From Octopus vulgaris (lineage: Eukaryota), in the NCBI GenBank assembly GCA_951406725.2, contig OX597818.1, forward strand, positions 44,578,001 through 44,642,000: a stretch of DNA of 64,000 nucleotides. Reading direction: 5' to 3'. Of the stretch, positions 1-64,000 are shown one piece after another (positions within the stretch are counted from its first letter, which is position 1; every line of letters begins with the position of its first letter). The notes under the pieces are model-generated. The model saw only the letters and a list, made by a program, of their open reading frames with translations, had not been told where the DNA came from and ran no database searches. A program made the translations under genes and the position numbers.

Positions 1-196
1 GCTTCAAAAAATTACACTAAAATACACTAATGGTTTATATCTGCTCTAGTCCTGACAGGAATCTGATATCTATAGTTTTTGATATCCAATTAGGAATTTG
101 ATATTTGGTTATTTTCTAGTCATGTAAATACTATATTTCCAATTTTGCTTTCAATATAACATGGTATATACTCTTTGACAACTAAAGAAGTTATAA

Positions 197-204
197 ATAA
201 TAAC

Positions 205-264
<60 letters not shown>
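197..264. repeat. (AAT)n microsatellite
   Basis: Direct read of tandem AAT units. Confidence 0.95.
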
Positions 265-649
265 TGCATCTTGTTTTTAAAGTTAACAACAGTATGTGAC
301 AGACTACCAGAAGACAGTAATAATTAAGAACCATTGGAGGACAGTGGTACTGCAACTACCAGTGAACCTAGGTCATTGATGATAGAAAAGAATAAGTAAC
401 ACATATATCATTATTACTGATGCAAGTACAAGTTGCACTTGATAGATGATGATGGTGATGATTTAGGGAAAGGTATAGTGCATTGATTGAGTATTTTTCA
501 AGTAAGGCTGGTAAGGCCAGTCTGTGAAATGAACGAAATAGAAATATAGGTAAGGAAAAAAATTTTTCAATGGAAGAAGAAAGGTTGACATATGTGTGCA
601 TGTGTGTGTATATACATAAATATATATTTATTTATATATACATAAATGC

Positions 650-679
<30 letters not shown>

Positions 680-681
<2 letters not shown>

Positions 682-1525
682 TACTCTCAAAATTGGCAAA
701 TGTTGGAATCCATGGCAAACTTCTACACTGGATTGAGTATTTCCTGGTGAATAGAACACAACATGCTGTGGTCGATGGAGTCCACTCAAGCCCAATAAAA
801 GTCACCAGTGGTGTCCCTCAGGGGACTGCCTTGGGCCCGCTCCTATTTATAATCTACATAAATGACCTTTCCAGTGTAATAAATCACTGCAACGTGAAAA
901 TATTTGCTGGTGACACTAAGCTCTAACAAATCCTCAATGAAGAAGACCGAACTCAACTCCAGTCTGATCTATATTCGGTGAGTCAATGGGCAGATAAAGA
1001 GAAAATACAACTAAATGAGGGAAAATTTGAGCTGATGCATTTTGGAATAAAGTCCACACTAAAACAGCCATACTCTCTTCCTTCAGGGGAACTGCTCAAG
1101 CATCTAATAATATCAGAGACCTAGGAGTAATTGTTGATAACAATCTCAGCTGGAGTGCCCACATCAACAACAAGGTCGATATAGCTTGTAGGATGAGCTC
1201 CTGGATCTTAAGAACCTTCCGGTCCAGAGAACAAGGTGTCATCAATCCACTTTTCTCCTCCTTTGTGCAGCCACACCTTGAACATTGCTGCCCCCTGTTG
1301 TCTCCCCATACAAAACAAAACATCTCAAAAATTGAATCACCCCAGAGGGCACTCACTAAATGAATTAAGGGCATGAATGATTTCGATTACTGGGACTGCC
1401 TTAAAGCCTTGAAACTCTACTCTCTCCAGTGCTGCTGCAAGTGGTAAATCATTTGCACGATGTAGAGAATATACCACCAGCATTGCCCAAACGACCTGAA
1501 CATTAGTTTCAAGGTTCATCCAAGG
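680..1525 (+). mobile_element. Decayed CR1/L2-group non-LTR retrotransposon RT fragment
   Basis: Translates to LLSKL..GIHGKLLHWIEYFLVNRTQ..VTSGVPQGTALGPLLFIIYINDL..KIFAGDTKL (FADD mutated), then LQSDL, RDLGVIVDNNLSW and QPHLEHC, with stops and frameshifts. Confidence 0.9.
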
Positions 1526-1529
1526 CTGG

Positions 1530-2668
1530 GTGAAAAGGTTGTGCTGTTACCTATACAGGGGAAATAGGACAATTATTTAGGAGAAGATATGCAAAAAATC
1601 ATGATGGTATACAATATATCTTTCTCTTTTTTTGAGATTTTATGCATGATAGCAGCTCCTACAGTGGATTTTGGTAAAATTGAAGCACTGGCAGTCAGGG
1701 AGTTCCTCTTTTGCAAGGCAAAGGAGCAGCAGAAATACATAGTGAGATGAAGGAAGTCTTGAAGGATGGCTACCCATCTTACTCCATAGTGAAAATCTGG
1801 GTGTCAGGGTTTTGGACTGGTTATTTTGAGGTTAAAGATAAACCTTGTCAGGACGGCCAACTTCTGTGACCGCTGAGGACAAAGCTGACACTGTGCACAT
1901 CATGGTTCTTGAGGACCGCTGTATTGCAGCTAAAGTCATAGCTGAGACTCTGGAGATTTCCCGAGAAAGATTTGGCCACATCATTCACAACATTCTGGAC
2001 ACAAGAAAGCCTTCCACAAAATGGGTGCCAAAATGCCTGAATGAAAATAAGAAGAGCATCAGAATGACAACATCAAAGGTGATTTTCGACCAGTTTACAG
2101 TGGGAAAGATTAATTTTATGGCCTATTTAGTCACCATGGATGAAATTTGGCCTCATCATTATGATACCCAGACCAAGCAGCAAAGCAATCAATTGAGTGG
2201 CACCACAGTGGTTTACTGCATTCCAAGAAGTTTTAGATCCAGAAATCAACTGGAAATATTCTGGCTTCAGTGTTCTTGGATGAAGACGAAGTGTAGCTCA
2301 TGAAATATCTGCCAAAAGGTTGCACCATCAAGGTAGAGTATACATGTTTCTGTCGGATGAACTGCATGGAGCTTTGAAGCAGAAATGCCATGGAAAGCTG
2401 AGCTGTAGTACCCTGTTTTCTGCAGAACATTGTGACAGCACACAAGCACAAGAAACTCTATGGAAAATGTGACTTTGGCTTTGATTTGGTAGATCACCCA
2501 CCTTAGTCTCCTGATTTGGCCCTTCCAACTATCACTTCTTTCCACAACTGAAGAAACATCTCAAGAGAAGAAAATTTCACTCTGAATCAGAAGTGATTGC
2601 TGCTACAGTGGACTGGCTGGAGGCCCAACTTTATGAGTTTTTTTTTGACAGGGTTTATACACCCTCTT
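1530..2668 (+). mobile_element. Mariner (Tc1/mariner) transposon with transposase pseudogene
   Basis: EIHSEMKEVLKDGYPSYSIVKIW, SGRP, KWVPKCL (WVPHEL-like), VTMDEIW.HHYD (first catalytic D) and HPP*SPDLA (YSPDLAP-like); frameshifted. Ends approximate. Confidence 0.9.
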
Positions 2669-2702
2669 GTGTGTATATATATATATATATAAATAAATAT
2701 AT

Positions 2703-2808
2703 GGCCTGCTCACTTAGCCAGTGGGATGGCATCATTCAAAAGCTAAAATGATGTAAAGCACATTATGACCAATGATATATAGCATCTGATAGTATGGTTG
2801 ATCACATG
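2703..2808 (+). mobile_element. SINE family D 3' fragment
   Basis: Matches the tail of the full copy at 20877-21171 and of 57074-57190. Confidence 0.75.
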
Positions 2809-3448
2809 ATATATATATATATTTATATATATAGATAGATAGATAGAGAGAGAGAGAGAGAGGAAGAGAGAAAGAGAGAGAAAGAGAGAGAAAGACGAAG
2901 AGAGAAAGAGAGAGAGAGAGAAGAAAGAGAGGAGGAGGAGAGAGAGGGATTCCATTCAGTACAGGAGTGGCGTCATTTTTTATTAAGCTTGAAAAGTTAA
3001 AAGCAAAGTTGACCTGGGTAGGATCTGAACTGAGAGCAGAAAGAACTAAAAGAAATACTGTAAAACTTGCCGTGATCCATTACATATACACATGCACATT
3101 CAAATACAAACACATAGGTGTACACATGCATATATATTACAGACTGACCATTCCGGGTATCTGTCTACCATGCATAAATACATACATACACACACACACA
3201 TATATTTATATACATCCATCCATACACACACACACACACACATATTTATATACATACATACATACATACACACACACACATATATTTATATACATTCATC
3301 CATCCATACATATATATATATTAAAGAGAGCTGGAATGGACTGTATGTAATATATGTACATGTATGCATATATACATACATATATGTATATGATGGCTTA
3401 TCATCTGGGTATCCAGCTGTAGAAACTGAAGCAAAAATAAACATGTAC

Positions 3449-3489
<41 letters not shown>

Positions 3490-3854
3490 CATATATTCAT
3501 GCATGATCAGAGGCAGTATCTTCTAAGTTCATCAAAGCAGGATATTAAAGTATTTAATATCTTTCTCCCTTACATTCACAGAGACACACATTTAAGCATA
3601 TGCCTATATAGTGGTATCTGTTTAGTAATTCGAATATAATGTTGAAAGTTTCTCCTTAATCTTTTGATCTTTAAATGGATTTTCAAATGTGCTATGCTGT
3701 TTCTGAGTGTCAACGACAGATCGAGTTGTTGTGAGAGTGTAGGAATGGATGGAGATACTTCTATCCAAGCCTTGCAAAAAAAAAAACATCATATTATTTA
3801 CCACCCGACAACCTACACAAAAGAAATGAACTTAGCTCTGTGTGTGTGAGTATG

Positions 3855-3902
<48 letters not shown>

Positions 3903-3905
<3 letters not shown>

Positions 3906-4317
3906 GGGTGTTGGAAAGTTCCTGGCTTTAACCCTTTAGTGTTCAGATTATTCTGTCAAAGGTGATGTTTGTTTATTTATATTGTTTTGAATTAATCATG
4001 CATTATCTTGTAGTTTAGAGATTTCAGTGATGTGATTTTTTTTAGTTTTAGAATGACATTGTAGGGAGGAGGTGAGAGGCAATAGCTGGTCAGTTTCAAT
4101 ATCAAACAGGTTAAATATTTTGGCTGGATATGGCCGGTTTGAATGCTAAAGGGTTAAGGGTATCACAAAAGACTTCATTGGAGGCCCAATCTTCTGAGTT
4201 CTTTTACCGGGCTTAGAAAAACTGAAGGACCACTGCAATACATGTGTGAATCTGAGAAGGGAATATATTGAATAAAATCATAATTAACTGATCTGCCTGT
4301 ATTTTCTTTTACTTAAA
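3903..4317 (+). mobile_element. Mariner-derived MITE, interrupted by a TTAA MITE
   Basis: Follows TA; starts AAGGGGTGTTGGAAAGTTCCTGG (TIR-like); the second part encodes a mariner C-terminus (LEKLKDHCNTCVNLRREYIE*) and shares GGAGGCCCAA with 2620-2630. Confidence 0.7.
3932..4153. mobile_element. piggyBac-type MITE (222 bp)
   Basis: TTAA|CCCTTTAG...CTAAAGGG|TTAA: TTAA duplications at 3928-3931 and 4154-4157; second copy at 38409-38629. Confidence 0.88.
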
Positions 4318-4358
4318 CACACACACACAAATATATACATGTATATATATGTATATTA

Positions 4359-4756
4359 TTTTACTTGTTTCAGTCATTTGACTGTGGCCATGCTGGAGCA
4401 CCACCTTTAGTTGAACAAATCAACCCCAGGGCTTATTCTTCGTAAGCCTAGTACTTATTCTATCAGTTTCTTTTTCCGAACTGTTAGGTTATGGGGACAT
4501 AAACACACCAGCATTGGTTGTCAAGCGATGGTGGTGGTGGGGACAAACACAGACATGCAAACACACACACACACACCCACACATATATAAATACAACGGG
4601 CTTCTTTCAGTTTCCGTCTACCAAATCCACTCACAAGGCTTTGGTTGGCCCGAGGCTATAGTAGAAGACACTTGCCAATGGTGCCATGCAGTGGGAATGA
4701 ACCCGAAACCATGTGGTTGGTAAGCAAGCTACTTACCACACAGCCACTCCTACACC
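4359..4756 (-). mobile_element. SINE family A (tRNA head, CORE-like segment, internal CA/TA microsatellite)
   Basis: Minus strand reads GGAGTGGCTGTGTGGTAAG..GGTTC (Pol III A/B-box-like), then a GGCAAGTGTCTT core. More than 10 copies in the window. Confidence 0.9.
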
Positions 4757-4887
4757 TATATATATATATATGTCATACCTCCCTGCTTCCATTTCCTGAG
4801 CGCCTATTAATAATAATACTGTAATTGTTCCCTTGTTGTTGTTTTTTTGTTTCCCGTTTGGATTAAAATTATATATATATATATATA

Positions 4888-5338
4888 TATAACAAATAAG
4901 AAAGTGGAGAGGATACAAAATCGACAGACATCAGCCGGTAAACATTCCAGTATGTCTTTTTATTCTATTTGATAATCTGTACCACATGTATTAGTGGTAC
5001 AGATTATCAAATAGAAAGAGTCGGTAATTGCAAAAACAAGGGTGTGGAAACATATAATCATACAGGAACAGGTGATAAATTGAGTAAATGAGCAAATGAG
5101 TAAAAGGGTAAATGAACAGATTGTCAGTAAAACCGAATGGACTCATTTGCTCATTTACTCAATTAATCACCTGTTCCTATATGATTATATGCTTCCACAC
5201 CCTTGTTTTTGCAATTACAAACTCTTTCAATTTGATAATCTGTACCACTAGTACATTGGAAGAAATAGTCATACTGGAATGTTTACCAGCTGATGCCTGT
5301 TGATTCTGTATCCTCTCCGCTTTCTTATTTGCCATATA
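4888..5338. repeat. Long inverted repeat (arms ~4888-5101 and ~5141-5338), TA-flanked
   Basis: AATAAGAAAGTGGAGAGGATAC versus GTATCCTCTCCGCTTTCTTATT; inner TGAGTAAATGAGCAAATGAGT versus ACTCATTTGCTCATTTACTCA. Confidence 0.9.
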
Positions 5339-5540
5339 AATCAATGGTAAACCACTTTTTACCCCTGTTCAAATATAACACTCAATTACAAGATTGCCAC
5401 GCAATAACTAGTACTTGAGTATGAATATTTGGGTACACTACAAGCAGTATATTAGACAAGTGTTATCCCTTAGTTGGTTTCTCAACCTCTAACTCACACA
5501 GAAATATATATATATATATTCCATTTATTTCTTTTCGTAG

Positions 5541-5599
5541 TCCCTACTGATGAGGGGAAAATCCGTTGGATTAATCCTGAAATTGATTCAGTATAGAGA
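5541..5599 (+). ncRNA. Type I hammerhead ribozyme fold (C3-G8 core)
   Basis: tcccta CTGATGA [gggga a aatcc gtt ggatt aa tcct] GAAA ttgattcag TA tagaga: stems I, II and III present, GUA site. Confidence 0.75.
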
Positions 5600-5745
5600 T
5601 AACACATTTAAAAAAAAATTCTGTCAGTTTGCCTTCTTCGATTTCAGCATGACATTTATTCATATTGTATGTGGTGACTTATGATTTAAAGTCTATTCTC
5701 AGCATATTGGCTTAGAAATCTTTTTTCTTTTGCCCTTATTTATAA

Positions 5746-5801
<56 letters not shown>

Positions 5802-5900
5802 TATATAAATAAGGATAAGATTGTTAATTTAAAAATAAAATAACGATTTTATCAAGTGGTCAGCATGGAAAAAATAACCTTCAAATGTAATAATTATTAA

Positions 5901-6184
5901 AATTATAAATTAGGGTATCTACGAGATACCACCATGCTGAAAATAGTAGCCATGATCTGACTCTAAAAGCAGTCCTAAATGCAAAACCAGAAATCTAAAA
6001 GCATTCCTAAATGCAAAGCCAGAAATCCAGGATCTAGAATTATCCAGTAATTTTTTACTAGTTTCATCTTGTCTCTTTGTTTTCTCTCCGTGTTGATATG
6101 TGGACGATTAAGGCAGTTTTAGAGTCAGATCATGGCTGCTATTTTCAGCATGGTGGTATCTCGTAGATACCCTAATTTATAATT
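5901..6184. repeat. Inverted repeat, 68-bp arms (5901-5968 and 6117-6184)
   Basis: Arms are reverse complements with one mismatch; module lies between (TA)n tracts. Confidence 0.92.
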
Positions 6185-6929
6185 ATACATATACATTATA
6201 TATATATATCATCAGTGTATCATATATCTGAAAAAGAAGTGCACTGTAAAGCAGAGCAATAATGTATTTATATGTCTGGTCATAGAGTAACCAATTGTTT
6301 TACATCCATATGTATGTATATATGTATGTGTATATGTATTCATGTATGCATGTATCTGTGTAATAGGGATTCAATAGTACAATCTTAACAATGTCTCTTT
6401 AATCATTTAGAATCTACCAGTAAACATAAACATATAATGAATATAATTATTTAATGTGTAAATGTAAATAGCTTGTTATTATACATTAGTTATGTGTGTT
6501 ACTCGATTATTTGATGTAGTGGTGTAGCAGAATTAAATTGAAAGGAACAGAATTTGAAAACCAGAAAAAGAACAACCTGAAAGTTATATGATCGTGTTTA
6601 GTCAATAATTGCAAGAAACTTCAAAGCAAACAGAATGGATTTATTTAGCTGACACACTGTTTTACTTGCTAATTTGACACCACTTAATGAGATAGAATAG
6701 ATATTCCATAACACAAAGAAGTGAGTCAACCTCCTCAGGTAATAAGATTCTAGTCTGATGTTGGCATCCAACAGTTGACATCAGAGAAATCATAGGCCGG
6801 TAGTGTCTTTGAACAAGGAATAATAGAGAGGTGAGAGAAGAGATTAAGAACTAAAAATATATAAATATATATATAAATGGGCAAGAAAAATGGTAAGACA
6901 TAGAGCAAAAGAGAAGAAACAAGTGGGGC

Positions 6930-7230
<301 letters not shown>

Positions 7231-7460
7231 TCTGCCAGCCATTTTGGCATACAGCCATTGATAGCTTGGCTTCAGTCAGACCTTTTGCTTACAGAATGAA
7301 TGTTGGCAAATCTGCTCTTCCTTTAAGAAACCTAGGGTATCAGGATGGCATGCTGGCTGTAATTTACATAATAAATTGTTAATTTGTTTGTGTGTGCATT
7401 AGTGTGCATGCACCTCGCTCCATCTACCCCTATGTACTTACCTACCTACCTACCAACAAC

Positions 7461-7462
<2 letters not shown>

Positions 7463-7515
<53 letters not shown>

Positions 7516-7586
7516 ATCTCTCTATCTTATCTATCTATCTATCTATCTTATCTATCTATCTTATCTATCTATCTTATCTATCTATC

Positions 7587-7646
<60 letters not shown>
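7463..7646. repeat. (TATC)n microsatellite
   Basis: Direct read. Confidence 0.95.
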
Positions 7647-7647
<1 letters not shown>

Positions 7648-7789
7648 GCTTTTTCTCACTCAACATCCATACATACATGTGTGTGTATGTATGAGAGAGA
7701 GAGAATACTTAAAGGAGGAACGAAGGTTATTTTTCTTGCTTGTATTAGACTGAATTTCCTTTATTACAAGAGGAGGTAAGATTTTTGAA

Positions 7790-8700
7790 ATACAATTGAA
7801 AGTAATTAAGGATATGAAGACAAAGAATGCTCTTGGTCCATCATGCATCATTGCTGAAATGCTTAAAATATATGATAGAGTGTGATATGGTTTAGTCACC
7901 CATATAGTTAAATCAGGTTGTACAGGAAGATATTATACTTAATAACTGGTATAGTAGCATTATAATCAACTGTTACAAGGGTAAAGTAGATGCCTTAGAT
8001 AAAAGTAATTACAGAGGTATCAAATTGCTGGTCCAGTTCATGAAAGTCACAGAGAGAGTAATAGCCCAATTAATTAGAAACAGAGTTGGATTTGAAGAGA
8101 TGCAGTTTGATTTTGTGCTGGGGTGAAGTACTATTGATGCCATCTTCCCGCTAAGACAACTACAGGAAAAGTATGTAGCTAAAATTATACCCTTGTACTT
8201 AACACTAATCAACCTGGAGAAAGCTTTTGAAAGAGTCCCTCACTTGGTGATCAGGTGGATTCTAAGGTGGATTCTAAGACAAATGGCTTGTGAGAGCCAA
8301 ACAAGCCATGTACAAAGGTGCAGTCAGTAAGATGAGGGTTAGCTATGAATCCAGAGAATTTAGAGTACAGGTAGATTTTTTTCAGGGCTTGGTTCTCAGT
8401 CCCTTCCTATTCACCATAGTCCTATTGACTATAACAGAAGAATTTAAGACCAGCTGCCCTTAGAAACTACTATATGCTGACAAACACATTCCTATCAGAT
8501 TCTGTAGTAGAATTAGAAAAGAAATTTCAGGTGTGGAAGTAAAACCTGAAATTAAAGGGCCTTAAAGTTAACTTAGCAAAGACCAAAGTTCTAGTAATGA
8601 AGAAAGCAGACAACCACATCCTTCAGGCAACTGCTCTGTTCAATATGTAGGAAAGGTATGGACAGGAATCCCTAACAGTGTACCAAGTACAAGCTAACTG
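7790..8700 (+). mobile_element. Decayed RTE-clade LINE RT region
   Basis: GPSCIIAEMLK; CYKGKVDALDKSNYRGIKLL; MQFDFVLG*STIDAIFPLRQLQEKY; NLEKAFERVP; LLYAD. Multiple stops and frameshifts. Confidence 0.9.
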
Positions 8701-9329
8701 TGGTATTACTCAGTGGCTGTAATCATTTGGGAGTAGATACATATCTCATTCCGTTTTACACTACAGTCAGTCCCCTCTTCCCCTGGAAGGACTTCTTATT
8801 AACATCCAGCCCTCATTCTTATTATCATAGCTTCTCACACTATTTTCCACTGATCACCCCATTTCTACACTTTCAGTTATCTTTCCTTCTCCTCTAAGTT
8901 ACACCTGAGGTCTATCATACCTTCTTTAACATCTCTCATATCTACTATCATTCTCAACATCCTCTTATATCTTCCCTCAATGCACTCCACACCACTGTCA
9001 ACCCACCACACAATAACCACATTCATGAACGTCTGACCACCATCTCTGTTGCTGTGCACTCCTCTCTTCTCACAACCTGCATATCATCTCCCTACTTCCC
9101 TTACTTTCCCACTGACAATCTGTCCATATTCTCTCTGATACTCTCTTTCTAGTTCCTTGAGAGTACATCCTAGCAACCATGTCACCACTGCCTTTATCTT
9201 CCTCCTCTTATTTCCCTCACCTTTATATAATGCAGTGTAGCTATGCATCTCCACTATAGAAAACACCTGTGCTTGTCCCTCATACTTTAACCTTTCAACA
9301 CCCATTCAGTTGAGATCACTTTTACTTTC

Positions 9330-9537
9330 TTTTTCTTGTCTTGCAAGTTACTTGGTGATCCCACGAGGGCCAGTTTCCTGAAAAAAAGCATCCAGTACAC
9401 ACTATATAGTTAGGAAGGGCATCCAGCCCTAGAAACCATGCCAAAGCTGATACTGGAATTCACCATGGCTCATCAGATCCTGTCATACCATCCAGCTAAT
9501 GCCAGCATGGGAAACAGACATTAAATGATGATAGTAA
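9330..9537 (+). mobile_element. RTE LINE 3' UTR, diverged copy
   Basis: GTTAGGAAGGGCATCCAG..GCCAGCATGG..TTAAATGATGAT motifs shared with the other copies. Confidence 0.7.
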
Positions 9538-10213
9538 TGAAAAAATTGTGATAAAGTTTGAGTATCTTGAGCTTTAAAATAAACAATGCTACATACTCAG
9601 TAAGTTACTATTTATAGATAATGGTCACCGTTTATAGGGCAATGAGGCTTCTGTTGAGTTTTGAACCATCTTGCTCAGATCCCCAGTTTAGAACCATGAC
9701 CTAACTATATTGTTATAAAAGGCACAAGCCAGTTACAAGAAATTAACAGTGTCATCATAAAATGCATTACAATCTATGTGAACATGGTTTACCCATTCAG
9801 ATTGCTGGCATATAATCAAATAATTGGAAAACTTGAAAGTAAGTTTTGTGAAAATTTTGTCCAAATAATTTTGCTGAAGGTTCTAGAAACTTGACTGAAT
9901 GTTATAAAAGTTGGGATATTAAACTCCCCACAAAAATTCTGCAGGTGCTACACATAACTCTGTAGGTGACCTACAGAGTTCTGTGTAATAAGGTGTTTTC
10001 AATTTTTCTATAAATTCTATCTTTAATAACCATGAGTAATTTTTCATATAAATAACTAAAGTATTTTCAGCAATGGAAAATTTTAACTATTACATTTACT
10101 ATCTCTTATATGCTGTTTTATTTTAAATAATTGTTGTACATGTGTAAAGCAAATCTTCTGAGTAATTAGAAAAATATGGAAACTTATATAAATATTAATG
10201 TAATCATTCTCAC

Positions 10214-10274
10214 CTTCACGTACAGCCCACCTAATATTGCGTTCAGCCAATGACGAAATAATGACTAAGACCAA
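10214..10274 (-). CDS. Candidate isolated 61-nt exon (LVLVIISSLAERNIRWAVRE)
   Basis: tttcaattttAG acceptor, AAG|GTGAGA donor, only one of three frames open, unique sequence. No protein family recognised. Confidence 0.25.
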
Positions 10275-10489
10275 CTAAAATTGAAACCAAACATGCATTA
10301 TGCTAAATAATGTGAACGTAGAGGAAAACAAACACAAAATCAGGCGTAGAGACCCATTATGAAACATGTTTACATAAAAAACATATATATATGCATACAC
10401 ACACACATATATATATGTATGTTTATATCAGTATATACAGATATTATGTATTCTATATGTGTGAGTATGTATATTTACACACACACATG

Positions 10490-10628
10490 GTATACGTGTG
10501 GGTGGTTGAGAAGTTTGCTTCTCAACCACATAGTCTCAGGTTCAATCCCACTGTGCAGCACTTTGTACAAGTATTTTCTGCTATATTCCAAGGTGGCCAG
10601 TCCTTTGTAAGTGAATATGGTAGATGGA
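10490..10628 (+). mobile_element. SINE family A 5' fragment
   Basis: Head and core similarity to 45748-46166. Confidence 0.7.
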
Positions 10629-10934
10629 AACGGTACAAAGCCCATCTTATGTGAGTATGTGTGTGTGTGTGTGTGTGTATGTGTGTGTGTGTGCTTGCAT
10701 GCTTTGTGTAAGTGTGAATATTTACATTCTGTGCTACTCTGAAAAATCTTCGAACATCAGATGAGGAGGTTTGATGACATTTCCTTATCAATAAATCTTT
10801 TGGTAATTACCCCCATAATTACACAGCTGACAAAATTAAACTCTTCCTTGTAAAACAGATAAAGGTTGTAAAATCTATGCTTCAAATATATATATATATA
10901 TATAACAGTTGACGAGAATGTGTATATATATATA

Positions 10935-11125
10935 TAATGAGAATTTACAAAAAAACAAAAGGCAAAGATGGGTGTGCAAACAACAAACAAATGTATTAGT
11001 TTAATGCTCAGGAAGTGAGAAAGTCTTTTACGTTTCGAGCGTACTCTCTTTGACGGAAGGGAACACAGAAATAAACAGGGAGAAAAAATAGAAAAAGGTA
11101 TAATGGCTAGTGATCTATCATATAT
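10935..11125 (-). mobile_element. Family E hammerhead-bearing module (Penelope-like terminal remnant); decayed fold at 11024-11061
   Basis: Homologous to 25940-26092 and 54500-54712; minus strand reads ccctt CCGTCAA agagagtacgctc GAAA cg TA aaaga; TA-flanked. Confidence 0.7.
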
Positions 11126-11249
11126 ATATACATATAACAGCCAATGAGAAGGTATCATAGCTCTTCACTCCGAAATTTGAAACTCTGAGCACTATAATGA
11201 CAACCTTTTACCGTTTGTTCTAACTTATAATATATATATATATATATAT

Positions 11250-11633
11250 GTGGGCACGTAACAAACACCATCCGATCGTGGCCGTTCGCCAGCCTCATCT
11301 GGCACCTGTGTCAGTGGCACATAAAAAACACCATCTGAGCGTGGCCGTCTGCCAGCCTCGTCTGGCACCTGTGTTGGTGGCACATAAAAAACACCATCCG
11401 AGCGTGGCCGTTCGCCAGCCTCGTCTGTCACCTGTGTCGGTAGCACATAAAATCACCCACTACACTCTCGGAGTGGTTGGCGTTGGGAAGGGCATCCAGC
11501 TGTAGAAACACTGCCAGATCTGACTGGAGCCTGGTGCAGCCTTCGGGCTCCCCAGACCCCAGTTGAACCGTCCAACCCATGCTAGCATGGAAAGCGGACG
11601 TTAAATGATGATGATGATGATGATGATGATGAT
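11250..11633 (+). mobile_element. RTE LINE 3' UTR with three ~59-bp tandem units and a (GAT)n tail
   Basis: Repeated GTGGCAC.TAAAAAACACCATCCGAGCGTGGCCGTTCGCCAGCCTCGTCTG units, conserved tail. Confidence 0.85.
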
Positions 11634-11820
11634 AAAAGATGGAGGTGGAAATAACACAGAAGTAATTAGACAATAGACACCCCATCCCTCACTCTCTAAC
11701 ACTTTGAGCCCTACACCAAACTATATTTAAAGAAGACTATAACGAAAAATCTCCAGACATGTTTTTGGCCCCCAGGCGGAAGATAAACTTTTTACTTCAA
11801 ATTTTCATAAATTTTTATTG

Positions 11821-11858
11821 ATATTTGATAAGATGAGATTCATCAAAACCAGTAGTAT
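11821..11858 (+). ncRNA. Decayed hammerhead fold, U3-A8 core
   Basis: atat TTGATAA gatga gat tcatc AAAA ccag TA gtat; both deviations from GAAA-ccgg are CpG-to-CpA changes. Confidence 0.5.
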
Positions 11859-12073
11859 TTTCTTTATATAATATTTTTAATCATTTTTATTAAATTCCCC
11901 CTTAAATTGAAATGTCTTAGACTTACTTCAGTGCTATTTCCGCCTCCATTTTTTCTATATAAAAGTTTGATTTGTATAGATCTCTAATCTTTTTTCAACT
12001 ATATATATATCTTTTCCCATTCCGTCTAGTTTCTGCTCACGAGCTGTGACCATGCTGGGGCACCACCATATAT

Positions 12074-12226
12074 GTGGTTGGCGTTAGGAAGGGCATCCAG
12101 CCGTAGAAACACTGCCAGATCTGACTGGGCCTGACGAAGCCTTCCAGCTTCACAGACCCCAGTTGAACCGTCCAACCCATGCTAGCATGGAAAGCGGACG
12201 CTAAATGATGATGATGATCATGATGA

Positions 12227-12229
<3 letters not shown>
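12074..12229 (+). mobile_element. RTE LINE 3' end with (GAT)n tail
   Basis: Near-identical to 11474-11633. Confidence 0.85.
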
Positions 12230-12267
<38 letters not shown>

Positions 12268-12327
12268 TAAAATATCCTAATATGGAAAAAAAACAAATGA
12301 ATGAAATATATAACTTTTATATTTTCC

Positions 12328-12705
12328 TTGTTTCAATCATTAGACTGTGGCCATGCTGGGGCACCATCTTGAAAAACTATTAGTCAAATGAATTAATCCC
12401 TGTACTTATTTTGTTTAAGTCTAGTACTTATTCTATCGATATCTTTTGCCAAACCACTAAGTTACAGGATTTTAACACATCAACATAAGTTGTCAAGTAG
12501 TGGTGGGAAACAAACAAGGACCCAAACACATACATACCCATATGACAAGCTTCTTTCAGTTTCCATGTACAAAATACATTCATAAGGCATTGGTCAGCCT
12601 GAGGCCTTAGTAGAAGACACTAGCCCAACATGCCACACAGTAGGACTGAACCCAAAACCATCTGGTTGGGAAGCAAATCTTTTACCACACAGCCACCCCC
12701 GCACA
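12328..12705 (-). mobile_element. SINE family A, diverged
   Basis: Colinear with 4359-4756. Confidence 0.85.
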
Positions 12706-13210
12706 TATATGTATGTATATTTATACATTCTTATATGTTCTTTCTTCATATTTTTTTAAAGTGTCACTGGTCATAGCAGTAAGCATTTCAGATTGATTAA
12801 AAATCACTGAATAAAATGGTTAGAGGAACTGAAATGTGCCTTGTGAGGTCCATGCATCTTGCTACCCACACACAAACACACACCAGACCACAAACACACA
12901 CACACACACACAAACATGCATAAATACTTATACATCATCATCATCATAACTGTCATCATAATTTAATGTCCATGTTGGCATGGGTTAGATGGTTCGACAA
13001 GATCCAGTGGGTCCAAGGAGTGCATCATGTACCAATATATATCTACACACACACATATGTATACATAAATGCATACATACATGCACACACATATACATGA
13101 TATATATATATATATATATATATATGTAGGTCCCGGGTTGATTCGGGGTTAACCACAGTAAGTAAGGTACTCAATACATAGCAGAGTAAAATTAATTTAT
13201 TATATAGAAG

Positions 13211-13263
13211 GAGCTTCTACAGGACTAGTACTGTTTCATTCAAGAGAAATCTTCAGGAAGCTC
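13211..13263 (-). ncRNA. Type I hammerhead ribozyme (mirror copy)
   Basis: Exact reverse complement of 13265-13317. Confidence 0.8.
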
Positions 13264-13264
13264 A

Positions 13265-13317
13265 GAGCTTCCTGAAGATTTCTCTTGAATGAAACAGTAC
13301 TAGTCCTGTAGAAGCTC
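13265..13317 (+). ncRNA. Type I hammerhead ribozyme (C3-G8 core, GUA site)
   Basis: gagcttc CTGAAGA tttc tctt gaat GAAA cag tactagtc ctg TA gaagctc: perfect 7-bp stem I, 4-bp stem III, ACTAGT palindrome in loop III. Confidence 0.82.
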
Positions 13318-13327
13318 CTTCTATATA

Positions 13328-13378
<51 letters not shown>

Positions 13379-13571
13379 AATACATATATATATACATATA
13401 TATACATATATAGATATATATATACACACACACATACATATATACATATATATATATATATGTATACACACACACACATATATATGTATACTTACGTACA
13501 CACACAGACATATATACTTACGTACATGCGCATATATATAGATACATATACACATATGTATCTATACATAT

Positions 13572-13606
<35 letters not shown>

Positions 13607-13682
13607 CATACATACGTATATAATGTGCATATATATATATACATATATACCATACCTATATATATACATACATATGTATATA

Positions 13683-13736
<54 letters not shown>

Positions 13737-13759
13737 CATACATACATATATATATATAT

Positions 13760-13897
13760 ACTCCGTTGTGTCTGGGGAGATTCATTTTCTTTTTGTGCCT
13801 TATAATGTAACACACTCACCAGCAAAATTTCCACTTATTTTTGAACTTTTATTTTCCTAAAAAGTTTTGTTGCATCTTGCAACCTTTTCAATAGTCT
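13760..13897 (-). mobile_element. Family F module with U3-A8 hammerhead-like fold (13857-13894)
   Basis: Homologous to 57453-57680 and 62240-62438; minus strand reads cta TTGAAAA g gttgc aagat gcaac AAAA cttt..tag; TA-flanked. Confidence 0.7.
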
Positions 13898-13944
<47 letters not shown>

Positions 13945-14625
13945 CATATATGCATTAATTATTAATGACAGATCCAGTATTATTACCAAAAGGTGACCTT
14001 TATATCCAACTTAACATGGATGCCTCGTTAGAACAACCAAATACTCCATTATTAGCCTTGAGAGATCCTCTCACATAGGTACCTGGTGCATAAAAGCACA
14101 GAGATAGATCATAGCAGACACCCATGAGAAATGAATTTCGTCTGCTACAAGCCATGAGTGTGCTTCTATGCACCAAGTTCTCTCTGAGTCTCTGTCTGTC
14201 TCTCTCTTTCTCTCTCTCTCACACACACACACATTAGGCTGTATGTACATGAATTCATATACAGAGTGAAAGTGAACAATGCAAAAAGACACACAATAAC
14301 CCAAGTAGAATAAATGCCTAATGCATTAATTATAATTCAGCCTACAGCATTTGGTTACTTACAGTATATCATATCCTTAGGGTAATCATCATATGAGAGT
14401 ACAGCATCTGAACTGCTTAATACTCACAGTCAGTTGCATTTCTGATGCTGCATTTACATCAGACGAGTACCCTAAGGATATTTAAAAGATATGAAACTTC
14501 ATGTAATGAAATACTCTAAAGTGGAGTTGTAGCAAACTCATTAAATGTATACACATGCGTAAACACATATACACATAGATGCATTTATATATGTATGCAT
14601 GTATATATGTGTGTGTGTGTGTGTG

Positions 14626-14770
14626 TGGAGGTACATGGCCTAGTGGTTAGAGCAGCAGACTCGCGGTCGAGGGATTGCGGGTTCAAATCTCAGACCGGGG
14701 CGATGTGTATGTTTATGAGCAACACACCTAAGCTCCATGCAGCTCGGGCAGAAGGTAATAGCAAACTTCT
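14626..14770 (+). mobile_element. SINE family D 5' part (tRNA head)
   Basis: TGGCCTAGTGGTTAG (A box) and GGTTCAAATC (B box); homologous to 20877-21171 and 58672-58960. Confidence 0.85.
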
Positions 14771-15292
14771 GCATATATGTGTGTATATATATATATGTGT
14801 ATTTGTGTATATATACACACACACACATATATATCATTTTCTATATATATATATGCACACATATATATCATTCCATATATATATATATAAATAAATAAAC
14901 CATGGCCATCACTTGTAAGTGAGCATTGCATAGTAGCTTGTATGACGCTTTAAGTAATCGCTATGAATTTGCAAGCAGACATACACACATTCTCATCATC
15001 AACCCTGGCCCTAATGGAAGATTGCGAATGTAACAACTGAAGGGGGATAGAACTGTACCAGTGATTTGCTGGTACTCGTTTATAGCTGAGCAAAATGGAA
15101 CAATGTGAAATGAAGGACCTGAGTGAATGACAGACTGTATCACCTAATCCAGGAACTGAACCAACGTCCCTGTGATCATGAGCACAGCACCCTCACCACT
15201 ATACTAAGCACCTTCACATGCACACAAACATACATGTGTAAACACACATGCCCCACACACACATACATATACATGCAGATATCATTATTACC

Positions 15293-15512
15293 TATTTCTT
15301 TATTGCCCACAAGGGGCTAAACATAGAGGGGACAAACAAGGACAGACATAGGTATTAAGTCGATTACATAGACCCCAGTGTGTAACTGGTACTTAATTTA
15401 TTGACCCCAAAAAAATGAAAGGCAAAGTCGACCTCGGCGGAATTTGAACTCGGAACGTAACGGCAGATGAGATACCGCAAAGCATTTCGCCCGGTGTGCT
15501 AACGCTTCTGCC
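15293..15512 (-). mobile_element. SINE family B
   Basis: Minus strand reads GGCAGAAGCGTTAGCAC..GAGTTCAAATTCCGCCGAGGTCGACTTTGCC..CCCCTTGTGGGCAATAAAGAAATA; about 9 copies in the window. Confidence 0.9.
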
Positions 15513-16046
15513 ATCATCATCACCACCCACTACTACCACCATATCACCACCAATATCATCCTCATTTTTACCATGCTCCTATGTGTTTGATGAGTTCAGT
15601 TGGTCATTATAATCCAAGCCCCTTCTTGATGGGTGTCACTGCTCTCATAGATTTTTGCATATACTTGCCATTTTCCCTTGGTTTCTACAGCAGAATATCC
15701 ACCCTAACATGCATTTCCATGTGCTACAAACAGAAACTAATAGGCCCTCACTGAGACATGACAAAAGGAATCTCACAAAATTGTGTTTTGCAATACACTT
15801 TGGGGGTCGTGGGGTACTTGGGTGTATTTGTTGTGGCACCAACAAGATGTCTGTCATGGACTGGGAGGTGGTAAAGTGGGTGCCATGTTCAGTTTACATG
15901 TAAAGTGTATTCAGTAACCAGAGATGATTATTTTTGCTCAGATAATACAATCCAGAGATCCCATGGGAGAACAGCTGCAAGAACGGGTGGGTGAAAGGGG
16001 CACATATAAATGTGTGTGTGTGTATATACATATACACACATAAAAT

Positions 16047-16089
<43 letters not shown>

Positions 16090-16130
16090 CAACATTTATA
16101 TATATATATATAGCTTATATATACACACAC

Positions 16131-16171
<41 letters not shown>

Positions 16172-16210
16172 CATACATATTTATATACATGCAAAAAACA
16201 TATATATATA

Positions 16211-16244
<34 letters not shown>

Positions 16245-16257
16245 TATACATGCAAAA

Positions 16258-16303
<46 letters not shown>

Positions 16304-17039
16304 ACCTATCTACACCCACACACACACATTTGTATGTATGTGCATGTATATATATATATAAATGTAAATGTATGTATGTAGGTATCTGCAAAAGACATTT
16401 TACACAGAGAACTATATATATATAAAACTTATCATTACACTTATACATAGTTTTATGTATATATATATATATATATATTTATATATAAGTTTGGATATAC
16501 TCCTTAATATTATTATTAGTATATATATATATAAAACTTATATCAATACACATGTAGTTTAATGTGTATGTATGTATATATATATATATAAACATTTTCT
16601 CAATAGAATTTATTCATCATTCAAAAGTGATTATACATTTTTTAAAGTTGGCAAATTTTGATTTAACAAAATATAAAAAAAAACAATTTTTTAAAGAACT
16701 TTTGAAATTATATATGTATGCATATCTATACACCTATCAGCACACACAAACACACCACCCCATATATGTACTTATATCCATATATATATATATATATATA
16801 TAAATTTATACATATATATTAACATACCTACATGTATCTTTATATATACAGACATGCACACATACATTCATGCATGCATGCTCATATATCTGTTCCACAT
16901 GTGCAAAAGTTGTGCACAGTTGGCTTACTGAAATCACTCCATGTACATAACCTTAAAAATAGCAATTATATTTTCTGCCCTTATTACGTTCTATATACAT
17001 GTTTACACACACATACACACATAGCTTTTTTCGTCTCCT

Positions 17040-17270
17040 CTTCATCACCATCATCTTTGTTTCGCATCTGTTTTCTACATGTTGGATGTGAAACAAGAAC
17101 CGGCGAACCTGAGGACCGTGCTGAGACCCAGCGTCAGCTTTGGCAAGGTTTCTATGGCTGGATGCACTTCATAACAACAACCACTTTGCAGAGAGCACTG
17201 GGTGCTCTTTTCGTGGCAGAAGCACAAGTGAGGTCGCCAAGTAACTCACAAGATGAGATTTCTGTAACAG
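17040..17270 (-). mobile_element. Old diverged RTE 3' UTR copy
   Basis: GCATCCAGCCATAGAAACCTTGCC motif and CAT-rich tail; similar to 9330-9537. Confidence 0.55.
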
Positions 17271-17384
17271 AACAGGGATGTGGTATTGAGGAAGATGTTT
17301 TTTGTGCCAGGTGTTAAGATGTTGAATATGACAGAACGAGAGGAACAGGTGTCTGGCTGAAAAAGAAGATACATGGCTCCCCCA

Positions 17385-17433
<49 letters not shown>

Positions 17434-17583
17434 AGGGAGTACCAACAAGGGAAAAAGTGGATATAAGAGAGAGACAACAGGTATGAAGGATTAGAAAAGG
17501 TGGGTGGATAGGTGGGTTTGTGAGAGAGTGAAAGGAATGTGACAGATGTGGATTGCATGTGTATGTATACATATATACATATG

Positions 17584-17627
<44 letters not shown>

Positions 17628-17890
17628 TATATGGATACACACATATATATAGTTACATATGTATGTATATATATATACCTTTATATATACACTTTATACA
17701 TGCATATATATGCTATTCATATATAATTTATACACACACACACACATACATATACATACACGTATATATGATGATGATATATATATATATATATATACCA
17801 GTGTGTATATCTATATGTATATATAAATGCATATTTATATATACATATTCATATATACATGCATATGTACATGTATTGATGTATATATTT

Positions 17891-17922
<32 letters not shown>

Positions 17923-18359
17923 ACATCTTTTTATGTGTTTGTATGTAAGTAGTATATATATGCATGTACATATATATATATATATATATATATGCATTTA
18001 TATAGATATATATACATATATATATAGATATATACACACACACATATATATACACACACACACATATATATATACATATATATAGATATACATACATATA
18101 TATATAATACATATACAAATACATATATATATTCCTAGAAAAATGTATATACAAAATACATACACACACATATGCATAACATACAAACATACATATATAA
18201 ATTCATTATTTACATATATACACACTCACATACAAATACACATCTATATACATGTATAAATACATAGACATACATATATACACACACACCTGCTCACAAG
18301 CATATAATATATCAATACATGCATACATGTATACTTTTTTATATATATATATATATATA

Positions 18360-18428
18360 TGCATGCACTTATCACGTTATATTTATAAACAATATACCTG
18401 AAACATTTTCTGTATATAAATGGACCTC

Positions 18429-18470
<42 letters not shown>

Positions 18471-18539
18471 GAGGTCCATTTATATACAGAAAATGTTTCA
18501 GGTATATTGTTTATAAATATAACGTGATAAGTGCATGCA
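18360..18539. repeat. Perfect 180-bp palindrome centred on (TA)n
   Basis: TGCATGCACTTATCACG..GGACCTCTTTT(TA)nAAAAGAGGTCC..CGTGATAAGTGCATGCA. Confidence 0.92.
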
Positions 18540-19700
18540 CACAAACTCACACACATACACAGACAAGCATGTATATCGATTTACAAAGAGAATCCAGGTG
18601 AAAATTAAAAGTAAAAAGAAACCAAAATATATACAGCAGTAAAATGTAAGAAATAGTTACAAGCATTGAAAATTTACCTTGCTGAATGAAGCATGACTCT
18701 GTAAAATACATGATTTCTATAAAGTATAAACTTTTTTTCCTTCTTTTTCTATCAATTACCTTTCTTTATGTAAACTGTTGTACCTCCCTGCCCTCAGTTT
18801 GTTTTTTGTTGTTTTTTTTTTTTCTTCCAAACGACACCTTGTGTATAAGGTAAAAACACAGTAAGTTTGGGATTCAGAAATGATCGCTGCCCTTTTATCA
18901 ACTCCCAAAAGAACCAAGTAACTAAATTGTTCTAAGAACTACAACAAATCATACCCCAGTCCCCGCTCAGTTGAATTGTCACTGGTGTGGAAGCCACAGA
19001 TAATAGTACTACTTCTCACACTGCTACCCTTCTTATATGAAGACAAACCAATTACGACTCCTACTACCGTTACAGATGGTGTTGCACTGCCACTGTCTGT
19101 GCTGCTGTTACTTATGTTGCATGCACTCATTCGGCTTTTTTTTCTTCTTTTTTTTTTATTTCTTTTGAGTGTGGCACTTTCAATGCAAAAAAAAAAAAAA
19201 ATCCCTAATGATGATGATGGTGAAGATGTAAAAAGATGATGGTGAAGATGTAAAAACATGATGATGATGATGAGAATGAGTGAGAGATTAAGGCTGAGTG
19301 TGATAATGATGATAGTTTTAATATGATGATGATGATGATGATGATGGTTGTTGTTGATGAGAATATCAGTTATGAGAAATGACAAACAGGAGGGTAAAAT
19401 GAAGAAGATAAAAAAAGGAAAATGAGACACGTAAACGCATACATGAGCACACTTATACACACACTAGTATTCCCTCACTCTCTCTCTCTCTCTCTCTCTC
19501 TTTTTCCTTCACATTCTCTCACATGCAAATACTCAGTTGTAAGCACACATACCCAGCAAAGGCCATAATGACACTAATTTCTTTAATAAATAGCATGAAT
19601 CCAATTACATAACTTGATACACACATTTGTAGAAAGGAAACTATTAGAATGATATACATACATACGTACAATATATATAGAGTGATAGATAGATAGAGAG

Positions 19701-19756
<56 letters not shown>

Positions 19757-19801
19757 ATAGATAGATGGATAGATAGATAGATAGATAAATAGGAATATAC
19801 A

Positions 19802-19873
<72 letters not shown>

Positions 19874-19906
19874 CATATGTATAGACATATATATATATAC
19901 ACACAC

Positions 19907-19948
<42 letters not shown>

Positions 19949-20034
19949 GCATATATATTCATATATATACATATATATGTACATATACACACACTTATAT
20001 ATACATATATATAAACCTGCATGTATATACAAAC

Positions 20035-20078
<44 letters not shown>

Positions 20079-20456
20079 GCATATATATTCATACATATAC
20101 ATATATATGTACATATACATGCACAAACCCATACACATACATATGTATACTAATACATATACATATATACGTACACACACATGCCCGCATGCGCATACAC
20201 ACACACAAGCATGCATATACCTAATATCATATCAAATTGACATTGTATACAGAAATGTCTGACATTCCTATACACACTACCGTGAAGAGGTAGATTTACA
20301 TATTTAATCTTTACTCCCACCCACACGATTTTATTATATACACAAAATAAAAGCAAAAAAAATTCAAAATGAAGCAGTCTCACATCAGTTACATATGTGT
20401 ATATTTTAATGTATGCATAAATACATGTGTAACCATATATGTGTGCGAGTATGTGC

Positions 20457-20518
<62 letters not shown>

Positions 20519-20622
20519 ATATATTTGCAAATATATGTCTGCATGAATCTATCTGTGCATATGTATTCATATACATACATACGTACACACATGCACACAC
20601 ATATGCACGCATGAATGCACAT

Positions 20623-20708
<86 letters not shown>

Positions 20709-20711
20709 AGC

Positions 20712-21512
<801 letters not shown>

Positions 21513-21534
21513 AGGAAAAGATATATATATATAT

Positions 21535-21855
21535 CATCATCATCATCATCGTCATCATCATTTAACATTTGTTGTCCATCCTGCATGGGTTGGACCAGGC
21601 TGGCATACTGGAATGCCTGCACCAGACTCCAGTCTAATTTGGTGTGGTTTTCTAAAGCTGGATGCCCTTCCTAATACCAACCACTCCAAGAGTGTAATGG
21701 GTGCTTTTATGTATCACCAGCACGAGTGCCGGTTTGTGTGACACTGGTATTTGTGATGACTTGATGGGTCTTTTTCTGAAGCACGACATAATGCCAAAGA
21801 TCACAGTCATTGTCATGAGGCCCAACGTTTGAAAGGAACTCAGCCATTTTGTCTC
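21535..21855 (-). mobile_element. RTE LINE ORF C-terminus plus 3' UTR
   Basis: Minus strand encodes DCDLWHYVVLQKKT (DRDLWR-type RTE end) running into the common 3' UTR and (GAT)n tail. Confidence 0.8.
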
Positions 21856-21868
21856 AGTGATGCATACA

Positions 21869-21901
<33 letters not shown>

Positions 21902-21978
21902 GCCTCTGTGATGCATGCATGTATGTATGTATATATATATGCATGTATCTCTTATTATAAAATGTATATATATATGCA

Positions 21979-22034
<56 letters not shown>

Positions 22035-22109
22035 TTATATATATATATATGTAGGACTATTGTAAATATTAAAACTTTTCCTGGCAAAAAAGTGGCAGGT
22101 GACTTCAGT

Positions 22110-24110
22110 GTCAGAGCTAGACAGAGTCAGAATCGGAGAAGGAGGAGATTGTACACCAAAATGGAGAAGATGGAGATGTAAGCTGAACGATCAAGCAATT
22201 GGGAATAGGTTTAGAGAAATTGTAATTGATACAGTAGGAAGAGAGATTTAAATACTTGTAGCATAGATGACATCTGGGAATTTCTACAAAACAAGTTGCT
22301 GAAGACTAGAAATCAGACATGTGGCTGAAGTGAAGTTCCAACCAAACCAAAAATAACATTGTTGTGAACTGACACAATTTATATGGTGGTAAAAGCTAAG
22401 AAACAGGCCTGGAAAACTGGAAGGATAGTATTAGAAGGGAGCATTGTCAAGAGGCTAGGGGTTAAGAGACAGGTATATTTGGCTGAGGGTGAAGCAGAAA
22501 GGAAGAGTTTTGTGTATGTTCTACACTGCAAGGATCAAATGCATGTTTAGGGTTGTGAGACACTTGTGTGAAAGAGAACTATTACATCATTGGTGTGAAT
22601 TGTATTTGTAATGATGAACACAAACTTGCCATCAACATAGAGGAAAAAAATGTAGCATCATCATCATCGTTTAACGTCCACTTTCCATGCTAGCAAGGGT
22701 TGGACGATTTGACTGAGGACTGGTGAACCAGATGGCTGCACCAGGCTCCAATCTTGATCTGGCAGTGCTTCTACAGCTGGATGCCCTTCCTAACGCCAAC
22801 CACTCCGAGAGTGTAGTGGGTGCTTTTACATGCCACCGGTAAGAGGTCCAGTCTGGCAGTACTGGCAATGGCTACACTCAAAAATGGTGTTTTTTACGTG
22901 CCACCTGCACAGGAGTCAGTCCAGCGGCACTAGCAACGACTTCGCTCGAATGTTTTGTTCACGTGCCAGTAAGGCAACGCTGGTAAAGATTATGTTCAAA
23001 TGATGCTTTTTACGTGTCCGCCAGCACATAAGCCAGACAGCTGCTCTGGCAGTGATCCCACTTGGATGGAGCTGTTAGCGCTCAACTGGCACGGGTGCCA
23101 GTCATCGAATTTGGTTCAATTTCAATGGAAATACTATTTTGAGAGGCTGCTGAATGTGGAGAATGCATGGGATAAAGTTGGGCTACCTTATTCTGATTCT
23201 ACAGAAGGACCAACAATTCAAATGAACAGCAGTATGATAGTTAAAGTGATTAACAAAATGGAAAGAGAAAAAAGTGGCAGATCCATGAGGGATAGCTGAA
23301 GAGATGCTCAAGATATGTAGTGAGGTAGGATACATGATTACCTCCTAGATAATCAAGTTATACAGAAAGGTGTTAAACCCAATAATAGGCATAGATGCAT
23401 CAGTGTAAACTACTACAAAGGCATAACAGATACTTTAGAGAGAGGAAACTATAGAAGAGAGGAAACTATATAGAGAGGAAACTATATAGAGAGGAACCAA
23501 TAGAAGATTCAGACTGCTGGATCAGGTTCTGAAGATCATGGAGAGAGACATAACAGAGTAGCCCTAAATGAAATGTAGATTGGTTTCATGCTTAGAAGAA
23601 TCTTCCTTGTGGGGCAACAGCAGGAGAAATACGTGGCTTAGAGTAAACCATTATTCCTGACATTCTTTGACAGTGTAACATGTTCGGTAATTTGGTAGTT
23701 ACTAAGGGAATAAGGTGTAGATGAATGCATTGTGAAAACTGTCCAAGCTATATTCAAAGATACAGTAAAGTGAGAGTCGACAAAAATTTCATCAAGTGTG
23801 AGTACTCAGTGTTTCCCTATTCATCAGAGCCCTAAATGCCATCACAAATAAATTGAAGACTGCCAGTCCAAACATTAAGGTTTTATTTAATAGGAAAGAA
23901 GACAGGGCTCAGATATCTTCAAGGAAATGACCTCACCCAATAAGCAGAAAATGGAGTAGATATATGTTCCATATGTTGTAACCCAATATAAGCTATGGAT
24001 ACCTAAGAAGAGTAGAGGAATAACAGGCAGACTACCAGACACAGAAAGCTTCATATGTCATTGATGTACTTATATACACTATAAGAACAATGGAAATAGA
24101 TCCTCTGAAA
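22110..24110 (+). mobile_element. Heavily decayed RTE LINE (linker and RT), interrupted at 22657-23121
   Basis: KAKKQAWK; WKYYFERLLNVENAWDK..STEGP; NYYKG..ERGNYR; RLLDQVLKIMER. Confidence 0.8.
22657..23121 (-). mobile_element. Younger RTE 3' UTR insertion
   Basis: (CAT)n start and conserved UTR; removing it restores NVAWKYY in the host LINE. Confidence 0.85.
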
Positions 24111-24422
24111 TGTTGTCTAGGTGGAAAATATTTTTCTGGGATTATTTCCACAGTAGAATGTCTTTCCACATCCAAATGTATTCAAGCTTGTTAAATATGA
24201 CTTAAGCACAAAAATATTTTATTCAACACTACTCTATGTGACTTCAATCTATTTAATTTGAGCTTGACCAAGCTTCATACACATCAGCAAATGTATTGTA
24301 TGCTGTTTGCATATAAGAATTTGTTCTTATGTGAATGAGAAATTTAACACTCATGATTGATGACATGAAAACATGTAGAAATATATGCATCCTACGATGC
24401 AATACTCATTTGTATTATTTTT

Positions 24423-24469
<47 letters not shown>

Positions 24470-24959
24470 AAAATAAGACAAAAGAATTGTAAATGCACTA
24501 AATTTCTATTTATACATTTGAATAAAACAAGGTTTATGTTCTGGCATAGAAAAAAATATTTGTATTATATATAAATTGAAAATAAAGATTCAAATTTATT
24601 TTTTTCACATAAAAAATGTTTTCATATAAAAAATTTATTGTAAAAATATTAGTATAAGTCTTCATAAGATAAGTTTTACACATACACCAGTACAATAAAA
24701 AATGACAAAAGTTTTACTGAATTAGTGTTTTGCTCAAAACAATTTGCAGAAAAAAGGAAATCACATTTTACTAACTGGTTTATGCTGTTATCAGCTTCCA
24801 AATTTAAAAATATTTTCTTCCATGCAGTTTTCCTCCCATATATATATATATATGATGGATTTCCTATTGGTTTCAACATATGAGGATCTGACAACATACT
24901 CTTTCTTTGCCAGTCGTAATACTTATGTCAAATGTGACATTTAAAACCTGCCAAAGATT

Positions 24960-25110
24960 TGCAAAGAAGCCCACAGAGTTTCTAATGCTGACCTGTTTAG
25001 CAAGTGTAAGCTTGGTAGATTCAAGAGCTTCCTTATTCAGTCACAATTGCACTGGGCTGGACACGTCATCAGAATGAGTGGCAAAAGAATATCCAAAGTC
25101 CTTATGTACG
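24960..25110 (+). mobile_element. RTE (BovB-like) fragment
   Basis: VSNADLFSKC..QSQLHWAGHVIRMSGKRISKVLMY (LRWAGHV.RM motif). Confidence 0.8.
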
Positions 25111-25184
25111 ACATATATACATGTATGTATATGTGTAAGTATGTATGTATGAAATTCAGGCCCAAACCGACCTTAATATCTAAG

Positions 25185-25185
<1 letters not shown>

Positions 25186-25216
<31 letters not shown>

Positions 25217-25465
25217 TGTATGTATGTATGTATGTATGTATGTATGCATGCTTGTATGTATGTATGTATGTATGTATGTATGTATGTATGTATGCATGCT
25301 TGTATGTATGTATGTATGTATGTATGTATGTATGTATGCATGCTTGTATGTATGTATGCATGTATGTATGTATGTATGTATGTATGTATGTATGTATGTA
25401 TGTATGTATGTATGCATGCTTGTATGTATGTATGTATGCATGTATGTATACATGCATGTATGTAT
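25186..25465. repeat. (TATG)n microsatellite with periodic CATGCTTG interruptions
   Basis: Direct read. Confidence 0.95.
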
Positions 25466-25734
25466 GTGCACATATACTTTGTTTTTGCAAGACACTTTAT
25501 GTAAATTTTTCTGAGAATAGGGAGGGTCATTATGCCAGTTTTATTAACATGTGCACTGGTTCAATTCTACTCCTTTATCATAAGTCAATTGGTTAAATAT
25601 CCAATTAACTAACCAATTGTTTGTTTAATTCGGTTGGACAGTAAGTTTTTTTTTTTTGCTTTGTTAAAGTTCTTTCATTGCTATTTGTATGTGTGAGTGT
25701 GATCATAATAATCATATATATATATACACGTACA

Positions 25735-25870
25735 TTTTTGTCACCATTTACCACTCCTCTTTCATCACCTCCATCCACTATAAACCCACAGACTCACACT
25801 GCTATCTCAACTTATCCCAACCTGTCCATTCCTTACTTTCACTTTCTCTGTTTGAGGGTTCTGTAGTGAT
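25735..25870 (+). mobile_element. Penelope-like element RT C-terminal remnant
   Basis: FITSIHYKPTDSHCYLN, then after a frameshift SIPYFHFLCLRVL; matches the PLE thumb pattern T..YxKPTD...YL...SIP.SQFLRLRR.CS. Confidence 0.75.
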
Positions 25871-25963
25871 ATTAAGCTAATATCTCTTGTTCGTTGTTCC
25901 CTCACCTATCTCTGTGTTATCTTTTGTTTTTTGTACATTTCTCCTTTTTTTTCTCTCCTTGTT

Positions 25964-26001
25964 TCTTTCTGTGGAAGAGTGTAGGCTCGAAATATTAAAG
26001 A
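25964..26001 (+). ncRNA. Minimal hammerhead fold, A6U variant (family E)
   Basis: tcttt CTGTGGA a gagt gtag gctc GAAA ta TT aaaga; palindromic AATATT stem III. Confidence 0.6.
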
Positions 26002-26114
26002 CTATTTCAATTCCCGAGCATTATACTAATACATGCGTTTACTTTCTACACCACTTGACTTCGTCTTTTGTTTTTTTTTGTGAATTTTCCCTATATATAT
26101 ATATATATATATAT

Positions 26115-26256
26115 CAGAGTGGTTGGTATTAGGAAGGGCATTCAGCTGTAGAAACCTTGCCAGATTAGATTGGAGCCTGGTGCAGCTGCTGGCTTTCCAG
26201 ACCTCAGTCAAACCGTCCAACCCATGCCAGCATGGAAAACGGATGTTAAACAATGA

Positions 26257-26260
<4 letters not shown>
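26115..26260 (+). mobile_element. RTE 3' end with (GAT)n tail
   Basis: Conserved UTR motifs. Confidence 0.85.
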
Positions 26261-26308
<48 letters not shown>

Positions 26309-26588
26309 GAGGAGAGACCACTAAGTGGATCCCTTGCATGCTAAAAATACAATGGTCAGCAAACCGTCCTATGCTAACCACTGGTTCAAATTGGCATTAT
26401 TTAATAATATTAATTTCTACCCTTATATATACAGATATCAATTTATTTATAGGAAGCTAATTATATGGCCGTAAGAGCTTTATAAATGTGAAACCATTGG
26501 TCACTCTGTGACCGACCATATATCTAGCTTCCTATAAGTGCTCTAATGTTTAGAATGTACTTCTTTTTTGGATATATGATCTACTGAC

Positions 26589-26629
<41 letters not shown>

Positions 26630-27101
26630 TTCTTTATGGATTAATATATCCAAGGATAATATGAAGTGAAGTGTAAAATGTATAATGCTTCTATTTTCTG
26701 AAATTCTTGTAAGAACAAAAATAGGGAAGGTAGCCGTATAATTGATTGCATCATTATTGACACATGTATGGGAAAAAGTCTTTCTATATACATTAGTTGA
26801 ACATGAACAATCTCGTATTTGAAATCCTGCCTAGAATACAAATATGAAACGGATGGTCATTAGCTGCTCGGTAATTTGGTCTACAGGTTTGAAGGTAAGG
26901 ATTTCAAACATTGTTTTAAATATTTCTGTGTGTCTTTACATAAAATAGTCAAGGTGCTGCTGTTCCCAATGAAAATTGTATCCAGTTCCAGTTGTCTCTG
27001 TCTGCAGAACCATCCAAACAATATTTACATCATGGCTAGATGCATTTTTTTAAAAGTGTGACATAATGATGGAAGTATTTGTAAAAAGAAAGAAAAATAA
27101 C

Positions 27102-27200
27102 TGAAAACACCGGTTCTCGTCCGATCACTGAAGTTAAGCAAAGTCGAGCCTAGTTAGTACTTAGATGGGTGACTGCTTGGGAAACCTAGGTGCTGTAAAC
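27102..27200 (+). rRNA. 5S rRNA: 5S rRNA-derived segment lacking the first ~19 nt (probable pseudogene or chimera head)
   Basis: TGAAAACACCGGTTCTCGTCCGATCACTGAAGTTAAGC (box A)..GTTAGTACTTAGATGGGTGAC (box C)..TGGGAAACCTAGGTGCTGTAAAC follows the metazoan 5S consensus. Confidence 0.9.
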
Positions 27201-27213
27201 GTCTTTCTATCTT

Positions 27214-27388
27214 GTGCTGGTGACACGTAAAAAGCACCCACTACACTCACGGAGTGGCTGGCATTAGGAAGGGCATCCAGCTGTAGAAACTCTGCCAGAT
27301 CAAGATTGGAGCCTGGTGCAGCCATCTGGTTCGCCAGCCCTTAGTCAAATTGTCCAACCCATGCTAGCACGGAAAGCGGACATTAACC

Positions 27389-27419
<31 letters not shown>
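27214..27419 (+). mobile_element. RTE 3' UTR with (GAT)n tail, abutting the 5S segment
   Basis: Conserved UTR starting 13 nt after the 5S end. Confidence 0.88.
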
Positions 27420-27421
<2 letters not shown>

Positions 27422-27951
27422 TAAAAGAAATGATATAGAACCAAGTATGTCTATTACTAGTACAAAGACCCTCCTGAGGTATAACAAAATAAAATGATCT
27501 TCATTAGAAGACATATGTAAAATGAGAAATATTCTCATGATGGTTGTAGCATTGTCATCATTCTTGTTTAACATCCACTTCTCCATGCTTGCATGGGTTG
27601 GATGAAATTTGTTGAGATATTTTCTACAGCTGGACACTCTTCCTGACACCAACCCTCACTTGTTTCCAAGTAAGACAATATTCTCCATGACCAGACATGT
27701 TTTCACAGAATATTGGAAATAATACCACTTGCATGATGGTGACATTTGTTTACAGTTATCACATGAAGCTGTAGCAAGGAGAGAGTAACACACAACACAC
27801 ACATGATAGGCTTCTTTCAGTTTCCATCTACCAAATACCTTTACATGGTTTTGGTCACTCCAGAGATATAGAAGACACTTACCCAAAGTGGAATGCAATG
27901 GGACTAAACCTGAGACAAAGCAGGTTTCATTTTGTTTACATGAACAATTAA

Positions 27952-28614
27952 TCATCATCATCATTTAACGTCTGTTTTCCATGCTGGCATGGGTCTGATG
28001 GTTTGACTGAAGTCTGGATTACGATGGAATCCATTTTCTGTAAATCTTCAGGGTTTATTGCCCCAGTGCATCTGCCACACACAAAAACTATTTTTCTGGT
28101 TAACCTTCCTTTGATATTGCTGCACCTTTTATGTGTCCATAGCTTACACCAGGTACATCAAATGGAGTTTCTACCCATGCCTTTTCTACAAATTGAGCAG
28201 GGGTTGTGATTTGACAGCCTTCCTACTTACTAAGACTTTAGTTTTTGCTAGAGTAACCCTAAGGCCCTTCAATTCTAGACCTTGCTTCCACACCCTAAAC
28301 TTTATCTCCAGTTCTAGCAATGACTTGACTTTTAGAGCAAGGTCATCAGCATAGAGGAGCTCTCAGGGGCAGCCTGTCTTGAATTCCTCTGTTATTGCCT
28401 GGAAAGCTATAATGAATATGAGGTGGCTGAGGACTGATCCATGGCAAACCCCTACTTCTACTCGGAATTCTTCACTAATACTTGTTGCCAACCCTCACCT
28501 TATTGATAGCATCCCTGTACAGGGCTTGTATAACTCTTACCAGCCACTCATCTATCCCCCAGTTTCTGCATTGATCACCAGATAAGGGATCAGGGGGACC
28601 TTATCAAAGGCTTC
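27952..28614 (-). mobile_element. RTE LINE RT fragment joined to its 3' tail
   Basis: Minus strand: EAFDKVP, KLGVDEWLVRVIQALY, HGSVLS, EFKTGCP*ELLYADDLA; tail at 27952-28020. Confidence 0.88.
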
Positions 28615-29311
28615 TGATCAAATAATCACTTTTTATTTGCATTAGGATAGGATAATACAAATACAACAGAGTTGCTAAACGGAAAAGAGAGTTAAATTCA
28701 AACTACAAAAAACAGGTTGGTGTTTTGGAGCCAGATTTTGTAGAATTTTTCTCTTTAGGTCTCAGTTACCTACTTGAAAAGTAATTATGCAAGACCTGGC
28801 AGCATTAGACCTCTCAGGTGAGATGGCACAGGATTAATATGCATAGAAAAATATTCTATTACAACTCTGTGTTCAGTCTGAACTAAAACAGAAAGAGAAG
28901 CATGATGATTCCAACAAGGTATTGATGATGATGATGATGATGTTGATAATAGCAATAATGATGATGATGATGATTATGATGATGATAGAAATATTTATAA
29001 ACTTTTCTTATGCTACTAGATATATTCATACTTCTGGTTGAATATTAAATTTCGAAGATGTACTTTTAATAGTAATTTCTCACATTTTCCTGTCACATAT
29101 CTTAAAATCATTTCAGGGAACAGCAAATTAAAAAAGACAGCAGTATATTACTGGTATTGTTTTATCAATCTGGAAGAATAACAGCAGGTAGGCAAGGTCA
29201 ACTACAGCAGAATTTGAGCTTGTACCATAAAGGGACAATATGACATTTCTGAAAACAGTTTCACAATTTTGTCCTTTTTTTTTAGAACCCAATATTATTT
29301 ATCCGGATGCT

Positions 29312-29672
29312 GAAGAAGAAGAAGAAGAAGAAGAAGAAGAAGAAGAAGAAGAAGAAGAAGAAGAAGAAGAAGAAGAAGAAGAAGAAGAAGGAGGAGGAGG
29401 AGGAGGAGGAGAAGGAGGATGAGGAGAAGAAGGAGGAGGAGAAGAATAAGAAGGAGGATGAGGAGAAGGAGGAGGAGGAGGAGGAGGAAGGGGAGGAGGA
29501 GGAGAAGAAGAAGAAGAAGAAGAAGGAGGAGGAGAAGGAGGATGAGGAGAAGAAGAAGGAGGAGGAGAAGAAGAAGGAGGAGGAGGAGAAGAAGGAGGAG
29601 GAGGAGGAGGAGGAGGAGGAGAAGGAGAAGAAGAAGAAGAAGAAGAAGAAGAAGAAGAAGAAGAAGAAGAAG
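29312..29672. repeat. (GAA)n/(GAG)n polypurine tract
   Basis: Direct read; source of the poly-K/E/R/F ORFs. Confidence 0.95.
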
Positions 29673-29784
29673 ATCATCATCATCGTCGTCGTCGTCATCA
29701 CCATTGCTGTTATCATTGTTTCAATGTTCACTTTTCCATGTTTGCATGGCTCAGAAGGCAGGCTTTCTATGGCTGGATACCCTT

Positions 29785-30021
29785 TCTTATTTCTTTATTG
29801 CTCACAAGGGGTTAAACATAGAGGGAACAAACAAAGACAGACAAAGGGATTAAGTCAATTACATCGAACCCCAGTGCGTAAATGGTACTTAATTTATCGA
29901 CCCCGAAAGGATGAAAGACAAAGTCGACCTTGGTAGAATTTGAACTCAGAACATAAAGACAGACAAAATACCACTAAGCATTTTGCTTGGTGTGCTAACG
30001 TTTCTACCAGCTCGCTGCCTT
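29785..30021 (-). mobile_element. SINE family B
   Basis: Colinear with 15293-15512. Confidence 0.9.
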
Positions 30022-30256
30022 ATGGCGAGCAGGATACCTTTTCTGTCACCAACATTTATCTGTTTTGAAACAAGATAATATTTCCCTAAGGCCAGATATG
30101 CTTTCATGGAAGATTGGAAATGAAGGGCACTGTCTGTTTAATGGTGGTGATTGTTTACAGCTGTCACACAATATGAAATCAAGGAGATACAAATACACTT
30201 GCACACACACACACACACACAAACACACACACTCATACACACACACATACATGCAC

Positions 30257-30550
30257 GATGGCCGTCCACTCGTGACCGAGGAAGACCATTGCTGACCTTT
30301 GGGAACATTGTGCGCTCTAGGACTAACTTATATTTTGCATTTGTGGCTCTGTTGGTGGCTGAAGAGCCCTGCTCTTGACAAGCATACCCGACTGCAAACA
30401 TTGCAAACCAAGCTTTCCCCATTCATTATGTTAGCAGCGTGATTTTGAGCAGCAAGCTTAAATTCTTCATGCTTTTTCATAGGTGTTGACCCCACCCTTA
30501 ACCTGCTTCCTCCATCTGTGGCAATGACAAGCATTGCTCTCCCACTCAGA
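30257..30550 (-). mobile_element. RTE (BovB-like) 3' end with C2H2 zinc finger and 3' UTR
   Basis: WESNACHCHRWRKQVKGG; LVCNVCSRVCLSRAGLFSHQQSH. Confidence 0.8.
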
Positions 30551-30562
30551 TACATACATACA

Positions 30563-30951
30563 TTGCGAAGACCTGTTGAGGCAAGTGAAATCGAAATTGC
30601 TCAAAAACCAATGGAAATTGTAGTTGTGATACCAGTGCCGGTGGCATGTAAAAGAACAATCTGAATGTGGCCATTGCCAGCACCACCCCGACTGGCCTCC
30701 GTGTCGGTGGCACGTAAAAAGCACCAACCGAACGTGGCTGTTGCCAGCCTTGCCTGGACTGAGCCGGTGGCATGTAAAAAGCACCCACTACACTCATGGA
30801 GTGGTTGGCGTTAGGAAGGGCATCCAGCTGTAGAAACACTGCCAGATCAGACTGGGCCTGGTGCAGCCTTCTGGCTTCCCAGACCCCAGTCGAACCGTCC
30901 AACCCATGCTAGCATGGAAAGCGGACATTAAACGATGATGATGATGATGAT
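30563..30951 (+). mobile_element. RTE 3' UTR with (GAT)n tail
   Basis: Conserved UTR motifs. Confidence 0.88.
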
Positions 30952-31009
30952 ACATATGTACACCCGTACACACACACACACACACACACACACGCATAAA
31001 CATGCCTAA

Positions 31010-31706
31010 CTGTCAGTTTGGATAAGCTTAGATCTTCAGAAAAAGACATCAACCACCTGGTTCACACATTGTAAATACAATATGTAAGCAGAACAGTAAA
31101 ACTATGCAAGACTTTTCTCAGGTTTAAAATGTGACATTATTTTTGTTGTCTACATTCCAACAATGGAGTTTGACATCTGCGTTAGAAACTAGCTCCTACT
31201 TCCGATGAAAAATTTAAATGATTAAATAAAAAGACAGAGATAGACATAATACAAATATCCACTCATACACACACACATACTGTCAAATAACAGGCCGGAT
31301 ATTGTTGTTTGGGACAGAGGGACAAAGGTATGTACCATCATAGAGGTCAGCTGCCCTGCAGATCTAAATAGCTCTTTGAAAGTCAAAGAAAAAGAGGATA
31401 TCTATGGACAGCTGTTTCAAAACCTCTAGCTTCTATATCCAGACTATGAATTCATATTCATACCAATAATAATTGGAGCACTAGGTTTTGTTAGTAAATG
31501 TTTAAAGGAGAGTCTAAATAGACTGGGACATTCAGAAAGAGAAACTGACCAGCTGATTTGTACATTACAAGTGCAAACTGTGAGTGGAACAGTAGAAATA
31601 TGCAAGACTTTTCTCAAGTTCCAAATGTGAATATGTCTGTGTTAACTACATCCATAGATGGAGCCTTGTATCTTTGTTGGAAACCAGTTCCCTCCGCAGT
31701 GGAAGA
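31010..31706 (+). mobile_element. R4/Dong-type LINE 3' ends in tandem (restriction-like endonuclease domain at 31286-31630)
   Basis: NNRPDIVVWD..TIIEVSCP..KVKEKEDIY..IPIIIGALG..ICKTFLKFQM*, one in-frame stop; 31010-31230 is a diverged copy of the same C-terminus and UTR. Confidence 0.85.
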
Positions 31707-31709
31707 TTT

Positions 31710-32110
31710 ATCATCATCATCATCATCATTGTTTAACGTCCACTTTCCATGCTAGCATGGGTTGGACAGTTTGACTGAAGGCTGGCAAACCAGATGGCTG
31801 CACCAGGCTCCAGTCTTGATCTGACAGAGTTTCTACAGCTGGATGCCCTTCCTAACGCTAACCACTCCGAGAGCGTAGTGGGTGCTTTTACGTGCCACTG
31901 GCATGGGGGCCAGTCAGGCGGTACTGGCAACGACCTTGCTCAAATGGTGCCTCCTAAATGCCACCGGCACGGAAGCCAGTAAGCCGCTCTGGCAATGATC
32001 ACGCTCGGATGGTGCTCTTAGCACCCTACTAGCATGGGGCACAAGTGCCAGTAAGGTGAAGCTGGTAACGACCACACTCGAACAGTGCCTTTTATGTGCC
32101 ACTGGCACGG
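31710..32110 (-). mobile_element. RTE 3' UTR
   Basis: (CAT)n start and conserved UTR. Confidence 0.88.
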
Positions 32111-32119
32111 ACACATGTA

Positions 32120-32275
32120 TGAAGGGTTTCTTTCAGTTTCTGTGTACCAAATCCACTCCCAAGGTTTTGGTTGTCTCGGGGCTATAGTAGAAGACATTTG
32201 TTCAAAGTACAAGGCAGCGAAACTGAATCTGAAACCATGTGGTTAGGACATAAACTTCTTAGCTACACAGTCAAG
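32120..32275 (-). mobile_element. SINE family A 5' half
   Basis: Head and core similarity. Confidence 0.75.
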
Positions 32276-33174
32276 TCTGCACTTGAACATAGTCATGGCT
32301 GCAAAACTAACAATAACTACAGGTCAGAAATAGTACTTTTCCAGCAACATATTGGAATATCTCACACAATATAAGAAAATTGGAAAAGGAAAGGAACTGA
32401 CAAAATTTAGTGAGTATTTATACTGAATATATCAATTTCTTTATTTTTCTTTGAAATAACCAAGATGCTGTCAGGAATAGCTTGATATTTTGATCATACA
32501 TCAGATTTAAAGTACTATGTGGTCTGCCGTTTATAGGTGGCTGCAGTTCAATAGAATATTTGGACTTTGAAGTAATGGAATGGTTAAAAGGCACTATAAA
32601 CTGGCTTGGTAACTAAGTGTGGACATATTAAGCATAGCAAACAAGCTATTGATCTTTGATAAAAGTGTGACAGCGACTAAGTAGGAAAGATATTATTGAG
32701 TAAAATATTGCAAATATATATACATGAATGTGTATAATAACATTTTAAACAAAACATAATTTGATGTGTTATGATAATGTATTAACCACAATATTACCAA
32801 ATGTTAAGTAGAGTCCATAGAGCAGAATGATGAAATACACCTGTGTAAGTCAGGCACAACAATGTAGCATGATTGGGAAAAAATTTCTTTCTGTAACTTT
32901 ACAAAGGAAAGACTAAGATATTGAAAATAAGATTGCCAGTGATGTTTTAACGGATTTCAATTATATTTATTTCTTAAAATACATTTCCTGTCAAAAAGTC
33001 ATCAGCAAATCTCTCCTCCTCCTTTAATATTCATTTTCCATTCTGGCATGGTTTTGACAGTTTGACAGGAGCTAGCAAGGCCAGAAGTCACACACCAGGT
33101 TACACAGTCTGTTTTGGGTTGGTTTCTACAGTTAGATGCCTTTCCTAATGTCAACCACTTTACTTAGTATACTG

Positions 33175-33437
33175 GGTGCTTTCTACATGGCACCAGCACC
33201 AGCGCTTTTTATATGAAACCATCACCAATGCTTTTTATGTGGCACCAATACCAGTACTTTTTATATGGCATTGTCATCAGTGCTTTTATGAGGCACCAGC
33301 ACCAGTGCTTTTTATGTGGTACCATCACCAATGCTTTTATGTGGCATCATCACCAGTGCTTTTTATGTGGCACCATCACCAGTGCTTTTTATGTGATGCC
33401 AGTACCGGTGCTTTTTATGTGATGCCAGCACCAGTGT
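33175..33437. repeat. ~26-bp minisatellite (GTGCTTTTTATGTGGCACCATCACCA) inside an RTE 3' UTR (33020-33440, minus)
   Basis: About ten degenerate tandem units. Confidence 0.88.
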
Positions 33438-34253
33438 TCTTCATAGGCAAGTATTACCAGGGTGTGCTTTCAAGTTCTTCAGAAATAAGAAATTCCATAT
33501 TTGGAATACGAGTAAGGGTAGGTGACAGGAAGTGCATCCAAGCATAAGAATCTAACTTCAATTTACTTCTGTTTGAACCATGCTCTTATGGAAAACAAAA
33601 TGAAATGAACATCAGGGACAACAGTTCCATGATCTTTGTTATTTCAAGGATCAGAAAATGAGCATATCGGTACCTTTAACAACATTTGGTGGAAACTTCA
33701 CTCTTTATTTCACCAACAATTGTAGTAGTAACAGAAATTGTGACTCTCACTAGCATGTCTTACAAATATCTAAAATAACTTATATGCTTTCTTTTACACA
33801 AGTCATACTGAAATAACAGACAAATCTTCTTCAAATCCTACCCTACCATTTAAATTAAGAAACTGACTGGTACTCTCTTTTACTTGTTTCAGCCATCCGG
33901 CTGAGGCCATCTAGTTCTTAAAGTCAAGATGGTCATGGATGGAATGCTTTTGATTATAGGTCTTTTCAGTCAGAGATGAACTAGTGCTAAACATCATCAC
34001 CATCACTACTTTTCATAACAATTTCATTCCCTAAAATAGAGCCTATAGTTCACTACAGCAGTTTCCATACAAAAAGAATGTGTTACAAAAAACATTTCAT
34101 ACCTCATTTAAATCATGTTACTTATTTATTGACCAAGCTGGTTCATTCAAGAACAATCCGACTGAAACTATCTTTATTAAAGTATTGAAATTTAAATTAA
34201 AATCAACTGAAATATTATTATATGAAAAATAATATAAATTTTTAAAAATTTAA

Positions 34254-34304
34254 TTTGTCAAAATATTTTCGTTGCTTTGAGACCGCAACCTGTTCACTGA
34301 CAAA
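34254..34304 (-). ncRNA. Hammerhead fold with compensatory G3-C8 core
   Basis: Minus strand reads tttgtca GTGAACA g gttgc ggtctcaaa gcaac GAAA atat TT tgacaaa; inverted, decayed copy at 34323-34373. Confidence 0.65.
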
Positions 34305-35204
34305 ACTTTGTGCTACACAAAGTTTGTCAGTGAACAGGTTGCGGTCTCAAAGCGTCAAAAATATTTTGACAAATTAAATTTAAATGTTGAAGTGAATCTA
34401 ACTGTTTTTGTGTGTCTCTTAAATGGCTTATAAACACCTTCCACGTTGCAATTGTTTTCGTTCCAGCACACGATCTCAGATCAAGTCACTCGCTATGCAA
34501 GTACATCTTCGTAATATAAGATTTCAAAAGTTAAAAATCATCATTTACTAAATTATTTAACTAAATCTCTCATAATATTTTTATTATTTTGTAGCTTGAA
34601 TTAAAGTGAAACACAAAGTAAGAGGTTATCTTTCCTTAAAATGCAGCCACAAAAGAATTAAGCAGAAGGGAGTATATTTCATTAAAGAAGTGATAACACC
34701 ACCCCCCATCAAAAAAAAAAAAAAAAAGATGAGTGAAAGAAAGGAAAAGAAGATAAAAAATGATAAAAGAAGGCAAGGAAGGAGAAAAAAAAAGAAAATG
34801 ATAAAAAAGAAATGACAAAATGAATGAACAGAAAAAGAGAGTTTAAGAAAGTAGAGTATAACTGCTACAGTGAAGAAATGAGTGGATGAGTTAGGATATT
34901 AATGAATGAATAGAGGGAAACTTAATTGATTTCAAATGTTATTATAAAAATGAGTGGTTGAAAAGTTTCTTTCAGGGAGTGAATACATGAACAGGTGATT
35001 CTACATAAGTTATTACACATAATCTCATACATAATAGAGGAAGTTACTTTAATCAATAGTTCAAACAACAGTTCAACGTTGTAATTGAACTGAGAATATC
35101 TATAGGAAATATCTAATCTTAACCAATGAAATAACTCTCAAATAGGTTTTTCCTACTCAAATCCACTCTCATTCGAAAATATTAATTACAAAGAAAATTG
35201 GAAT

Positions 35205-35875
<671 letters not shown>

Positions 35876-36361
35876 TATATGTAATTGAAAGAAATGTTTA
35901 ATAATGCCATTTATATAGAATATGACGAGATAAATAAAGAGTTAATCCTGAGAATCTTAAATTTATTTCTCTATTTTATCAGCCAATTTTATTGTTTCCC
36001 ATTCAAACTCGTCTAAATATTTCAAATGGAAACAAAATTGTAGGAAATAAGGAATGATGTAATAAAGAGAGTTCAAAAATGATTTAAATGCTTTCTCTTT
36101 ATATAAATTGCTCATTTGATAATTATTTTATAAATGTAAGATATAAATTCAGAAGAATTAGGTAGATATATGAGAGCAGCATGGCCACTTGCCATATGTT
36201 GAATTAATCAAAGATGAAGTTTAGAAACTTAAAATAGCATCAAAAGCAATTTCAAACTATTAATGAAACATTAAGTACAGTTACACTTGTTTGTGTTTGT
36301 TAGTTGGTATTTTTTTAATTTTGGATGTTGTTTAGCCTCAAGTTAGCCCTTGATCAAACAC

Positions 36362-37017
36362 TCTTTTACTTGTTTCAAGTCATTTGACTGTGGCCATGCT
36401 GGAGCACCGCATTTAGACGAGCAAATCGCACCCCCCAGGACTTATTCTTTGTAAGCCTAATACTTGTTCTATCGGTCTCTTTTGTTGAACTGCTAAGTTA
36501 CGGGGATGTAAACACACTAGCATCGGTTGTCAAGCAATGTTGGGGGTACAAACACAGACACAGAAACATATATACACACACAAACACACACACACACACA
36601 CACTCACACACACACACATATATATGTATATGTATGTATGTATGTATATATATATAAAATTAAATAAGGGTAGAAATTGATATTAATCAATTAAAACCGG
36701 TTGTTTCGCATATTTTAAAAAATCCAAAGATTAAAAATTGTTTTACATACAAAATTTAGAGGACTGACCACTAAAAGTGGACGTCTATGTTTAGCATATT
36801 GGCTGTCCACTTTTAGTGGTCAGTCCTCTAAATTTTGTATATATATACATATATGATGGACTTCTTTCAGTTTCCGTCTACCAAATCCACTCACAAGGCT
36901 TTGGTCGGTCCAAGGCTATAGTAGAAGACACTTGCTCAAGATGCCATGCAGTGGAACTGAACCCGGAACCATGTGGTTGGTAAGCAAGCTACTTGCCACA
37001 CAGCCACTCCTATGCCT
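36362..37017 (-). mobile_element. SINE family A carrying an inserted inverted-repeat module (~36660-36845)
   Basis: Both SINE halves intact; 36-bp IR arms at 36747-36782 and 36805-36840. Confidence 0.88.
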
Positions 37018-37532
37018 ATTTATGATCAAATATTTGCAAGACATACACAGCACATTTTGTTTTCTTTTATATATCAGTGAATATATATTGGTCAATGTAT
37101 TCTGTGTTTTTTATTCATAACTGAAGGAAGGATGTGAAGGACATTTAACTGCTATGTTTCCATGCCAAATGAATGTGTAGAGACCCTTTCACTGGTTTAT
37201 ATTTATTTTGCATGGAATTTTCTTTTGTCCTCTGTTTATTTAGCATTTGCTTGTTTCTGTCATCAGAACTGTGCCCACCTAAGTCTATGCTTATTTTTTT
37301 TTAGTGTTTAGATAATTTAGACAATTGCTCTAGTGCATTGTATATTTTTAGAATGACATTGTAGGGTAGGTGTGTTTAGCTCAGGTCAGTTTTACTTCAA
37401 CAGAATCATAGCACATAAAGTCTTCTCAATATTTGGGAGCAATCTAATGCACTTTAGATACGTTTTATTCACTCATAATAATTTTTCCTTATTCTCATTC
37501 CTCCTAATTTATTTACCCTATCAAGTAAATTG

Positions 37533-37780
37533 TGGAGGCACGTGGCTTAGTGGTTCAGGTGTTGAACTCATGATTGTAAGGTTGTGGTTTCAATTCCTGG
37601 ACCGGTTGATGCGTTGTGTTCTTGAGCAAAACACTTCATTTTTCAAGTTGCTCTAGTCCACTCAGCAGGTAAAAATGAGTAATCCTGCGACGGACCAGCA
37701 TCCCATCCAGGTGGGGAATTTCTACGCCACTGAAACTGGAAAACCAGCCTTTATGAGCCTGGCATGGCTCAAGAAGGAAC
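37533..37780 (+). mobile_element. tRNA-headed SINE (family D-related)
   Basis: GGAGGCACGTGGCTTAGTGGTT..GGTTTCAATTCC..CTTGAGCAAAACACTT; tail similar to 58860-58955. Confidence 0.8.
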
Positions 37781-38408
37781 ATTTATCAAGTATTGACATT
37801 CCATGAAGGGTCTGGCCTAAATCTTAAATTTATCTTCTTCCTCACAGACTAAAATTTATTCCACATTTGGAACTATTTGTTTACAGTTTACTGATATAAA
37901 ATGATGCTAGTTTCCTTGGATTCTTTACTTTACTCTAGGAGTATGTTGTATTTGGTTTCTGTAATTGGTTTGCATGATAATTGATGTGAATCCATGAATT
38001 GAAACAAACTTTGTTATATTTTAGGAGGCGTCATTCCAATAATGGCGACAAAAGAACTTTGACAAACCTGATTAATTGATTAGCTGAAAGACTAATCAAT
38101 CAATTGATAAGTTAATTGGTTAGATGATTAACTGATTGGCTGATAATAAAAAAAGAAGTGAAATAGGATCAGTGCATGTGTTTATCATTGGCATAATGAT
38201 GCTCCCAAGATGCAACAAAATATGATAGATATTTTAATTGGTTTTTAGAGTTGTTTTAATAACTGGATATGCTCCCCAGCACAAACTACTTTTTCGTAAA
38301 TAGGATCTGATTCCTACTTTCCATCTCAAGACTGAAGCAATTAAACTATCTTGTCTGACAGAAAGATTGAACTAGTAATCACCACTGACTCATTATTAGT
38401 TTGATTAA

Positions 38409-38629
38409 CCCTTTAGCATTTAAACCGGCTATATCCGGCCAAAAGTATTCTGCCTGTCTTATGTTCAAACTGGCCAGATCTGGTCTCTCACACCAACCCT
38501 ACAATATTGTTTTAAAAATTAACAGCTACCTCATCAAAATCTCATAGCTAGAAGATAATGCATGATTAGTTCAAAACAATGTGGATGAAGAAGCATTAAT
38601 TTTGGCAGAATAATGTGAACACTAAAGGG
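38409..38629. mobile_element. piggyBac-type MITE, second copy in opposite orientation
   Basis: TTAA|CCCTTTAG...CTAAAGGG|TTAA; reverse-complement homology to 3932-4153. A truncated third copy lies at ~50497-50600. Confidence 0.88.
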
Positions 38630-38865
38630 TTAAAGAAAATTACTTCATCTCAAATCAAATATTTGAAACTGCTCAACTGCTTCTTCATTGCTAAATGTTT
38701 TCTCAGAACTTTGGGCATTATTTTCCTATGAATTATATCTCCCTTGTGCTATTGTTGCTTGTATGGCAAGAACATTTGTTCATCTGATTATATTTTTCTA
38801 TTTTAATTAAAGATATTAACAAAATAAAAGAAAATTAAACTTATGAATATTTGTTACAATATTTA

Positions 38866-39255
38866 TCTCTATATATAAAGCTGAAGTTGTCTGTGTGTGG
38901 CAGGTTTGGTAGCCTTCAACTAACACCATCTCCTCCGAGACCCTGTGGCACAAGTTGACCAAAATTGAGAGCATGATAGAAGAAGGCTTGCTCTTCATTC
39001 CGTAGAAGATAAAATTCAAATAGGAACATTTTAAGATCAAAAATTATTTACATCAAAAAGGTGCTTTTTTGCTATGAAAATCCCTATTTTTTATGATGTT
39101 TTGACTGCTGTGTTGCCATTTTTCAGTGTATTTCAACCAGAAAAATGTTCACTTAAAAAGAATAACAAGCTACATAATGCAAAATTTTTACTTTTCAAAA
39201 TTTCCAATTCTAAAGGGTCGAAACAAACCCGAGCAACGCCAGGCGATATTGCTAG
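38866..39255 (+). mobile_element. Non-autonomous Helitron (390 bp)
   Basis: A|TCTCTATATATAAAG at the 5' end; imperfect GC hairpin CCCGAGCAACGCCAGG about 10 nt before CTAG|T; no TSD. Confidence 0.75.
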
Positions 39256-40124
39256 TCTTAAAATAGACTTGATTTATCAAATGTATAAACATCAAATATT
39301 TCCAATAGTTCTCCAATAGTCAGCTAGAACAAGTAAATATAACTGGAAGGCAGCTATGCCATGTTAGCAATATCTTTTAACAAATTACTACAAAAGTATC
39401 TTTGCATGAGAGTGGATAGCTGGATGAATCAGCCACGTTATTTCTTCAGTGCTTATTTTATTGATCATGAAAACTTTATTCAAAAATATCCTTCTTAATG
39501 AGATCCTATGTTTTGAGGTACAACTTTAGCTCTTATTCTCATGTTGTATTTCATTTATTTATCAGAAACTATCACCCATTTATATTTACGTTATTTTACC
39601 AGCATCGTAATCTCTTCTGTACACATTGGTTAATGTTTTTGATTCCTAATTACCTTCTCAGCTAACTCAGTCTTTCATGAAAGTTAATATCTTATATCTA
39701 ATTCAGTTAAACTTACACAACTATTCTCCTCTCCCTTTTCTGCATATCTTCTACATTCAATACAATGTTTTACTAACCTTTACAATATTTTTTGATTATT
39801 TCAATCACTTTATCTTCTGAACACAAAGAAAAACTCTCTATAGCTAATAGAGATAGCAACAGTCTTTTGCTTTGTCACATTTTTCTTACTTCAGCTACTA
39901 AATTACTTGCAGCACTTATTAGGTAGCAGACTAACCTACAGAACAACTAGGTACTCTGGTACACCAAATGCATTTAAAATATTGGTTTACTTTTGATCTT
40001 TTAAAGATTTCACATCTCCTATGAGATCACTGCATACCCTAAGTACACAATATTGGATTTTTACTCACTTATTTATTACATTTTGAAGCAAGTTACTTTC
40101 AAGATAGCACTGGAATTTGGTATT

Positions 40125-40340
40125 TCATCACCATCATCATCTTCATCGTCATTTAATGTCTGTTTTCCATACTGGTATGGGTTGGATGGCTTGACTGGGG
40201 CTGGTAAGGCCAGGGGCCACACCAGACTCTATTGTCTGTTTTGGCATGTTTTCTATGGCTTGATGCCCTTCCAAACACAAGCCATTCCACAGAGTTAACA
40301 GGGTGATTTTTATGTGGCACCAACAATAGTGCTTTTAATG
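40125..40340 (-). mobile_element. RTE 3' UTR, diverged
   Basis: Conserved motifs. Confidence 0.7.
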
Positions 40341-40469
40341 TGGTGCTACTTGTAAATTTATTTTCAATGTTTTGTCTATATTCTTGATACAATTCAATGA
40401 CCCTGCTGCTATGCCAACCAGCAGTGGTAACAATTTCTAGTACTAAGTGGGTAACTAATGTACTCTCTA

Positions 40470-40853
40470 CTCTTTTACTTGTTTCAGTCATGTGACTGTG
40501 GCCATGCTGGAGCACAGCCTTTAGTCGAGCAAATCAACCCAAGGACTTATTCTTTGTAAGCCTAGTACTTATTCTATCAGTCTCTTTTGCCAAACTGCTA
40601 AGTTATGGGGACATAAACACACCAGCATCGGTTGTCAAGTGATGTTGGAAGTACAAACGCAGACACACACATACATATATATGTATACATATATACGACA
40701 GGTTTCTTTCAGTTTCCGTCTACCAAATCCACTCACAAGGTTTTGGTCAGCCTGAGGCTATAGTAGAAGACACTTGCCCAGGGTGCCATGCAGTGGGACT
40801 GAACCTGGAACCATGTGGTTCACAAGCAAGCTACTTACCACACAGCCACTCCT
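40470..40853 (-). mobile_element. SINE family A
   Basis: Full-length colinear copy. Confidence 0.9.
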
Positions 40854-41216
40854 ACATACACCCAAATAAATAATATAAAAGCTAAAGTATTAAGTACAAC
40901 ATTACATACAATCAGCAATCTTTGCCAAACAGTCACAGGTAAAAATTACATTAACATTATAAACGAAAGACAGAGCATATTTTTAAGAAATATCTGTTGA
41001 TTATTCAAAAGACATAGTACAGTGAATGAAGTGAGTCCAACACTAACAGAAAGAAATACTAGTTTTATCAAAGAACCCCAGAATAAAGTTAACAAGAGTA
41101 TGTTATGCATACATCTATGTTAAGTTCTTTATTCAGAGAATAACATCACAGCAAAAAGAATCAAGAATTAATGATGCTGAACATAAACAGCAAAGTGACA
41201 AAATTAAACTCCCTCT

Positions 41217-41256
<40 letters not shown>

Positions 41257-41280
41257 AACATAAATACGTACAAACATACA

Positions 41281-41822
41281 GGGTGGCTGCCCCCTCGTTA
41301 TCGAGTATGGCCATTGCACAAAGCTTAATCAGTGTTGTTATCGTGCAATGCCTGTGCAGGAAGGTTTTTTTTTTTAAGTGAGGAAAGGCTGTGCACTGAG
41401 TCAATCTCACTCACTAAGCAACAGCAGCCATAGTCCGAAAAGAAGAACAAGTCAACATCATCGGTAACCACTGAGCCACAGGTTTTACGTTGGAGTTATC
41501 CCAGTTATCTGAGTTACCTTCTCCTAGAAGGATGCCCTGACAAAGGCTAGGAATCCTTCACTCCCAATGGTTTAACCACGCGATCGGGTATTCAGTCTGA
41601 TTATTTCTATGTCCCCGCGCATGACACAGCCTTAAGACATTTATTGGATGGCCGTTGATTCTCAAGAGTTCCTGCGCCCTTTGACGGGTTTTGTTTTTCA
41701 TCCTGCAGGGTGACCAATAAACACCCTCCTCACCAAGCAAGCTTGGTGGGGTTGCTGGTTTAGTCGCCGACGACCTGACCATGCAACAGGTTGTACTGGG
41801 TTACATGTTACCAGTAGCACTC
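41281..41822 (-). mobile_element. Non-coding, internally deleted RTE derivative (5' UTR joined to 3' end)
   Basis: AGGGCATCCTTCTAGGAGAAGGTAACTC resembles RTE 5' UTR motifs; the 3' end resembles the RTE terminus at 30257-30292; GC-rich; flanked by CATA repeats. Confidence 0.6.
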
Positions 41823-44004
41823 ATACATACATACATACATTCTCATGTTGTCAGCTATCCCAGGGAAATTAAGTGTGACTAGAACCTTTAAACACACTTT
41901 ACATTTTTTTTTTCCATCTTCACACAGCTTATGGACGCAGAGTTTTGTAATAAAAAATACTTCTTGCTGCTTATGCTCACAGTGTAGAACACCAGTAAAT
42001 CCCGAACTCTCCAAGTTCATTTTGCTGAAGCAAAGACCTACTTCTCACCAAACCTAGGCACAGCTCAAAGTTGTAGACAGCTGGTTCATTGCTTAATAAA
42101 TGTCTGACTAACTTGCAGGGGTCAGCTCACAACTAATTGACTGTATTCTTCACCAAATAATCTATGACCTTCAGTTATTGATTTTTAATATATATTTAAA
42201 CAATATTATTTATTTTTGTACCAAGTATATTAAATACTCACTAATCATTCTCAGAAATATTTGACCTGACAAAGTTAGCTCCAGGTTTACTGGAGCTAAC
42301 TCAGAATAATTAAATGAGATCTGTAACTAAAAGTGAATAAGAAAAAATTGTCTTTCTTTGGTGAGCATTCCATTTTATTAGATATTGGATATTTATTTTC
42401 TAGATGGATGTGAAATCAGCAGACAGAAACAAGGCAACTTTGAAGCTAGACATTGTTATGTATCATCAAACTTGTTATTAGATAAACAGAAGCAATTAGA
42501 AATGAAATGTGTTGCTCAAAAGCAGAACACTGTACCAATAGGGAATTATAAAAACACAGTTCAAGTGTCAAGAATTGGTACCTCGTTTTACAACTGACTT
42601 CAGTGTTAATTACTAACTCCATATAATTTTGGTGTTAATTAACCATTCCACTTAATTTTGGTGTTAATGTTAAACAATACTTGATAAAACTGTTGCATTG
42701 AAATGATCTAAGATTATGTCATGGCAAACAGCAAATCTATAAAAACAATCAGCTACTGAGCTTTGATGTAACACAAAGTTTTATTATTATAATTACTTTG
42801 ATGTCATTAACATTCTATAGCCTGCAAATATTAATTAAGTTTTCAAACACATTACATGCTTCCTGAACTCTCTAGATGCTCTTTCTGCAGAGAACATTCG
42901 GCTGTTAGAACATTCCATCACTAATCATTTAGCTTTAGTAGCAATCCTTTAATTCAAATTCTTTCTGTCAGTTTGTTCACTTCTCTGTTTTGTTCTATTG
43001 ATCCTATATTGAGAAACCATTCATTTGTGTGTTATATTTTACTGTCTAGTGGGCCCTTTACTCTGATATCAAGGCTATTTTGGTTGAAAAATCAACAGAG
43101 ATTTGTCTTCAATCATTTTCAAAGTTCCAAGTAACATGTCATTGTAACATAGTCGAAGGCCTTGCAAAGCAGATGAAAATGATAGAAAAAAAAATAACAA
43201 CATACACACAAAGGGAAATAAAAGGGATCAATACTGAATAAGCTGCATAGTAGGGGTAGAACAAGAAATAATTAGGCAAAATTCTCATGAACGTAGCTTC
43301 AAACAGAAAATACAATCAGAGATTTGCAGTTCCATTTCTACCAATTGAAGCCAAGCCCAAGGGAAGCAATAAAACTTTATAACTAAATGAGAGAATTAAT
43401 TCCTGAACAAAGAACAAGAAACTCAGAAGATATAATAAAAGGCATTGCATTTTATCAATAGTTTGTTGTTGTTTAAAGCCAGGTCAACCTTCACTGAGCA
43501 GATCAATGATAATCAATGGCATTATAGCCATTTTCATCCCAGCTTCTTTTTCAGGATATATATATCGTTTGTTTTTACTGTTTTGTTCTCATTGTTCCAT
43601 CTTTTACTGTTTTTACTTTTTTATTGTTTTTATTGTTTTCTTCTCATTGTCCTGTTCTTGTTTTACCACTTTCACCCTCCGCAAAAAATCCCAAATTTTG
43701 TTTAATTTGCTTTGCGGGAAGGACTGTTTCAACGAAGTCACGTCTTGTCCTTACTTTCGAAGCGTGGAGTAGATGAAACAGGGACAACTGAAGAAGGGGA
43801 ATATTCTTTATGTTGTATGTCTCGTTTCTCTGTATTTTTTCATTGTTTGAAAAAAAGTTTGTTTCTATGTCTTTGTTTTTATGTTTTCATTTCTCATTGT
43901 GTTCAACATTTTTGTTGTTGTCCTGTACCTATATATGCATGTAAATATAAATATGTATGTAGGTATGTACATATATGTATATATATATGCATATATTTAT
44001 ATAT

Positions 44005-44051
<47 letters not shown>

Positions 44052-44659
44052 TATATATATATAAATATGTTATTTATATTATTGGTAAAAACGGTAAGAT
44101 AACAAAAGAAAGTTTTATCTTGGCTATTGAATAATGGTAACATTAATTTACAGATATTATTTATATTATATATATTCTTCACATTTTGCCATCTTAATGT
44201 AAGAGAAGCTACATTGGATAAATAACACACACATGCACACACACTCACAGAGAAACACAAGCAGAGGCATGCACGCATGTATGCGCCTGCACACATGCAC
44301 ACACACACATGCACTCACATAGACACACATATATCCAGATGCGATTACATTATTGAATGTGACTTTCATTATTTAAGGTGTTGAGATGTAATTTGAAGAA
44401 GATTTGACTGCTATTTCTACCAAGTCAAGCAATCATATAGAGATTGCTTGTTATTTGGATTGTTTCATCTACATAATAAAAAAATACTGCCTCATTTTAA
44501 TATTTTATGGATTCCATCACATTTCTCTGTCAATCTGGCTAATTTTTTTTTCAGTCAAGTAAGACAAAAATTGAATAAGACTAAAGATAGATGAGCATCT
44601 AAACTGCAAAACTGATTCATTATTTACTTGTTACCTTGTTTAATGTTCATTTTCCTGGA

Positions 44660-44873
44660 AGGTGGTGAGCTGGCAGAAACGTTAGCACACTGGATGAAAT
44701 GCTTTGTGGTATTTCGTTTGCCGCTACGTTTTGTGTTGAAATTCCATCGAGGTCGACTTTGCTTTTCATTCTTTCGGAGTTGATAAATTAAGTACCAGTT
44801 GCATACTGGGGTTGATCTAATTAACTAGCCCCCTCCCCAAAAATTTCGGACCTTGTGCCTAGAGTAGAAAAGA
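44660..44873 (+). mobile_element. SINE family B with variant tail
   Basis: Family B head and body; tail shared with 61888-62087. Confidence 0.85.
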
Positions 44874-44939
44874 ATGTTAATTTTCCCTGCTAGCATGGCT
44901 TGGACAGGAATTGGTTTTGAGCAAGGATTTTATGGCCAT

Positions 44940-45454
44940 AGACCGAGACCTCTGGAGATATGCTGTGACTGTGAAGACCCAACAAATAATGTGAGTTCAT
45001 GGCTGTTTCCTGCACCAGCTTCACGTAGCAGCCCCAGCTGGGATCATAGGGCAACCTGCTGTGCTTGAGGAGACCTATTGAGTCAAGTACATCAACATCA
45101 AAATAAAAACAAATGGAAATTGTAGTTGTGATACCCATGCTGGTGGCATGTAAAAAGCACCATCCGAACGTGGCCGATGCCAGCGCTGCCTTGACTGGCT
45201 TCCATGCCGGTGGCACGTAAAAGGCACCAACTGATTGTGGCCATTGCCAGCTTCCCCTGGCACCTGTGCTGGTGGCATGTAAAAAGCATCCACAACACTC
45301 ACAGAGTGGTTGGCATTAGAAAGGGCATCCAACTGTAGAAACACTGCCAGATTAGACTGGAGCCTGGTGCAGCTTCCTGGCTTCCCAGACTCCGGTCAAA
45401 CCATCTAACTCATACTAGCATGGAAAACGGACGTTAAACGATGATGATGATGAT
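44940..45454 (+). mobile_element. RTE ORF end plus 3' UTR and (GAT)n tail
   Basis: DRDLWRYAVTVKT followed by the conserved UTR. Confidence 0.88.
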
Positions 45455-45747
45455 GTTCTTCAAAGGTGCAGAAGGTGCAGAATAACCAGTCATATTGTCA
45501 GCAGACAATATAAACATCTCTACCATTCCATTCCAGTCAAAGTAGTAACTTCTTCAGCAACTCTCTATCCTATGTGTCTCCTCTTTGGAATAAACAAAAC
45601 AAAAAGAGACATGTGAAATGACATGAGTTGCTGATGACGTCACAGGACGTGTGATGAAAGATTTCAGAGAGAGGACACCAAAATAAGAATAATAAAGCTG
45701 AAGTGAGGACCAAATATATAGTGTGTGTTTAACTGGCAAAATATGAC

Positions 45748-46166
45748 CAGGAGTGGCTGTGGTAAGGAACTTGCTTCCCAACCACATTGTTCTGGGTTCA
45801 GTACCACTATGTGACACATTGGGCAAGTGTCTTCTATTATAGCCTTGGGCTGACCAAAGTCTTGTGAGTGGATTTGGTAGACAGAAACTGAAAGAAGCCT
45901 GTCGTATATATATATATACACATCGTATATATATATATGTGTGTGTGCGTGTCTGTGTGTGTATGTTTGTGTTTCTGTGTTTGTATCCCCACCATCACTT
46001 GACAACTGATGTTGGTGTGTTTACGTCCCCGTAACATACCAGTTCGGCAAAAGAGACCAAGACAATAAGTACTAGGCTTACAAAGAATAAGTCCTGGGAT
46101 CGATTTGTTCAACTAAAGGTGGTGCTCCAGCATGGCCACAGTCAAATGACTGGAACAAATAAAAGA
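45748..46166 (+). mobile_element. SINE family A
   Basis: Full-length copy. Confidence 0.9.
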
Positions 46167-46746
46167 ATCCCCAAGCATAACAATATCTATTTCAACACAC
46201 GATTTCACCGGAATCTTTCGAAACAAATACATAAACATCATATCATATTAGAGCGTTCCCTATAATAAGATATCAGTTAATCTGTTTATCCGATTCCAGT
46301 TTATTCTAATCACATTATTATAGCTCATATTTTCTTTTTACCTGTTAAATCATCCTTCGGCATAGTCTTGCAGATTTTCCTAAGTTTTCATAATATCAAG
46401 TAGATATGAGACATATTCTCACCAAGATAAGATGTTTATCTGTAATGAATAAGTTATTTGGGTAGCTACTTAAACAATATTTCAATCTGAAACTGATTTC
46501 CTTTCCACATTTTTAGTTTATTTGTTATTCATCTTATTAATTTTAGATAAGTGAGAAACCTACGTGAAACCACATAAGATTTGAACGATATAACTTTCGG
46601 CACTAAACTCTCTCTGGTAAAAATCAATTCTAATATTTCTATCAATTATCAGTTTGACTGTTGCCATATCAGATTTATAACTTATCAATGTCAAGACATA
46701 CTGGACTATGCCATTTACCAGTAGTGTGATAGAGAAAAGTAAAAAT

Positions 46747-46874
46747 AACTTAGCGGTTCGGCAAAAGAGACCGATAGAATAAGTACTAGGCTTACAAAAA
46801 ATAAGTCCTGGGGTCGATTTCCTCAACTAAAGGCGGTGCTCCAGCATGGCTGCAGTCAAAAAACAAGTAAAAGA
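46747..46874 (+). mobile_element. SINE family A 3' fragment
   Basis: Tail homology. Confidence 0.8.
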
Positions 46875-47157
46875 GTTAAAGAGTATATTGTTTTAAACAA
46901 TTACTCAAAAGTGATTCTGACACATATATCTAGTTTTAAAAGGTAAGCTCTTCATATATTCCCCCACCTGATGCCAGTTCATCACAAGATTATTCATTTC
47001 TGCGAGCTGAGTGGGCTGGAACAAGGTTAAATGAAATGTTTTGTTCAAGAATACAACACATCCAAATCACAATCTTACGATCATGAGTCGAACACCCTAA
47101 CCACTAAGCCATGTGCCACCACAGAAAGAGACAAGAGTCTCTTTCTGTGGTGGCACA

Positions 47158-47580
47158 AGGCGGCGAGCTGGCAGAAAAGTTAGCATGCCGGGCGAAATGC
47201 TTAGCGGTATTTCGTCTGCCACTACGTTCTGAGTTCAAATTCTGCCGAGGTCAACTTTGCCTTTCATCCTTTCGGGGTCGATAAATTAAGTACCAGTTAC
47301 GCACTGGGTTTGATGTAATCGACTTAATCCATTTGTCTGTCCTTGTTTGTCCTTTCTGTGTTTAGCCCCTTGTGGGTAGTAAAGAAATAGGTATTTCGTC
47401 TGCTGCTATGTTCTGAGTTCAAATTCCACCGAGGTCAACTTTGCCTTTCATCCTTTCGGGGTTGATTAAATAAGTACCAGTTATGCACTGAGGTTGATGT
47501 AATCGACTTAATCCATTTGTCTGTCCTTGTTTGTCCCCTTTGTGTGTAGCCCCTTGTGGGCAGTAAAGAAATAAGAAATA
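47158..47580 (+). mobile_element. SINE family B head-to-tail dimer
   Basis: Second unit restarts at GGTATTTCGTCTGC directly after AAAGAAATA. Confidence 0.9.
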
Positions 47581-47944
47581 AGAAAAAGACAGGTGTGTGA
47601 GACAGAAGAAGAAGTAAGGGAAAACATTCACAAAAAGGATGAAATATCTATAAAAGAAGACGACATAAGGTAACTTAATATAGCTGGATTTTCTCAGTGA
47701 GTTTTTTTATTTGTTGGTTGGAGGACAGAGTTCTTTATAGGCTTTTAAGCTCTCCTAGGCTGCAGAATCTGTATGGTGGATAGCTATTGAAGTTAATGCT
47801 AATCCATTCTAAACCATATGGCGTATGTGATGTATGTGGCCTTTGTAGATAAGTTAGAATAGGATATCAGACGACAGCAGGTAAGTTTCCTGTGGGATAA
47901 AATGAATTCAGCTAATGAAAGAATTTGTTGTTTACAAAGGTGAA

Positions 47945-48105
47945 AACGTGGCTGTGTGATTAAGAAGTTTGTTTCCCTAAACATTGTGGTCTTGGGTTCA
48001 GTCCCACAGCATGGCACCTTAGACGAGTGTCTTCTACTATAGACTCAGGTTAACCAAAGCCTTTTGAGTAGATTGCATAGACAGAAACTGAAAGAAACCT
48101 GTTGT
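47945..48105 (+). mobile_element. SINE family A 5' half
   Basis: Head and core homology. Confidence 0.8.
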
Positions 48106-48201
48106 GTATATGTGTGGGTAAACACCTGTTGTGTATGTGTGTATGTGTGTGTGTAAGTGTACCCTTTTCCTGACATCACAAGATAGTTGTAAGTGAGCAT
48201 C

Positions 48202-48588
48202 TATTTCTTTACTACCCACAAGGGGCTAAACACAGAAGGGACAAGCAAGGACAGACAAACGAATTAAGTCCATTATATCGACCCCAGTGCATAACTGGTA
48301 CTTATTTAATCGACCCCGAAAGGCAAAGTCGACCTCGGCAGAATTTGAACTCAGAACGTAACGGCAGACGAAATACCTATTTCTTTACTACCCACAAGGA
48401 GCTAAACACAAAAGGGACAGACAAAGGGATTAAGTCGATTATATCGACCCCAGTGTGTAACTGGTACTTATTTAATCGACCCCGAAAGGATGAAAGGCAA
48501 AGTCGACCTCGGCGGAATTTGAACTCAGAACGTAACAGCAGATGAAATACCGCTAAGCATTTCGCCCAGCGTGCTAATGATTCTGCCA
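48202..48588 (-). mobile_element. SINE family B head-to-tail dimer, inverted relative to 47158-47580
   Basis: Same AAAGAAATA|GGTATTTCGTC junction on the minus strand. Confidence 0.9.
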
Positions 48589-49887
48589 GATTGCATGTAG
48601 GCGATGTAGTTTGTTTATATGTCTTCCATGAAAAACATGACTGGCCAAGGTAAAATATTACCTTGTTTGGTAACAGGAAAGGGTTGGCAACAGGAAGAGC
48701 ATCTAACTGCAGGAAATCTGCCACAATAAATTTCATCTAAAGCATGGAAGACAGGACATTAAAAATGACAGTGAAGATGACTGGTAGTACTTCCACAGAG
48801 ATAGATTGATGTATTCAATGACATAACATGCATGGTTGGTTTGCTGGTGACAGGATATGGATTATTGAACCCTTGGCTTATTGTCTAACTGAGAGTATCA
48901 GTAGGGGTCATGGTGAGTGCTCCGCTTTCTTAGATTGGCTTATTATATAAAAAAAACATTAATATTGAAATGAGTATTAGTGGTGCACTTATGGCCATGT
49001 GGTTAAGAAGTTTTCTTGGCAACCCTGTAGTTCTTGGTTCAATTCCACTGCACAGCCACCTTGGGCAAGTTTTAAGTTGATGAGTATCTGTGAGTGGAAT
49101 TTATTAGACAAAAAACAAAACTAGGCTGAAGCTTATTCTTTGCACATGTGTGTGTGTGTGTGTGTGTGTGCGTACGTGCATGTGTATGAGTATATGTAGA
49201 CATCATTTGTTAATGCACAATTGTAAGAGATATAAACACTGGCAATAAAGTAAAAATGAAAAATGGTGATTCATGAATGAAATCCTTCGGGATATCAGTT
49301 CTACACATGGAGTTACAAACATTTTCTTATTATTTTCATTATCAGAAACACAGTGAACCAGGGGGTTGGCCCACTGGAAACTGGCAACTGATGATGCTTA
49401 GTATTCACATATTGTGATATAAAATTAAATATAAAAGAAATAAAAATCAAGCTGAACTGCTACACATTAGTAGTTGAAGTCATAGCACTTTAAGAAAGAA
49501 ACAAGGTGTGGGTGGGTGCTTAGTTGTGGATTTTGGGAACATGATTCAGCAAAGATAACAGATGGTGTGTAAGTATATCAAGGGAGTTTGATTGTAAGTG
49601 GAAGAGGATTAATAAGATCAGTAGAACAACAGCTGTTGTACTAGTGATAGAAAAGCAAAGAGAAAATAGCAGTCCAATATATGGATTAGGGTAGGAGAAA
49701 ACCTTTGTGAAGAAATTTTAAATTTTTTTATGAGCTTCATTATGAAAAGTCAGTAGGTGCTTCAGAGCTGGGGAATAAATACTAATTCATCAAAAGGGAT
49801 AATGTATTTTTGGTTTGAATTAGGAAATCAAGCATGCCACTCAGAGTTATTTTTCTTAGCTCATTTATGTTTAATGCTTGGGTATTT

Positions 49888-50495
49888 GTGGAAGCACATG
49901 ACCAAGAGGTTAGGATTTTGGCCTCATGATCATAAAATTGTGGCTTCAATTCCTGGACTGGGTAAAAAGAGTAAAGAGGTAAAGACCCCTTCAGTCACAA
50001 ATGACCATGGGATTGCACCTAGAAAGTTCCCCTCTTAGATACATGCCTGGGCAAGGTTGTTTTGTGGAAGACCAGCAGTTGCCCATACACATCAACCTTT
50101 CCTCTCCACACCACCGATGTTATCAAAAGGAAAGGCAAAGGCTGACACAGCTTGGCACCAATGATGTCGCAACTCATTTCAACAGCTGAGTGAAACGGAG
50201 CAACATGAAATAAAGTGTCTTGCTCAAGAACACAACACAGAATCCAGCCTGGGAATCGAACTCACAACCTCATGATCATAAGCTTGATGCTCTAATCACT
50301 GAGCCATGTGCTTTCATCTGGACAAGGCAACACACTGTGTTCTTGAGCAAAACACTTTATTTCATGTTGCTCCAGTTCACTCAGCTGGCAAAAATGAGTA
50401 ACACTGCAATGGACCAGCATCCCATCCAGGGGATAAATACATGCACCACAAAAACCAGAAAACTGGACCTGAGAGTCTATATGACTGGGGAAGGG
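49888..50495. mobile_element. Nested SINEs: minus-strand tRNA/CORE-type SINE (~49963-50315) inside a plus-strand D-related SINE
   Basis: Outer halves join colinearly with 37533-37780; the inner copy has a GAGTTCGATTCC B box on the minus strand. Confidence 0.7.
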
Positions 50496-51390
50496 TCTTT
50501 AGCATTTAAAGCAGCCAAATCTAGCCCAAATATTATACCTATTTTATACTAAAACCAACCAGATCTGGCCTCTTACACCTAACATACAATGTCATTCTAA
50601 GAAAATACAATCAAATCATAACTGAATCTAAAAACTCAATATAAATTATTCTGTATAGCTCCTTCATGATCTGCTGCAGTGGCCCTCTTACTGATATATT
50701 TATGCACCAAACAGTCAAAGGAAGAAATTATTGAAATTAGTCGTTACTCATTGTGTTCCCTTTTAGATATTAATTTATGAAAATTGAAAATGATCAAATT
50801 ATACATTAGTGTGGGAAAAGATTGACTTGGAATCCAACAGAGAAAAGAATATTGATTGTTAGACACCAGAAATAATCCAGATATTTTATTAGCAACCTCA
50901 ATAACGATCAGTTCAAAGTCGAGGCCAAATTTCTAGATGAAAAGTACCTGTCATCTGACTATGTTTCATATTCTCCCATCATCAACAAAACAGCTATGCT
51001 AACCAATTTTCACTTCCAGAGTTAATGCAACAGTACAAAATGATAATGCAATACTCACAATGTAATGATTTCAAACAAATAGGGAGAAAATTATGTTGGA
51101 AATTATTCATTTTGCCTCAGTTACCAAATTTTCCCCTTTGATTGTCTGTCTATATTTTAAATGCTGTCGGATTTTTCTTATAAGGTATTGGAATCTTACA
51201 TATATACTATTCTGCCTCTAAAATGGATCTACAAATTCAATATCCCTACATATCTCACATCTGTTTTCTTTCCTCTACCTCACTCTCTATTTTGTATCCC
51301 ATCTAAATTAATTATTACTTAACCATCCTCTGACACTGTCTCCAATGAAGGGTACTCCTAAATGGGCCAGTATATATATATTAGAGGGTA

Positions 51391-51439
51391 CACTAATGTT
51401 ATTGTTGCCATTATTATCAATTATTTCGATTTGCCACCG

Positions 51440-51491
<52 letters not shown>

Positions 51492-51994
51492 TGGTAATGA
51501 TAATAATAATAATAATAACATCTTTATGAGTATTTATTTGAATATTTACTCATTTATATATATATATATATATATATATAATGTATATATCTTATGCAGT
51601 GAAATTGTTTTGAATTTTGCGTGAGACTATTCAAGATATAATGGATTACAACAAGGTGAGATGGATCTTTCATTTTAGATTTGGCAAGACCTGCTGAAGA
51701 GAAGTGAGGCACTAGCCACAATTCAAAATCATGATCCAGGTATATCTATTACCTCATTCTATGGCTTTTTAGCTGAGATAGTATGTTAAATTCTGCTTAT
51801 TTGCCCGATTTCTGTTGGTCTGTTGTATATTTTCAGTGAGATTGGTGGTTAAGTTGGAGGTTTTTACTTCCACTACACTCTAATATAATTAGGAATTTTT
51901 TGTATAGCTGTTTAATGCTAATATCGCTTGCTGCCACTAATGTTATTGTTGTTACTATAATCAATTATTTAGATTTACCGCTGATAATAATAAC

Positions 51995-52029
<35 letters not shown>

Positions 52030-52066
52030 CATCTTTATGAGCATTCATTTGAATATTTACTCATTT
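51391..52066. repeat. Imperfect direct repeat pair (51391-51555 and 51935-52066), each containing (AAT)n
   Basis: CACTAATGTTATTGTTG...ACATCTTTATGAG..GAATATTTACTCATTT occurs twice. Confidence 0.85.
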
Positions 52067-52604
52067 GTATGTATATATATTTATACATATATATAGTGAA
52101 AATGTTCGATAAAAATTTTTCCCTTATGGTGAATTGTAGAGAAAAATATAAAAAGAAGGAAAATTCATAGAAATTTTATATTGAACAATATACATATATA
52201 TGTATGTATATATTATCAAGATGAAATATTTATATGGTTGACCAGTTTTGTTTGTGCTAACCATGACTAAGAAGTTAATGATAATGTTACAATTTCATGC
52301 TATCATAAGAAGTTTCCATTCTACATAAATAGAAGGAAGGATATCTTATGTATGCATGTATGTCTGTGTGCATATGTGCATGCATGTGTATATTTGTGTA
52401 TGTGTGTGTAAACATTTCATTTACAGCTACTGTGTGGTAGCTGCAGATGAGTGTCAGTGTTGTACAAGCAGTGTCATTTGCATCCAGTCTTCAATGAAAA
52501 TCATGTTTGGCCATGGAGGAAATATTAGTTTGCTTGGGAAGAGGTGAGGATTGACCACAGGATAGTTATCTGGCCACAGAAAATCTCAGTCTCAACAAAT
52601 GTAA

Positions 52605-52976
52605 GAAGCTTGTTTCTTAACCACATGGTTCCAGGTTCAGTCCCACCATGGGCAATGTCTTTTATTATAGCCTCAGGCTGACCAAAGCTTTATGAGTAGA
52701 TTTGGTAGATGGAAACTGAAAGAAGCCTGTCTTATGCATGTGTGTAGTTATGTATGTGTGTGTGAGAGAGAGTCTGTGTTTGTCCCCCACCATTGCTTGA
52801 CCACCAATGTTGATGTGTTTACGTCCCTGTAACTTAGCAGTTCGCCAAATTAGACCGATAGAATAAGTACTAGGCTAAGAAAGAATAAGTCTTGGGGTTG
52901 ATGTCTTTGACTAAAACCTTTTTAGGGCAGCACTCCGGCATGGCCACAGTCAAATGACTGAAATAAGTAAAAGAAT
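52605..52976 (+). mobile_element. SINE family A
   Basis: Colinear copy. Confidence 0.85.
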
Positions 52977-53697
52977 CAAAGAATATGTGTGTGAACCTGA
53001 GATGGTCAGCAGTGTGTGCTAGTTGATTAGTATGAAGAGCTGATTTGGTAGTCTGAAGGGACAGATCCAGCAATGTGAAGAGATGTGAATGATAAGATTC
53101 AGTAATTTGGTAGATACCTATTTGGCAAGAAACCAGTTTGTTGAGTTGCAATTAAGGAAGGTTGAGTGAAAACAAGATATAAGTTGTAAAAAATATATAT
53201 ATCTCACTTGATCCCTGGGTAATTTTCATGAACAAAAATAGAATTCAGAAAATTTTCTAGACATCTTTCTTAGTATTTATTGTTTTAGACATGACGTATT
53301 TCAACTACAGTATGTTTTGTGGTTATACAAGTATTTTGAAAACCTATTTTGTAGACCCAATTAGCATTGAGAATGCAAGCAGTTACAGAATTTCTTCAAG
53401 TGAAAAATAATATACAATCTTTTTTTTTATTTTCTTTTATATAAAAATTAAGAGTACTTGTTGCATATCACAGAATGTCAGTGAACTATGAACAATGGAA
53501 AGCTATGAAAATAAAGAACACAGAAATACTTGAAAAGGCATGACTAAAAGAAAATTAAAGTGTGACTTAAAATAAATTAGATCGCACACAAGGAATAATA
53601 CAGAAGAGGTGGAGAAATATGCATATTGTTTGTGTGTGTGTGTGTGCATACATACATACATACATACATACATACATACATACATACATACATACAT

Positions 53698-53897
53698 AAT
53701 ATCACTAAGCATTTCGCCCGGTGTTTCTTATTTCTTTACTGCCCACAAGGGGCTACACACAAAGGGGACAAACGGATTAGGTCGATTACATCAACCCCAG
53801 TCTATCTCGGCAGAATTTGAACACAGAATGTAGTGGCAGATGAAATACCGCTAAGCATTTCACCCAGTGTGCAAACGGTTCTGCCAGCTCACCACCT
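53698..53897 (-). mobile_element. SINE family B, internally deleted, with a partial second unit
   Basis: Homology to other family B copies. Confidence 0.8.
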
Positions 53898-54578
53898 TAG
53901 TATAGGAAAAATATTACTTTACCAATTTGCATATGTTAAAATACCACTTCCATATATAACGCATAACAATTTTATTAGCAGATGAGGAAGAGAAGCTTGG
54001 CCTAATTGATTGAAGTGTTTGGTGCCATCAAGAAGCCAAGCACATGTTCAGAACAAATGACAATTATGTAATGTCAAAAAAAATTGATAATCAGTTTACT
54101 TCCAGAGTGATTGTAAATTGTTTTTATTTAGAATAAAGAATCCAATTATCTATTATATATAAGTTGTCAGTGTCAATCAACTATCAGATTAATATCTGAT
54201 ATAAAAGGTAAATATTTTAGATTATGTTGCAAATATTGTAGATTCTTCTTCGTCATCATCATCGTCCTTATTTAGCATCTACTTTTTCATGTAGAATGGG
54301 TCAGACAGAATTCACTGAGGCAGATTTTTCTACAGCCAAATACCCTTCCTGCCAACAATTACCACCTGTTTCCCTACAGTTGTTTTTCCACAGAAAGCTA
54401 GAAAATAATAACCTTACTTGTATGATGGTGATGTTCATTTACAACCATCATGTGACATCTAGACAAGAGTACACACACACACACACACGTATATATATAT
54501 ATTGCCATGTTGAATTGCTAGCTTCTGCACGCATTTTTTTTTCTCTCCTTGTTTCTCTCCGAGTTTCTTTTCTGTGTA

Positions 54579-54616
54579 TCTTTCTGTTGAAGAGTGTAGG
54601 CTCGAAACGTAAAAGA
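54579..54616 (+). ncRNA. Minimal hammerhead fold, A6U variant (family E module 54500-54712)
   Basis: tcttt CTGTTGA a gagt gtag gctc GAAA cg TA aaaga; palindromic ACGT stem III, GUA site. Confidence 0.65.
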
Positions 54617-55011
54617 CTTGTTTTATTTATATTCCTGAGCGCCATACTAATACAATTGTTTGTTTGTACTCCACCTGCCTTCGTCTTTTGTTTATTTTCA
54701 TAAGCTTCCCGTTATATATATATATAACAAAGTAAAGTTGTTAGCTACACACCAGACAAAATGTCAGAAAGCCAGGTCAGTTTTTCCTCTACAACTTTTG
54801 TAAATTCTTAAATACATCTCCTTCTGTGTATATATATATACTACCTGAACTCAAAATACTTTTTGGAGTCCCATTCAGATTACTTTCAAAATACTTTCTT
54901 GTAAACTGTTCTTAGCATTTTCTTATTATTATCAAAGAATGTATATATGTATTTTAATACTTTTGTGATAAGCAGTACTTAACACAACAAAGCTCATACA
55001 AATCTTTACAT

Positions 55012-55057
55012 TTTACTTTTGACAATTTTTCTAAAAAAGTGAAACCGGTCAAGTGAA
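55012..55057 (+). ncRNA. Hammerhead fold with compensatory U3-A8 core and GUC site
   Basis: tttactt TTGACAA tttttctaaaaaagt GAAA ccgg TC aagtgaa: 7-bp stem I, palindromic ACCGGT stem III. Confidence 0.7.
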
Positions 55058-55091
55058 TAAACATCTTTAAAATTGCATTTTTCAAACCTTC

Positions 55092-55136
<45 letters not shown>

Positions 55137-55229
55137 ATCCAAACATGAAAACACAAAGAGAAAACAACGTGAGGACGTGGAACAAGTATAGTGTTATTGG
55201 ACACTCAGGAAAGGAAAGAAAGAAGGAGG

Positions 55230-55264
55230 ATTTAACATTTCGAGCAGAGCTCTTCGTCAGAAAC
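55230..55264 (-). ncRNA. Minimal hammerhead with canonical core (module 55133-55332)
   Basis: Minus strand reads gttt CTGACGA a gagc tct gctc GAAA tg TT aaat. Confidence 0.7.
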
Positions 55265-55340
55265 ATAGGAAAAGGAAAGGTCCAAGGAAGGGGAGACAGA
55301 GGAAAAATCACCAACGGTACACATGTGGTCACTAACACAC

Positions 55341-55581
55341 ATGCTATGTTTGAGACGTGTCAAACCAAGTGAAATCACAATCATAGCTGATGTCAGTGTT
55401 GCACAACTAGCACCCGTGCTGGTGGCACATAAGAAGCACCCATAGGAAGGACATCTAGCTGTAGGAACCATGTCAAATAAGACTGGAACCTGGTGCAGCT
55501 CCCTAGGTTACCACTTTTTCAGTCAAATCATCCAACCCATGCCAGCATGGAAAAACAGACACTAAATGATGATGATGATGA
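55341..55581 (+). mobile_element. RTE 3' end
   Basis: AMFETCQTK* followed by the UTR and (GAT)n tail. Confidence 0.8.
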
Positions 55582-55839
55582 TATATACGACAGTTCCTTT
55601 CAGTTTCTATCCCCCCAATCTGCATACAAGGCTTTGGTCAACCTGGGACTATAATAGATGACACTGTTCAAAATGCATCACATTAGCACAGAACCAAAAA
55701 CCACATGGTTAGGAAGCTAGATGCTTAACCATACAGTCATACTTGTGCTTAGCCACATCTACGTTTCTAAATTTCTTTGTCAAGTAGTCAGATATTTCAT
55801 AACATTTATTCTAGAAACTATCATTTTATTCCAGACTTT

Positions 55840-56242
55840 ACTCTTTTACTTGTTTCAGTCATCTGACAGTGGCCATGCTGGAGCACCACCTTTAGTCGAG
55901 CAAATCGACCCCAGGACTTATTCTTTGTAAGCCTAGTACTTATTTTATCGGTCGCTTTTGCCGAACCGCTAAGTTACGGTGATGTAAACACACCAGCATC
56001 AGTTGTCAAGCAATGTTGGGTGGGGGACAAACATAGACACACAAACATATACACATGCACATTTATGTATACATATATACGACGGGTTTCTTTCAGTTTC
56101 CGTCTATCAAATCCACTCACAAGGCTTTGGTCGGCCCGAGGCTATAGTAGTAGACACTTGTCCAAGGTGCCACGCAGTGGGACTGAACCCGGAACCATGT
56201 GGTTCGTAAACAAGCTACTTACCACACAGCCACTCCTACGCC
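55840..56242 (-). mobile_element. SINE family A (near-consensus)
   Basis: Full-length, CpG-rich copy. Confidence 0.92.
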
Positions 56243-56572
56243 TTTTAGAGAATCTATTTGCAAGTCATGTTACAAACATTGCCTCATCCCACTTCTGTTT
56301 AGTACAGTGCAGTATGAGTAAACTGATAATTTAGGTACTCTGGGATTTAAAATGGCAATCTTTTAGTAAGTGAACCATAGCTCTATCAGAGAGGCAAGCA
56401 AACACCTGGAACTATATTTCTAATATTTTAATGTAATATTTTCACATGAAATCTTTTTGCACTAAATGTTGATATGACAAATATAGTATTTCAACTGAAA
56501 AATCAAGTGAACCTCCAAGCAGAAAATAAAAATATTATTTTATATTTTTTAATATTTTTTAATATTTTTTAA

Positions 56573-56782
56573 GTTTCAGTCATTGGACTGTGGCCATGCT
56601 GGGGCACCACCTTGAAAAAGGTTTAGCTGAATAAATCGACTCCAGAGCTTTTTGTTTTTCTTGTTTTGAAGTTTAGTACTTATTAAGTTGATCACTTCTG
56701 CTAGAATGCTAAATTATGGGGACGTAAACAAACCAATACTGGTTGTGAAGGAATCGTTGGGGAGATCAAACATAAACACAAA

Positions 56783-56818
<36 letters not shown>

Positions 56819-56980
56819 TGTCATGAGCTTCCACAATTTTCATTTACCAAATTCACTGAGAAGGCATTGGTCAAATTGGGGCTATAACAGAAGGCACTTG
56901 CCCAAGATGTTATGCAGTGGGATTGAACCCCAAACCACAAGGTTGCAAAGTGAACTTCTTCATCACATTGCCATGCCTGC
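56573..56980 (-). mobile_element. SINE family A, diverged
   Basis: Colinear copy. Confidence 0.8.
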
Positions 56981-56983
56981 ATC

Positions 56984-57073
<90 letters not shown>

Positions 57074-57077
<4 letters not shown>

Positions 57078-57187
57078 CTGCTTGCTTAGCGAGCGGGGTG
57101 GCATCATTCGAAGGCTAAAACAATGCGAAAGCATTGTGACCAGTGATGTGTAACTACATCTGATGGACTGGTCGGTCACGTGATCAT

Positions 57188-57190
<3 letters not shown>
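57074..57190 (+). mobile_element. SINE family D 3' fragment between (TA)n tracts
   Basis: Same segment and same start (GGCCTGCT) as 2703-2808. Confidence 0.8.
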
Positions 57191-57226
<36 letters not shown>

Positions 57227-57230
<4 letters not shown>

Positions 57231-57446
57231 TTATTGCTCACAAAGGGCTAAACACAGAGGGGACAAACAAGGGGATTAAGTCGATTGCATTGACCCCAGT
57301 GCATAACTGGTACTTATTTTATTGACCTCGAAAGGATGAAAGGTAAAGTCGACCTCAGCGAAATTTGAACTCAGATCGTAACAACAGATGAAATACCGCT
57401 AAGAATTTCACTTGGCATGTTAATGTTTCTGCCAGCTCACTGCCTT
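57227..57446 (-). mobile_element. SINE family B
   Basis: Colinear copy. Confidence 0.88.
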
Positions 57447-57452
57447 ATATAT

Positions 57453-57680
57453 ATATTCTGTTGTGTCTGGGGAGAGTCATTTTCTTTTTGTGCCTTATTA
57501 TTTAACACACTCACAGGTAAAATTTCCACTTTTTTCTTATTTTTATTGTCCTAAAATTTTCATTGCGTCTTGCAACCTTAAGGCACAAAAAGAAAATGAC
57601 TCTCCCCAGACACAACAGAATATGCTTCAACACATGAACTCATATAAAGAATCTTGCAAACCAAATCCAAAAACGAAATA
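57453..57680. mobile_element. Family F module with internal inversion (45-bp IR at 57453-57497 and 57579-57623)
   Basis: Two orientations of the 62240-62438 sequence, joined inside the hammerhead fold. Confidence 0.85.
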
Positions 57681-58074
57681 TATATATATATTCTTATCAG
57701 ATTTGTGAAGCTGATGAAGTTGATGTTTAAATTCTAGGTTGATGTTTATAGAGAAAAGGTAGGCCAGGAAGCAGTTTCAAGAGTTTGCTGTTTAAGGAGA
57801 AAGGATTTCTCTTAAAACATATATTTTCCAAAAGATCAATAACTATAAAGGCTTTTTTCTTTTTAGTAATAATAAAGGTTTCTCACAGATGTGTTTTGTT
57901 ATAACGACAATCATTAATTTATTGATCACGGAAAACTGAAAAATCATCACAGCTGATCTTGCAAGCATTTCAGCACATAAGAGATACAAAAATTTTTATG
58001 ATCTTCACCTTGGGGAATACCTAATAATGGGTATCTTATATAAGCATGAACTATGAGGCTTTTAGATGAAGGAT

Positions 58075-58458
58075 ACCAGCATCACCTTAAAGTGCACCAT
58101 CCAAGCATGATCGTTGCCAGAGCAGCTATCTGGCCTCCGTGTTGGTGGCACGTAAAAGACACCATTCGAGTGTGATTGTTACCAGCATCGCCTTACTGGC
58201 ACCTGTGCCGGTGGCATGTGTAAAAGATTCGAGCAAGGTCGTTGCCAGTACTGCCTAACTGGCCTCGTGCCGGTGGCACGTATAAGCACCCACTACACTC
58301 TTGGAGTGGTTGGCATTAGGAAGGGCATCCAGCTGCAGAAACTCTGCCAGATCAGATTGGAGTCTGGTGCAGCCATCTGGTTTGCCAGCCCTCAGTAATA
58401 CGTCCAACCCATGCTAGCATGGAAAGCAGACGTTAAACGATGATGATGATGATGATGA
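58075..58458 (+). mobile_element. RTE 3' UTR with (GAT)n tail
   Basis: Conserved UTR. Confidence 0.88.
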
Positions 58459-58671
58459 TAATTATAAGTTATGATGCTCATAATTTTATGACTTTCTCTA
58501 GATTTTAAAAATATTAGTGAGCAGAAACTGGATCAAATATTTGTGTCACTAATAACTTACTTCTTTATTACATGGAAAAGCATGAAAATAAGGCAGTAAT
58601 ATTTCTGCCAACTGCATTATGCTTCACTTAATACTGTTATGCTATAGCATCTAAGGGACATGTCTATGGTT

Positions 58672-58960
58672 GGAGGCACATAGCCTAGTGGTTAGAGCAA
58701 CAGACTCACAGTCGATGGGTCACGGGGTGAAATCTCAGACTGGGTAATGTGTGTGTTTATAAGCTCCATGCAACTCCGACAGAAGGTAATGGCGAACTTC
58801 TGCTGACTCTTTCACCACAACTTTCTCTCACTCTTTCCTCCTGCATCTTGCAGTTCACCTGCGACGGACCGGCGTCCCGTCCGGGTGGAGAACCTATACA
58901 CCAAGGAAACCAGGAAACCAGCCCTTATGAGCCAGGCATGGCTTGAGAAGGAACAAACAA
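58672..58960 (+). mobile_element. SINE family D
   Basis: tRNA head and body homology. Confidence 0.85.
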
Positions 58961-59469
58961 ACATGTCTACAGTACAGCAGGAAGGAAAGACAACTGTGCT
59001 GTAAAGGGAATCGCAGATTACCAACAAGGATAAGAATAAGTATGTTCTAGAAAATGATAATAAAGTCTGTAAATATTGTGACTATTTCTATGCAGGTTTC
59101 CTAAAATGTACTAATTCTATTTGACGTAAGAATGGAAATTATTGATGTATTTTAACAATAACAACAGCACCATGATAATGATGATGATGATGATGATGCA
59201 ATTTCTATTGTTGAAGATAATTATTTTGTATGATCAAAAATGAAAAGCCACAAAGACAATGAAGTGAGGTTGTTATGGGACTTTTCTCTACAAAATAAAA
59301 CCAAAACAGAATAAAGCACAAGCCAAATATTGTAGCAGTTGGTAAGAAAAAAGAATAATTGATGTAGCATACTTATTTGGTATGGGAATCAAGAAACAGG
59401 AAAAAGGCAAAGTAGAGTATTTATTGACTGGGAGTGTGAAATTCTCAAACAGTAGAATAAAGAAAGTAA

Positions 59470-59874
59470 CAGGTTGTGAGCTTGCCAGTTATCATTGGGA
59501 CCTTGGGAACAGTGGCTAATAATTTGAGGTATGACTGTTGGAAAGTTAGATATTAATCTGGATCATCATCATTGTTCGACCGTGGTTAAGACAATGGAAT
59601 TTACTATGTTACGCCAGACTTCACGGTCCATCATAGCATTACGGAGGTCCTGTTGCTGGATGCCTGTATCCCAGGAGATTACATCAGGGTAGGAGAGTGT
59701 GTGCCCTCTGGTATCGTGAGCAGATGGCTTCCAGGGGAGAAGAATAAAAATTACCCCGTTTTCAGCTCTAAAACAATGTCCAGCAAAAATCTTAATCTGG
59801 AAGTAGGTGTAATACAGAAAGCCTGTTGGCTTGGTTCAATAAGAATAATCTGGGAAGTTCTTGATACAAAGTAA
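59470..59874 (+). mobile_element. R4/Dong-type LINE C-terminal remnant, interrupted
   Basis: LPVIIGTLGTV .. KLDINLE|VGVIQKACWLGSIRIIWEVLDTK*. Confidence 0.7.
59563..59791 (-). mobile_element. 5'-truncated RTE-type LINE 3' end with 10-bp TSD
   Basis: TTAATCTGGA at 59553-59562 and 59792-59801; minus strand encodes GHTLSYPDVISWDTGIQQQDLRNAMMDREVWRNIV, followed by a (TGA)n tail. Confidence 0.82.
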
Positions 59875-60391
59875 GGATTGACATGAACAGCATAAAAAGA
59901 CATTTATAGGAGAAGAAACAAAAGTTCTTCTTATCCTAGACTATGATTGTGATCTAATAGGAAGCATAAAAATAAATCAATTTCAACATTAATATCATGT
60001 CACAGAAAAACGACACTGGTGCCACCAACAGTGATCATGCTGTACTAGGCAATGACTCTCATGGCTCCTGATCTTAAGTAATTGGAACTGTTAACATGTA
60101 TATGTTCTATTTTGGTGTAAAAGATGGGCTACAGCAAACAGCAAATATTCTGCTCAATACCACAGATTTACTTCTCAGTTGCTTGACCATAATGAGTTGA
60201 GCATGTCCCTTAGTGGTTGACAATATGTGCATCTTTGATCATGAGCAGAAGTAGTGGGGGAGCATCATAGCCATGTGTTGAGAGGAATTCTTTGGGGTTT
60301 GAATAATTCATCCTTGAAAACATGGGTGTTTGGTTCATCATCCTTAACCCTTATTCAGGAACCTTTTGAGCAGAATGGGCTACTCAAAATT

Positions 60392-60500
60392 CTATTGGTC
60401 TCTTTTGTCAAACCACTTAGTTATGGGGGATGTAAACACACCTACACCAATTGTTAAGTGGTGATGAAGACAAAACACAAGCACAAAGACACACACACAA

Positions 60501-60565
<65 letters not shown>

Positions 60566-60790
60566 CAGGCAAGCAGGTAGGTACGTAGGCAGGTAGGTAA
60601 ATAGGCAGATAGGTAGATAGATAGATAGATAGATAACGGGCTTCTTTCGATTTCTGTCTACTAAATTCACTGACAAGGCTTTGGTTGGCTTGAAGTTATA
60701 ATAGGAGACACTAGCCCAAGATGTTACACAGTGGAACTGAACTAGGAATCATGTGCTTGGGAGGCAAACTTCTTACCACAAAGCCATGCC
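60392..60790 (-). mobile_element. SINE family A, 3'-truncated
   Basis: Colinear copy with an expanded internal microsatellite. Confidence 0.82.
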
Positions 60791-61887
60791 AGCACCAGGC
60801 ATATTTATATAGTATCATTTACTCTAACCATTTTCACTCCAGTTGCCAACATTTTGATAAATTTAATGGAGAAGAACAGTTCTTTCTCCACCATCACTTT
60901 CTTTTTCAAGTAGAAGTTCAGAAAGTTAATAAGAGCCCCATAATACTAACAAAAATAATATTATCAATGCTAATAATAATAATGGTTTCTGATCTAGATA
61001 CAAAGCCAGCAGTTTTGAAGAGAAGGGGTTAGTTGATCCATCCACCTCAATACATGACTGGTATTTTATTTTATTGATCATGAAAGACAAAGTTGACTTT
61101 GGAAGGATTTGAACTCAGATTGTAAAGATTTGGAACAAATGCAGCAAAGCCAATGCACTAATGATTCTGCCATTCCACCACATGAATAATAAAGATGAGG
61201 ATGATGATGACAATGATGATTATGATGATGGTAATGGAAAGAATCTATACTACGTAAAACTGAAAAAATAAAAAAAGGGAAGACGTATCCTTATGTCCTA
61301 ACTTAGTGAAATGATAAAAGAAGGGATTGAACATCAAAAGAAAAAAAATCCAAATAGCTAAAAAGAATATAATCGATATAATAAAAAGAATATTCCAGAA
61401 GCAATGTTTTTATCTTTTACCATTATGCATTGATAAACAATATTTACACAAACACACATCAATATGCAGGATAAGTTACTCTAAAAAAATGTGTTTCTTG
61501 CAGGAAAATAAAGAATATGTATCAAATACAAAAGAGATTGCACAGGGGTATTAAAATCAACTAACATAACACTAAAGGATATACTGATATGAACAGAAAT
61601 TCAAACATACACGGAAGGGATATGGTCAAAAGCATTCAACAGTTCTATCTTTGTTTATCACTGATTCCTTTATCACTGATCCATGGTAGCAAAATATATT
61701 CATTGTGAACCATGTTGCACCTATCATGAATTTTCCAGAGATAGCATGGATATGTCATCAGTCAAGGATTTTGCTTAGACCACAAAAGCAGCCTCAGCAA
61801 CCATCCACAATGCTCAGAACAAACTGGGGTCCCAGAAGGAAACATTCTTCTTAAATGTTCTATAATTAATGTATCACTGATACATTT

Positions 61888-62087
61888 AAGGTGGTGAGCT
61901 GGCGGAATTGATAGCATGCTGAGCATTTTACCCATCTTTACGATCTGAGTTCAAATGCCGCAGAAGTTGACTTTGTGTTTCATCCCTCTTGGGTCAATAA
62001 AATAAGTACCAGTTGAGTACTGAGGCTTATTTAATTGACTGATCCCCTCCACCAAACTTGCTGACCTTGGGCCAAAATTTGGAACCA
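61888..62087 (+). mobile_element. SINE family B with variant tail
   Basis: Homology to 44660-44873. Confidence 0.8.
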
Positions 62088-62239
62088 ATATATTACTGAT
62101 TCATTGAACATGGTGCTTTATTTTTAACGAAACACCTGTGATAAACAAGGACAGATACACTGCAAAAAGAGCAAAATAGTTCAGAAGGAAGAGGAAAAAC
62201 TATAATAGCACCAGGATGGTCTCCCATTGCTAGGAAAAA

Positions 62240-62437
62240 ACACACTCACTATTGAAAAGGTTGCAAGACACATGGAAAACTTTAGGAAAATAAAAATAAG
62301 AAATAAGTGGAAAATTTACCGGTGAGTGTGTTAAATTATAAGGCACAAAAAGAAAATGACTCTCCCCAGACACAACAGAATATGCTTCAACACATGAACT
62401 CATATAAAGAATCTTGCAAACCAAATCCCAAAATGAA

Positions 62438-62438
<1 letters not shown>
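62240..62438 (+). mobile_element. Family F module with U3-A8 hammerhead-like fold (62249-62285)
   Basis: cta TTGAAAA ggttgcaagacacatg GAAA ac TT tag. Confidence 0.7.
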
Positions 62439-62485
<47 letters not shown>

Positions 62486-63157
62486 GCGTGTGTGTGTGTG
62501 TGTGTTTGTGTTATATTGTATATATGCTATATAGAATAGTTTATAATAATTTATTGGTTTATGCAAAGACTTTAAAAGTATAGCAGTTTTATGTTGCTGG
62601 TGTTCGTTTAGCAAATTTGAATTTATATTTCATGAAGTGGGCAAATAAACAGAGATTGGAAATGATAAGAAATGCAATATAATTAGGTGTGCATAAGGAT
62701 AAGACAGAATAAATAAGAGGAGAAAATTTAGGTGTCTCATTAAGAGAAAATATGAAGGGAGTCAAGAAGGGGAAAAATGCAGAGACAGATTTAGACAAAA
62801 CTGAATGAGACTCAATTTGAAGAGTAAAGAAAGAAGTGGAAGCAAAGCAGAGGAAGCTCTTTCTGGTGTTATCAATTTTCAGATTATAAGGAAAATATGA
62901 AGAACTGGTGGAGGAAGCAAAATATTTGTTAGAGGAAGTGATATTATCTGAGCCAATAAAAGTGCTAATGTACTTAGTTTCTTAATTATCATAAGAACAT
63001 GCACAGACCCACTTCAATCAAAACAAGGGGGAGTGGATGGGGAAAGAATAAAATAATGAACCTTCGTTAACCTTAATGCTTGATTTAATTTAATTTATTA
63101 TGTTTTATGTTATTGCATTCCACTTAAGAGAATTTACAGATTTCTTCTTTTTTTGTC

Positions 63158-63552
63158 TCTCTTTTACTTGTTTCAGTCATTTGACTGCGGCCATGCTGGA
63201 GCACTGCCTTTAGTCGACCGAGCAAATCGACCCCAGGACTTATTCTTTGTAAGCCTAGTACTTATTCTATCAGATTCTTTTGCCCAAACGCTAAGTCACG
63301 GGGATGTAAACACACCAGCATCGGTTGTCAAGCGATGTTAGGGGGACAAACACAGACACACAAACATATACACACACATACATATATATGACGGGCTTCT
63401 TTCAGTTTCCGTCTACCAAATCCACTCACAAGGCTTTGGTTAGCCTGAGGCTATAGTAGAAGACACCTGCCCAACGTGCCACACAGTGGGACTGAACCTG
63501 GAACCATGTGGTTGGTAAGCAATCTACTTACCACACAGCCAATCCTATGCCT
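63158..63552 (-). mobile_element. SINE family A
   Basis: Full-length copy. Confidence 0.92.
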
Positions 63553-64000
63553 AGTTTGAATATGATGTTATAGCTACATTGAATTAGTAATGTAACAAGG
63601 AATTTCTTTTTGCTGTTGGCCAAGGAGAACACAGGAAAAGTTAACATGACATCCATGGGCCTTTCTTTCATATCCTTGACCCTTACAAAAATGGAATTAC
63701 AGAGAAGAAATGTAAGGAAATTAATTGAAGATGATAAATGTTTGTTGGTAGATTGAAGAGAGATTACTGAGAAGGATTAGAAAGGTAAGAAGTGTGAACA
63801 TGACAGGTTGTCTAACTAACTGAATATACTTCACTGAGGAGGTTTAATAATAATGAAACATGTTTGTTCCTTTCACTTGTCTTTAAAGATATGATACTGT
63901 TTGTAGTTTCTTCAAATATTGATCACTAAATCTCATTGATGTTTTCTCCTTGTTTGTTGCTTTTCATCATCATCATTGTCACTATTAATGTTGGTTTTCC

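Follow-up and report, generated by a model that had tools for sequence, protein, structure and literature searches.

A candidate minimal hammerhead with a G3-C8 core at the 3' repeat end of a Penelope-like element of octopus

The repeat at the locus and the protein that it begins

The window (i.e., the whole 64-kb stretch of DNA analysed here) is animal DNA, rich in A and T, that contains microsatellites and interspersed repeats. The feature under study lies in a fold-back at 34246-34381 (92% over 137 columns), formed by one copy of a short repeat and an inverted partial duplicate of its beginning. The parts discussed below are the following.

34315..34515, plus strand: main copy of the 3' repeat end (pLTR) of a high-copy Penelope-like element (PLE), with hammerhead, spacer, ORF start and tail (contig depth, loose ends, alignment)
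34423..34515, plus strand: first 31 codons of the PLE ORF, from the ATG (30/31 identical to the N-terminus of P0001, XP_029654200.2)
34453..34515, plus strand: optional tail of about 60 nt (contig ends; the same two ends in family F, below)
34246..34311, minus strand: inverted partial duplicate of the element's 5' 66 nt, ending 8 nt past helix I (inverted-repeat search, alignment)
34254..34304, minus strand: minimal type I hammerhead motif with a G3-C8 core, the more intact copy, in the inverted arm (descriptor scan, folding)
34323..34373, plus strand: the same motif in the main copy, decayed (sequence; in the contig alignment the family majority is intact at both damaged places)

The repeat belongs to a large family. 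Contigs of four public runs (X1, X3, X7 and X9) from three organisms, with X1 and X3 from the same one, X1 perhaps the source sample of the window and X3 presumably an RNA run, were aligned to 33950-34700 at 80% likeness, giving 16397, 778, 13869 and 9480 aligned contigs, respectively, and nearly all of their depth, which is uneven along the element, falls between about 34246 and 34515. The repeat unit is the plus strand from about 34315 to 34515; among the 24 of 1018 rows listed, many family members start about 16 nt before helix I, with mixed sequence beyond, and the 3' ends fall near 34452-34458 or near 34508-34518. Over helix II the summed depth is 13,000-40,000 times that of the unique flank (X1, X7 and X9), depending on whether the arms are added, which, as a summed depth and not a copy number, puts the family at the order of 10^4 copies. 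In the 64-kb window itself no second copy of the element was found beyond a 21-nt end fragment at 29045-29065 (minus strand), which matches the tail end at 19 of 21 positions and may be an insertion truncated almost entirely. What could be an 8-bp target duplication (34230-34237 / 34512-34519) was seen by eye and, being AT-rich, left uncounted, and 33950-34001 is the edge of a second, lower-copy repeat, with a depth 10 to 20 times that of the unique flank in three runs.

Judged by its sequence, the repeat is the 3' repeat end of a PLE, because its ORF start is nearly identical to that of an Octopus protein continuing into a Penelope-like RT; the annotation had not recognised this context or the extent of the unit to 34515. 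That protein, XP_029654200.2, is from Octopus sinensis, and the 31-codon peptide also matches the N-terminus of A0A0L8I3W9 (O. bimaculoides); both proteins extend past the end of the element and overlap the O. vulgaris proteins CAI9726376.1 and CAI9741096.1, the second of which, used as a query, retrieved 66 proteins among the 8000 candidates scored. In these relatives the order is RT, then a CX4CxxC linker, then GIY-YIG with CCHH. Pfam matches to them are weak (RVT_1 in 3/12, GIY-YIG in 1/12, all below the curated cut-offs), whilst DUF8422 and RVT_1 are found in Atlas neighbours at 0.94-0.97, and HTH_animal and GIY-YIG also appear among the structure neighbours. The link from the window to RT and GIY-YIG thus runs through a chain of proteins (window peptide to P0001/P0002, to P0005, to the RT relatives) and not through a full-length DNA copy. 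The motif pattern by itself reads as that of a Neptune/Nematis-type EN+ PLE.

Near the locus, a Pfam scan of 150 of the 259 candidate frames of the window detected neither RT nor endonuclease, its one such match being an RT (RVT_1) fragment at 528-923; an Atlas search with P0002 returned nothing useful (0.75), and P0004 was set aside as a chance match. In the P0001 gene model, roughly 230 residues of PLE N-terminus are followed by a methyltransferase fragment, through mis-prediction or exon capture. Four of the seven listed family variants in the 31-codon frame (34431-34485) are silent third-position changes, which fits coding constraint among subfamilies. PLE relatives were not found in viral contigs, and among 90 candidates from prokaryote genomes a single locus emerged, L045:1-2683 (JAAELB010000961.1), in a Desulfobulbaceae MAG, which carries a PLE-type RT with C-terminal GIY-YIG and is probably host contamination. 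About 230 nt past its stop (about 2535-2580) a hammerhead-like stretch with C3-G8, A5 and U15.1-A16.1 can be made out by eye; the descriptor misses it, and its fold z is -0.2.

The window contains several other structures. The 139-bp fold-back at 13195-13333 is 99% perfect, and each of its arms holds a type I hammerhead-like motif of the canonical C3-G8 kind (cores at 13272, plus, and 13256, minus; helix I 7 bp, helix III 4 bp), both reading outward from the centre, in a layout like that of the Hydra-clade PLE motifs in PMC8557442 File S2; its fold z is only -0.8. A weaker match with a canonical CUGAUGA core lies beside a (TA)n run at 5544-5595 and scores within the null range. Further fold-backs occur at 4883-5341, 5898-6187, 14371-14481, 18360-18539 (100% perfect, around a (TA)n centre), 36744-36843, 47108-47161 and 50183-50387, and some may be PLE ends. 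A 5S rRNA-like copy at 27085-27197 scores above the Rfam gathering score and has a broken terminal helix.

The hammerhead-like motif and its state in the family

The initial annotation had proposed a hammerhead layout on the minus strand at 34254-34304, and both sequence reading and a descriptor scan bear it out position by position. Helix I (34304-34298 / 34260-34254) has seven Watson-Crick pairs, and the core GUGAACA follows at 34297-34291, with G3 at 34297 and C8 at 34292. A single extra G (34290) leads to helix II (34289-34285 / 34275-34271; five pairs, 9-nt loop), which is followed by GAAA at 34270-34267. U16.1 (34262) and U17 (34261) make the triplet UUU, so that the cut is predicted between 34261 and 34260. 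As had also been claimed, the core departs from CUGANGA by C3G plus G8C, i.e., positions 3 and 8 read G and C in place of C and G, and the remaining core positions are canonical: U4, G5, A6 and A9, G12, A13 and A14, A15.1-U16.1 and H17 are all present in this left arm. A Watson-Crick pair between positions 3 and 8 can form here as G-C and, in the homologous family F, as U-A. The motif shares with minimal hammerheads (min-HHRs) the extra nucleotide 9/10.1, G10.1-C11.1 and a palindromic 15.1-16.1. The palindromic stem III of the annotation is present, with a usable part of six nucleotides (A15.1 through U16.1), since the 8-nt palindrome would require A14 and U17 to pair.

Folded as a 51-mer, the motif has helices I and II as its MFE structure (z -1.9; 8/200 shuffles as good), with pair probabilities of 0.6-1.0 in both helices when the arm is folded alone. 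Self-pairing of the palindrome gives 6 bp at a calculated -0.2 kcal/mol only, so an intermolecular helix III would be barely stable. The Rfam scan of the region matched no hammerhead model; its miRNA-precursor matches merely reflect the hairpin and score below the gathering thresholds. Since the literal C3/G8 consensus fails and cleavage is predicted from sequence, we file this as a variant motif and not as a proven ribozyme, though its layout looks like that of a working PLE minimal hammerhead.

The copy on the plus strand is more decayed. Its core (34330-34336) is the same, as the annotation had noted together with the change of GAAA to AAAA (G12 to A, at 34357); in addition, a helix II pair is broken at 34355. 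The two arms differ by three substitutions and one internal indel in 67 columns and have in common letters that are rare in the family (the helix II U is found in 1-5% of the depth on the right arm and 7-15% on the left), which points to one template for both; one arm may have been copied from the other, or both from a single template. Unlike typical inverted PLE copies, the inverted arm has no 3' end of the element, which either snap-back copying at the 5' junction or a subsequent deletion could explain. Read-through at this locus would bury both motifs, since a transcript spanning the two arms is predicted to fold into a long hairpin (about -92 to -95 kcal/mol) that leaves helices I and II a probability of 0.0. 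Given this burial and the loss of G12 from the sense-strand main copy, the copy at the locus is, on the folding model, very likely an inert, dead relic.

The contig data on the state of the family are unphased summed depths, in which changes were counted by kind at 5% of the depth or more; a C3-G8 core would require G>C, and U3-A8 would require G>T, at 34330 and 34292. Across the stretch, this level is reached by neither G>C nor C>G in X3 and X9 and not by G>C in X7, whilst in X1 one G>C place and two C>G places reach it, at positions outside the changes listed. G>T occurs in X1, X7 and X9 only at 34322, and in X3 at one place outside the changes listed. At 5% of the depth or more, therefore, neither C3-G8 nor U3-A8 is seen in X7 or X9, X3 rules out C3-G8 only and X1 rules out U3-A8 only, with the proviso that clipping near the element's 5' end could mask variants at position 3. 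In all, 36 changes lie outside those listed, and minor transitions to A3 or U8 may be among them. Unlisted G>A and C>T changes are likelier to come from the nine CpG sites of the copy, and none of the four core places (3 and 8 in both arms) sits in a CpG. These counts support G3-C8 as the family state in the four runs, with A3 or U8 possible as minor variants.

Where the window copy and the family differ, the family letters make the better hammerhead. G12 is present in 80-92% of the family depth, the helix II pair broken in the main copy is intact in 93-96%, and the third pair of helix II is C-G in 85-99%, as against U-A in the window copy, where it is the product of CpG decay (both changes are in CpG context). 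All these copies descend from few masters and are not independent; the flip therefore counts as one evolutionary event and not as thousands.

A homologous family, possible activity and competing explanations

The annotation had further tied the motif to a second repeat, family F, of which the window holds three copies.

13751..13897, minus strand: family F copy 1, with a U3-A8 core, without G12, with no tail, in (TA)n (repeat comparison)
62235..62447, plus strand: family F copy 2, with a U3-A8 core and a broken helix II, tailed (repeat comparison, alignment)
57446..57690, both strands: family F copy 3, a tail-less minus copy head-to-head with an inverted tailed plus copy (repeat comparison)

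The whole hammerhead is in no single F copy, the F motif being a composite of three damaged ones. Its core, given earlier as TTGAAAA, does read UUGAAAA in two of the three, whilst the minus part of copy 3 is truncated inside the core and keeps the 3' half of the motif intact. Copy 3 includes an inverted copy with its 3' end, in the head-to-head arrangement described as typical of PLE copies (PMC8557442; for this and the other papers cited, statements refer to the accessible portions of the source). The DNA of the element and that of F are collinear from core through tail (1/1000 shuffles as good), and so is the part downstream of the hammerhead taken alone (9/1000). Their peptides are identical at 12 of 27 residues, ungapped (shuffles as good: 0/1000 with copy 3, 22/1000 with copy 2), and the coding differences fall 11/7/18 on codon positions 1/2/3. 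Both tails stop at one and the same codon, the two alternative 3' ends recur in F, and the spacers are identical at 39 of 57 positions. Positions 3/8 read G-C in the element's family and U-A in F, the third pair of helix II is C-G and U-A, respectively, and helix I has changed along its whole length; pairing is kept in every case.

It is on the collinear downstream DNA and the common ORF start, and not on an identical helix II, that homology rests. The annotation had stressed a stem II common to both; its letters are indeed identical in the window copy, partly by coincidence, as the family majority has C-G at the third pair. Its broader idea, that related modules swapped G-C and U-A, holds up better, for F is homologous in DNA and peptide and has U3-A8 against the G3-C8 of the family. 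The sequences thus support F as a distant true homologue with U3-A8, and a 3-8 pair that covaries between families; a natural compensatory variant, as had been suggested, is borne out at that level.

We therefore consider it probable that the feature is a short pLTR insertion of an octopus EN-bearing PLE whose parent carried a minimal type I hammerhead with G3-C8. In tandem or multi-copy transcripts, two motifs would pair through the 6-nt palindrome to make helix III, G3-C8 would stand in for the C3-G8 tertiary pair, and cleavage of the RNA after UUU would be slow, probably aided by the protein of the element. PLE minimal hammerheads in general have no stable helix III and are thought to be dimeric via the palindrome, slow, and perhaps protein-aided (PMC4209133, PMC6765202). 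As to the core, C3G/G8C partly restores cleavage in the anole PAc PLE hammerhead (PMC11167929) and, in an exhaustive pairwise mutant scan, was alone in giving rescue within that region (PMC9901934), whereas G8C alone is reported as 10^5-fold slower (PMC8495972). With the dimer model, the partial rescue and the slow single mutant all weighed, we rate the chance that the family form cleaves measurably as slightly better than even.

The explanation that survives best next to this accepts the PLE end and takes the hammerhead to be catalytically dead in the master copy, its fold being kept for another role (i.e., protein binding or translation control ahead of the ORF start) or simply drifting, with the pairing of G3 and C8 a matter of luck. 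Cleavage is dispensable for PLE insertion in vitro and the anole element has no RNA-seq reads ending at the cut site (PMC11167929), the flip requires two transversions through the intermediate with the 10^5-fold reported loss (PMC8495972), and the related element L045 seems, by eye, to depart further from the canonical core. Against this, both families hold a Watson-Crick 3-8 pair with different letters and keep the other core positions canonical, although so much of the spacer has changed and helix I, altered in sequence, is still paired; two random double changes would both pair in about 1 case in 9 (hand estimate). On balance, we think a dead master unlikely.

Far less credible is the idea that the nested palindromes of a MITE-like or fold-back repeat have produced a look-alike by chance. 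The window does have 13 local inverted repeats, the fold z is only -1.9, no Rfam hammerhead is matched, and a relaxed descriptor (one mismatch tolerated, long helix III allowed) gave 73 Watson-Crick matches scoring equally well or better in 1858 simulated windows, i.e., about 4 per 100. The strict descriptor, which accepts every letter at positions 3 and 8, finds a single match in both strands of the 64-kb window; under an order-4 Markov null, 1805 simulated windows contained 0 matches with helix I of at least 7 and helix II of at least 5, and 21 Watson-Crick 3-8 matches at the loosest setting. The single copy, taken alone, is a good lead rather than proof, and the case rests, for that reason, on the family data and the PLE context. 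There, chance fares badly: the motif lies a short way before a PLE ORF start, as PLE hammerheads do (a link that largely refutes the look-alike), the family letters improve the motif instead of degrading it, and a matching motif occupies the equivalent position in the homologous family F. Pattern matches outside the octopus data were, for their part, put down to chance, in metagenomes (20 of 20 without helix I of at least 2 bp plus a palindromic helix III) as in viruses (24 of 24 without the rest of the motif).

An assembly artefact as the source of the fold-back is the least probable explanation of all: no aligned contig crosses its centre and the window has two further fold-backs that are 99-100% perfect, but the arms here differ at the four internal places described above, contigs of three runs reach about 23-25 bases from the unique left flank into the left arm (below the 31-base bar, and a hint only), and the G3-C8 result is independent of the locus.

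Significance and comparison with known systems

Returning to the octopus PLE with a G3-C8 hammerhead, two homologous families that keep a Watson-Crick 3-8 pair with different letters, whilst the neighbouring DNA has diverged by about a third, argue for selection on catalytic geometry. That the lineage spread with a working G3-C8 hammerhead, its sister family using U3-A8, is a tentative proposition, to which we give slightly less than an even chance. If true, the 3-8 pair crossed a near-inactive intermediate and was then restored by selection (the G3-C8 flip takes two transversions, whereas C3-G8 can reach U3-A8 through a wobble), which would be direct evidence from evolution that PLEs depend on ribozyme cleavage in vivo. 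It would also mean tens of thousands of ribozyme copies invisible to CUGANGA searches, and flipped cores may be present in some PLE clades reported without hammerheads. The family escapes standard descriptors and Rfam, and hammerhead censuses are accordingly undercounts. The role of hammerheads in PLEs is described as unclear by Craig et al. (PMC8557442), for whom they may be passengers, and the two families are ready natural constructs for testing it. Mechanistically the swap is not shocking, since it is already known to work in part as a laboratory mutant.

Natural 3/8 covariation has been described by Perreault et al. 2011 (PMC3088659) too, but as U3-A8, which is also reported in PMC4209133. 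Natural G3-C8 was not found in the searchable full texts, a scope outside which most subscription papers and figures fall; only laboratory mutants were met there, as also in PMC3884650, and the parts covered of PMC6155905, PMC13282606, PMC11014351 and bioRxiv 10.64898/2026.07.22.740005 hold nothing on it. The engineered C3G/G8C changes (PMC11167929, PMC9901934, Martick & Scott 2006) are the same swap with partial rescue; unlike them, the swap here is the natural state of a family whose copies number on the order of 10^4. In Fig. S3 of Cervera & de la Pena 2014 (PMC4209133), 53 of the 56 rows are C3-G8, two U3-A8, one U3-G8 and none G3-C8, and the 34 hammerhead rows of PMC8557442 File S2 (Chlamys and Hydra clades) are all C3-G8, with none G3-C8.

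In other respects the motif agrees well with the min-HHRs of PMC4209133: both are type I, with the extra nucleotide 9/10.1, G10.1-C11.1, a short palindromic helix III, U17 and a position in the pLTR, and PLE hammerheads there also occur as many solo copies and opposite-strand pairs, and natural U3-A8, the state of family F, is known among them. In the present motif G is the extra nucleotide, against a published consensus of H (G in 1 of the 56 rows), and helix I, at 7 bp, is longer than usual for a min-HHR. Non-LTR retrozymes are recognised by tandem units, each with a type I hammerhead, in place of which the window has one copy and an inverted arm.

The element itself resembles the Neptune/Nematis-type EN+ PLEs of Craig et al. 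2021 (PMC8557442), with their C-terminal GIY-YIG, CX4CxxC linker and CCHH, inverted 5' copy, optional tail and AT-rich or (TA)n targets. Hydra-1_Obim from that work is a different element, and the present one differs in a tail of about 60 nt (30-40 nt in print) and in an inverted arm without the 3' end. The pLTR of the anole PAc element is built likewise: it has a hammerhead and an ORF start, and its tail is bounded by two RT start sites (PMC11167929).
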